A DNA stretch of 64,000 nt from Podarcis bocagei (GCA_964188305.1 OZ076896.1), one strand, 5' to 3'; counted from the first letter of the stretch, positions 1-64,000 are shown. Notes: generated from the letters alone by a model not told the origin. Program-made: numbers and translations.

Positions 1-724
1 CTAGGAATAAGCTCCATTGATCCTAGTGGGACCTGCTTCTGAGTAGACATGAATAGGATTGCACTGTTAATTAACTAACTAGATAACATTGTGTCCTACA
101 TTTATATCCATCATTACCGAAAGTTCAGATCCAGCAAAAGAAGCTGCGTGTCCTTGGAGCCCAAGCTAGTGTTAATATTCACTCTTAGGAAAAGGGATAT
201 AGACACTGGGAATATGCAGAATACCACAGAGATTATAGTCCTGTGAAATATTAAATCAGAACAGAGTTTCATATGCTGCTTTTCAAAGCTCTCTCAAGAG
301 AGAAGGGGCAATTTGCATGTATAGGTCTGATTTTGTTCTCTCTCTCTCTTCAAAATGCACTGTGAAGATTCAGAATATGTATTAAATGGAGTGAAAAGGA
401 GAAATATTTGTTCTTAACTTGCTTTTAAGCATCTGTCCTTTTTCTGAACTTCAGTGTCAAGCTGAAAGGAAGTAACTTAAACCAATGTTTCTCTGTCCCA
501 TTTATGTTCTTTAGCCATAACTTCAAAGGGTTTGCTTTCAAGCTGCCTAAGGTTGAAGTGATCTGCTTAATGTCATGGTAATGTTGCGTTCTAAGGGCAA
601 CCTTTACTGCTTTAGCTTCACAAGCTGGTACCTCTTTAGTACCTCTTCAAAATGGCACCCAGCTTGGCCTTTCCTTTTCATGCAACCAGTTTGCGGTCAG
701 GAGCTGCTGCAGTGTAGTCAGGAC

Positions 725-1110
725 CGACTCCATATTTATGTTTCTGAGCATAATTCAAAGTGTTGGTGCTGGCCTTTAAAGCCCTAAATGGCCTTGGAGT
801 GTCTCCTCCCCCATCATCCAGGCCAGACCCTGAAATCCATCTCCGAGGTCCTCCTGGCGGTTCCCTCGCTGCGAGAAGTGAAGCTACAGGGAACCAGGCA
901 GAGGGCCTTCTAGGCAGTGGTGTCCTCCCTGTGGAATGCCCTCCCACCAGATGTCAAGGAGATGAGTAACAATAAAACCTTTAGAAGACCTCTGAAGGTA
1001 GCCCTGCATAGGGAAGCTTATTAATGTTTAGTGTTTTTTTTTTTTTTTTTGTATATGCTGGAAGCTGCCCAGAGTGGCTGGGGAAACCCAGTCAGATGGG
1101 CAGGGTACAG

Positions 1111-1166
<56 letters not shown>
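725..1166 (+). mobile_element. L2 LINE 3' fragment with (TTG)n tail
   Basis: FKVLVLAFKALNGLG-type ORF2 end; 3'UTR shared with the copies at 6541 and 11289. Confidence 0.85.
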
Positions 1167-2729
1167 AGGGGGCTCATGCAGGGGGCTCATCAGGTCCCAT
1201 TCTCACCTCTCCCATCTTCTTCAGTGATCAAGCCAGCATTCATAAAAGCAGCAGTGATGATGGTAGCTGTGGCTTGCAGGCCAACACCATATCTGATGCT
1301 CTGCATAGCAACATTATATATTTCTAATGTGTTGTACTCTGTCTGTTTTTATCAGAAGTGGAGGGCATACTTGGTTTTCCTAATGTGAGTTCATAACTTC
1401 CAACATTTCCATCTTCATATTGACTGAAGCATCCTGCTTACTTCTCTGCTTATATCCAGCAAGCCTTCCTCTCTCGTCTTCTTGCCAGTTACACTTTTTG
1501 ACTTTCCTGTTATACTCAGGGAGACCTGGCAAGCCAGTTTGATCTGGTCCAATAGAACCAATCTACTTTCATTTTTACACTCATTTTTCACACAAAAAGT
1601 CAGTAAGACAAGTTTAAAATTATTAGATTAAAAAAATGTAAAATAGTCAATATTTTTATGTAGTTATTTACCAAGCTAAACTAAATTATATCCATTTAAC
1701 CAAAGTACCACCCAAAAAAAAAAGCACTGGTTGGATGAAAATGGAGTCGCCTCCAAATGTGAAAAGGGAAATACATATGTTGAAATATGAGTTATTGAGC
1801 ACCATTCTTGAATAGTCACAAATAATACTGTCATTCAGCTAATTTTTGAATTTTCGCTTGGGAATCAGTTGAAGCTGAAAGGCAAAGGGGTTAATAAAAA
1901 TCCCTGCTTGCTCTGGATTTCCAGACTCTCCCATCTGCAGGAATTCCAGATTTCCTAAAGGCCAAGTGCCAATTGAACTGCCAAAGATCACATAAACAAC
2001 ACAGCCCTTACAAATCAGATCAAAGCTGTCATATTTTTCCTGCATCAATTCACTGAGTTAAGAGTTCATCCAGTAATATTGACAAAGAGCACTTCATTTG
2101 CTAGGAACGAGCTATTTTTAACTGGGTAAATGTTACCATGCAATAAGGAGTCACATGCATACTTATATTCCAAAATGAGGACTTTAGATGCTTGGAAGCT
2201 ACATTAATGGCTAATGAAGTTTCTTTAATGTAGAAGTTGTATCTAAAGCTAAATTTGTACTGAAGATGTTTAATTTGCAGCCATTACTGGGACTATATTA
2301 ACAATGGAGCATGTCGTTGTGGCTCCTCAGAATTCCTGGCAAAATAGTTTCCTGTTCTCATAACTACAAAGCACAAACCTGAGATGACTGAACTAGTCCC
2401 TTTGAAGCCAGAACTCTGTGCAGCTACTTACACCTCACTCATTCCTATTCTACTTAGCACTGCACTGAATTATCTTGTCTCTTGAAGTTCAAGACAAAAA
2501 AAGAGGAAGGATGGAGGCATTCACTCCCCACAACCCCTGCCTTCTACTCTTTTATGTATTTTTTCATGTCTGTTGTACCCTTTAGTCCTTTAATCTGATG
2601 CTTTGGCAGCTTTTATAAACAAAACAAAACAACAAAACAAAACAAAACACAAACACACAAATTTGAAAGGCTCCTTCAAATATTTCCTCAGCCAATTTGA
2701 GATTATGTAAAGAACATTACAGTACTATA

Positions 2730-2955
2730 CAGTGGTACCTTGGGTTACATACGCTTCAGGTTACAGACTCGGCTAACCCAGAAATAGTGCTTCAGGTTAA
2801 GAACTTTGCTTCAGGATGAGAACAGAAATCGTGCTCCAGCGGCGCGGCAACAGCAGGAGGCCCCATTAGCTAAAGTGTTGCTTCAGGTTAAGAACAGTTT
2901 CAGGTTAAGAACGGACCTCCAGAACGAATTAAATACTTAACCCGAGGTACCACTG
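2730..2955 (+). mobile_element. Tc1/mariner(pogo/Tigger)-like MITE, family A
   Basis: TIR CAGTGGTACCT.GGGTTA, TA at left flank, internal CAGGTTAAGAAC repeats; about 7 copies in window. Confidence 0.88.
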
Positions 2956-3813
2956 TGTTCCCAATCAGATATGGTTATGCGATGTTGTCACTGATAGCAA
3001 AGAAACCTTTTGTGCAACCCTCCTCACTCTGTACAAGGAAGGGAGAAGGAGTATATAATTTTTGCACCTGTTTTTGGAAACCCTGTGTGCTGCTGTCTTT
3101 TTGGCATCTAAAGGGAATGCATCCCGGTTGCCAGGCCAACTGACCAACACACTCTCTCTTTTCAAACTGTGTGGGCTTATTGTCCATCAGTGCTACATGG
3201 CATGACTTTTGTCCCAGCCACGCATACATGATTTGGGCAGATCATGAATGCAGATTGGCATCTGATTGAACATAGCGCACTGTATCTGATGGGAATGAAG
3301 ATCCCACTGAAAATAATGCTGTGTATTTCCACTGTCATCATAGTATACATCCAATATAAAATAATGTGATATATCGGTACAAAAAACATATCTGATCCAC
3401 AACCGAATCTGAACGTTAATTAATATGCTGCATTACTTTCAGTGGGGTGTGCATTAGGCATTGTGGACAGCAATAAATTCCACTGCTTTCAGTGTGATGT
3501 GCAAACTCATCTATATTCTGCTGCAGCCAGTTTGGTACATGTGACTGGATTGGAGTGAAGGATCATTGATCTGATTGCCTTGGCACCAGGAACCCATTTC
3601 TCTCTTCCTTTCCGATTTGCACAACCCTTTACAAAAGGCTACAACATTCAGAAAAAATGGGGGCATATTTTACAGAGGTGGAAACATTTGCCAAATATAT
3701 ATATATATATAATCCCCCCCTCCCATTGTTGCTCAGCACTAATTATTTCCCTGTCTTATATTGATGTGGGAGTCACTTCCTGTCCTAGGCATCCCAGCCA
3801 AGAAAGGTACACA

Positions 3814-3938
3814 CATGGGCGTGGCCAAGGGGGGGCTGAGGGCAGCTCCCCCCCATCAAGTAAAACAGTAGAAATAACTAACTGACCAATCACGGCTGTC
3901 CTGCCCCCCTCCCAACAAAAATCCTGGCTATGCTCATG
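3814..3938. mobile_element. Short hAT-type MITE
   Basis: 8-bp TSD GGTACACA (3806-3813, 3939-3946); imperfect TIR CATGGGCGTGGCCA / CATGAGCATAGCCA. Confidence 0.8.
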
Positions 3939-3978
3939 GGTACACATATGATAGTTTCTTTATTAACAAAAGTATGTA

Positions 3979-4312
3979 CAGTGGTGCCTCGCAGGACGAA
4001 AAGAATCCGTTCTGTGATTCTCTTCGTCTAGCGGTTTTTTCGTCTTGCGAAGCAAGCCCACTGACGGATTAGCGGATTAGTGCTATTAGCGGCTTTTAGC
4101 GGCTTATCGGCTTATCGGATCAGCTGATAAGCAGCTTAGCGGCTTAGAAAAAGGGGGGAAGGAAAAAAAACCCGCAGGAACTTGCAAGACATTTTCGTCT
4201 TGCGAAGCAAGCCCATAGGAGATTCGTTTTGCGAAGCACCTCCAAAACGGAAAACTCTTTCGTCTAGCGAGTTTTCCGTCTTGCGAGGCATTCGTCTTGC
4301 GGGGCACCACTG
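3979..4312 (+). mobile_element. Tc1/mariner-like MITE, family B short form
   Basis: TA TSD; TIR CAGTGGTGCC(T/C)CGCA(G/A)GACG; internal TTAGCGG repeats; arms match the 11999 and 56102 elements. Confidence 0.88.
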
Positions 4313-5052
4313 TACTTACAGCAACTCCCATGGCGCTCCAGATATACACACACAACTTCTAGCCTCTAGGCAGCTGTACCCAGATCTGTGCCCTGCAGAG
4401 GAGCTGCAGCAACAGAGAAACCACACTTCCTCCCGCCAGATTATGTACCCTCATCTGATGAGGTGCACACAGTCAACCTGAGGGTTTCTCCTACACAGAC
4501 GCCTTCGCTGCTCTTCCCTCTTCAGGATAGGAGACAGGGTGGAAGGGGATGGTGGGGAGTCAACTGGCCAATCCCTCACCTCTTCCTCTGCCACTGAGAC
4601 ATCCTTAGTTCTTCCCTCCATCTCAGATGGCTCTCACCCTTCTTCTTCCTCCTCCCTGCCCTGACTCCTGCCATGCAAGTGGTGCCAAACCCCATAAATC
4701 ACTGGTCCCCTCTCCTGGGTCAATCCCCTGGCCCTCTGCCCTTGCCAGTCCCTGACACTGTCCCATGGTACACCAATATATGAATGAAACAATTGGGTAT
4801 TAAAAATCTATGTGATGGTCACCTCGCTGCTTTATTCACATACAGTTGTACAGTTGGAACCACGATGTTTGATGGACATGGAAATGGGGCCTGACTCACT
4901 TGACATCCCTGATCATTGGCCCTTCTGGCTGGGGGCCACCTGGGGGAAGGAAGGAAGCAAGTAGTTTGTATCTGGTAGACTCCAAAGTACTTGCTGTCTC
5001 ATCCTCTCCATTTCAAGCCACTTCTTGAAAGGCTGCCAGAGGTTGCCCACAA

Positions 5053-5283
5053 CAGTGGCACCTCGGGTTACAAACACCTTAGGTTACAAACACTTTGGGT
5101 TGCAGACTCCGCTAACCTGGAAGTAGTACCTCAGGTTAAGAACTTTACCTCAGGATGAGAGCAGAAATGACAGAGCGGCAGCAGGAGGCCCTATTAGCTA
5201 AAGTGGCACCTCAGGTTAAGAATGGTTTCAGGTTAAGAACTGACCTCCGGAACGAATTAAGTTCGTAACCAGAGGTACCACTG
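5053..5283 (+). mobile_element. MITE family A
   Basis: Same TIR and interior as 2730. Confidence 0.85.
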
Positions 5284-6540
5284 TACTTGAATTCCAAGTC
5301 ACACTCCACAATTTGCTTTGAATGTCTATTGCAACAAGAAAGGCATTATCCCGTGCTCATCATCCCTAAAAACAGAGATAGGGAACCCTGTCCCCTTCCT
5401 GATGTTGGGTTACAACTCCCATCACCCGTGATCATTGACCACACTGACTGTTGCATAGTCAGGAGTCTTTGTGAAAGGCTTCACAACAGTCTTTAATGAT
5501 GACAATGATTTATGGCTTTGAGACAAGATCTTTCGCTAGTAACTGCCACTTTCCCACTTCATTAAATACATCTATTTAGTTATTTGGTATTCTTCTATTT
5601 TACACAAATCTGATATCTCTGGTGACTGTTAATGTATCATCCTCATCCTCCTCTAATTTATTACTATGGACCTGTTGTGTTGGGGGTGGAGTACATGGCA
5701 ATCTGTTTATTAAAATCACAGGACTGGTTTAAAGAACACAAAGACACCCTGAAATCAATGTCTTAAGGAATGATTAAGACGGGATATCAACACCAGCAAA
5801 GGCCCAGATATGACTGACAAGGCTAGTTTGCACATGCCATTTTGTGCTCGCAGGTGATCTGTTCTGCTGTGTGTAGCATGTTTTCCGGTTTGTAATCACA
5901 GCTTTTCAATGCCTGCTGCTGTATTTACACATTTCATTGTGTAGTGTCCCCCCTGGGCTCTTCCCCAGCCTCCAGTATGACTTCATTGACAATAATGGAA
6001 CTAGCTAAACATTCTGTGCCTTTTCCCCACAGGGTAATTTGAGTGTTAGCAAAGAATGATTTCTCAGAATAGCTTTTGGAGACTTTGAAGGCAACCTGCT
6101 TTTGTGTTGCATGTGTGTATTTGTTTTTTGACACAAAAGAATTACTCTTGCAATGACTGACTAGAAAAATATTTCACATTTGCCTCTCTGCAGCTGCAGG
6201 AGGTAGGAAGTCAATTGTAGAATTGTACATTTTCATGAATCTTTTCAGGGAGCCAAGTGCATTTATCATCAACAAGCAATGTGGCTATCAAATGTTAATA
6301 GGAAAGAATAGAGTGGGGTCACGAAGGTTGGGTGCCATGCCCACTCTCTGCAATATTCCCGGGGGTTCCATGCACTCACTCAGGGTCTGTGTTCCTTTGG
6401 AGAATTGAGACACAGCAGAGACTGTCACAGCTTTAGGAAATATGGTTTATTTACCTATTTACACCTTCAGTCTGCATGAGGGAGTCCAGGTCTTACAGCA
6501 CGGTCATTTCAAGAGGGGCTTGTCCCCCACAGCAGTGCAG

Positions 6541-7091
6541 CTGCTCTGGTTATCTCCCGCTTGGACTATTGCAATGCACTCTACGTGGGGCTACCTTTGA
6601 AGGTGACCTGGAAACTGCAACTAATCCAGAATGCGGCAGCTAGACTGGTGACTGGGAGCGGCCGCCGAGACCATATAACACCAGTCTTGAAAGACCTACA
6701 TTGGCTCCTAGTACATTTCTGGGCACAATTCAAAGTGTTTGTGCTGACCTTTAAAGCCCTAAACAGCCTCGGCCCAGTATACCTGAAAGAGCGTCTCCAC
6801 CCCCATCGTTCTGCCTGGACACTGAGGTCCAGCGCCGAGGGCCTTCTGGCGGTTCCCTCTCTGCGAGGAGTGAGGTTGCAGGGAACCAGGCAGAGGGCCT
6901 TCTCGTCCGCCCTGTGGAACGGCCTCCCATCAGATGTCAAAGAAATAAACAACTATCTGACTTTTAGAAGACATCTGAAGGCAGCCCTGTTTAGGGAAGC
7001 TTTTATTATTTGATGAACCATTGTATTTTAATATTTTGCTGGAAGACGCCCAGAGTGGCTGGGGAACCCAGAGTGGGTGGGGTATAAATAA

Positions 7092-7147
<56 letters not shown>
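6541..7147 (+). mobile_element. L2 LINE 3' end (ORF2 C-terminus, 3'UTR, (TTA)n tail)
   Basis: LVISRLDYCNALYVGLP..LQLIQNAAARLVTG..HITPVLKDLHWL, typical L2-clade RT C-terminus. Confidence 0.92.
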
Positions 7148-7360
7148 CTCTCTCTGCCAGCCATTAGCCAGCCTACCCAAGATGGATCCCAACTTTTTTC
7201 TCCATTCTTCTTCCCAGAACACCTTGCTCAGAACTTTCTTTTCTTGTCACTTCAAACACACAATGTATCACCTTGGCAACATCTGTCTCCCCAGGCCAAA
7301 GGATTCCTCGCAGATGGCCCATCAACCCCTTTTGTCATGTTGACAGATTTGCTCTTCACT

Positions 7361-7696
7361 CAGCCTCGTGGGCTTGCTGCTCAGAAGGTCGGTGGTTCAA
7401 ATCCCCACAAAGGGGTGAGCTCCTGTTGCTCAGCCCCAGCTCCTGTCAACCTAGTAGTTCAAAAGCATGCCAAAAAGTGCAAGTAGACTAACAGGTACCA
7501 CTATGGCGGGAAGGAGTGCTCTGGTTTCGGTGTTCTGCTGCCCCAGAAGCGGCTTTGTCATTCTGGCCACATGACCCGGAAAAACTGTCTGTGGACAAAC
7601 GCCAACTCCCTCGGCCTGTGGAGCAAGATGAGCGCCGCAACCCCAGAGTTGTCTGCGACTGGACTTAACTGTCAGGGGTCCTTTACCTTTACCTTT
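7361..7696 (+). mobile_element. Sauria (Squam1) SINE, 5'-truncated
   Basis: Matches full copies; ends GGGGTCCTTTACCTTTACC. Confidence 0.88.
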
Positions 7697-9437
7697 TTAG
7701 GTCAGCGAAGCTGGTTTGCGTAAGGCAGCCCAGGGATTCCTTGTCTGGCACATTTCTGCAGCTTGTACTTTCATCCATATCCCAATTAATCAAAATCTAC
7801 AATTTATTAATTTCTAGGGTTTGGGGGGGGGTCCCCTCCCAAATCTATAACACCGGGCATCAAACAACCCATGTTGTTTGTATCTCTCTCTGTTCCTGTC
7901 AATGTCCTCATGATGACTATGGTTTAAACCAGGGATGAGCAGCCTGATTTCAACCGGGAGGAGGAAGCCTGGAAGGAGAGAAGAAATATGGGAGGAGCTG
8001 AAAGGAAACACTGGGAGGAGGAAGGAGGAAACCCATCTGCAAGTGATGGCTTCAGACCTCTGGCAAAAATGACCTGCCCGTCCCCTGGCAGCCCACTGTG
8101 CGGAGAAGGAGGGATAGAGAAAAGGGCTGGCAGTGGGGTGGCTCTGAACTAGCCCAGTTTCAGCCCTTCCCACCAGTCGCAGGTGATCCATCCTGAGATT
8201 ACAGACCTTTATTGTAAAAAAAGGTTTCCTGCTTTTGTTTTAGATTAGATAAACTACTCTAGCACTGAATGCGATGTAGGGAGAGAATTCCTGCAAGGAA
8301 GAATCTGTCCGAGAAGCTATGATTAAATGATATATTAAATACTGGATATGCCCATTGAAAGTTCAGTGTGACCAACAGATGGAAGCAGGAAACTGATGCT
8401 TTAATATAAATTAAATTGTCCATAGGAATGGAAGAGTCTTGGACCGAAGCCGCCATTAAGATACTGAGTTTTGCTGATTAGCTCATCTGCTTTATCTATG
8501 TGAACATTATGCTATAAAAATATTCTTTTATGATAGTATCTTAAGGGCACATGGATGGGGGGGATGTTGAATATATTTACATTATTTAAAGTAGATTGCT
8601 ACTATGCGGTCTATGCACTTGCAGAAGTTTAATTCGATAGGAGTTTTGCAGAAGTTCCTAATAGATTATGCCCAGTGCACAAATATTCTCACGTCAAGTG
8701 CCTGTTGCTCTAGAACTTATAAGAAGCTCAGTTTTAACTTGCCTATAGCCTTCTAGTGCTTAATAGTTTTTTTGCTTGACTACACCATAGTAATTTCTTT
8801 AAAATGCAGGCTTAACTGCTATGGTTAGCTGCTTAGGCTGGGCAAATTAAATTAAGCCTCTGGCATATGATTTAAGCTTTGTTTCAGCTAATTGAGCATC
8901 TAATGGGTGAGGATGAATATGAGCTATACAGAGAAATATTGTTTTTCAAAGTTTTTCCGATTAACAACCATTCAGATGAGTTAACAGGAGCATTTAAGCA
9001 GACACTTGCGCAAGCAAGTTTAAAATGAATCGTTGAGCCTTGCAGAATACTGTCATTGTATGAAGTGTACTCTGAGATATTCTCCCTGTCTCACTTCCCC
9101 TTTTCATTCCTCTGTTTTATACGTTAGTAGTGAATAGCCTGTTGGTTTTTATTGGCCATAAGCATGGTCAAACTTTCTTCCTAACCTCACTTCTCTTGCT
9201 GCAATTGGCCGATCTGTTGTGATGTCACAGAAGCTTTTGTTGTTCTTGGATGTTTAGACAGCTGCCTTACCCTAGACTTGCAAGAGCTGTAGTGACATCA
9301 ATGGAGCTGATGCAGCTCATGGTACTTTTGTTATCTGCCATTGGTCAGCTGCTGTGACCACATAGAGGACATTGCAAGCCTGTTTAGGGCAACAGGTAAT
9401 GCTACTAGGGCCGTGTGAGGAAAGGGAAGAAACTTTA

Positions 9438-9895
9438 CCGTATAGTTAAAGCTATGGTTTTCCCAGTAGTGATGTATGGAAGTGAGAGCTGGAACATAAA
9501 GAAGATGATCGCTGAAGAATTGATGCTTTTGAATTATGGTGCTGGAGGAGACTCTAGAGAGTCCCATGGATTGCAAGAAGATCAAACCTTGCCATTCTTA
9601 AGGAAATCAGCCCTGAGTGCTCACTTGAAGGACAGATCATGAAGCTGAGGCTCCAATACTTTGGCCACCACATGAGAAGAGAAGACTCCCTGGAAAAGAC
9701 CCTGATGCTGGGAAATATTGAGGGCACAAGGAGAAGGGGATGACAGAGGACGAGATGGTTGGATAGTGTTTTCGAAGCTACCAGCATGAGTTTGACTAAA
9801 CTGCGGAAGGCAGTGGAGGACAGAAGTGCCTGGCGTGCTCTGGTCCATGGGGTCACGAAGAGTCGCACGTGACTAAACGACTAAACAACAACAAC
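9438..9895 (+). mobile_element. BovB (RTE) LINE 3' fragment
   Basis: IVKAMVFPVVMYGSESW, GACCCTGATGCTGGGAAA, and (CAA)n tail. Confidence 0.92.
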
Positions 9896-9899
9896 AGCA

Positions 9900-10141
9900 C
9901 AGTGGTACCTCGGGTTACATACGCTTCAGGTTACATACGCTTCAGGTTACAGACTCCGCTAACCCAGAAATATTACCTCAGGTTAAGAACTTTGCTTCAG
10001 GATGAGAACAGAAATCGTGCAGCGGCGGCGCAGCAGCAGCAGGAGGCCCCATTAGCTAAAGTGGTGCTTCAAGTTAAGAACCGTTTCAGGTTAAGTACGG
10101 AGCTCTGGAACAAATTAAGTACTTAACCCGAGGTACCACTG
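9900..10141 (+). mobile_element. MITE family A, abutting the BovB tail
   Basis: TIRs CAGTGGTACCTCGGGTTA. Confidence 0.88.
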
Positions 10142-11288
10142 TAGACTAAAGTGTCAAGACAGAAACAAATATACAATAGGAAAAGCAGAGAAAAAGATGT
10201 AGGGTGAAAGGGGTTGGATTTTAGGACAAAGTTGGTCTGGAATAAGGAAAGAACTGAAAGAAACTTAAGTCACACAACCACACCAGCCACACTATGCAAA
10301 GAGCAGAAAAAATAACTCAAACAATTTCTGGTGTGTTCCATTTGCATCCTTTCTGCATCTCTTGAAAGAAAAAACATCCTCAGTTGGTGCAAATAAAAGG
10401 AGTACTCTGGTAAAGTCATTCCCAGATGGAAATTTAGAACTGTCTGTCACAGACTCACATCCCATTCCTGTGTCTCCCTTTCCTCTCCCTGATATTTTCC
10501 AGTCATGGACAGCTTGGGGAAAGTTTCACAACTGTGTCAAATGGGCCAGAGAAACAGCATGAGTTTTCTAAGGCTCAGAAGCTGTTCTGAAACTTTAGGA
10601 CTTGCCTGCTCTGGACCTAGGTCATTACAAGTCCAAATATGTTGAAAGCAGGTCACTTTGACTTGAACCTACTTCATCCAAAATCAAATGCACAGTCCTA
10701 ATTGTTATAAGAATTCTAAGGTCCCAAATATAAAATAAACGTTCATAAATGTACAAGGCAAACACATATATAAGTATATAAACCAAGCGTCTGAAATACT
10801 ACAGGAGAGCAATCCTGAAGCCATTTTGACTCTCCCAAATCATTTTGACTCTCCCAAATTGACCTCAAATATTTCTCTGCAAGGAGGGAGGAAATGGGAA
10901 AATCTCTCCATTGTCTTTTGCTTACCTGTCTTAAGGGTGTATTTATGTAGGAATAGGGTGAGCCTGTGACCTGGTTTCAAGAACTAAAAGTGTTTACCAT
11001 CACAAAAGAGTGGCCAGGCTGCGCAGGCAAAGCAACCAGTGACCATTAACAGATATCCTGGCAAACCGGATTTCTTCTGTAGACTGCCTCCTGTGATATA
11101 TTTCTGCTGTAGACCCACCTCCTTCTGTGATGTATGTATGATGTTTTGGGGGGTGGTCTTGAGCTACAGGGTGGGCAGTTTCAAAAGTCTATGTAAGGAC
11201 TTTCACACCATTGTTCTGGGTCCCTCCTCCCTCCCACGTGTGGTGAGTGAGGACCCTGTTGCAATAGTTTAATAAAGTCCATGCTTAC

Positions 11289-11611
11289 CTGTATACCTGA
11301 AGGAGCGTCTCCACCCCCATCGTTTAGCCCGTACACTGAGATCCAGTGCTGAGGGCCTTCTGGCGGTTCCCTCATTGCGAGAAGTGAGGTTACAGGGAAC
11401 CAGGCAGAGGGCCTTCTCGGTAGTGGCGCCCACCCTGTGGAACACCCTCCCTTCAGATGTGAAGGAAATAAGCAGCTATCCTATCTTTAAAAGACATGTG
11501 AAGGCAGCCCTGTTTAGGGAAGTTTTTAATATTTAATGCTGAATTGTTTTTGTTTTTAACACTCGATTGGGAGCCGCCCAGAGTGGCTGGGGAAACTCAG
11601 GGTATAAATAA

Positions 11612-11660
<49 letters not shown>
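11289..11660 (+). mobile_element. L2 LINE 3' fragment with (TTA)n tail
   Basis: Closely matches 6775-7147. Confidence 0.88.
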
Positions 11661-11661
<1 letters not shown>

Positions 11662-11998
11662 ATTCTCTGTTTGGCCTCTGTTATTTTCTCCTACCAATAG
11701 GGAGCCCACTTAAGGACTCTATACAGGCTCTTGAATACCCCATAAGGGAAAAGGAGCAGTTTTTTCTTATAACATAATTTAAAAGGATTTCTAGCCCATT
11801 AGCCCTGCACACATTGGCCCATCAGTTAATGACCCTGATGCTAGAACCAACATGCTATAACAGAGAGGAAAAATACTAAGTTCCATTTTAAAACAGCAAA
11901 AGATGTCATCTACATTTTGAAAAAATAATCTAACCAACCCTCCTCCTGAATTTGGAAACTATCGCTAAGATACAGTGGTACCTCTAGTTACATACTTA

Positions 11999-13050
11999 CA
12001 GTGGTGCCTCGCAAGACGAAATTAATTCGTTCCGCAAGTCTCTTCGTCTTGCGAGTTTTTCGTCTTGCGATGCACGGTTTCCCATAGGAATGCATTGAAA
12101 ATCAATTAATGCGTTCCTAGGGAAACCGCCTTCAGACCAGGTCCGGGGACAGTCTGTCCCCGGACCTCTTCTGAAGGCTGGGGGGGGGGGGACAAGGGCT
12201 TTTCTTCCCACCCCCAGCATTTTTAAAAACCCTGGGACAGCGGAGGACTTCTCCGCTGTCCGGGCGATCTTAAAATGCTGGCGGGCGGCATTTTAAAATC
12301 GCGCGGACAGCGGAGGACTTCTCTGCTGTCCGGGGCGATTTAAAAGCCCCTGGGAAGGCAGGCAGGGGGGACAAAGACTTTCGCCCCCCGCCCGCCTTCA
12401 GAAGGTGTTCCCTCCCCCCCCCGCCCCGCTTCGGAGCAGCGTTCCGAAGCGGGGCGGCTGGGGCAGGTGTTCCCTCCCCCCCCCGCCCCGCTTCGGAGCA
12501 GCGTTCCGAAGCCGGGCGGTGGGGGCAGGTGTTCCCTCCCCCCCGCCCCGCTTCGGAGCAGCGTTCCGAAGCGGGGCGGCTGGGGCAGGTGTTCCCTCCC
12601 CCCCGCCCCGCTTCGGAGCAGCGTTCCGAAGCCGGGCGGTGGGGGCAGGTGTTCCCTCCCCCCCGCCCCGCTTCGGAGCAGCGTTCCGAAGCGGGGCGGC
12701 TGGGGCAGGTGTTCCCTCCCCCCCGCCCCGCTTCGGAGGAGCGTTCCGAAGCCGGGCGGTGGGGGCAGGTGGGGAGAAGCGATCTCCCCGCAGCCCCTTG
12801 CTTCAAAAGAGGTCCGGGGGCAGCGGGAAGCGTTTCCCGCTGTCCCCGGACCTGGGGCTGCGGGGAGAAGATCGCTTCTCCCCGCCGCCCCTTGCTTCAA
12901 AAGAGAAGACCCGCTGTCCCTGGGGCAAGCTTCGTTTTGCGAAGCAAGCCCATTCGGAAATTCGTCTTGCGAGGCAACTCGAAAACGAAAAAACCTTTCG
13001 TTTTGCGAGTTTTTCGTCTCGCGAGGCGTTCGTCTTGCGGGGTACCACTG
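11999..13050 (+). mobile_element. MITE family B long form (1052 bp) with GC-rich minisatellite
   Basis: TA TSD (11997-98, 13051-52); TIR CAGTGGT(G/A)CC(T/C)CGCAAGACG. Confidence 0.92.
12404..12770. repeat. 60-62 bp GC-rich hairpin minisatellite, 6 units
   Basis: Units start at 12404, 12466, 12528, 12588, 12648 and 12708; two variants alternate. Confidence 0.95.
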
Positions 13051-14526
13051 TAATTCGTTCCAGAGGTCTGTTCTTAACCTGAAACTGTTCTTAACCTGAA
13101 GTACCACTTTAGCTAATGGGGCCTCCCGCTGTTACCATGCTGCCAGAGCATGATTTCTGTTCTCATCCTGAAGCAAAGTTCTTAACCAGAGGTAATATTT
13201 CTGGGTTAGCGGAGTTTGTAACCTGAAGCATATGTAACCTGAGGTACCACTGCACTGTGCTGCTCTTTTGCATTGTTTGTTGCCTCTGTCTAAAGATGAC
13301 TAGAGCAACTTCTACTTTGCAGCAAAGGTAATGTGAACACACATATAAAGGAACACAGGAGAACAGAAATGGATTGCTGGACATACATGCTGTATCTGGA
13401 AAGCTGGACTTATTCCAAAGCTTACAAATCTGCACACATGCAAAACTGAGGACCATTCATTTCAGTGAGAGAAGTATACTGGACACATGTCTGAAATTTA
13501 AGAATTTCTAAAAGAAAACATGCACCCTTTGGCTAGTATATGCTTCCCCTGGCCTTAACTCTGAATTCCTAATTTGTGTCTTTAAAACATATTTTTAATT
13601 ACCCAGTCTTTCCTCTAAAAAAACCCAAAAACCTTCAACATGGGTTTCATCACCAATGAGAATGTGACATAATGAAATTAAAGCATAAACAATACGAACA
13701 ACAGTATAACTACTTATAGAAACAGTATCAGACACTTGCTCTTAAAAGATCATCAGGTTGAAAAGTACAGAATGAGGTAGCATCTCAAAGACAGCAAAGT
13801 GAATGCCCAGCAGATTTGTGCAGGGAAGACTTCCAAAGGCTGGAACGATACCTTATCTCCGTGGAGCTATTATTTAAATTATGTCTTAAATAAACCCACA
13901 TTTAGATACTGTATGGTATGTTAGATATTTTAGTAACCTTTCAGATAGTTTCATAATTTGTCAGCTTTGGGCCTTCATGTAGAACATACAGCTTTCTTGT
14001 AATAACGTGTCCTCGGCCCTTGACCAAGAATCTATTTTGCTTTAATTACAAATATAAACATTTGCTATTAAAACAATAAAGGGGAAATAAATCAGTGATG
14101 GGTTCCCTCACCCTCACTGATGCACAACCATTTAACCAGATGCCATTTTTAACACAGTGCCATCATTTTAATAGAAGTTGTGAGATTATGCAATCAACAG
14201 ATTGGACAATGGACACCCATGTATGATTCCCCCCCAATGGCTGATGCGTCATCAAGTGATGATTTCCATTAGTGTAAACAGATCAAATACCCGAAACAGA
14301 CCTTTTATATTTGTGGATACAACTAGAAAACTATGAATCAGTTGATTTACATCCATAAGTAAATCAGGCATTATAAACTTCCATCTGCAATAAATGGTCA
14401 CCAATCTTTGTCTTGTAACATGCACAGTAACACTGGAAAGCCACTGCCTTTGTTATTCATTATTCTTCCTTTTTTAAATTTTAGAAGCACCAGATCCTAG
14501 TTTAAACTAGGTACTACCATAGTTAG

Positions 14527-14858
14527 GGGTGCTGTGGGCTAAACCACAGAGCCTAGGGCTTGCCGATCAGGTGTTCGGTGGTTCGAATCCCCGCGACAGG
14601 GTGAGCTCCCGTTGCTTGGTCCCAGCTCCTGCCAACCTAGCAGTTTGAAAGCATGTCAAAGTGCAAGTAGATAAATAGGTACTGCTCCGGCGGGAAGGTA
14701 AACGGCATTTCTGGTTCGCCAGAAGCGGCTTAGTCATGCTGGCCACATGACCCAGAAGCTGTATGCCGCCTCCCTCAGCCAGTAAAGTGAGATGAGCGCT
14801 GCAACCCCAGAGTTGTTGGCGACTGGACCTAATGGTCAGGGGTCCCTTTACCCTTTAC
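14527..14858 (+). mobile_element. Sauria SINE
   Basis: B-box GGTTCGAATCC, (TTTACC) tail, TSD TACCATAGTT. Confidence 0.9.
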
Positions 14859-17800
14859 CATAGTTTAATCTAGACCGACCCTCCAGCTTCTCTCTCTCTC
14901 TTTTTTACACCTATGAAAGAGGTGTCTGTTTTTGCTTGGATGGAGGGGGAATATGGGTGTGCGATGGAGAGGGAGGGGAAGGGGGGAGGGGGAGGAGAGA
15001 ATAAACCTTGGCCTATGTGTGGCTGGAATATAGCCTACTGCACAGTGACATCCATTGCTCCACCCATCAGTGGCATGTAGCCCATGGATGGTTGCTGATA
15101 AGGTAATGTGGTCTTTGGGCTGAACATGTCTTCACCTCTGCTATATACTGAGTCTTCCTTATGTGCTTCCTTATGTATCAGTGTGGTTAGGGGAACCCCA
15201 AGGACTGTCAAAGTACAGAGAAAAATCTTTGGAGAGAGGACCCTGAAAGGGAGAAATCTGTCCAAAATACCACAATGAAGACTGAACACACTCTGTAATC
15301 ATGGAATGCAGATTATTGGAGCAGGAAAAACAGAAAACTGTGGGGTGGAGGTTAAGGAATGGAGTATTCTGGAAAATTAGCCATATCCAATGAGCCATAG
15401 TTTGAACACTTGTTCCAATTCAGTGCTGCATTTTGTAACTCGATAGGCTAAAGTTTGTATGATCTTTCATACGAATACAAATGCAGTTGTGTAATATTAT
15501 AAATATTATTCAATTATATTATTCAAACTCTGTGTTCCTATCTGTACACTTTTATACTGAAAGCTTTCCCAGAAGGCCTCCTTTGCCGATCTTTCTTTTT
15601 TTGTATGGTTAACGAACAGTCTACCTACCAACTTTGATAAAATGAATGACAAATGTGGTAGAAAAGCTAGTCTAATCAAGTTTCTTTTTAAAAATTGACT
15701 TCTATTTCAAGGTCTTCCTTTTTCCAATTAGTGTCCCTAAATTGATTGTTTAATGCATAACTAATCTCAAAACTTGCACTTCCTTGCTGATGGGGAAAGT
15801 TACTGCTCATTCTGTGGAAGCCATGGTACTTATGGCTCACATTTATCAAGAGGTGGCATTTTAGAAGTCATTATGGCTGCTGCTCTGCTTTTGCGGAAAG
15901 CAGACTTAAAATGAACCGATACAAAACATACTTCTGAGTGAGTTGTAAACACTTGTGTGTTCAAAGTGCTGCTCCTGCCGTGTTTAGAATTTAATCCTGA
16001 ACTTGTAAACTAGTGTCAGGACTGTACTGTTTCCGGTGGGGCTTAATATGACTGAATGTTCCTCGTTAAAAATAAAAAAATAGAACCTACCCATGTGGAA
16101 AACTGGCTTGACATAGAAACTCGGCTAGAAACCTCTCTGACAATCCTACTTACAAGGTGAAGAAACTCACACACACACGTGTGTGTGTGTGTGTGTGTGT
16201 GTTTCTGTGGTATACAAAAGTGTCAGAATCTTTCAGTCCCTAGGATCCTGCAAACTCCAGGTGACCCCTTAGCCTCAGAGAATGCTGGATGGGACCCTTT
16301 CCCTCAAAGGCCTGGCAATTTCTTTCTCATCACATGACCCCCTTTCTGTTATTTCCAAGGTGTAGGACTTTCCTACCTATACCCCTAAATGTCTACAGTG
16401 TAGTCATTCCATTCACCTGCCCATGCTATTCTGGCTTTCCACTGGAGGTTACCCCCAGACTTAATCTCTTACCTTTCTGGCTCTAACCTGTCCAGATTTC
16501 TTCCTCCCTTGCTTGTCTTGCCCTTGTCCCTCTTCCAACACCTGCTTCTTCCACTCATCAATGTCTTAGATCCTCATCCTCCAACACGCCCTTTTATGCA
16601 GCCGCCCTGCATGTCTGCTTAATGCTCTAAGCTGCTTCCATCCAGCTGTCCCTTTCTTGGCTCACCTGTGTTTTCATTTGAGTGACCTGGGAATGTCATG
16701 GGAGGCAGCTGGAGCATTGTCATGCAACCACCACGATCTTTTCTGAAGTGGTACCTCCCTCGTCTGGCAAAAGGGAGCCCAGTGGAGTTGAACTCAAAAT
16801 CCCACTAAGGGTACTCTAGTAGAAAATGGCTGCTTGGTTGCCCATGCAATCCAGATTTCAAGGCGTTTTGTATTCAGAGTACACAACATGATTTTTATTT
16901 GAAGACAATTTACCATCTGACATGTTTTTCTTATCATGTTTGCTGTTAATCTTCTATTAGCTTTATCTTATCTACTCCTTTTGTAAGAAAATTTGGAGCA
17001 GAAAACACAAGCTAAGCATGGTATGCTGAGAGCCAGAACAAATGCCGAGAAGGGAAGATCAGGCCCATTGTCATGGCAACTACTATCCGATACAAATCGT
17101 TGGCGGGTGAGTGAAATTTCTTTCAGTGGGACAGTATTAAGATTTGTTGCAACGTTTCTATAAAATGTGGCTGTAATATTGTAATAACAACTCATTCTAT
17201 GCAATTATGCTCAGGAAACAGTAAGAGTATACTAGGCCAGCAGAAAATTCGGATGAGAATTTTTCAGCAAACAACTGCTGTTCTTATTTTATTTCTATAC
17301 TGCTCTTCTCCTAGCGGGAAACTGTGGCGCTGAACACAAAAATTGCAATCAGAAAATTAAAAACATCTTAAAATAAAGCTCTTACCAAATATAGAAGAAA
17401 AAAGAACAACAGCTGCTCAAATTCCAATTGGAGTTCATACTTCAAAAACCCAAGGTAAGCAGCTAAGTCTTCAATTTGCATCAGGGAGAAAATTCCTTGT
17501 ATGATGTTGCCATTTGAAAATTGTAAAAACTTTTCAAGCAGACCTGAGCCACTTCATACTCTATGTATTCCACAATTATGGGGGTCAATTCTCCGCTCCG
17601 GGGCATTTAAACAGGTCGGTGCTGCTCTCAGCAGCTCAGTTGGCCCAGCACATCACCCACCCACCCTCTAATCATGCCTCTTTTGCAACCTTTTTCTTTC
17701 CAGGTCAGCGGCCTTGCTATCGTTTTTTTAATGGTTTCGGTTTTTTGCAGAGCCAGGAAGGAATTTTCCCTGCATATCAGGTTTCCACCTTCCTCATAGC

Positions 17801-18988
17801 AACAACTTTGGCAGTTGGCGATAACAAGGTACCCCGTTAGAGGGGTACTGAGGAAAGTCTCTGTCCATAAAGCCAGAAGCGTGTGGCTGGAGGGCCGTAA
17901 GAGATTCCCTCAGCGCCTGGGGAGGGGGGACCATTTGTGTAAACACATATTTTGTCGTGGTTCCATTTCCCCCCAACTGTCCCTGTCATGCCTCAGACCC
18001 CCAGGCTGGGAATTGAGAGGGATACACATCCAATGCTTATGCCAAGGTTTACCTACAACTGAAAACAAAGTTGTGGCCATTTTTCAATCCCAAAATGTTG
18101 TTGCATCCTTTCATTCGCCCATGGTGGCCTGGCTCCCTGGCTGCTGCAACAGGGTAGGCAATATCCTTTTATTTACTTTAAGCCCAGAATTCTGATTTAT
18201 TTGTAATGCCATTCTGAAGAAAATATCCTTTTATTATTAACTTTAAAACATAGTAACTTTTAAGATGTATTGATTTGCTCTCTCTTCTGTTATGAGCCCA
18301 ATATTTTACCTATGCCTATTTTCTGTCGCCGTCCCCACCCGCCCGCATAGAATTCCTGCTACCCCAAGCAAGGAATTTAGGTTAACATTCTGAAATCTAA
18401 GGTACACTAATAGCTGTTGTATTAAGACTAGATTGCCACACCACTTTGCTTGCACTATTTGCACAGGGGTTGTGTTCTGGGTCATCGCGTGCAACAGCAA
18501 AGCTTGTATAAACCCCTTACGCCCTTTTCCTGCCACTTCCAGGTTTGTGGCGATGTGTGAGTGCATGGTCACGAATGCTCTGATCACGTGAAAAATGGTC
18601 ATTGCCTGTATCTTAATGATCTGCAGTAATTTTGAAATCAACCAACTATACTTCCAACTAAGCCTTTAAGTTGATACAGCCCACCGCCCCCCGGCCATAA
18701 ATGGTGTCCAACAGTTAGGATGTATATGGTTTTGTAAGTTATTTTGGCATTTGCCTCATGCTTTCACTCATCAGGAGTCTATACAGAAAAGAGAATTAGA
18801 TGAGGTATTCCAGGTTCTCTGGTTACTGCGAAGATCTTGCACATAGTCCATAATCTAAGGATCATGTCTTCCTAACGGTAAGCCCTGATGTTACACTCTT
18901 ATTGGCACAGACAGAAGAGCAACACAAACTGATGCTTTGGCAACAGGGAAATATAATTTGGATTATATTGAACACTATTGCAACAGAA

Positions 18989-19342
18989 GGGACGCGGGTG
19001 GCGCTGTGGGTTAAACCACAGAGCCTAGGGCTTGCCGATCAGAAGGTCGGCGGTTCGAATCCCTGCAACGGGGTGAGATCCCATTGCTCGGTCCCTACTC
19101 CTGCCAACCTAGCAGTTCAAAAGCACGTCAAAGTGCAAGTAGATAAACAGGTACCACTCCGGTGGGAAGGTAAACGGCGTTTCCGTGTGCTGCTCTGGTT
19201 CGCCAGAAGCAGCTTAGTCATGCTGGCCACATGACCCGGCAGCTGTACGCCGGCTCCCTCGGCCAGTAAAGTGAGATAAGCGCCGCAACCTCAGAGTCGG
19301 TTATGACAGGACCTAATGGTCAGGGGTCCCTTTACCTTTTTT
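18989..19342 (+). mobile_element. Sauria SINE, full length
   Basis: GGGACGCGGGTGGCGCTGTGG head, B-box, TSD TGCAACAGA. Confidence 0.93.
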
Positions 19343-19981
19343 TACTGCAACAGAGAAAGCCAGAGCTGAACATTTTATCTCTAAAATAGTGATCAAAGCA
19401 GCTCGACAAAAATGTTATCACATTTTTTTTTTATTAGCAATCTTGCATCACACACCCTGCCCCCAAAGATATAAAATCTTCCTAGGGAAATATATATATA
19501 TGAAAACCTTCCAATTAAACCAGCTGGCTTCAAGGGACAGTATGAAAAAAAATTAGACACAATGTAAAGGAATGTTAAAAATCCTTAGCATGGTGGAACT
19601 CCTGCAACAAGAAATTTAGATTCAGCTTTACATGATTGCTTTAAATGCACTGATATATTTTTTTTAAAAAAAATGAACGTATGATAAATTGCTCTTAACA
19701 TATATGGGCATCAAAACTGACATTAAAAATGTGTATAAGTTTGGAAAATGTTCACAGGAAATGCAAGGAATAAAAACAGTAAATCCTGATTTTTTTATCT
19801 TTCCTTAGATTAGTATGAACTGGACTGCAATTTTGACAACTTTATATTTTGTATTGAATTAATTGCCATTGCCTCAGAAGGCATTAGCTTTCAGACAAGA
19901 ATTATTTTGACTTAATACAAACGTCTGCTGGTTAAGGAACATTCAGGCATGATTGTACAGCCAATGAAAAATAAATTAGTA

Positions 19982-20223
19982 GAAGAAGAAGAGTTTGGAT
20001 TTGATATCCCGCCTTTCACTCCCCTTCAGGAGTCTCAAAGCGGCTAACATTCCCCTTTCCCTTCCTCCCCCACAACAAACACTCTGTGAGGTGAGTGGGG
20101 CTGAGAGACTTCAAAGAAGTGTGACTGGCCCAAGGTCACCCAGCAGCTGCATGTGGAGGAGCGGAGACGCGAACCCGGTTCCCCAGATTACGAGACTACC
20201 GCTCTTAACCACTACACCACACT
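19982..20223 (-). mobile_element. tRNA-derived SINE, Squam3-like, (TTC)n tail
   Basis: Minus-strand head GTGTGGTGTAGTGGTTAAGAG...GGTTCGCG; near-identical to the 52456 copy. Confidence 0.85.
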
Positions 20224-20991
20224 AAAAAAATAGGCTGCAATCCTATGCTTGCTAACTAAGTAGTTTAGGCTGCAATCCTGAACACACTTACAAGGAAGTA
20301 AGTCCCATTTAACGCAACTTCCAAGTAGACATGCATTTTAATGTAGACTTACGCAATAGGATTTCTGAGGGAACATGTTGTAAGATTGGGCTGTAGGTTT
20401 AGTCACATGACACATTATTTGGAAGCGTGTTTTACAAGTAAACAGACTACAATTCATTGCATCTTTTTATTTTTCTGAATTTTAACCTTTTGAATAATTT
20501 TTACTCCCTTAAGAACAATTAGAGGCTTCCAGTAAATATTTCCCACTTATGGACATCATAAAACTGAAGAAGTAGTTACAGGAATGTTCTGCTGGCATTT
20601 AAGGATTTCATCTAAAGAAAAAGTATTCATTTTTTATGTTTATTGCATAAAATAATTCATTTATAGCTTCTTAATACTCTTCCACTGTACTATATTTTCC
20701 CAACAGTTCACATGAAATTGTGTGAATAGGAAAAAAATAAATAGGGAATCTATATAGTGTCCTCTGAAGAATGCCTTCAAAACATGAAAATTATAAAAGA
20801 ATTTAATGTCATTAAGATGGGAAATGTGCCTGGATATCAACATGGCATAGATCAGATTACTACGGTACAAAAATGTGCGACTATAAAAGCCATTCCCCCA
20901 TTAAAATATTAGTTTCAGAGGAAATTATGTATCAGCAAAACTTTTAAAAAGGTGAAGGTTAAAGGAACTGGAATCATACAGAATTGCAATT

Positions 20992-21080
20992 TACAGTGCA
21001 TTCCTACATATGTCTACACAGGAGCAAGTCCCATTGGGTTCAATGGAACATGCCCCTAGGTGTTTATAGGATTGCAGCCT
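20992..21080. repeat. Old short palindromic repeat (GCAATCCTA...CCCATTG..CAATGG...TAGGATTGC type)
   Basis: Related degenerate copies at about 1-66, 20232-20395, 35577, 47740 and 52160. Confidence 0.55.
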
Positions 21081-21604
21081 TTACTGGTTGCTAATAGTAA
21101 ACAGTAACTTTATTTAGGGAAGTGGAACTTCTAAATCCCCATGGCTTCAAGAACTCAGTGTAAAATACTGGAGGCAGAAATACTGAGGAATAGCATCTTC
21201 AGAAATATGTAACAAACATTAGCAGAATAAGCATGGACATTTAAGTTTGTACAGTGACATTTTAAAAATATAGGCACATGATTCTCAATGCACTGATTGC
21301 TACAATATACATGGCAAGGCAGCTTTTGCACACCTTTAAATTTATGTGTATGTTGCAGTTTAACTGATAGATGAATTTTACAGTATTATTTATTCTTCCA
21401 TTGTTTTAAATCATTACATCATTTTCTACATTCAATTAGAGCATTCAGACCACCACCACCAGAACAAATTTGGTGCAGGAGAACGGAATGTAACCACCAC
21501 TGTCAAATAAAAAGTATGTGTTTTAATGTCCTTCCCCCCTTCCCCCCCAAAAACACTACATGGACACCAAAAGAGTAACAAGATGTATCAAAAAATAAGG
21601 CACA

Positions 21605-21610
21605 TTTATT
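21605..21610 (-). terminator. Candidate MAN2A1 poly(A) signal AATAAA (about 0.8 kb 3'UTR)
   Basis: tttatt on + strand, followed on the minus strand by U/GU-rich sequence. Other AATAAA hexamers lie further downstream (near 21390, 21110, 20640), so the true end is uncertain. Confidence 0.4.
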
Positions 21611-22411
21611 TTGATATTGAAATATTGAAATAGAAAAAGGCTTTCAGAGAGCATTAGTATCCAAATGTTCTGTAAAAAAATCTTGTATTCATGAAATTAT
21701 AGACTTAACTTTCTTTACTCTTCATAATGGAGTAATTGCACATATCCCAATGTGTCAAGTAACGAAACAGAAGTTTGTTTGACATTTCCAAGAAAGATGA
21801 ATCTAAAATTCCGGAATTTTAACTTCTGCCACTTCAAGATGGTAGGACAAGTGATTATAATTTTCCACACTTCTCAAAGGCTCTTGGATTTCACTCTACG
21901 GCTAGAGTGGGATAAATGCAGACTCCATGTGGAACAAAATTGTAACTGTCGCTTATAGAAGTCTTTACAAGTATTTGGACAATAGCTTCGCCAGAGCATA
22001 TTCAGGGTTTTAATTCCAGACTGTACTATCTGGGATTTCAACAATATGTAATTATTTAAGACCCAATTACAGATCAGAAAACCATTTAAAAATCAACAGT
22101 CCCAACCTTTCAAACACAAAAATCATAAACTTAGAAGCCATAAACTAACATTTAACCTGAGATTCACTATGTCGATGAAAATATCCTTTGTTTTTCTTCC
22201 ACTTCTTATACTGATGTTGGCATTTTGTTAATGGTAAAGTTGCTTGCTTGCATCATGGCTTTTTACTGTGCTGGAGATCAAATAAATTCTGGAGTGAATG
22301 TACTGTCACAGTATCAAAGAAGCTGGAATAGAAATGTGCTTCTTATTGCACACCAATCTTTGAGAAAAGTTGCAGATTCTTCTTTAGCATTTGAGTTCTA
22401 AAGGTCAAGTT

Positions 22412-22564
22412 TCATCTCAGCTGAATTCTGTATGTGTTTATCTCCATAGGACTCATACTGATTTCACTAATGTTTCTGGCATCTGGAGGTGAATGCATCA
22501 AAGATAAGGATGTAGGTATAAGACTTCCCACATGGAACTTGTTAAAGAGTCTGTGCACCTTTAG
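22412..22564 (-). CDS. MAN2A1: MAN2A1 exon 22 coding part (153 nt incl. TGA)
   Basis: CTCCAG|CTA...; LKVHRLFNKFHVGSLIPTSLSLMHSPPDARNISEISMSPMEINTYRIQLR*. Confidence 0.96.
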   Translation of the reverse strand, partial: LKVHRLFNKFHVGSLIPTSLSLMHSPPDARNISEISMSPMEINTYRIQLR

Positions 22565-22674
22565 CTGGAGAAGTAAAAAAAAAAGATCATTATTTATAAC
22601 ACAGAATTGGACATGAATTTTAACTTCACTCTTTAATGATTTTCCAACTGAGTTCCTCGTAAGTAGATTCTAAC

Positions 22675-22860
22675 TAGGGCTGGGCGAAATATGGATATAT
22701 CGTCCAAAACCGGCTTGAAGTTCACATCGTGAAAACCATTTCATAATATTTATAACCTGGCAATATATCACAAATCACAATGTGTGTGAGGGCTGGGCAA
22801 TTATCTGGCTTTCAAAATCGTGATATATCACCAGCAAAACATCACGATATACCATGATAT
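22675..22860 (+). mobile_element. hAT-like terminal fragments (TAGGGCTGGGCGA..)
   Basis: Two tandem terminus-like motifs (22675, 22789) with ATATCG/CGATAT subterminal repeats. Confidence 0.45.
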
Positions 22861-23090
22861 CTGAAATAAGCATGGAACTATGCAGAGGTGAGCAGGGCAC
22901 TACAATTCTGCTCACTTAAGTGAACTGCAGGCTTGTGTTTCTCAAGCAGCAGTCCCTTGTCATGCAACATGGGAGACGTCTCTTAAATTGAAGAGACTTT
23001 CAGGACTGATTTGTGGCATAGTATAAGAGCCTGCTACTCCAAGGAAAGAAGGTAGAAAATCCAATTGAGCAGGTCCAAGCCAAGCAGGTC

Positions 23091-23625
23091 CACTGTATTC
23101 TGCTCTGGTCAGACCTCACCTGGAGTACTGTGTCCAGTTCTGGGCACCACAGTACAAGAAGGACACTGACAAACTGGAACGTGTCCAGAGGAGGGCAACC
23201 AAAATGGTCAAAGGCCTGGAAATGATGCCTTATGAGGAACGGCTAAGGGAGCTGGGCATGTTTAGCCTGGAGAAGAGGAGGTTAAGGGGTGATATGATAG
23301 CCATGTTCAAATATATAAAAGGATGTCACGTAGAGGGAGAAAGGTTGTTTTCTGCTGCTCCAGAGAAGCGGACACGGAGCAATGGATCCAAACTACAAGA
23401 AAGAAGATTCCCCCTAAACATTAGGAAGAACTTCCTGACAGTAAGAGCTGTTCGACAGTGGAATTTGCTGCCAAGGAGTGTGGTGGAGTCTCCTTCTTTG
23501 GAGGTCTTTAAGCAGAGCCTTGACAACCATATGTCAGGAGTGCTCTGATGGTGTTTCCTGCTTGGCAGGGGGTTGGACTCGATGGCCCTTGTGGTCTCTT
23601 CCAACTCTATGATTCTATGATTCTA
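23091..23625 (+). mobile_element. CR1 LINE 3' end in intron 21
   Basis: [37 protein letters not shown]; (ATTCTATG)n tail. Confidence 0.95.
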
Positions 23626-23710
23626 AGCCATTATCAAAAGCAGCTGACTCAATCTCTGCCAACTTCTTTCTCTACAACCGTATGAATACATCTAAAATAT
23701 TGTAGAATAC

Positions 23711-23821
23711 CTTTCCCTGAGTTGTAGAGCAGAGGAGGCCCAGGTCTGTGCTTGTGAACCTACAATCAAATCCCTTCCTGTGAAAAATCAGGGCTGCTTC
23801 CTCAGATGGCCCAGAACCTCC
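23711..23821 (-). CDS. MAN2A1: MAN2A1 exon 21 (111 nt)
   Basis: TTGCAG|GGA...AAG|GTATTC; GGSGPSEEAALIFHRKGFDCRFTSTDLGLLCSTTQGK. Confidence 0.96.
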
Positions 23822-25602
23822 CTGCAAAACAAAAGGAGAAATTGTGGACAAAGGGGGTGGGAAGAGGAGGAAAGAACTGTAGAGTCTGGGCAGAGGCACA
23901 AACTTTAGAATCGTGACTGAAACTGCTAGGAAATTGACAAGTTACTCGGGAGCCCAACATTGCATAACTTCACTGATTATTGCTATGATTTTAGACCTCA
24001 GTTATATGGCTATAACAGGTTCAGTCACATACATAATTTTAATTACTATACTAAAACTTAGAAGATTTTGGCATACATAGCAGTTATATCCCAAAATGCA
24101 TGTGTGCAGGAATACAGATGTTATCTGAAGCAGGTTATGGGCTAATAAACAGCTCAGTAAGATGAACAAAGCATCTGTTACTTTATATACCATTAGATTC
24201 ACTTGGCAGTGGCACTAAAAACTAAGCCAGAAATTCAGGCAAAATAACCTCCCACATAACTAAAACAGTGCATACGATTGTACAAAAAGTAAGTGTCTAA
24301 GCTTTTTTAGTTGTTTTTTTTAAAGGATTCAGGAGCCTACAATGTTAGCAGGCACATACAATAGCTCTTCTAAAAGGCAGAAGATGGGAATACATGATAG
24401 GTGTGCAAAATATGTACATTTTTTTTGAAGCAGAAATCTCAAAAACCATGCTCTCAGCTACTAAATGATATGGAAAACACCATTAGAGAAATTTACACAA
24501 AGAGCCATCCATGACTAGTAGCCTACATGAAGCTGTCTAATTAAAGCCAATTAAAACTAGTGGCCACCATCATATCTTATGGCAATAGTATGTTGTGCCC
24601 TGCACTGAAGTACATTTCTGGCATATCATCTATCCCTTTAATGATAGCAAAACAAATACGGCAGCGAATTTCAGCATGCCTACCTGTTGCCCATTAAGCA
24701 AGATTGTCTGCTCTTTTTTTAGGCTTTTGCTTTAAAATATTTGTTTTTCTAAAGGCTGCCCACTATCCACCCCGTGTGTAAGAACACTTCTCCCTTTATT
24801 TATTTAACGCTGTGAACAGGAGCATGGCTATTTTATGACAAGACTTCATCACACCTTCCCTATTTTTGCAGGAGGGGAGGAAAGATGCTACTGCCGAGAA
24901 AGAGAGAACAGAGGCAAATGTTATCTGGAAAAGTCTTTTGGTTCTTCTTGATTACCAAAATTCATCTTATTCTCTGTCTAGTTTAAATCTGAGTATTTTA
25001 ATGCTACTAATGAAAGATTGTAACATTTCGTAATTTCACATTGTCTTAAATAAATACGTTGACGTTTATCATTCCAATAATATGCATCATTAGGCAGAGA
25101 AATCTACAATTTTATTGTTCCTTGTACAAAAATGATGGTTTGTGGTCTATAAGGAAGCAGACATTTATCACTCTCTACTTCAGTAGACTCACATAACGAA
25201 AGCCCATACGTAGCATACACAGAGTTATTGCCCATAGAAATTAATTCTGTTTGTGGTGTAGAAAAGAAGTGACTGCATCTGTAAATCTACATTCATGGAA
25301 GTACATGTCACAAGCTAGGTTGCAAAGCAAAAGTAGGTAAGGAATTGTGCATCTCAAATAAATCATCCTAGTAATCAGACTCAAGCCCTTGCTCACTTCT
25401 CAAACTTACTTCTGCACTGCTCTTTGACACCAGAGAGTATCATTAACAGTGTCAATAATGCCAGGCACATTAGGAGTAAAAGATGCTAAGACTGTACTAA
25501 TTTCTTCAGAGACCCATTTCAGAAGTCTTGTAAAGGGGCTTTCTAGAAAGCAATAGTTTTGAGTATACTGAAATAACTATTTCAAACTTATTTCAAGCTT
25601 AC

Positions 25603-25797
25603 CTTTGATTGTATGGTTCTTAAGTTAACTATATTCATATCACAGGGCATGGATGACATTAATGGAGAAAAGGTATTCAACAGCGATGGGATGCCGATGT
25701 CTGCATAGGTAATCATTGGAATCAAAGGATGATTTATGAAAGATGATGTTATATGACTAAGGAGAGAAGGAAAGCTGACTGTCGATTTTTCTTCTTT
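25603..25797 (-). CDS. MAN2A1: MAN2A1 exon 20 (195 nt)
   Basis: TAATAG|AAA...AAG|GTAAGC; KEEKSTVSFPSLLSHITSSFINHPLIPM...PCDMNIVNLRTIQSK. Confidence 0.95.
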
Positions 25798-27152
25798 CTA
25801 TTAAAAAAAGAAGATAGTAGTAAGCTATTTTCAGTTGTGGTACATTGAACATATATACATGCATTCATTAAAGCTGATAAATGAACCCATGAAAACTAAA
25901 TGGCATTTGGGACATAGGTAGCCAACAGTGTTTTAAAGTCAACAGTGCCCCCCCAAAAATTACCATAAACAGACATACACTCTAGCGGTCAAAAGAAGCC
26001 ACAGCACTGTTAGGGCATATACTTTAACCTATGGCACAGTGTGTGAATTGTGTAGTTTCTCTTTCTCTCATATAGAAGTGATTATGCAGCATTTGGAAGT
26101 GCCTAGCTGATCTATTGGGGGTCTATATGCATATCCCAAAGGAACTGGTTCTTCATCATTCATACTCTCTGTGGGGGTCTTTTGCATCCATCTGTCATGC
26201 TGGTTCCTGACCAATGACTGAACAGTGTGTTCTTTTAATCCTGAAGTAAACAGAGGTAGCCTTTTCTTGGTTTACTGGGCTGTTTCTCTGTGTGTCTCAT
26301 TTAACTAGGTAACCTGCTATACTCTGCCTATATCCAACATTTGTAGCACCATTTATGGCTTTTCAGGCAGCGTTAATAAAGATTTTAAATTTAACTGCTA
26401 CAACAAGACTTCCCTGGGGTCACAGTATAATGATCTGTGACTACACCATAGACTGGAATGGTGTTTATCTTTGTCAAATCTGTACCACTTAAGACTGTGA
26501 TAAATAAATACTTTCAATTTAAAGCAGCTTGGCTTGTACACTCAGGATGTTCTTTATGCACCCCTGTGAAAATTTGCTAAGTTGTGCATCTGTATGACTT
26601 TATAGTAGATAAAGTAAAATGATGCAAAGCATGATGCTGAAATATTTCATCTTAAGAGTAGTGTAGAGGACCAAATATTCAACTATTATCACTGCTATCC
26701 CACTCCCAACAATGAGCCTCCACCACAATCACTGTTTCTTTCCCTATCCCTATTCCCTCCTTCTGCATGTAGAAGGCCCCATGTGCTCCCCTGCAAACCA
26801 CAGGAGTCTTACAGTGATGCCTGATGTCTACAGTTCTACAGATGGAAGAATCACCTTTCGCCCAACCCCCTTCCACCAGAATTTATTTGGACTTAGTAAG
26901 TGACATTATAGCAACATATTCTTTCATATGAACTCCCTAAAACAGGGAAGAACAGAAAAACTTTATGACACACCCTGGTCAGGTTCAGTAACATAAGTGA
27001 ATCCATATTTGGAATACTGAAAGATTAATGTACTAATTAGAGATATGGAGAATCCCTTGGTAAAATGTTCTTATGATACATATACATGTACATATATTTG
27101 GAAGCTAATGTTTAAGAAACTGAAATCAAGTTATTTGTAACACTTCTCCTAC

Positions 27153-27286
27153 CATATCTACTCCATTTCTTTTCTCCAACAGAATTCGGAATAGATTAGC
27201 TGTGATTTTGTTATCTTGTACACCTTGTCCTAAACCTCGATTGTCGTCCTGCATAAGTCGGCGATCCATGATGACCTCTAATTGGC
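27153..27286 (-). CDS. MAN2A1: MAN2A1 exon 19 (134 nt)
   Basis: TTTTAG|GC...ATG|GTAGGA; [44 protein letters not shown]. Confidence 0.96.
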
Positions 27287-27723
27287 CTAAAAACAAACAT
27301 TCGTCTTATTTTGGATCCATCACTCAGCACTCTGTTAAAGTATCTAAAAATCATACTGCTACGAAAAACTACTATCTATCTGTAACTGCTACGAAAAACT
27401 ACTGCTATCTGTAACTGCTACGAAAAGACGGACTACCCATTATTCTACATATACATAAAGGCTAGAAATATTAACAGGTATACAAAATTGGGAGTCTTAA
27501 AGCTCTCCTAATCCAAGAACCTTTGTCCAAAATATTCATAAACATTGCTCTACTTATATTACTTTTTCCTCCAATGTTTTAGCAAGCACCTACATATCTT
27601 ATCAACTATTCATAGAGCCTTGATTAGCCTTGGAAAATTCCATGGAACTTGAGCTATGTTATGACCACAACATGGTTTACTTTCCAGCATAGTCAGTCTT
27701 TAAAACCTTCTAGTGTTACTTAC

Positions 27724-27865
27724 CACTTTTTAAACTTGCAACGCCAAGAGACTGAGCAGAAAGAAGAGACAAGCGTATCTTGCTATCCTGGACATAAGCC
27801 ATTGTTGCCATTGGATAAATATTTGCTTGAAGAGGCAATTTGCTCATTGTCTGTCTAGGCTGAAT
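27724..27865 (-). CDS. MAN2A1: MAN2A1 exon 18 (142 nt)
   Basis: ATTTAG|ATT...AGTG|GTAAGT; [48 protein letters not shown]. Confidence 0.96.
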
Positions 27866-27955
27866 CTAAATTAACAAATGTGACTTCAGTAAATTTCATT
27901 GATAATTTACATAAGACAAATAGAAAAAAACTTTTTGCTAAATGGTAATTGAATA

Positions 27956-28186
27956 CAGTCGTACCTTGGAAGTTGAATAGAATCTGTTCCGGAAGTCCGT
28001 TCGACTTCCGAAATATTTGACTTCCAATACGTGGCTTATGATTGGCTGCAGGAGCATCCTGCAGCCAACTGGAAGCTGTGGAAGCCCCATTGGATATTCG
28101 GCTTCCGAAAGAACGTTTGAAAACCGGAACACTCACTTCTGGTTTGGAATTTGGAGCCGGTTTGGTTTGGAGCCAAGGAATGACTG
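27956..28186 (+). mobile_element. Tigger-like MITE, family D
   Basis: TA TSD; TIR CAGTCGTACCTTGG; inverted relative of 53847-54076. Confidence 0.8.
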
Positions 28187-28969
28187 TACTATACTTTCAG
28201 GCTTGCCCAATTTCTGTTTCGTTCCCTACAACCAAGTTATTGATGACAGCCTATAAACAAGTTATCTTTCTAACTAATATTTTAACAAACAAACATCTGT
28301 ATGCAACACACCTAAATCTGTGGCAGCTCCCAGAGGAAAGTCACAGATTATAATCTCAGTGAAAGGGTGAACTGGTATAAGAGAAGGTGGTTAACAACTG
28401 GGTTTTTATTTCTCTTCATCATTTCTGAGATTCACTTTGCTTTCTGTGTGCCTGCTAATCTTCTAATTTACCATGTGCAAGAGCTTGCATACATGTTGCT
28501 GAAAATACAGGGAGCTTGCCTGAGTGAGGTCTGCTGCATTCCACCACGGCTGTGGGTTCATCAGCAAACATACTGATTGCACCAACCTCAGGTTATGCTA
28601 GTTGATAACTCCCTTTTAAAGGGAATGGAAGCACCTCTCTGCTGTCCTGACTTGGGAATCCAGGTAAGTGAGAGAGACAAAACATGGGGACAGACATGGT
28701 ATCATTAGTGGGAGATAAAAGGTGGCATTTCTTCATTAATGTCTGATAAAATTGAGTGGAATTTTTAAAAAGTAGGGGATCAGGAGGATGGGAAGATAAC
28801 ATAAATATTTTAAGATTTTCATCCAGTTTATAGAATTTTTTTTTAAATTGTTACTAATTTTTTTAAAAAAAACACCGCTCCAATAAAAGATGGGAGTAAA
28901 TGTTAACAAAAAGGCTAATCTAAAATGTAGAACATAACCCCTGTGTTTAAATTAACACATGGCGTTTAC

Positions 28970-29103
28970 CTGGTATCCATTGAGGTCAGTGTAAAATTTG
29001 TTATGGCTTTCTATGTCAGATGAAATCCGCATTGCAATCTCACGATTGTATTCTCCTCTAATGTCCACAATGTTGGATACCTCAAGGGACTGACCTTCAA
29101 GCC
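28970..29103 (-). CDS. MAN2A1: MAN2A1 exon 17 (134 nt)
   Basis: ATTTAG|GG...CAG|GTAAAC; LEGQSLEVSNIVDIRGEYNREIAMRISSDIESHNKFYTDLNGYQ. Confidence 0.96.
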
Positions 29104-29399
29104 CTAAATATAAAATGAGATTCAGTAACTTCCAAATACTAGTCAAACCCATGATCCTAAGTAGTAAGGAACCAGTCAAGTGCAACATATATTTGCAGCT
29201 CAATAGGAGCCTCGTAAAGAGTGGTTTCATAGATGCTTCTATTGGTTAAATCTCTAGAGCTGCATATCCTGCTTTAGAAGAGGACTGCAACCAAAGGAAA
29301 GATGTCAGAAAACGCCATATTTTGCACATGATATATTTATTAATTCAACTGATTCCACCTTTGTTGCTCTCCTTTGATTTTCAAAAGTAGTGTGAATTA

Positions 29400-29760
29400 A
29401 AGAATGAGTTGGGAAATTATTTATGAGTTGGGGGGGGATGTTTAGATCTACCTTCCACCAAAAAACCAGAGCCCTTTTGTTGGGAATAACCCAGACAGAA
29501 ATTCCCAGGTGCCAGAAAAGTTTTGTTTATGTATGCAATATGTTAGCCCCCAAATGGAAATTGAGCAAAGGTCCCTTGTAAAGAGCACTGGCAACTTTAA
29601 ATGTTAGAATATGAAGAAAAACTTGCAGGTTTAACCCACAGAATAAGAGAACAAGAAGAACGTATATTTAAAGAAGAATGGAAAATATTTATTGAATATA
29701 TGGAGAATAATTGTACACAGCTGAAAACACTGGCAGCATTAAGATAAATTCAAAGGAGTA
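29400..29760 (+). mobile_element. Old L1 ORF2 C-terminal remnant (continues about 31600-31760)
   Basis: ..RIREQEERIFKEEWKIFIEYMENNCTQLKTLAALR*; paralogous to 61005-61350. Confidence 0.75.
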
Positions 29761-31599
29761 GGACTTCCAGGTTGGCGCCATCGCCGAATGGCGGATTCCC
29801 TCCGAGCTCCGGAGGGAGTCTGCTCGACAGGGGCCGGGTTTTGCCGCGCCGGCGACGCGGGGACCCTTAAAAACCACGGGCGCGGATGCCCGTGGACATG
29901 GTGACTCAGCGGGCACCGTTAGCGCCCTGCCGACCCGCGAAGGAGCCTTTTTAAAGGCTACGGAACGGGGGACGGGGAGCAGCGCGGTGCTGTGAGTCTA
30001 CTGCTTCCCCTGCCGAGCGAAGCCGCATGCCATTCGTCGGAGAGCGCTGACTTCTTCCTTTAAAAATTTGGACTCAAAATCAAGAACAACAACCCGTGAG
30101 TAATTTGGAAATTGGACTAAAATTATTCTTCTTTTTTGTGGATTCGGCACGAGCAGGGGAGGTGCAAAGAGGAAGTCTGTCTCCCCCCCCCCAATTGTAA
30201 ACATTTTAAAGCAAGGATTTGTCAACTAAGGTTGAGAGAAGAGTTGTTGTTTTTTCCTGATTGGATAAAAGTTATTAATTCCACGGATTTAAAAGTTTAA
30301 GTTACTGTGCTGGAGGATAAGAGTTTGTTTATTTTTTATTAAGTGCCACTCTTCCCGAGACCGGGAGTAACCCGCGAAAGGAGCCTGCTGAGGAGTTACA
30401 GAAGATTTTGACAGCTGTTAAATTAGCTGTCAAAGTCGGAAAAACTGAAAGTTTTGGTTTAGCCGGTTATATCGTTACAAGGTATTGAAAATAAAGAAAG
30501 ATTGATACAAATTAATTTGACTTTTGGACTGGAAGTGAAAGGAATACTAAGTAACCAGAATCCCTCTAGAGGGGATTCACGGACATTACAAGAATGGAAA
30601 TAGGTCGGAAAATACTGGCTGATCTGGATGAGGTTGTTTTTCTCATGGGAAAGCTGCAAAAGATGTACGAGCAAAGCCATGTTTTGTCTACAAGTCCTAC
30701 AAAACCGAAGTCAACAGCAAATATATCTACTGAGTTGGAAAAGGACTTGATATTTAAAACACAGGCAGCTGGACAAGAAAAGAAACCAGAGACTGAAGAG
30801 GAGGAAGAGATATTTGCTGAACAGGAAGAGCAGAAAGGAGGGGCGGCCGAAATGTCACAGAAGGTAAATGAGAGCTGGAGGCCTGCCAAGATGGTTATAA
30901 ATCTGATTAAGGTGGAAGCCGGAGCTTTTGGGGTATTTGGACTTAAGAAACAGAACTTGAGCTCCACCTTTAAACAAGGAGGCCTGGCTGGAAGGAACAT
31001 GGACATTATAGAGAGAGTGCCCCTTCGAGGTTGGGTGTTAAACATAAGGGACTATCAAAGAAGCCGGCAGAAAGGGACTGAGAGAGATTCAAGAGCCTCG
31101 GACGTGAGGTCACCAGGCTAAATAGATGGACTAATGGACTATGGTTTGGGATTGAAACCGGGGAGAGAAGGGTGGGGTTTGGAAATCCAAAGGGGGCCTG
31201 ATCTTTTTTACTCTGTGTTAAATTTTATGTTGTTATCACTATAAGAATGGGGATTTCGTGGAAGGGAAATAGGGTCAACCTTAGAAAAAGTTTTTTATAA
31301 ATGATTAAGGTATATAAATTAAAAGTTGACATACAAATTGAACTAAATATAATAATGAATTAAGGGTTAAAATTTAATATAAATGAACATAATAACAAAT
31401 TAAGGTTAAGAAATTAGAGATAAGAACTTGTTGGATAAATATTTGGATTTGGAATACAAGAAGGGGAGGTGAGGGGAAGTCGTGGAAAGAAGTTATTGAA
31501 AATGGGAATCTAAAGGTTGAATTTTTTTGTGTTTTCTTTTTTTCTTTTTGCTTTTTTGTATCATTTGAAACTCTAATAAATATTACTTTTTAAAAAAAG
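29761..31599 (+). mobile_element. Full-length non-autonomous L1-dependent (HAL1-like) element
   Basis: About 20-bp TSD AAGATAAATTCAAA(G/A)GAGTA, CpG-rich 5' end, ORF 30594-31121, AATAAA 31575-31580 and A tail; no RT seen. Confidence 0.8.
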
Positions 31600-32161
31600 A
31601 AGATAAATTCAAAAGAGTAAACAATATTTGATCGATGTAAAAGTGGAAAATTGATTTGAATTGTTATAGTAAAATATGCAGGAAAGTATGATTTGTAATA
31701 TGAACTATGGAAGGAGAAGAAGGAAAGCCATTGGATATTTTAAAGGTTGTATAATGTTTACCGTATATACTCAAGTATATGCCGACTTTTTCAGCAATTT
31801 TTTTATGCTGAAACCCCCCCCCCCATGGCTTTTACTTGAGTGAGGGTCCCTGGCAGAGGCTGTTGTCTATATCTATAGATATATAGATATATAAGGCTGT
31901 TAGTTGAAACCAGTTGACGTTCCCAAACACTTTTCAAAGGCACCACCACAAACAATGGATTACATTAATCTAAAGTAGGCTGAATAAATGTAGCAGATCA
32001 AAGTGTTCATTTCTGAACAACTCTCACTGCAGTTAACAAGTTTCTAAAATGGTAAACTGTAGGAAAGTCAACTGTATTCACATGCACCGAAACAAGACAA
32101 TATTAAACCCTAAAAGAACTGGAACATAATTGCACAGCTAGATTTGCTAACAATACATTAC

Positions 32162-32276
32162 CATGAACTTTGTAAAGTCGTATTGTGTGTGTCAAATGAT
32201 GGAAAAAAGTAGTAACTTCAGAAAAGATCCTCCCATGTGTAACTCGTATGATAGGTGGATCAGAGAAAACATAGGG
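32162..32276 (-). CDS. MAN2A1: MAN2A1 exon 16 (115 nt)
   Basis: TTGCAG|CCC...CATG|GTAATG; PYVFSDPPIIRVTHGRIFSEVTTFFHHLTHTIRLYKVHG. Confidence 0.95.
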
Positions 32277-32503
32277 CTGCAAAAAGACAAAAGCAAAATT
32301 ATGTTAGTACTTTGAATCTTCACATTTCATTGTCTTGCTTAAGGGGGGGGCACCGTTGTTGCAACCCTTCAGAGCAGCTCCAAAAAGTAGGAAGAAGCAT
32401 GTCCCTCACACATCCTCTTTCACCACATCCGTGGAATGCCTTGAAAGAGCTCCAAGTTAAAATCGTACTTTGTATGAGAGAGATGGATTTTGGGCCACAT
32501 TTA

Positions 32504-32672
32504 CCGTATTTTTCGCTCTATAACACGCACCCGACCATAACACGCACGTAGTTTTTAGAGGAGGAAAATCCATAGGCATGCCACCCGTAGGCATTTCCTC
32601 CATAACACGCACAGACATTTCCCCTTACTTTCTAGGAGGAAAAAAGTGAGTGTTATGGTGCAAAAAATACGG
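32504..32672 (+). mobile_element. Tc2/pogo-type MITE (169 bp), family C
   Basis: TA TSD; TIR CCGTATTTTT; internal ATAACACGCAC x3. Confidence 0.9.
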
Positions 32673-33402
32673 TATCTTGTAAAAGATCCCTCAAGCTTCA
32701 ACCAAGAGCTATATGAACAAAGGACAATTGTTATTCAACAACATCCGGTCGCTAATTAAATAGTTTCCCTCTTTCTGGCACAGCTTTTCATAAAACTGGA
32801 ATATTTATTTTTGGAAATCCCAAGAAAACCGGGAGATGGCCTTCTCAGTCATTGGCAGCGACAGCAAGCCCCCTCCCCTTATAAATGCACAACCAGGAGC
32901 ACATTTCAAAGGTCCTGATCATTCATTGGCTGCCACATCTCCACCTGCCCCTCTTCTGATGGAGGCCTGGGACAGGTGGTTGTGGTTTGGGGGAGGGGGT
33001 AATGGCTTCATGAGTCAAGCAGCGACCCCTCCCAGACCTAATTAGGTCTGTGGGTTGGATGCTCCTCAATGCTGCTGTAGATCCCCGTTTCCAAAATGTT
33101 TTGTATCTGCAGTTTATCTTCAGTTAAAAATGAAGGCCCATTTCACTATCTACTTCAATATTTTAGGTTGGCTGTGCAGTTGCCCTTCCACAAATGGAAA
33201 GCTTCCTTCCATTGATGGAAGAAGCTGTGGAGTACAAGACAATTCACCCTGATTTCCTCACCTCATCTCTTACAACCTAGTTCTCCCAATCCTTAAGGGT
33301 ATTGTTTTCAAGAAACACAAAGGGGCCGCAGCAGGAGGGAGTAACCAGCAAAAATCACCCTGCCTCTGTTTCTTCCAATAAGAGCATATCTGGATTAAGT
33401 CC

Positions 33403-33810
33403 TGTCAGGGAACTGCCATCGGAGGAACAGGTGGTGGAGGGGCTCAGGGAGGAAGGAAGAGACTCAACAGCCGAAGCAGGAACCAGCAGGGGGAGGAGTG
33501 GATCTCTGAGGGAATGCGAGCAGGAGGGAGGGCTCAGAGACGCTTCCAGCGAGAACAGTGGGGAGGTATCTGAAGCTCCCATAGGGAGACCCACACCTCG
33601 CCGGAAACTGTCACGCCGTGAGTCCAGAAGGCGGGTTTCCGTTAAGGAGCTCTTATGCTGGAGACGATTCCGAAAAAAACCACTGTCGGAATCTACAAGT
33701 GACTAGGGCAGACATGTTTGAGGAGCTCTGTCACACACAGAGGTTTGTGGAGTTGCACAAACTCAGAGGGACCACGATTTTACGCACAAGCAGCTAATCA
33801 TCCCATCACA
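33403..33810 (+). mobile_element. Solo LTR-like element (408 bp)
   Basis: TG...CA termini with 5-bp TSD AGTCC (33398-33402, 33811-33815); orientation uncertain. Confidence 0.75.
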
Positions 33811-34115
33811 AGTCCATATATTTTTTTAGTGATACCTATATAACACGACAAGTGATAAAAATGTTCTTGATCAGATCCCAGTTTACCACTAATGGATAGC
33901 TAAATGAGCACTGACTCTCAAGAGATTCATCCTCCTTTCTTCCCAGTCCGTCATGACTCACTTTTCTCAATCCAGTGCTTTTCTGGGAGGTCACAACATC
34001 TATTTCAAAAGTGGGGGAAGTTTTCCACTAGCAGAATGGTACCTCTGGATCAAAGCCAGTATATACACTCTTCCCTGCTTTCCTCAATATAGTCCAAACA
34101 CAAGCCTATTATTAC

Positions 34116-34238
34116 CTTGGCGTCTCCATCCGGTAAGAAGAGATAAGCCCCACTCTTATCTCTGTTACTTGTAGTCCCATACCAAACAAATTCCATCTTG
34201 ACACGGTGATTTTTATTATTTTCTTTCGTATTTACTTT
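34116..34238 (-). CDS. MAN2A1: MAN2A1 exon 15 (123 nt)
   Basis: CTTTAG|AAA...AAG|GTAATA; KVNTKENNKNHRVKMEFVWYGTTSNRDKSGAYLFLPDGDAK. Confidence 0.95.
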
Positions 34239-34244
34239 CTAAAG

Positions 34245-34245
<1 letters not shown>

Positions 34246-34287
<42 letters not shown>
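34246..34287. repeat. (AAT)14 microsatellite in intron 14
   Basis: Direct reading. Confidence 0.97.
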
Positions 34288-34290
<3 letters not shown>

Positions 34291-34345
34291 GTTATTCCAC
34301 ATTATTTCAATCTCAAAATATTTTCAAATAGTTAAATATACATAC

Positions 34346-34579
34346 CTCAAGAAGCCCAGAATTCCCAGAGAACCAGACTTTCATGTAAGAGTTCTCTAGC
34401 ATGATCTCATCCAGAGCATTCTCTATCTCTTTAACGTTGAAAACTCTATAGGGCTTGACTAGCTTAGCTTTGTCGTTATGATAGAGATTATAGTCTGCCA
34501 ATGCAGCTTCAGAACTCAGACCCTCCAGCAGCTGGTAAACTCCAAAACCCAAGGGTGGTATACGAACCAAGAAAGAAAT
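34346..34579 (-). CDS. MAN2A1: MAN2A1 exon 14 (234 nt)
   Basis: TAACAG|ATT...GAG|GTATGT; ISFLVRIPPLGFGVYQLLE...LENSYMKVWFSGNSGLLE. Confidence 0.94.
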
Positions 34580-35918
34580 CTGTTAAGTGAAGGCAAAGAA
34601 AGGTTATTTTTTCCAATATCAAGAGCAGACATCCAAGTGTAAACAAAATTATTTGGTCCCCAAAGGATGACTTATACCAAGATCCTAAACTCACAACAGT
34701 GCTAGGAACTATTTTCTAATCAAAGCCAACATCCTTGTTATGAACAGACATGTGAAAATAATGGTACTCAAGAGAGCTAGATCTCATTTAGCAGGATTCT
34801 TTTCAGTTTATTAAATCCATGCTTTCCCTACAATAAAGCAGAACCTAGGACACAATATTAGCTACAATAGCTGCCTTTCAAATAAACTGTGTTCAGTCAA
34901 AGATTCCACTACATCAATTTATCCTCATTTTCTTCTATTCTAAGAAATTCAAAGGTAATGATGCAATCAAATTCTTCTACGTTTGAGAAACTTGAGGAGC
35001 AATGAATCAACAAAAAAATATTTTGGAGCAACAAACTATCCTTGTTTTAATCACTGCATGTACTCTTACTTGACTATATGAAGAACTGCAATGCTTTTCC
35101 TTAAAGCGGTTTCACACAAGACACTTACTTATATTTCAAGCAAGAGACAGAAAGGGAAATCAAGAACAGTTATTTTCTGCATGCTCAAACACTACAGCTG
35201 CATCCCCTCAGTAGGTTTCTTGTACTTCAGAAGTTGCAGGGGGAAAAATGTTTTCATTTTTCACTTTTAGGAAACTCTTACAAAAAGCATAAGGATTATA
35301 GCAGGGGAAAAATGTTGATGGAAATTCCACAGAATTTTATGAAATTGGAGAGCCAAGAGAATTTGAAAGGAAACATAACCTGGATTCTCCTTTTCCAGAG
35401 TGACAAACAAAATAACTTATTTTATGTTCAGAGAATTGTTAACTTCAAACTTACACATTCTGCTCTGACTTCTCACAATCAGGAAAAACATAATTAAACT
35501 AAATATTTGAAACGAAAAATTGATATTTTTTTGTCACTTTGGAACTATAACCTGGATTAAAAGAAAGCTTTAGTAGGACTACAATCCTATACCCAAAAAT
35601 TTCTTAGGAGCAACCTTCAAGAAATTAAAGTGAGCTTACTTCCAAGTAAACACACATGATGTAGTAATTTTATGCACCTTCCAAGTCTCAAATGCATAGG
35701 TATCTCATTGCTATTTATAAAGGGGGAGACAATAATCAAATCCCAAAGTTAAAATTATTACTTGTATAGTTTAAAAAATTTCCCAAATACATTATCTAGC
35801 AACAGTTGTAGATGACTGAATTCCTTTTTTGTTTGTCATTTGTACTACTGCTTCCCACATACAAAATATTCCCATGCTTGTTCAATACAAGTTCATAGAG
35901 GTATTACAAATAGCTTAC

Positions 35919-36084
35919 CTGGTATGCATCGTATGTTATTTTAGCAGCTCCATCCCATACTGCGGTAAGCTGGACCACAACTGGTCTTCCAGAAGGAGAC
36001 AATACTTTAACTCGAGGTGTATTCACGTAGACTGAAACCACTGATGAGCGTTCTTGTTCTGTAGGGTTATAAATCAAAAGGTAC
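35919..36084 (-). CDS. MAN2A1: MAN2A1 exon 13 (166 nt)
   Basis: TTGCAG|GT...CAG|GTAAGC; YLLIYNPTEQERSSVVSVYVNTPRVKVLSPSGRPVVVQLTAVWD. Confidence 0.95.
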
Positions 36085-37862
36085 CTGCAAGAAATGTTGC
36101 CAGATCTTTACAAAAACAAAGTTATTTGATCAAAGACTTCTTTTTTCACCTGAATTACCAAGCTAGGAAATTATACCAAGAAAACAAAAAGAATACATGG
36201 GCACAATGCATCTAGATGCACAATGCATCTAATATGCTAGCTAGATATTAAGAGTTTTTCTTTTAAGAACACTTTTGAAGAGAAAATACTGAAAAGTTCT
36301 TGGCAAATCTTTTTCAGATAAATCTATTCATTTACCAGTCACCTTAAGTGTTTCATGTCTAGAGCCTCAAAATACAGTTTAATATGGTGTGTATATTCTC
36401 TTAAAAGCATATACAACTTGTTGAAATTACTTTATATCATTGGGTTGGGGTTCAGATGAGCTTCCTCTGTTGGAGGAAACATTTTCCTCCTTCAGAAAGG
36501 TGCTTTTGAGATCTATCTGCAAAACACTGAATATCACCCAACAAACGAAGCCAAGTATTGTAGCTGAATCAAAGAACATCTGGACAGTTGCTATTTCTTA
36601 GCCCAAACCACAAGCAATTAGTATAGAAAGAAACGATGCAGCTATATCTTAAAATATGCATTCACATAAATTAAAAAGGGGAAAAAACTGTTGGAATATA
36701 ATGAAAACACTGGTATACATTTTATCAATTTCTGTTCTTACACTTTCTATCACACTACTTTGTCTCAGTTACTTAACTTCCTAGGTGATTTCTTGCAAGA
36801 GTGCATTTGTAAGCTGCACTGGTCAATGTGAATATACTGACATGACCTCTATTTAAAAGGTTGATATTTAAAGAATCCAAAAAGTTAAAATCAACTGAAT
36901 CACCCTTTCCCAATAAAATTCATCCAAAATTAACCTGAGAACAATGGCAAAGAAGAGCATTTATACTGCTAAACATCCAGATACCCCTTGTTTGAGTTAC
37001 TCCCCATGTTCACTGGCATCTAAGAGACATGCAACTCACGTGTGACCGTGTATACATGCAGTGACGGGAAATAAATAATTCGATTCAAACTAGAAAGGAG
37101 TTCTTGTGGCTCACGAAAAGACTAACCCCAGAGCCGGAAGAGGGTATCAGTGGAGGTGGAGGAAGCCCTGAAGAGACTGGACTTGGTTTATGCTGCTTAG
37201 CCTCCCCGCCTAACAGTTGATGTGTGTGGTAGCGCAGCCGCCGCTGCCACCACTTTCCTACACATCTCTCCTGCCAGCTCCACAATTCTAGTTGTGGATA
37301 TTTTTGGATAAAGCATTCCCCCCCCCCCCAGTATGGATTGAGGAGAGTGGCAGAGATGGCATTTAAAGGGTGCTCCCCACGTCACACAACTTCACTTATG
37401 CACACGCGGGCCTGCAATGTAACCCCCACGTAAGTGGGGGGTGCCTGTACTAGTGAAACTCATCACGACGACGTGGTTATATATATGCATCACCCAGTTT
37501 TTCATCTCACCACTAGGAAGTACCAGCATGCCTTAAGCCTTGGCCTTCTCAAGATTTATTCTGTTCTCTGTACAAGAGAACTTATCTTACTCATTCAAAT
37601 GTAGAACTACAGTTGTCTCTAACTTTACATGAGCTGCAACAAATTATGAGACACACCGCTTGCACTTCAACAGTTCAATCTAAGACACAAATATTAAAAA
37701 TTATGACATAAAATTTTCTATGGAAAAAAATGACAGGAAATGTGTTGGGGTTTTTTTGCATATTATTTTTATGTAGTGTAAATTCAATGTCCTTCATAGA
37801 CATAGCCAGCCTAGGCTTGCATAGACTATGTAGATGCTTGATTCTGAGATATATTATTATTA

Positions 37863-38031
37863 CCGTATTTTTCGCTCTATAACACGCACCCGACCATAAC
37901 ACGCACATAGTTTTTATAGGAGGAAAATCCATAGGCATGCCACCCGTAGGCATTCCCTCCATAACACGCACAGACATTTCCCCTTACTTTCTAGGAGGAA
38001 AAAAGTGAGTGTTATGGTGCAAAAAATACGG
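37863..38031 (+). mobile_element. MITE family C, second copy
   Basis: About 3 substitutions relative to the 32504 copy; TA TSD. Confidence 0.9.
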
Positions 38032-38132
38032 TAATTATGTGGTGTCATCTATGTACATGGTGCTTTCCAAGGAATGGGAGAACAGATCCCTACCTCAAAG
38101 TTGCCTCTAATCTCTCTGAATTTTAATGCCTG

Positions 38133-38135
<3 letters not shown>

Positions 38136-38181
<46 letters not shown>

Positions 38182-38385
38182 TTTTATTTTTACCCCACCC
38201 TTCTGGCTAGTTTCTAGGCATCTTACAACATCAACTTATCTAAAACATAATAAAAACATCAATCCTTATAAACCTCCCTATACAGGGCTGCCTTCAGATG
38301 TCTTGTAAAAGTCAGATAGTTGTTTATTTCCTTGACATCTGAAGGGAGGGCATTCCACAGGGAAGGTGCCACTACTGAGAAGAAT
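38136..38385 (-). mobile_element. L2 3' fragment with (TTA)n tail
   Basis: Reverse complement of the CAGATGTCAAGGAAATAAACAACTATCTGAC region of the 6541 copy. Confidence 0.75.
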
Positions 38386-38421
38386 TTCACAACAGAAATT
38401 CAGGCCATATAAGAACTTAAT

Positions 38422-38453
<32 letters not shown>

Positions 38454-38474
38454 CCTACCTACCTACCTACCTAT
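38422..38474. repeat. Compound (TCTG)n(CTAC)n microsatellite
   Basis: Direct reading. Confidence 0.9.
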
Positions 38475-40767
38475 CTTCTTCAGCATAGTGTCTTTAAGAG
38501 ATAGTGATACAAAAGGAAAACCAAGTGACAACTTGTTCTTGTTTCCACCTCATCTGAACAGCAATTTAAAAATAACTGCTGCTTGAAACTGTCCTTGAAT
38601 CTCCAAGCAGTGCAGATGTGGAAGTCCTATGTCAGATTAAAAACAAAGATGCATATGAACAGGAAGTTGCAATGCAGAGATATTATCCAAAGCCACTCTC
38701 TGGTGGGGGAAGGTCAGAGAATAATTTAATGATAAATGTACCTAGAACCCCCAAAAGTTGAGGTCAACCAAACTCAACCACGTATTAAAATGTAACTGGG
38801 GAACAAACAGAAGGGAAGGTGAAAGAGGAAATTAGGAGTCCATTAAGAAGAGAAAACCTACATTGTGATTTTAGTCAAGAATTAAGCCCGCAATTTGGGA
38901 AATGAAAACACCATGCAAACAACAGGGCGCGTCCTGTCAATTTCAGGTACACAATTGTGTGTTTTACATTTATGACTAATACAGCTCTGCGATGCTATTT
39001 TTAAAGCTTTGCATCAGGTCCATCACTTAAAACATCATGTCACCTGTAACAAGATAGAAATCTACAATAAAAATCAAGACACCACACTCACAAAAGACTC
39101 TACTTCACTCATACTATGTGGCACAGCACAACATCCACCCATGTGGAAAGACAAATGCTAGATGTAACCCACCCACAAAAAAAACAAGCATGGAGGCAGG
39201 TTTACTGAAGGAGGCTTTTCGTACCATCTAAAAAGGTCCCGTTAAAACTGGACTTAAGACAAGAACTCGGAGAAACTGAACATCTACCTCTGTTTCAGAG
39301 GCAATAGGCAGCTGTGCTGCTCTCACCATTCAGAGCACTTCTTTGTGGCACTGCCTCAGGGTCTATTTGCTGGAATTGATTTCTTCCTTCAAAAATTTAA
39401 AATTGCTCTCCTGTTTCCATCAGCCAGAAAGACCCTGAAGAAAAAAATTTCCAGTCAGAACATTTTACCCCAGAATCAGTAGTGAGGCTCGGCCTAGTCC
39501 ATCATTAAAGTGCTCTCCAAAATGCCAATTTCTCCTCACACCACTAAGTTTTGTCTGACTCTTATCTGCCACATTCCACGGAAATAACTCTATTCTGGAA
39601 GGTACCTGAGCTTTGGGCTCATGCACTAAAACTGATGGTAGCCACCATTAGAGATTTCACGAACAAGAAAATGCCCCTTATGAAGTCCTAGGGACATTAG
39701 CAGTACAAGCAAATAGCAAATTATGAGGTCATAAAGATCTGATTGCCCACACACAATAGTAACAGAACAGATGTTATCAAAAAGATTCCCGAAGAACATT
39801 TTCCAGAGACAGACGCCACCACCTGCTGCTCTTAACCTTTTTCAAGAAAAACACTTACCTCTATAGTGCCAGAGATACTTTCAAGCAGAATTCTTACATA
39901 AACATATGCCCGGACATGGCATCATATAAATTGCAACTAGGATTAAATTTCATCAAATCTGCTCTGAAGCAGGAAAATTTAATGAAACCCCTTCAATGAT
40001 ATAGTACTATATCTTCCAGTGTTTTGATTATGCAACAGCCAAATAGTTTATTGTGATGATGATTCTAATAGTAGTAGCAGCAGTAATTATTATTTCTTCA
40101 GTGGTCACAAGATATAGAAATAAAGTGCAAGGTTGAGAAAAAGGCAAATGTCTGCTTCTGAGAAAGCAAAGATGCTCTACTGTTAGGGGACCATGAATAT
40201 TAATGTAAGGTCATATGCAACCTCACACCCAAAATCTCATCTCTCAAAGCCTCAGCATATAAGTCAAAAGCCATCAATATAAATGTTTTTAATATCTCTG
40301 CCAAAAGTAGGGAAAAAACACCTGAATAAGAGCTAATGTATTTAAACTCGAAAATGATGCCCACAGAGAAAGAAAGAATGAAGTCCAAACTTGAGCAGGT
40401 TTCTCATGCAAATTGTACAAGGGAAAATGAAGCAACATTACAAAATCTGTTCAACTACATGTATTTCCATACATTAACATGTACGCAAAACAAGAGACTA
40501 ATGGCCAAAAAAAAAGAACCGCCATGACAACACTCCTTCATGGAACTGAGCTGAGGCCTAAAGGCTTTCATATGCACACCCCACACTATTTTGCCCAATC
40601 ACACTGCAAATATGATACACAATTCAGGTGATGAGATTGGGCTTTTGAGCATTGACAGCAATATTATAACCAATATTCATATACTACTTACATTCATATA
40701 ATATATGAATTTAAGTCCTAAATGGCATAGGATCTAAATATTTGATGGGCTGTCTGCTCCCATATAA

Positions 40768-41131
40768 GGGACGCGGGTGGCGCTGTGGTCTAAACCACAG
40801 AACCTAGGGCTTGCTGATCAGAAGGTCGGTGGTTCAAATCCCTGCGACGGGGTGAGCTCCCGTTGCTCGGTCCCAGTTCCTGCCAACCTAGCAGTTCGAA
40901 AGCACGTCAAAGTGCAAGTAGATAAATAGGTACCTCTCCGGCGGGAAGGTAAACAGTGTTGCCGTGTGCTGCTCTGGTTCGCCAGAAGCGGCTTAGTCAT
41001 GCTGGCCACATGACCCGAAAAACTGTCTGCAGACAAATGTCGGCTCCCTCGACCAGTAAAGCAAGATGAGCGCTGCAACCCCAGAGTCGTCTGCGACTGG
41101 ACCTAACAGTCAGGGGTCCCTTTACCTTTAC
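40768..41131 (+). mobile_element. Sauria SINE, full length
   Basis: About 15-bp TSD CTGCTCCCATATAAG. Confidence 0.94.
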
Positions 41132-41414
41132 CTGCTCCCATATAAGATTTCCTGAAAATGACAATCAGGTGAGTATGCCCTCTTAATGGTGCTAAATTTG
41201 CATTATGAACCAAGAGTGTGAGTGTGTGTTTTCAGCACCTTTTTGGGGAATGTTCTCTCCTCACAGATCTGACAAGTGTCAACCCTGGCGGGTTTTTGGT
41301 GCCAGTTAAAAACCATTTTTATCCACTCAGGTTTTGGGCAGAACTAGTTGTGGGGGTAGGCAGCTTTTCCCTGCTGGAATCACTGGTATGTGATATGTGA
41401 TTATGGGTTTATGT

Positions 41415-41550
41415 CAGGCATAGACAAACTTGGCCCTCCAGATGTTTTGGGACTACAGCTCCCATCACCCCTAGCTAACAGGACCAGTGGTCAGGGATGA
41501 TGGGAATTGTAGTCTCAAAACATCCGGTAGGCCGAGTTTGTCTATGCCTG
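41415..41550. mobile_element. Palindromic hAT MITE (136 bp)
   Basis: TIR CAGGCATAGACAAACT; 8-bp TSD GTTTATGT; degenerate relatives near 5375 and 45705. Confidence 0.9.
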
Positions 41551-42593
41551 GTTTATGTTATTTATTCTTGGTATTTTGCATTTGTTTTTATACATTGTGC
41601 CCTACTTTGGGATGGTTTTAATAAACAGTGGGCTAAATTGCCAAAACAAACTATTTAAATATCTCATATATCTCATCAATCACTTTATATTCCTGTGCAT
41701 ACCATCTTCATGTTTTATGATATAGCAGTATATACTTTCATATTTAAAAAAACATTCTCCATTTAATCCTTTATGTCCAACCATTTTCTATAATCCCAGT
41801 AAAAGCAGAAGCACTTTGCACTCAAAACTCTAAATTCTCATCTACTTCATAACTTACTCCAAAAGCCATCCTGCATCTCTGCCAGTTCCACAAATACTTC
41901 AAGATCCATGATGCTGTACCCACTGATGACAAAAGTGCATGCAAATCTGCCATTTTTTTTAACTTCACAGAAAATTTATACCACAATGCTACATGCTCTG
42001 GTGGATTTTACAAGGGAAAATGTAGCAGCACTAAAAATGCCGCTCCATTATATGAAGCAATCACAATAATTATTTAAATGAAAGCATCCATTTAAAGGTG
42101 ACAATATTGCACAGCATAGGTACACTTCAATAGTTTTATTTAAGTTTGTTTCTTCAAACAAATTTTAATTAGGCTAAGGTTACCTTTATTTTTTTACATC
42201 TGTTTGTATTTACTGCTCATAACTATTCTAAATAAGATTTGGTGTCCAACCTTACCACTACACTCACAAGCAATAAATACTTTCGGCTCAATTTAATCTC
42301 TCAACTACCAACTGAGTCACTGAGACAGAGTCAGAACAAGCAACTATGAGTCCGTGGCGCCAGCGCTCTAGACCCCAATCCTGTTAAATTCACCTTTTCC
42401 TTTGTTGCTCTCATTTTTCTCAAACATCCTCCCCTCCCTGCTAACAATCTTAAGAGCAACTCTGTTCTGATCAGATCCCTAAATTCTGAAGTCACTGGGT
42501 TTTTGTTTTCCTCTATGTAGCCACAAACTGATTTTGTGACCCCCCACATTCTCAACATGTTCCTGAACTGACTTCATCACTCACTTCTCTCAG

Positions 42594-42594
<1 letters not shown>

Positions 42595-42638
<44 letters not shown>
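42595..42638. repeat. (CA)n microsatellite
   Basis: Direct reading. Confidence 0.95.
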
Positions 42639-42642
<4 letters not shown>

Positions 42643-45014
42643 GACACATACGTACGTGTTCGAAACTCCCATTGTTCTAGGCGCATTTTGCAACAGGGAA
42701 CTTCATTAGGGTGAGCAGTTTTTTAGTTCTGGGTGCAGTACTGCGACTAATTCAGATTAAAATTGCAGAGTGGAAGGAAAAGTGGGCCTTTTTCTGCCTC
42801 CCCACTTCCAGCTGCTCTCTGAAGACTGGGGAAGAGACCCTCTTAAGAATATTAGAGGGGTGGGCAGGGGAAGGACTAGACCATGTGAAAAATGATTGTA
42901 ATATTTTAGCAGCAATTCATTCATTTTCAGCTTTGTATTCTTGTTATTAAAAAAAGTGTGCCTGGACATTCTGTTGTTGCATCCATAACCTAGATTTAAG
43001 GAGCCATTTAGCTCCTAGCTTTCATATCTCTGTTTCTAATACTGCACAAACACTCATGGTTGGTGAACATATGCTGCTGTCCCTATTCTTTCAACTATTT
43101 TCCTTATTAGGCAGTATAAAATAAAGCATAGTATTTTTCATAGCACAGGTGGTTCTCTTAAACTAGTATATTGTCTTGCTGCTGACCTAATGCCATAAAA
43201 CACAAGGTGAGGACTCCGAGCAAACCCAATGAAATCAGTTCACTTAACTATACCGATTTCAATGTCACTACACAAAGTACGTAGGTTACATATCATATCA
43301 CAGCTTGGGTGATAACCTATGGGGGGAAAAACTACTAATGGCAGCAAATGGCAATACATTAAAGTCCGGTTGATTTTCAAAGTTATGTAAGGACTCTCTT
43401 GCAACCTGAAGAGGCAGAACACACCCCCCAAAATGGCAAGATCTATAGGTAACCTGTAAGAAACTGAGTATGTCACAAGCTGTATGTCATCTACCACAAC
43501 CACCATGTATAAATATCAGCTAAATAAACAAGCATGAGCCTGAAAAAGATTTATTTATCAGCTGAATTCAACAGTAAAAATATTTCCTGAAAAATCACAA
43601 CAAAAAGCCTACAAACAGTATCTGACTACACACAAGTCTGGAAGGGGTAAAGCAAAGAGAGGCACTAGAAGAAATCTGATTAAAATTAAAGATAGCACAG
43701 ACCTCTGCCTGCTCTCTCCTGACGAGTTATGACAGTTCCTAGACTTTTTGACCTTTGCTGCATTTATTTATTGTAGTACAGTGGCCAAGAGCATAAATTA
43801 TGAAATGAAGGTTCTTGATTTCAAGCTCAAGTTTTTAGTACGGAATAATAAAGTTGTGCAAGCTTAAAAGACCGTTGTAAGAAATGGTTAAAAATGATAT
43901 TGGAAGTACTTTCAGCACACTGAGTAAAAGTTAGTTGAATACAATCCAGTGTACACCCACTGAAATTAATGGACCTAAGTTAGTCATGGTCATTAATTTC
44001 AATGGGTGTACTCTGGGTAAAAGTTAACTTAATATAACTTTTTATATTTCTATAGTACACTGCAGTAAATTTTACCCTTCTTAAGAAGTCAGAAACATGT
44101 ACCAAATTTTAAGCCAAACCTTTACAGAATCTTGAAGCCTATATTTTCCAACATCTTTTTAAAATGTCCTAAGCACTTTTCTTCAAATGTATCAAGGATT
44201 TCTGCAAATATTACAATTGTGGTAGAAGAATCAATAGGTGACATTCAAAGGTGTTTCCCACTTGTGGAATTAATATCCACTCACCTAATGGGACTTCTTT
44301 CCCCTGCAGCCCCAAAATTTGGTCTTGAACTGGCTCCCACTCTCAGACAAAAGACTCAGAGGACTCTCAACTCAGGAAATCCCAAAGGATTTATTGATAA
44401 TTCAGCACACAGTCTCAGTATCAGCTCAAGTACAGAATACATCGTTCATGAGAGTTCTAGGATCATGGCTAGGCATAAGCAGGCACCATCACAGGACCGG
44501 TCGGTTATGTGGTTCTCATCCCCAGCAAAAACCTTGCAAGGAAGCACTCCTACAAGGGGAGCTGCTGGGTCTGTTCAGATGGTGGCATGTCTTTTGTGAT
44601 GGGTACAGAGTCCAACTCCCTACCTCTAACTCAGCTGGCTTGGCCGAATGGCTACCTGCCTCCTTGGCTACCCTGGAAACTTTGTGCTCAGGAGACTGAA
44701 TAGGAACTGACCCAACAGACTCCTGCTCCCTTACAGAAGAATTCAGAAGCAGTGCCACACGACCCTCTTCTCCATCACTACTGGAAACTTCCCCACCCCC
44801 AGTTGAGGCTCTTGTCCTCTGACAGATCCTGCCATGCCTACCCTTGTCCTGGCTGTGGCCCATGACAGCTCCGAAGGTTGAGTTGAAAGACCCATGGCTG
44901 CAGATAAAGAAAGCCCTGCTGAATGCACTTGTGGCACTGGATAATCACCTAGTACCTACACCAGGTAATCAGACCATGGGTTTTTATCTAGCACAGATAT
45001 GCAAGAAAGATATA

Positions 45015-45254
45015 CAGTGGGACCTCGGGTTACATACGCTTAAGGTTACATATGCTTCAAGTTAGACTCCGCTAACCCAGAAATAGTGCTTCAGGTTAAG
45101 AACTTTGCTTCAGGGTGAGAACAGAAATCATGCTCTGGCGGCGCGGCGGCAGCAGGAGGCCCCATTAGCTAAAGTGGTGCTTCAGGTTAAGAACCGTTTC
45201 AGGTTAAGAATGGACCTCCGGAACGAATTAAGTACTTAACCCGAGATACCACTG
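45015..45254 (+). mobile_element. MITE family A
   Basis: TA TSD and TIRs. Confidence 0.88.
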
Positions 45255-45286
45255 TAACCGCATTGTCTGTTCCAAAATTAAGTTTA

Positions 45287-45530
45287 CAGTCATACCTCGG
45301 GTTGAAGTTTCTTCAGGTTGAGCGCTTTCGGGTCGCGCTCCATGGCGACCCGGAAGTAACGGAACATATTACTTCCAGGTTTCACCGCTCGTGCATACAC
45401 AGACGGTCAAAATGACGTCACGTGCATGCGCGAAAGTGGCGAATCGCGACTCGCACACACGGGTTGTGTTTACTTCAGGATGCGAACGGGGCTTCAGAAC
45501 GGATCCTGTTCGTATCCAGAGGTACCACTG
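45287..45530 (+). mobile_element. Tigger-like MITE related to family A, different CpG-rich interior
   Basis: TA-flanked; CAGTCATACCTC ... GAGGTACCACTG. Confidence 0.8.
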
Positions 45531-47589
45531 TACATGCATTTTTAACACCACCCATAGCCTCCTCATCAACATTATATCCAAGAAGACAGTTCTGATGTTT
45601 ATACAAACAATTCTGTAAGACAGGCAACACCTAAATTGCAACCTTTGCAAACTAACCAGACGTTCTATGGTGACAACCCATAACCCTCTGAAATGCTCTA
45701 CATCAGCCTCAACCTGGTGCCCTTCTGATGGTTTGGATACAACTCCCTTTGGCTCCAGCCATCCTATTTAGGACTAATGGGGGTTGTGCTTCAAACATCT
45801 GGAGTGCATCAAGTTGGCATGCAACCCTCTTGAGACCTATCAAAAATTACCTCGGACGTTCGTAAGCAGAAGGTAAGGCGGCTGTACAATCTTTGCTGAG
45901 CCTCAAAGTATTTATTGCTGAGCAATAAATACTTAAGCCGTACTTGGGCTAGACCACTCATTGCCTCTTCTCCCCCACTCAAGTATTATTGGTTACGGTT
46001 GCCATACCGAATGAGACTATCAAAAATGCTGATCTCATGGCAAAACAAAGCATGTGAAGAACTTCCATAGTCTAGAAAAGAGCAATTCAGAGTCTCCATG
46101 ACACTATTGGCAAACTATTGGTATTATTATTAGAAGCTGCACAAACACCACTTCCAGTTCCATTTCCTTCCAATTCCTCAGGTTAGAAAAGAGAAAGGGG
46201 TCATGACCACAGGTTTCATAGCCCTGCTTTGCTGAACGCAGGGCAGTACTATCAGGGCTACCCCTACGGCTGCAATCCCAGTACTAGTGGCCCTTATGAC
46301 AGCAACGGAGATATCTGCTGTAACTATTACCACAGACAACTAGGCAATTACAAAGTTTCAGTGTTATTCACTTCTGTACAAACTTGCACACAACATACTA
46401 ATTTAAAACACCACATTTCTGAACTAGATAAGATACCTATAATATTAATAAAGAGGTATTCCTAGTGTTTCTTCTTGAAATGAGCTAGAGTTCAACCCCA
46501 AAAAAGCATCAAACTGCAAATTCTGAAACACTACAGTAATCAATTCTTTCACCTAGTTTATTTGCTACCAATATTGTTGTTCAATATTGAGAAACACTGA
46601 AGTATATCAAGACATTATGCTACACAGATACTATGCAATAGTATAATACACAGTACACAGTATAGTATAGTACAGAGATACTATGCAATACTAAGACATT
46701 TCCAACCATAAGCAGTGTCAGCTTTTTTAAAAAAAAAAGAGAGAGAATAAATTATGTTTTGCTTAACCCTACTGCTCAGTGCTTCTGTGACTATTTCACA
46801 GCAGATTAAAAAGGCATTGTCATGGTTACCTTTCTTAGCTAGAGGTGTATCTATCACCTTCATTGTAGAGCTTTCAGCAGATGCTGAAGACACACCTCTT
46901 TACTTTGGTCTTTGACATCCTTTATTTATTTATTTAAACTGTGTTGGTTCATTATTTTAATGATATTGTCTGATACTAAATTGTATGACTATATTGTTGT
47001 AACTCGCCATGAGACATTATGGTGAGGGCTACGTAAGTAATCCTATAAATAAATATGTATTTAAGTGTCTGGTTATTAGAGCAGTTTTTCAAGCAAAGCA
47101 TAAGCTTTGAGATGAGATATAGATGGTACTTTGTTTTCTCAATGTTGCCCTATTGCTAAATCCTCAAATGTATTTCTTTTTAAAAAACAAACTATGGCTT
47201 TAGACTTGGCATATCAAAAAATGCAAACATAAATGAAATGACACTGCTTTGGGGGTTATCTATAACTTTTCTTCCTCCCACCCAAGCTTCCTATTCTAAT
47301 TTCTTCATAAATCATGAACTATCCTATTTTTATGGGTTAAATTTGCTTTATTTTTATTTCATAAAATGTATACACTGTAAATAAGAAAACCTCATCTCTA
47401 TTTACAAAAAAGGATAAAACATTAACTAAAAATTAATTTACTGCAACTATACCACCTTGATTTTGTAATTTTAGCAAGTCCTGTAATATCTCTCTGAAAC
47501 GGAATAGTTTCGTTTTTAAAAAAATCAAAACAATAGTAGAACTTTTAACATTCTGCGTATTCTCATGCATTAAGAAAGAAAGCATTTAC

Positions 47590-47657
47590 CTTGGCTGTTT
47601 ACTCAGTTCTATGACAGTCTTGTGTGGCAAAGAGTCCTGTGTAGACTGCGCATCATC
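47590..47657 (-). CDS. MAN2A1: MAN2A1 exon 12 (68 nt)
   Basis: GGAAG|GAT...CAAG|GTAAAT; DDAQSTQDSLPHKTVIELSKQPR; ends in phase 2. Confidence 0.93.
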
Positions 47658-49258
47658 CTTCCAATGGGAAAAATGTTGAGGTTACTTGCAGATACAACAC
47701 AGAGCATAAGAAGAAAAGTCTATTTGAAAATTCACCAAGGCTGCAACCCTGTACCCACTTATCTGGCAGTAAGTCTCATGGAACCCAGTGGATAGGACTG
47801 TGCTGCTGAACAGAGTTGAGCCTACCATGACACAGAACTCATGGAGTCATTCGAATCCCATTCACTTTATTTTTAAGGAAGTATACTGATCCCTCTTTAA
47901 TTTTAAATGTTTTGAGGGTGGCTTATAAAATTTAGTAATAAAATCAAATCCACCAATAAAATGGCTTGGGATCCAAATATATGAATGAGTGCCTCTTTCC
48001 ATACTAATTCTCCTATGCTTTGAGACCTTCAGGGACCTCCTTATTTCAGAAGGCATCAGTCAATATGGAAGGCTACTTCAGTGGCAACGTCCTGGGCCTT
48101 TGGAACATCCTCCCCAATATTGCAAATCTTCTGGTGCCATGTAAAATCCTTGTTTACTGACCCAGGTGTTTCAAATCCATTGCAAATTAATTTTATGCAC
48201 TGCACTTTATACTTTCGTTTTTGTATTACCATGACTGATGGTCCACTGCCCTCAAATTCTAAGGGTGCGGAAAAAATGTTTAAGCCACCACCACAAGATA
48301 AAGCAGATAAAAGGAAGCACTGAAGTGATCTCAGCAAGAATTAACAGGTAGCAAGCCACACACCACTGAGAGAGCCTCTCCCCATCACTATCTGCCTCAA
48401 CCTCAGATGACGAAGACACCTGGAAGAAGGGACCTGAAGTAGGTATCAGTGCACAAATAGTTCAAGTTGAAGTAAATGATTGCTCTAGGCAACTCAGCTC
48501 CCCAGTCTGGGAATTTGGAACTCTTTAATCATGCAAATTATACAAGATGTGATTTGTTATGCTTTCATGCTACAGTTTCATACAGTCAAGCTATTTTAAA
48601 CTCAAATAAGAAATAACCATAACATTACTTGGGGGGGGGGGTTCATTTTTGTTCACTATTTAACTATTTGAGAAGCCAACTGGCAATTGTTATAACCAGT
48701 CACAGTACCTACCATGTTGCAAGCACAGTCAGTTTAGGTGTAACATTCACTGTACTACTGTACTACAACTTAACTTGGTCACCCAGTATAATTGTATTAT
48801 ACAGTACCTTGTAAACAATGTAGGCATCTAACAGTGTCCGTTCACTCAAAGAATGAATTTGTCAATGAAACAGGATGGGGAGGGATGCCATTTTCAGCAA
48901 TTTTCCCTCCCCCTGCAACTCCCCTAAATCTGCTCAGGGGGTTTGAAAGGAACACTGAAAATTATCTCCCTTCTCCCATGCCACTGACATTCTTTTCATC
49001 AAGAGGACACCATTGAACACCGCGTAAAGTAAATGGCTAATAAGTTCACCAGCAAAATTTAGCACATTCCTTCTCCCAAACTTTTTCTTTATGGTATGAT
49101 TACAAAAAAATGTTGTCCAGGCTGCATTAGGTGCCAGGTGAGGTGCATAATGCAGCCAACCATTTCATGCTAAGAACCTAAAACAAGACTGGCCTATTCA
49201 CCAACACAACTGTGGCCCCCTGCAAAGAATTTCTTCATGATTATTGCCATAAACTCAC

Positions 49259-49373
49259 CATTGTAAGAAATGGGGTTGATGGGTTGTAACGATACGTTTC
49301 TTGGTCCTTTAGAATAAGAACGTGAGCAGAATCACTGATAATTTTCTTCACGTTTATTAACGAATGGAATAGC
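49259..49373 (-). CDS. MAN2A1: MAN2A1 exon 11 (115 nt)
   Basis: TCACAG|GC...ATG|GTGAGT; LFHSLINVKKIISDSAHVLILKDQETYRYNPSTPFLTM (not in ORF track). Confidence 0.95.
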
Positions 49374-49604
49374 CTGTGAACAAAATAAATACTGCAGCTG
49401 TGGGAGGTTGGATTCAAGCATTCTTTATGTTAAAGGGCTACCAAAAAAGCAGCAATTACTAAGTGTTGACTAACACAAAGCTATTAATATGCTTACTTAA
49501 ATATAAAATCAAGAGAAGTTTGTCCAAAATAGGAGACCAAATAATCAGATCTCCCCTCAAGCCAAGAAATAGCCCAGAGGCAGTATGAAATGCGTGACAC
49601 TTAC

Positions 49605-49790
49605 CTAGTGCCATAATCCACAACAACCCAGTCTTTAGCTGTTCCTGTGATAGCATCATGATGTTGAAAAAGTCCCAAGTTTCTTCTCGCCTCTGTTAGT
49701 AATTTGTAGTGGTCCACCAAAGGAAATACTTTCATTTTCTCGTTTTTTTTAGACTGTACCAGAGCCAAGGAGTAAAGAATTTCAGCAGCC
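49605..49790 (-). CDS. MAN2A1: MAN2A1 exon 10 (186 nt), Zn-ligand His motif
   Basis: TTTCAG|GG...CTAG|GTAAGT; [10 protein letters not shown]...[29 protein letters not shown]. Confidence 0.97.
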
Positions 49791-50825
49791 CTGAAACAAA
49801 AAAATATAATTTTTTTTAAAAAAATGTTTATAATATTTGTATACCAACCTTTCAACATAAAGGTTCCCCAAGAGGTTTCCATAATACAACTGAACAAGAC
49901 TTACAACATCCTATTATTCACTTCAGCATTAGGTCAATGAGAAGCTACTTTCTTTCAAGGGTCTGAAACACAAGGCTAACAAAGCCTTAAGTATAAAAAC
50001 TTGTTTATGTTTAGAACTAATTAAAATACACCTAGCATCTATTGCAAGTTCTGGTTCTGTTTTCCTCAAGCACATTTTATAAGTTGTCAAGTGATCAAGT
50101 CTTCGCTAACTTTCTCTTAAGCTACTTTCTGCTATACGCAAAGCCATTAGAGCAGACCGTTTTGGGAAAGGGATTAAACTGGACCCAGTGGTATGTACAA
50201 AGACACACACCTGACCATTCAATACCGTCTTCATCAGCAGTATGTCATGCAAACTAAGAAATCCCTAGCTAGCTCTCGGGGGTAAGGCAACAAGAAAGCA
50301 ACCTAACTCGCTTCTAACATCAAATTATCTTTGCACAATAGGGTCCACCATTGACTACAGAGCTAAGTATTCATACAAGTTGTTTTTAACTATTTGAAAG
50401 AACCCTCTTTGGTGTGGTGTGCCATTTTCCCACTCCACCTACATTTCCTTTCCCAAGAAGAACTCAAAGTACAAGAAATGCTAGAAAACTCCAAACGTAT
50501 CAAACACATTTGCTGAAATATGGGAGGATATAAACAGGAGATGTGTAACTCCCCGAACACACAAACACCAGTGTTCACAGGCAAATGGAAGCACCAACCT
50601 TTCTTTCCAACCACCCTAGCACTTCCTTCCAAAAAAAGGGTTGCAAGACCAATCATGCCGGTCAATCTGGCCCTTTAGCTAGAGGACTAACCCAGCACAC
50701 CTAGTCCCACAATGGATTGTTCAGGAAAACAGGCACAAGATCAGTACAACTGGCAGTAACCCCACGTTTGAAGTAGTGCAAACTAACTCAACCCCCTGCC
50801 CAAAAAAGCCAGTGACCCTACTTAC

Positions 50826-51028
50826 CTTAAATATGACTCTAGAATCCTATCTAGGCGTTTGTAGAAGGGGCGTGAAGTAAAATATCCACTCCAGTAATGA
50901 TTATCTCTGTCTGCATATGTGAAGAAATCGCCACTCAGAACAGGAAACACTGAATTACTGTTCTTTTCATCCAAATTACTAGCTTTACGGAGAGCCTCAA
51001 AATAATCTGACAAAGTCCCAAACTGAGC
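50826..51028 (-). CDS. MAN2A1: MAN2A1 exon 9 (203 nt)
   Basis: CTTCAG|GCT...TAAG|GTAAGT; [10 protein letters not shown]...[30 protein letters not shown]. Confidence 0.97.
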
Positions 51029-51694
51029 CTGAAGCAAATTAAAATATGGTATATAAGTTCTTTACACTGCGTTCAGTCGAAGCACATTCTGTTCTTGGAG
51101 ACTGACGTTTTTGGCAGGCATCTGCTGTTCCGTTTCAGTACTGAAGCTCACGTTGCTTCCATTAGCTCTGGAATGGAACCTACCTTCATCCTTTCTCCAC
51201 CCCACCCCACCTTCTCTGAATACATAAATCATGAATCTTCAAGTCTGAGAATTTATAGAGAGAGTCTAAGAATTATGTGTTCATGCGTACAGTAAGCCAG
51301 CAAATTACATGGGAGTTACGTCCCAGGGTTCACGACTGGTCAAAACTGTGTATAGTCAAAACATGCTGAGTGCCATGGCGGGTGGGACTGCCAAATACTC
51401 ACACACACACACACCTGCCCCCACCCGTTTTACATGTCAAGCATGTAAAGTCACCTGAATACGACTTAGTTGTATATCACCCACATATTCTTAAAACATG
51501 TGTAGGAATATGTTTACTATGAAGTATATTCCTCTGTGTTCAAGGTGGCTTACTGCACCTGGATTCATTCTAGAGTTCTTTCTATCACTGAGAATGCATA
51601 ACCAACCAGCAAATAAGCAAAACTGAAGTTTAAATGAACCGTGAAGGAAATGAAATCCATTTAACAACTGACTTATAGTAGGACTGTACCTTAC

Positions 51695-51872
51695 CTTAAC
51701 ATGGAACTCTGGGTGAGAATTCATGTAATCAAAAAGCTTCTGATAATTTTGATACTGCTGATCCCATTCTGAACTCTCAGTGTAGCGGAAATCATCTCCC
51801 AGTGGAGCCAACAAAACTTTGGTGCGGAAAAGCTTCGATTTCTTTCTATACTGATCTAAAATTATCCATGCC
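51695..51872 (-). CDS. MAN2A1: MAN2A1 exon 8 (178 nt), acid/base Asp motif
   Basis: CCCCAAG|GG...TAAG|GTAAGG; [30 protein letters not shown]...EFHVK. Confidence 0.97.
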
Positions 51873-52455
51873 CTTGGGGAAAATAATAAAATTTGAGGGG
51901 GAAAGATAGAATAAGTGAATAAACCAACATGAACAGATATTTTGCAACAATACTCATTCTTACTAAGTCTGCAAAATTTCACCCAAATGGGGTGAATTAA
52001 AGTTTTCTAAAAGAGTTATGGCAGCCAAGTTGATTTGATTCCAATAGTTCTGACCTACAGTTCTGACATCAGAAGTGAGGAGGAAGAGCAGCTGGACTGA
52101 TTTTTTTAAAATAATGATTGCAAGTTGCAGCACAACTCTTCAAAATAAATAAATAAACTGGTGCAACCCAGTCCTATGCGTGCTTCTTGAAAACAAAGTT
52201 CCACCAAGTTCAATGTGACAATATTCCAAAGTATATATAAGGCTGTAGCCTTAGATGATTTGTGTTTAGTCAGTACAAGGAGACAAATACAATGCTTCTA
52301 AGAGTAACTTGATGGTAAAAGAACCAATGCATCTACAAAACACATATCAATGAAATTTCAACATTTAATATTGTTTCTCAACCTATTTAGGTTTTATAGT
52401 TTAAATTCCATGCAAATCACATGTATTACATTTAATTCCATGTAATTTCCTCTCC

Positions 52456-52710
52456 GATGAAGATGAAGAAGAGTTTGGATTTGATATCCCGCCTTTCACT
52501 CCCTTTAAGGAGTCTCAAGGCGGCTAACATTCTCCTTTCCCTTCCTCCCCCACAACAAACACTCTGTGAGGTGAGTGGGGCTGAGAGACTTCAGAGAAGT
52601 GTGACTGGCCCAAGGTCACCCAGCAGCTGCATGTGGAGGAGCGGAGACACGAACCCGGTTTCCCAGATTACGAGACTACCACCCTTAACCACTACACCAC
52701 ACTGGCTCTC
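52456..52710 (-). mobile_element. Squam3-like SINE, full length
   Basis: Head GAGAGCCAGTGTGGTGTAGTGGTTAAG; (TTC)n tail. Confidence 0.87.
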
Positions 52711-52756
52711 CTGTTCTCAAGTTCATCTAATCTTTGCAGTTCACTGTCCATAAGTA

Positions 52757-52965
52757 CAGTGATACCTCGGGTTACAGACGCTTCAGGTTACAGACTCCAC
52801 TAACCCAGAAATGGTACCTTGGGTTAAGAACTTTGCTTCAGGATGAGAACAGAAATCATGCGGCGGCAGCGGGTGGCCCCATTAGTGGTACCTCAGGTTA
52901 AGAACAGTTTCAGGTTAAGAATGGACCTCCAGAACGAATTAAGTTCTTAACCCGAGGTGCCACTG
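52757..52965 (+). mobile_element. MITE family A
   Basis: TA TSD and TIRs. Confidence 0.87.
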
Positions 52966-53629
52966 TAACATATTTCCCCCCACATCCACTAAAATCAACA
53001 GATTCTTTTTTTAAAGGATTCGTTTTTTAAAACAATGATGGATGACAGCAGACTTAGGTGTCTGTACTATAAAAACTGTCTACATCCCAATCCACCGAGA
53101 ACACCCTTTGAAGAAATTGAGAGCTTCTGTCGTACGACAGAAAGGATATTCAGCTCAAGGAATGCTTCCAAGAGCTTTAGTTTAAGAAAATCCCAGGACA
53201 GTTGCAACAATCATAAAACACACTTAGTCAAAAACATAGGGTAAAAATAGTAAAGTTAAAACAAACTCAGTTTGCCCACAGGGAGATCTGCATAAGCAAA
53301 AAGATAATTTACCCAGCTTAGAAAAGAAATCAAATTGGGTGCCAGATAAGTCCGATGGGGTGGGGTTGTCAATGCAGTGCATTCTCTCCTGTTATCACTT
53401 GTCTCCCTTCAAAATAGGAGGAGGGAAGAGACCTCTGGTATTAGTATTCATCCAGGCTCATGTGAGGCATTAATGGTCCTTATAATATTTAGCTAGTAAA
53501 GAATTCTCAACTAGGTTTATTATCATTTCCTAGTTTTGTATATATGTCCCAATTCTTCAGAACTGCCACAAGATATGAAACACTTCAGAAGAAAACAATA
53601 AGGATCAAAGGACATCAAAAGCAATAGAG

Positions 53630-54076
53630 GTTCACAAACCTCCGGAAGTCCATTCTTAAACCAAAGCATTATTAAACCAAGGCACGCTTTCCCTAATGAG
53701 GCCTCCCACTGCCGGTGCCCTTCCACGGTTCGGCTTCCGTTCTTAGACCGAGGTAAAGTTTGCAAACCGGGACACTACTTCTGGTTTTGCGGAGTTCGTA
53801 AACTGAATAGTTCGTAAAACAGGGCTGTTCGTAGACTGAGGTACCACAGTTGTACCTTGGATCCCAAACACCTTGCGAGTCAAACGTTTTGGCTCCCGAA
53901 CGCCGCAAACCCGGAAGTGAGTGTTGCGGTTTGTAAACGTTCTTTGGAACCCAAACATCCGAAGGGGCTTCTGCTGCTTCCTGCAGCAAATCAGAAGCTG
54001 TGCTTTGGTTTCTGAATGTTTTGGAAGTCGAACAGTCTTCTGGAACGTATTCCGTTCGACTTCCAAGGTACGACTG
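53630..54076 (-). mobile_element. Two abutting Tigger-like MITEs (53630-53846 and family D 53847-54076)
   Basis: Termini GAGGTACCAC and CAAGGTACGACTG-TA; relatives at 60385 and 27956. Confidence 0.75.
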
Positions 54077-54354
54077 TATTGTAAAGCCTATTCCAAATTA
54101 ATGATTGTTCAAAGACAAGGTGCAGCTCCCTGAACAAAGTGAGATTTCATCCCAAGGGATTCAGGGCCATCGGCACCGTATGAGACAAGCCACCTGCAGG
54201 GTCAGTAAGATCACCCATACCTCTTGACAAAGCCAACTTTTATTCATATTAAAATTATTTAATTTCCACATCCTACATACTTTGAATTTAGATGGTTGAC
54301 ATTGTTCCAAGATATGACTGGCCATGAAATTAATGGGCAGCACTGTGTACTTAC

Positions 54355-54541
54355 CTGTGATGAATGTTTCCAGAATGAATGGCTTCAGGAGGAACTCTCC
54401 AGGGACAACTGACTCTTCCTCCAGGAAGGCGCTTAAAATCAAATTGGCAGCAAATTTTAGGATCTGGTCCACAAGTGTGAGGAATATCATAGCTATAAAA
54501 AGGCATCATGTGGCAGAGAATATCCGTATTAGATCCCAAAT
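54355..54541 (-). CDS. MAN2A1: MAN2A1 exon 7 (187 nt)
   Basis: TTCTAG|AT...ACAG|GTAAGT; [43 protein letters not shown]. Confidence 0.97.
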
Positions 54542-54684
54542 CTAGAATTAAAATAGGCAAGATAAAGATAAAAGGAATACTCTGTCCTTTCTCATTCATA
54601 TCTCATTCATGCCCATTACATGACATGCCTTTTCTCTAACCAGAACAACATTTCAGATAATTTTTATTTCCACCAGTAAAACAT

Positions 54685-55066
54685 GGTAAAGGTAAAGAAC
54701 CCCTGGATGGTTAAGTCCAGTCAAAGGGTGACTATGGGATTGTGGCGCTCATCTCACTTTCAGGCTGAGGGAGCCGGCGTTTGTCCACAGACAGCTTTCT
54801 GGGTCATGTGGCCAGCATGACTAAACTGCTTCTGGCACAACGGAACACTGTGACGGAAACCAGAACACAGGGAAAGGCCGTTTACCTTCCCGCTGCAGTG
54901 GTACCTATTTATCTACTTGCACTGTCATGCTTTCAAACTGCTAGGTTGGCAGGAGCTAGGACAGAGCAACAGGAGCACACCCCACCACGGGGATTCGAAC
55001 CGCTGACCTTCTGATCGGCAAGCCCAAGAGGCTCAGTGGTTTAGACCACAGTGCCATCTGCATCCC
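54685..55066 (-). mobile_element. Sauria SINE
   Basis: TSD ATTTCCACCAGTAA (54666-54679, 55067-55080). Confidence 0.92.
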
Positions 55067-56101
55067 ATTTCCACCAGTAATTAGCTCCAGGTATGCTCTT
55101 TGGCCTGTACTTTTTTTGACAAGTCTACTGACGTAATACGGAAGTCCATGTGTGGTATCTATGTCACTTTAGGCCATGTCTCCCTAGGTCTGTTATTTAG
55201 TGCGCCCATTTAGAAGGACCCATCATGAGCCAAAAAACTGTCATTCCATCTTATCAGCTGACAGAATTAGTACTTTAATAATTTCCCATTCTATAATCTG
55301 AAATTGCAGTTGGAAGGCCTTTGGAAGACTGTTGGACCACAGCCAACTGTAACAAGTTTTGCAGCTATAAATGGTCTTATGACATAAGCTACCTCCCATA
55401 CCTATGGGCCTGGTAAGCTTTGCAAACCTGGCAATGATACCCAAACTGCTAATAATTCGCCACACAGCAAAAATAATTCACTGTATATTCAATCCAGTAA
55501 GCTTCTGTTATTCGAGTTAACATGGTGACCAGATTTATTGCTCACAAATATTTCAATAACTCAGCGACTTAAAGATAAATATAACAGTGTTAAGTAAAGG
55601 ATAGTGCAGAGAAACCCAGCGAAATACAATGCCAGGTAACCCTGAAATGCCAAATTCAATACGGAAGAGATTGAAACAGCTTCAGAAGCAACAGGTCTAA
55701 GCCCCAGCTCAAAAACATAGAAACGCCATCTTAATAAAGCAGTCTATCATTAGAGACTTACAAACATTGTGTTTCTAAAAAGGAGACTTTGAAAGTTGAT
55801 CATCTTCATCAGTGCATTTAAGCTAACCCAGGTGGGGGGGGGGAGGGAATGTTTCCAATCCTTAGACCCAACCCATCTACTCCAAGCTTTCCTCAATTTT
55901 TATTTTATAAAATTCCTTTATTATCTTTGTTAGCACTGTCTACTCTGCAGAGGCAAAGAAGGAAGGGAAACCAAGCAGCCCCCAAAATAGGGTAAACTAA
56001 ATTTTGATCAATTCCACCACCCAGTTTTACTCAATGGATTTTTTTCAAAGCAATGTCAAAAATTTTGCCTGCTGAACACAAAACAAGAATACTGGCAAAT
56101 A

Positions 56102-57080
56102 CAGTGGTACCCCGCAAGACGAACGCCTCGCGAGACGAAAAACTCGCAAAAAGAAAGGTTTTTTCGTTTTCGAGTTGCCTTGCAAGACGAATTTCCCTAT
56201 GGGCTTGCTTCGCAAAACGAAGCTTGCCCCGGGGACAGTGGGTCTTCTCTTTTGAAGCAAGGGGCGGCGGGGAGATCGCTTCTCCCCACCGCCCCTTGCT
56301 TCAAAAGAGGTCCGGGGGCAGCGGGAAGCGCTCCCGCTGCCCCCGGACCTCTTTTGAAGCAAGCGGCTGCGGGGAGATCGCTTCTCTCCGCAGCCGCTTG
56401 CTTCAAAAGAGGTCCCGGACCTCTTTTGAAGCAAGGGGCTGCGGGGGGATCGCTTCTCCCGGTGCTCCGAAGCGGGGCGGGGGGGCGGGAACACCTTCCC
56501 CCACCGCCCCGCTTCAGAACGGTGTTCCGAAGCGGGGTGGGGGGGCGGGAACACCTGCCCCAGCCGCCGGGCTTCGTAGCGCTGCTGCGAAGCCGGCGGG
56601 GGGGGCGGAAACACCTGCCCCAGCCACCCCGCTTCGGAACGCTGCTCCGAAGCGGGGTGGGGGGGCGGGAACACCTTCTGAAGGCGGGTGGGGGGCGAAA
56701 GTCTTTGTCCCCCCTGCCTGCCTTCCCAGGGGCTTTTAAATCACCCCGGACAGCGGAGAAGTCCTCCGCTGTCCCGGGGCGATTTTAAAATGCCGCCCGC
56801 CAGCATTTTAAGATCGCCCGGACAGCGGAGGAGTCCTCCGCTGTCCCAGGGTTTTTTAAAATGCTGGGGGTGGGAAGAAAAGCCCTTGTCCCCCCCCCCA
56901 GCCTTCAGAAGAGGTCCGGGGACAGACTGTCCCCGGACCTGGTCTGAAGGCGGTTTCCCTAGGAACGCATTAATTGATTTTCAATGCATTCCTATGGGAA
57001 ACCGTGCATCGCAAGACGAAAAAACCGCAAGACGAAGAGACTTGCGGAACGAATTAATTTCGTCTTGCGAGGCACCACTG
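56102..57080 (-). mobile_element. MITE family B long form (979 bp), inverted relative to the 11999 copy
   Basis: TA TSD; arms near-identical to the reverse complement of 11999-13050, with different array copy numbers. Confidence 0.92.
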
Positions 57081-57410
57081 TAGTCTGTTTAGAGCCATAA
57101 CCACACTTTCTTGAGCCACAGATACAATCATAATCTCGTTTGTTGCATAATTTTAAATCCCTTAATTATATATTGTACATTGGCCTTGGGGTTCTTTGTA
57201 GTATTGCTTAACAATATGTTGTGTGCTTTGCTTATTAGTTCTTGTTGTGTATGTCAAACTTTGAAATTGGCAAGTGTGCTGTACAAAGAATTCGGGACAC
57301 TACATTTCCTTGCATAAATTTAACATGCCAAATATAGTTGAGACAACTTCCTACAGCAATGGAGGATTAAGTTTAATAAGACAGTTTTCTGGTGCCAAAT
57401 AGTTTCCAGG

Positions 57411-57572
57411 CTAGGTCTGCCATATGTCCGGATTTTTCTGGACATTACCAGGATTTTCAAAGGTGGAATTGACATCCAGAGGAATTTTTGAAAAGCAGCG
57501 CTTTGTCCTGGATCTTAGGCAAGTCAACCTTTGGGGTGCCCTGATTTTTACTTTTTGAAATATGGCAACTTT
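57411..57572. mobile_element. Degenerate hAT (Blackjack-like) MITE
   Basis: TAGG..TGCCATAT ... ATATGGCAAC..TA inverted termini. Confidence 0.5.
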
Positions 57573-58519
57573 AGCCCAGGCACTTTCCAACATTTGTTTG
57601 CCTCTGTAAGTATAACCTTTGCCTCTGTCTCAAATAGAAAGAACTGCTTGAAACACTTTCCATCTTCAGTTTTCCAAAGCAAACTCCAATTATTCCTCAA
57701 TCACTAAGGACAAAGAAAGAATCTCTTTGTTTGCCAGCATGAGCTTTAAATAGCCATATTACATAGTCACTCCTGGCTTTTCAAACTTTAAGGTGCTGCT
57801 TTCAGTACTTTATGTGATATGACATAGGTGAGCTCCACATGCAATTTCTTGAAGGTCACTGAGCATTTTCAGAGTTCTGTAAAAGTAACACTCATTTAAC
57901 ACCTTAACATCCTTGTGACCTGCAATCTGGAAATAGCTAAAAGGAGTATAAAGAAATGTCAAAAATAATCCTATTTTCCACTGCTGATCCCTTCCCCATG
58001 ACATGGCTTCAATGAACACTGACCAACCTGATTACAATTATTGTATATTTTAACCTACTATCCACCACAGTTTTCAAGAAAAAATCTGTTATGAAGACCT
58101 GTTTTGACAATTCCAGTGCAAGATTAACGCTGGGCAAGTGTGAACGCTGTACTAAACCATGGTTTAATTCTAAATGGCGGCGCCTCAGCATGCCTGAGAG
58201 AAGCAGATTCACATATTTCCCTCTACCCCGTGCTAAACGTTAACCAACCACTGTTGTAAGTCAGAATTCCTGACTTATCCATAAAACTAAGTCAAGGTTA
58301 TTTGAAACTGAAAGCAAACATGACAGAAGGTCTCCTCCTGACTGCAAGAGACTTAGGCTCCATCACATAGCGCTAAACCATGGTTTAGCATTATGTGCAA
58401 ACCAGCCCATTATCTTTTCATTTCTGAATAGCTATATTTTTGTGTTTCAGCAAAACCGAGCAAGACTCCTGCAGCACCTTACAAACTGAAATTTATTATA
58501 GTATGAGCTTTCATTAGAC

Positions 58520-59060
58520 CAGTGTTTCCCAACCGGTGTTCCGCGGCACACTAGTGTGCCGTGAGACATCGGCTGGTGTGCCGTGGGAGGGAGGCGGGCG
58601 AGTCGGGCGGCGAGAGGCGGCGGCGGCGAGGATCCGCGTCGAGCCGGGGGCGGCTCCGCGGTGGTGGTGCCGAGCGGCGGGGCAGCGCGCGCAAAAGGGA
58701 GGAGCGCGAGACAGCGGAGGAGGAGGAGGCCGGCATGTCCGGGCAGCAGCAGCAACAACAGCAGCAGCAACTCCCGGCGACGGCTCCTCAAGCCCCGCCG
58801 CCGCCCCCTCCTCCGCCCGCTATCGCCGCCACCACCACAACAGCCGCCGCCGCCTCAGCTGCCGCCGTCCCTCAGTCCCTCGCTCTGCTGCCTCCTCCCA
58901 CCCCGGCAAGGGGGAGGGAAAAAACTTTCACTTTTGTGCGTCCCTCCCGGCGTGACGCTGCGCGCTGATGTCACGGGGCGGGGCTTTAATGGTGGTGTGC
59001 CGCGAGATTTTTTTCCGGTAAACAGGTGTGCCGTTGCCCAAAAACGTTTGGGAAACACTG
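58520..59060 (+). mobile_element. Non-autonomous hAT (Charlie-type) element with gene-like cargo
   Basis: 13-bp perfect TIR CAGTGTTTCCCAA; perfect 8-bp TSD CATTAGAC; subterminal GTGTGCCG at 58554, 58576, 58995 and 59026. Confidence 0.93.
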
Positions 59061-59271
59061 CATTAGACTAAAGTCTAGTGCATCGGATGAATAGTGTATT
59101 GCATGTAGTTCTATAAATCATTTTGAAGTTACAAATTAGTTCTGAAGATAGCAACATAGAAAACTGTATTATCTATTAAATGTTCCGGGTCAAAGCAAGA
59201 CCTTTCAGTTTCAAAGTATTTGTTGCTATGACAGTTCTTGGCATAAGGTCATGCAAAAAAAGAATACATAC

Positions 59272-59445
59272 CCCAATTCTGTCTCCAGAAAAATTCTAGT
59301 GTCTTCTGGGCTGCATGATACTTTTTAATTGAATAATGAACTCTCTGTATAAGCATATTGGAAAATCCAGTGCGTTTCAAAAGATAAGCCATGGTTGGTG
59401 AATGTCCAAAGGGATCAACTGCCCAACCAGATTTTGGTTTCACTC
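59272..59445 (-). CDS. MAN2A1: MAN2A1 exon 6 (174 nt), catalytic nucleophile motif
   Basis: TTATTAG|GA...TGGG|GTATGT; [22 protein letters not shown]...FFWRQNW. Confidence 0.97.
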
Positions 59446-60384
59446 CTAATAAAAAAAGAATACATGTTGAAAATGCACGCCATAGTGGAATAAAAATGAA
59501 AGTGCACCTTGTCTTGCACAGTTAAGATCTCATCCTATAGAAACTCAAATCCTTACCACTTAACTACGTTAAAAGAGGGGGGGGGCAGAAATTTAATTTA
59601 CTTATCAGGGAAGAGCTTTTATAATTCGGCTAGTGTTTGTTTATGCACCTGCGGATTCACAGAAAATAAATATTTTTTTTCTCGTATCAAAAATGTCTGG
59701 CTCGCACCCCTAACCAATTATGCAAGAATGAAAACAAAACAGTATGGCTAAAAATGACATTCCACTTGTCTACAGGACTGCAATTATACTTTACTAATTG
59801 AAGTTGTTGTTTTTCAAGTGGCATTTATTTTAAGGATTCTTTCTATGCAATTTTTAATTGCTTAAGTTTCGAATTAAACATTGGGAATGTCAAGACTGCA
59901 ATCTCTTAATAATTAAGAGACTAGCATGCTCATCCTCCCACATGTAAAGTCACCCTCCTTTTTTAAAAGAAACTAACCACCTTGCACTATTATGTCGGCA
60001 CCAATTTTAACCATTAGTAGATCAATCATGTTTTTTTTCTTCAAAGCAGGGCACTTTGAAGCTTGCCGTGATTAGGATTACACTACAATAGATTATGACC
60101 AGGAAAGCATTTAAAAATGATTACTATGGCAAACCACTGCAGTATATGGATAAAAATAATCAATAGCAATAAGTAACTGAATTGTTTATTTTGATCTGTA
60201 GGTGGTAAAAATCTGCTGCATTAACAGTGTTAGGCTTAAGTGAGTTCTCTTATGTGTTTTCACAATGACATCTGCTTCCTCTATAACTCTGGTATGGTAA
60301 AGCGAGTTTCACCATATAAAACTCAAAGGTACACTATTACATAAACTAACAACAGTTATTTATAACTTTCCTGCAACTAATGTA

Positions 60385-60623
60385 CAGTGGTACCTTGGTT
60401 TAAGAACAGCTTAGTTTATGAACAACTTGGATTGAGAACGCTGCAAACCCAGAAGTAGGTGTTTTGGTGTGTGAACTTTGCCGTGGAATAAGAACATGTT
60501 TCGCTTCCTGTTGAGTGTGTTCCATTTGTAAACTGAGTCCCACTGAGTCCCCCACTGCTATGGGAAAGCATGCCTTGGTTTAAGAACGGACTTCCGGAAT
60601 GGATTAAGTTTGTATACCAAGGT
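60385..60623 (+). mobile_element. Degenerate Tigger-like MITE
   Basis: TA-CAGTGGTACCTTGGTTTAAGAAC start; related to the 53630 element. Confidence 0.7.
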
Positions 60624-60741
60624 TGTCAATATTGAAAATGCAATCATTTAATTAACGGAAAACAGTTTTTCTAAAATACTGTTAATGAAATAAAGTACCT
60701 TGTCACAATGAAATCACAAGGCAAAAGTTACATGAACCCAC

Positions 60742-60869
60742 CTAGTGCCTTCTCTAGCCATTGATGCCCTTCTATCAGCTGGTCAATTATAGCAAAATAG
60801 TGAGCAGACGCTTCGTCAGGCATGACCCATCCCCCTGTTACAATTTCAAACTGTCCATCTTCAATTAAC
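60742..60869 (-). CDS. MAN2A1: MAN2A1 exon 5 (128 nt)
   Basis: TTTTCAG|G...CTAG|GTGGGT; [43 protein letters not shown]. Confidence 0.96.
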
Positions 60870-61004
60870 CTGAAAAACATATTTACTGAACTTTTATTCA
60901 TGCATGTAACTATTTCCAATCAATATGTTATCTGGAGTAGCAACATACAGTGGTGGCAGCAATGATACTTAAATATTAACAATACTTCACCATGCCATAG
61001 ATGT

Positions 61005-61350
61005 TGTGGTGAAAGAAGAATGGCAACTTAAGTTGACAGAATACGCGCAGCTTGCAGACTTAACATACAGAATAAGAGAACAATGAGAACATACGTTTAG
61101 AGAAGACTGGAAAACATTGATTGAATATATGAGAAATAATTGTGTACAGCTGAAAACGCTGGCAGCATTAAGATAAACTCAACAGTGTTAATAAGCTTTG
61201 ATGGATGCAATAATGGAATACTGAATAGTATAGTTTTTGTAAAATATGCAGGGTTTATGATATGTAACACGAACCATGGAAAGAGAAGTCATTTATATCT
61301 TAAGGATGTAAAAATGAGTATTTTAAATTGTAAAACAGAAAATTTAATAA
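61005..61350 (+). mobile_element. L1 3' end remnant
   Basis: KEEWQLKLTEYAQLADLTYRIRE..WKTLIEYMRNNCVQLKTLAALR*, then 3'UTR and AATAAA. Confidence 0.78.
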
Positions 61351-63008
61351 AAATTATATACAAACAACAATACTTTCACCATGCAACAAGACCATTCTTA
61401 GCCCTCTGTAAAATGTTAAGAAGCAGATTCTATTAGGAATCATATACACAATTAACCATCTTTCTTGGTATGGAACATCTTCTAACGATAAAATCATTTT
61501 CAAGGTGACTGGTCCGAAACTCAGCAGCATTGAGCCCCGCACCCTCAGCCCATCAACTGACGTCACCCAGTGACATCAGCGGATGGACAGGTGGCTGTGG
61601 TTTGGGGTGATTGGCCTGTGAAACAGAGTCTTCACCCCTTGTCTAAAACCTGCTTTACTCAAGCTTTGGAAGAGCTGAACTCTCAATTCTATAGAAACCG
61701 AAATGCTCTAAAAGCTTCAGCTTTGACCGCTCTGAACAGCACCCTCTTGAAATAAGAATGGCCACAGGGAGTATCTTAAATCAAACTTAAGCACTTTTTC
61801 ACTCCTAACGTATTTCCATTGTGTAGCTGGCATGTTCAGTGGGATTAAGACAGTGTGACTTAAATCAGTGGGTTCAATAAAGTGCAACTGTTGACAGACT
61901 GTGCTTATATTTTAAACATGGGTGGATTGTCTGTCCTCCCCCCACCTATTATAAAAAGATGTTTCATTCTCAAGTTGCTGTACTAACCTGAGTTAGCAAT
62001 AGTTTACCCTCGTTTGTTTAGAAAAGGTTGGCAGGTAATCTATCTCTAGAAAGCAGCTATTTATATGACACAGGCAATTCACCTGGAATACCCATCCCTC
62101 TGCCCATGTCCAGATTTTAAAAGCCATATCCCTTGGACTAAATTAAGAAAAACAGGAAGATTGAGACGGAGTTAATTTCCTTTGGGCCCTTTTCCACTTC
62201 CTTCTCCCTCAAACCCGTAGGCAGCTGCCAGTTCTAGTTTTTATTCATGAGAATAAATAAACTCTTTGCTCAAGCTTCCTCATCATTCCCTTCAATACTT
62301 GTTCCTCAGAGAAGATGACCACTAAAAGTAGCTCACATAGTGCGGACAGCAGAATTTGTAGACGAAAAGCCAATGGAAAAGTGTGTCCAAAAATGGGCTC
62401 CAAGGGGAACACACTGCAGATTTTATCAACTTCTGCCCTAATAACGTATGTGCAGACAAATCTGAAACAAATGTTGAACATTCCAATTTGTGTGGCTGTG
62501 AAAAATGAAAGTATATATATTTACACTGTTATTCCTAAAGCGTGAAATCCATGCACGGAAATTCACTTTGATCTAGCTTCTGTGTCTTAATGCAAGTCAA
62601 AAGTGTCTAATTGCCAATTACCAAGTCATTATAAATTAGCAGCAGTATCAAAGAGGACTTTCTTACAATCAATAAATAATTTGTTGATTAGTACCTCTTC
62701 TTCTTTTTAAATTGAGACTAACAGGATTTTTAACAGAATGTGAGGATCCCACAAATTATGTTCTAGCTCAGTAGCCCAAGAGGTTCCTTCATTGCTGCAA
62801 AAAACTTTTGGAGCAGGCAGGCTGAGTGTCCCGGACATTAAGGAGATCCAGAGACACCCCAGTAATAGAATTTACATTGCCATATACAGTACCCGGTCCT
62901 TCTTCCAATCTAAGGCTTCTCTTCCTCAGCACAGATCAAGCATCTTAGCTAGGCCCTGCAAGCATTTCCCTTCTTTACTGTTTATGCTGGATTTTGGTGG
63001 AAGGTACT

Positions 63009-63156
63009 GTGCTCCTAGCTCAAGTTGGCAGAGCACGAGACTCTTACTCTTAGGGTTGTGGGTTCAAGCCCCACGTTGGGAAAAGGATCCCTGCGTTGCA
63101 AGGGGTTGGCCTAGATGACTCTCATGGTCCCTTCCAACTCTTTAATTCTATGATTC
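63009..63156 (+). mobile_element. Short SINE: tRNA-Lys(CTT)-derived head plus CR1-derived tail
   Basis: CTAGCTCAAGTTGGCAGAGCACGAGACTCTTA..GGGTTCAAGCCCCACGTTGGG, then a tail matching CR1 23557-23625. Confidence 0.85.
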
Positions 63157-63282
63157 CTTGACACAAAATGGCAAACACAGAGGAGTCAAGTTTGCGGCAA
63201 GAAAAAGGCACACCACAATTTGCCATGGCAGCTAAATGAATCTCCCTGCCTGTTGCTGTATCACAAATTCAGCATCTGAGTA

Positions 63283-63514
63283 CAGTGGTACCTCGGGTTA
63301 CGTACGCTTCAGGTTACAGACGCTTCAGGTTACAGACTCCGCTAACCCAGAAATAGTGCTTCAGGTTAAGAACTTTGCTTCAGGATGAGAACAGAAATTG
63401 TGCAGAAGCAGAGTGGCGGCCCCATTAGCTAAAGTGGTGCTTCAGGTTAAGAACAGTTTCAGGTTAAGAACGGACCTCCGGAACGAATTAAGTACTTAAC
63501 CCGAGGTACCACTG
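63283..63514 (+). mobile_element. MITE family A
   Basis: TA TSD; perfect TIR CAGTGGTACCTCGGGTTA. Confidence 0.9.
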
Positions 63515-64000
63515 TACTACCAAATGTTGGGGAGCCAAACAACAAAGGATACTGATCACCGCCATCACCCTGCTTGTGACGGGCAAGTATCTGAAACAGA
63601 ACACTGGACTAGACAGGCAGTTCGTATAGAATAAAATGCTGAGCATTAAAAAAAAAATACACTCTCTCTCCAGCATCAACTTTTTAAGGCACTAATTGGA
63701 AAGGCTCTCACTGATTTGAACTACATTGCTTCTGGATATCAACCTAGAGGTGTTATCAAGCAGGTTGTAATGAACACTCAGAATACCAATATGCTTGTTT
63801 TGCATGCAAAATATACTAAGCCATAAAGCTCACTATTGAAAAATTATGCATCATGACAACACTATTTGGGACAATACCATAGCAAAGAATGCTGCAAGCC
63901 AAATCTCTTTCAAAGGGTTTCAAGAAAAATGAATGTTGATCCGTATGCTTTGTGTCAGCAACACAAAGTTAATTTGCATCTCTCTGTGGAGTTAAGAGCA

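Follow-up and report, generated by a model that had tools for sequence, protein, structure and literature searches.

Golgi alpha-mannosidase II, the product of MAN2A1, commits N-glycans to the complex type, and its regulation is usually regarded as transcriptional. The Podarcis bocagei locus raises the question of whether splicing within intron 12 could also affect the output of this gene. A first-pass annotation had proposed a 105-nt cassette exon in this intron with two donors, one leading to a premature stop and the other to an in-frame insertion of 22 aa. We analysed this candidate, called element 12a here, in a 64-kb window (the whole stretch of DNA under study, which contains no N) and in other vertebrate genomes.

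The assignment of the candidate to the exon 12/13 junction of MAN2A1 was confirmed. The Pfam GH38 N, middle, central and C domains are encoded in this order on the minus strand, and the product of exons 13 and 14 is 98% identical to the Podarcis raffonei protein named alpha-mannosidase 2, which establishes the identity of the gene and where the junction lies. It follows from the domain order that the catalytic and middle domains precede the cassette site. The inferred exon count fits the 12/13 numbering of a 22-exon gene, where the boundaries of all exons except 12, 13 and 14 were derived with a best-score rule that kept the frame consistent. The exon 12 peptide, DDAQSTQDSLPHKTVIELSKQP(R), agrees with squamate alpha-mannosidase 2 proteins. 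The flanking exons are as follows, with a slash marking splice junctions here and below.

47590 to 47657, minus strand: MAN2A1 exon 12, 68 nt, ending in ..CCAAG/GTAAAT with two bases of a split codon remaining (phase 2)
35919 to 36084, minus strand: MAN2A1 exon 13; its 35919 end is matched exactly by a spliced RNA contig of exons 13 and 14 (run X1)

Within the intron, the parts of 12a and a neighbouring conserved block are arranged in this way.

40170 to 40239, minus strand: conserved block A, upstream of 12a and alignable in skink and amphisbaenian
39964 to 39980, minus strand: pyrimidine tract and AG acceptor of 12a, ..TTTTCCTGCTTCAG/A, with the first exon base at 39963
39859 to 39963, minus strand: element 12a, the candidate 105-nt cassette, non-coding and with two in-frame stops in this genome
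39892 to 39900, minus strand: inner donor TAT/GTAAGA, which closes a 66-nt form at 39898; Podarcis-specific, splice-site score 4.7
39861 to 39863, minus strand: second in-frame stop, TAG, Podarcis-specific
39853 to 39860, minus strand: 5' splice site of 12a, AG/GTAAGT, within GAG/GTAAGT with the last exon base at 39859; the same in 8 of 8 species

The acceptor, both donors, the 66-nt form, the phase and the translation all agreed exactly with the first-pass annotation. Read from exon 12 in phase 2, 12a encodes RADLMKFNPSCNLYDAMSGHMFM followed by a stop, the first in-frame TAA (39896-39894) lying inside the inner donor. At least nine exon junctions lie downstream of the premature stops, and the distance from the TAA to the last of them exceeds about 50 nt. 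In-frame lengths result from three of the five GTs inside 12a. The placement of 12a in non-repeat sequence also held, as there is no second match elsewhere in the window and its contig depth is about 3, compared with thousands for true repeats nearby.

Splice sites were scored with a crude position weight matrix (PWM) modelled on published vertebrate tables, and the scores are rough. The 12a acceptor scored 10.1 bits, a value equalled or exceeded by 37 of 4305 AGs, and the donor 11.4 bits (8 of 3617 GTs); both are higher than the medians of the inferred real MAN2A1 sites, which are 7.5 for acceptors and 8.4 for donors. The inner donor scored only 4.7 bits, equalled or exceeded by 277 of 3617 GTs. 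By this crude matrix 12a has what a poison exon needs in silico, usable splice sites at both ends on the sense strand. In the 64-kb window, the minus strand has three loci with site pairs as strong as that of 12a and the plus strand has one, and a Markov null gave 0.43 such pairs per 64 kb. The composition of 12a is that of an intron. Its GC content is 0.352 versus an intron mean of 0.395, the rise in GC over the flanks is -0.008 versus +0.076 for real exons, and its trinucleotide score equals the intron mean and is lower than that of all 18 real exons. The in-frame stop proves nothing, because 88% of the 105-nt windows in intron 12 contain a stop in the exon 12 phase. Within one genome, the 12a motif pair is not beyond chance. 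Single-genome statistics alone would have labelled 12a a pseudoexon.

Nine squamate MAN2A1 loci were compared, namely that of the window and those of Lacerta agilis, Zootoca vivipara, Podarcis muralis, Rhineura floridana, Tiliqua scincoides, Anolis sagrei, Sphaerodactylus townsendi and Thamnophis sirtalis, with Xenopus laevis as an outgroup. Intron 12 is alignable end to end among lacertids, where 12a is 100% identical to its P. muralis counterpart and 97% identical to that of Lacerta. Almost nothing besides is alignable in intron 12 when the comparison is with skink, snake or gecko. Orthologues of 12a were identified by nhmmer in seven other squamates (E 7e-74 to 4e-14), with one collinear orthologue each in the amphisbaenian, skink, snake and gecko (E 6e-50 to 4e-14). 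In all seven, the orthologue is a single copy within intron 12 and lies upstream of the conserved intronic element described below, with the order unchanged. In Anolis, 12a had no nhmmer match, and the 900 nt preceding this conserved intronic element lack GTAAGT. Judged from these alignments, the conservation of 12a across squamates is beyond chance.

Conservation within 12a is centred on the donor. Of 221 positions in the eight-species alignment, 60 are invariant; the longest invariant run, AGGTAAGT (39860-39853, 8 nt), is the donor itself, and the next longest is 4 nt. The sequence AG/GTAAGT is invariant in all eight species, including gecko and snake. The 5' splice site of 12a is clearly under purifying selection. 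Seven of the eight species retain the acceptor AG; the snake reads CAA, with other AGs close by. Splice-site conservation had been put forward by the first-pass annotation as a check on its proposal; across the squamates compared, the outer donor is invariant, the acceptor AG is mostly kept but in a strong acceptor only in lacertids, and the inner donor occurs in Podarcis only.

Coding capacity is not conserved. The 12a lengths over the eight species are 105, 105, 105, 85, 92, 81, 105 and 87 nt, with a 20-nt deletion in Zootoca, and exon-body identity to the distant species is just 50-65%, with indels. The frame is likewise not conserved and the peptides are unrelated. An in-frame stop is present in seven of the eight species, the exception being Lacerta. 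The Podarcis TAG (39863-39861) is CAG in both Lacerta and Zootoca, and with CAG in this position the whole 105 nt is open in Lacerta. Thus, neither the multiple-of-three length nor the open frame of an in-frame coding cassette is kept across the eight species. On this evidence, 12a is a conserved, non-coding, splice-site-centred element of squamate MAN2A1 intron 12 rather than a random pseudoexon, and it is plausibly a cassette of the type coupled to nonsense-mediated decay (NMD). With the donor invariant in eight of eight species and the acceptor AG in seven of eight, a stop-carrying NMD-type cassette is a reasonable reading.

A far more strongly conserved element, which the first-pass annotation had overlooked, lies about 425 nt downstream of 12a.

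38950 to 39579, minus strand: CNE, a highly conserved intronic element present in all nine squamate loci
39327 to 39434, minus strand: element 12b, the exon-like core of the CNE, 108 nt here (most species have 107 nt), containing an in-frame TGA at 39391-39389

The CNE was found by nhmmer as one copy per locus (E 6e-214 to 7e-132), and blastn aligned it at 75-90% identity to Anolis, gecko, snake and skink. Neither 12a nor the CNE was found in intron 12 of Xenopus laevis (1154 nt). Within the CNE, the 12b acceptor TTTTTTTCTTCAG/GG (11.5 bits, exon start at 39434) is invariant in seven of seven species and comprises an invariant 13-nt pyrimidine tract plus AG. The 12b donor, ATG/GTGAGA after 39327, scored 8.5 bits and is present in six of the seven species, and a distal alternative donor, GAG/GTAG after 39288, is present in all seven, as is the in-frame TGA. 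Identity of 12b to the window is 88-99%, with the gecko at 95%, and its core contains a GAA-rich stretch. The variable sites are spread evenly over codon positions (8/8/7), indicating that 12b is non-coding. Conservation of both the body and the splice sites marks the conserved class of poison exons, and 12b clearly shows it; by its sequence, 12b looks like a typical member of that class.

RNA from a close relative, about 1% diverged from the species of the window, was examined in four runs over the region 35850-40700. Exon 13 had about 7-9x coverage in runs X23 and X24 (stranded, raw reads), with the reads in the orientation that a minus-strand gene predicts. In the interval that contains 12a and 12b (38442-40700), these two runs gave 0 reads and 0 junctions, and the junctions that the first-pass annotation had named as a check did not appear at this modest depth. 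We estimate that such depth rules out only steady-state inclusion above roughly 15%; a rare or NMD-cleared isoform could have gone unseen. Run X1 is identified as RNA by a 940-nt contig (depth 110) in which exon 13 is spliced to exon 14 precisely at 35919. Over 12a this run has a single contig (39709-40052, depth 3) that is unspliced through both proposed splice sites and accounts for all of the depth in the 12a bins; over 12b, a contig (38997-39380) is unspliced through both donors. The depths of the contigs over the two elements, 3 and 10 versus 110 for exon 13, are those of intron background. Run X5, in which exon 13 is absent, is probably DNA.

Annotated proteins show the canonical junction. 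The spacing between exons 11 and 13 is exactly 23 aa (exon 12) in 93 of 107 full-length vertebrate MAN2A1 proteins, and an insert of 22 or 35 aa at the exon 12/13 junction occurs in none of the 107. Proteins that deviate from 23 aa look like mis-modelled entries, for example with read-through of a pyrimidine tract. Nine squamate proteins all read ..QPR/YLLIYNP or a close variant at the junction. The 90% cluster around the Podarcis protein contains RefSeq entries for three Podarcis species, Lacerta and Zootoca; these lacertid entries give one product each, of 1152 aa and with no isoform label, and the longer members of the cluster are canonical at the exon 12/13 junction. A word search for protein fragments with the cassette-encoded tail after exon 12 found none, and a word search with the exon 13 ORF for RNA-derived upstream splicing found one genomic-type fragment only. 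Searching representatives with exon 14 returned mostly fragments and two partial models, one of which led to the full-length proteins, and a PDB search with exon 13 returned nothing relevant. In the literature, we found no paper that ties MAN2A1 to poison, cryptic or NMD exons.

The explanation that we favor, to which we give about an even chance, is that 12a is a rarely included, stop-carrying cassette within a conserved intron 12 module of about 1.3 kb (40239-38950) centred on 12b, and that its inclusion, like that of 12b, leads to NMD. The constrained core of 12a is its perfect U1-type 5' splice site, and in lacertids the gain of a strong acceptor may have turned the element fully exon-like. 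Both 12a and 12b would be rarely included cassettes carrying stops. An mRNA that included either one would carry a premature stop many junctions before the last, and decay of this mRNA would lower the amount of Golgi alpha-mannosidase II. The comparisons establish the sequence features, the orthology, the conservation of the splice sites and the lack of conserved coding capacity; that the sites are used and that NMD follows is our inference. The poison-exon part of the original proposal thus survives in qualified form: the exon shape, a stop far upstream of the last junction and the invariant donor speak for it, and the RNA runs contributed no reads in its favor.

A broader version of this model is possible but doubtful, namely that the output of squamate MAN2A1 is tuned by an NMD-coupled two-cassette module in intron 12, in which a near-ultraconserved 12b with a fixed TGA is accompanied by a 12a strengthened in lacertids. 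If true, the module would act after transcription as a conserved throttle on hybrid-to-complex N-glycan processing, and in Lacerta 12a would additionally constitute an open 35-codon insert. A module with splice sites that is conserved through the whole of squamate history would suggest that decay coupled to splicing forms a second layer of control. To our knowledge, the class of gene to which MAN2A1 belongs is not known for poison exons. Elements 12a and 12b define exact junctions that can be sought in RNA.

Conserved poison cassette exons coupled to NMD are known from SR-protein genes, and conserved cryptic poison exons are reported from human introns (PMC11632617). Element 12b is a close fit to this class, being intronic and non-coding, with a stop, conserved splice sites and flanks, and 95% identity in the gecko. 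For 12a, the features in common are the conserved donor and the stop, but its body is poorly conserved and its acceptor is mostly weak. The MAN2A1 elements also differ in that they are known here from sequence. In addition, hosts of poison exons such as the SR-protein genes encode RNA-binding proteins, whereas MAN2A1 encodes a Golgi glycosidase; as the host is not an RNA-binding protein, there is no obvious autoregulatory logic. MAN2A1 does not occur in the part of the supplement text of PMC11632617 that was available. Comparable in setting are SCN1A exon 20N and the ATM NMD switch exon (NSE), mostly skipped deep-intronic cassettes whose inclusion lowers productive mRNA (PMC11981616, PMC4702124). 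Like the MAN2A1 elements, these are deep-intronic and reside in genes that do not encode splicing factors. The SCN1A and ATM exons are backed by RNA together with disease variants or antisense work, whereas the MAN2A1 elements are backed by sequence and conservation.

The cassette reading of 12a has to be weighed against four others. Unlikely, though deserving of attention, is the explanation that the 12a donor binds U1 within the intron as a decoy or regulatory 5' splice site and thereby controls splicing of 12b or processing of the long intron, and that the 105 nt never enter stable mRNA. Donor-only conservation fits a U1 site nearly as well as it fits a cassette. The donor alone is invariant and strong in every lineage, while the acceptor, with a PWM score of 10.1 in lacertids, is weak elsewhere (4.8 in Rhineura, 3.6 in Tiliqua, 1.5 in Sphaerodactylus and -5.2 in Thamnophis, the snake in which it is lost); even so, seven of eight species retain its AG. 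Conservation of the body is poor, with many indels, but the flanks are conserved on both sides, as is usual for alternative exons. Inclusion was not seen in the RNA examined, which a U1 site would account for, as it would for the position of 12a upstream of 12b wherever 12a is present. Anolis, however, has 12b without 12a, indicating that 12b is not strictly dependent on 12a.

Vertebrate recursive splice sites and RS-exons resemble 12a in having a conserved consensus 5' splice site within a long intron. At a recursive splice site, AG and GT are juxtaposed and the donor is rebuilt after the first step. The acceptors read CAG/AGCA at 39963 (12a) and CAG/GGTC at 39434 (12b), neither of which is AG/GT, and recursive splicing was rejected.

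We consider it quite unlikely that the whole of the conserved module (40239-38950) is a cluster of transcriptional enhancers in which the splice-like motifs are coincidental. Patchy conservation over 1.3 kb extends well past exon-sized units, as expected of enhancers, but the longest invariant run of 12a is exactly a consensus 5' splice site. Enhancers would likewise be consistent with RNA runs in which no splicing was seen at the elements and with sequence that belongs to no Rfam family and has no unusual fold (there were no Rfam matches at gathering score and no tRNAs, and the fold of the 12b core is unremarkable, z=-1.27). This explanation leaves aside the invariant 13-nt tract plus AG of 12b, its two conserved GT donors at exon-like spacing and its GAA-rich core, and the fact that the splice-like sites are all on the sense strand of the host gene. 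The lone Rfam match at E<=1 was to SNORA16, sub-threshold (E=0.86) and on the opposite strand.

Very unlikely in our assessment is that 12a is a chance pseudoexon without function, its conservation being due to hitch-hiking beside the constrained CNE. Pseudoexons may outnumber real exons about tenfold (PMC1935003), and MAN2A1 itself contains three that are comparable, filled with stops and equally strong or stronger (23266-23120, 24890-24684 and 44549-44285). Pseudoexons (PMC1935003, PMC8819188) and 12a are alike in their good sites, intron-like body, stops in all frames and lack of detected use, which in the case of 12a refers to the runs examined here. Ordinary pseudoexons are unconserved, however, whereas the 12a donor is unchanged across Squamata. 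The high identity among lacertids is not extreme, since among 105-nt windows 12a ranks in the top 10% against Lacerta and in the bottom quarter against Zootoca, but 12a is alignable to gecko, snake and skink (E=4e-14 to 5e-34), where neutral intron is not. A non-functional pseudoexon should show no conservation above neutral intron, and 12a does show it. Simple hitch-hiking does not explain this, because the roughly 300 nt separating 12a and the CNE are mostly unalignable in gecko, skink and Anolis.

The inner donor of 12a has a recent origin. The corresponding position reads GTATGA in Lacerta, Zootoca, Rhineura and Thamnophis and is deleted in Tiliqua, and GTAAGA and its TAA both arose from one T>A change in the Podarcis lineage. 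The 66-nt in-frame form is a by-product of this one recent substitution and not a designed switch. An exon with alternative 5' splice sites has two donors that are both competent and conserved, whereas the inner donor is weak, at 4.7 bits, and occurs in Podarcis only. The dual-donor proposal of the first-pass annotation, in which donor choice would decide between an enzyme extended by 22 aa and NMD or a truncated form, is therefore the least credible explanation and highly improbable: its arithmetic holds in P. bocagei and P. muralis (66 nt in frame, 105 nt with a stop), but length, frame and peptide are unconserved and no insert was found in the 107 proteins, the lacertid cluster or the reads. 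Only the cross-species comparison told the constrained parts, namely the 12a donor and the nearby 12b core, apart from accidental features such as the second donor and the 66-nt in-frame form.

A highly conserved element and a short conserved block lie in MAN2A1 intron 12, close to element 12a, the 105-nt cassette exon candidate.
38950-39579, minus strand: highly conserved intronic element, with squamate-wide conservation
39327-39434, minus strand: core of this element (12b), resembling a 107/108-nt poison exon
40170-40239, minus strand: short conserved block upstream of 12a, containing ..GATTTTGGGTGTGAGGTTG..

At the nucleotide level, conservation of the element appears to exceed that of the adjacent coding exons. 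Among the squamates compared, the acceptor of the 12b core was invariant and its donors were conserved, as was an in-frame TGA at 39391-39389. No counterpart of the element was found in Xenopus laevis, and a search for RNA support in low-depth RNA runs from a close relative found none. The upstream block is common to the skink and the amphisbaenian, and may be part of the same conserved module as 12a and 12b.

Three other pseudoexons in MAN2A1 served as internal controls for 12a, with splice sites scored using a crude PWM.
23120-23266, minus strand: pseudoexon in intron 21
24684-24890, minus strand: pseudoexon in intron 20
44285-44549, minus strand: pseudoexon in intron 12
By this crude measure the scores of all three were at least as high as those of 12a (e.g. 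14.3/12.1), and each contained stops in all three frames.

In UniRef, several bird and fish MAN2A1 models carry a short unrelated peptide in place of exon 12 (P0050, P0066, P0093, P0100, P0127, P0128, P0131, P0134 and P0123). This peptide looks like a translation of the pyrimidine tract upstream of exon 13, and the entries probably stem from faulty gene prediction and not from isoforms.

Repeats and variable sequences were also found.
37794-38441: two high-copy repeats
40809-41138: SINE-like element of ~330 nt
45090-45590: variable stretch of intron 12, ~500 nt

The repeat at ~37862-38040 is MITE-like in its terminal inverted repeats, which are of the type TACCGTATTTTT..., while that at ~38270-38400 is a SINE-like tail adjoining ATT and CAGA microsatellites. 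Contig depth across 37794-38441 was in the thousands and RNA reads were heavily piled up with loose ends; therefore, many genomic copies are expressed or embedded in transcripts. P. muralis, Lacerta and Zootoca lack the SINE-like element at the orthologous site (that bin had an identity of 0.00) but contain copies at other positions in their loci, suggesting that the element was inserted recently in the lineage of the window. Further similar copies, recognized by shared ORF peptides, lie near 14600-14850 and 7500-7700. The variable stretch is 92% identical in P. muralis and mostly missing from Lacerta and Zootoca; on this comparison it would be an insertion in the Podarcis lineage or a deletion in Lacerta and Zootoca.
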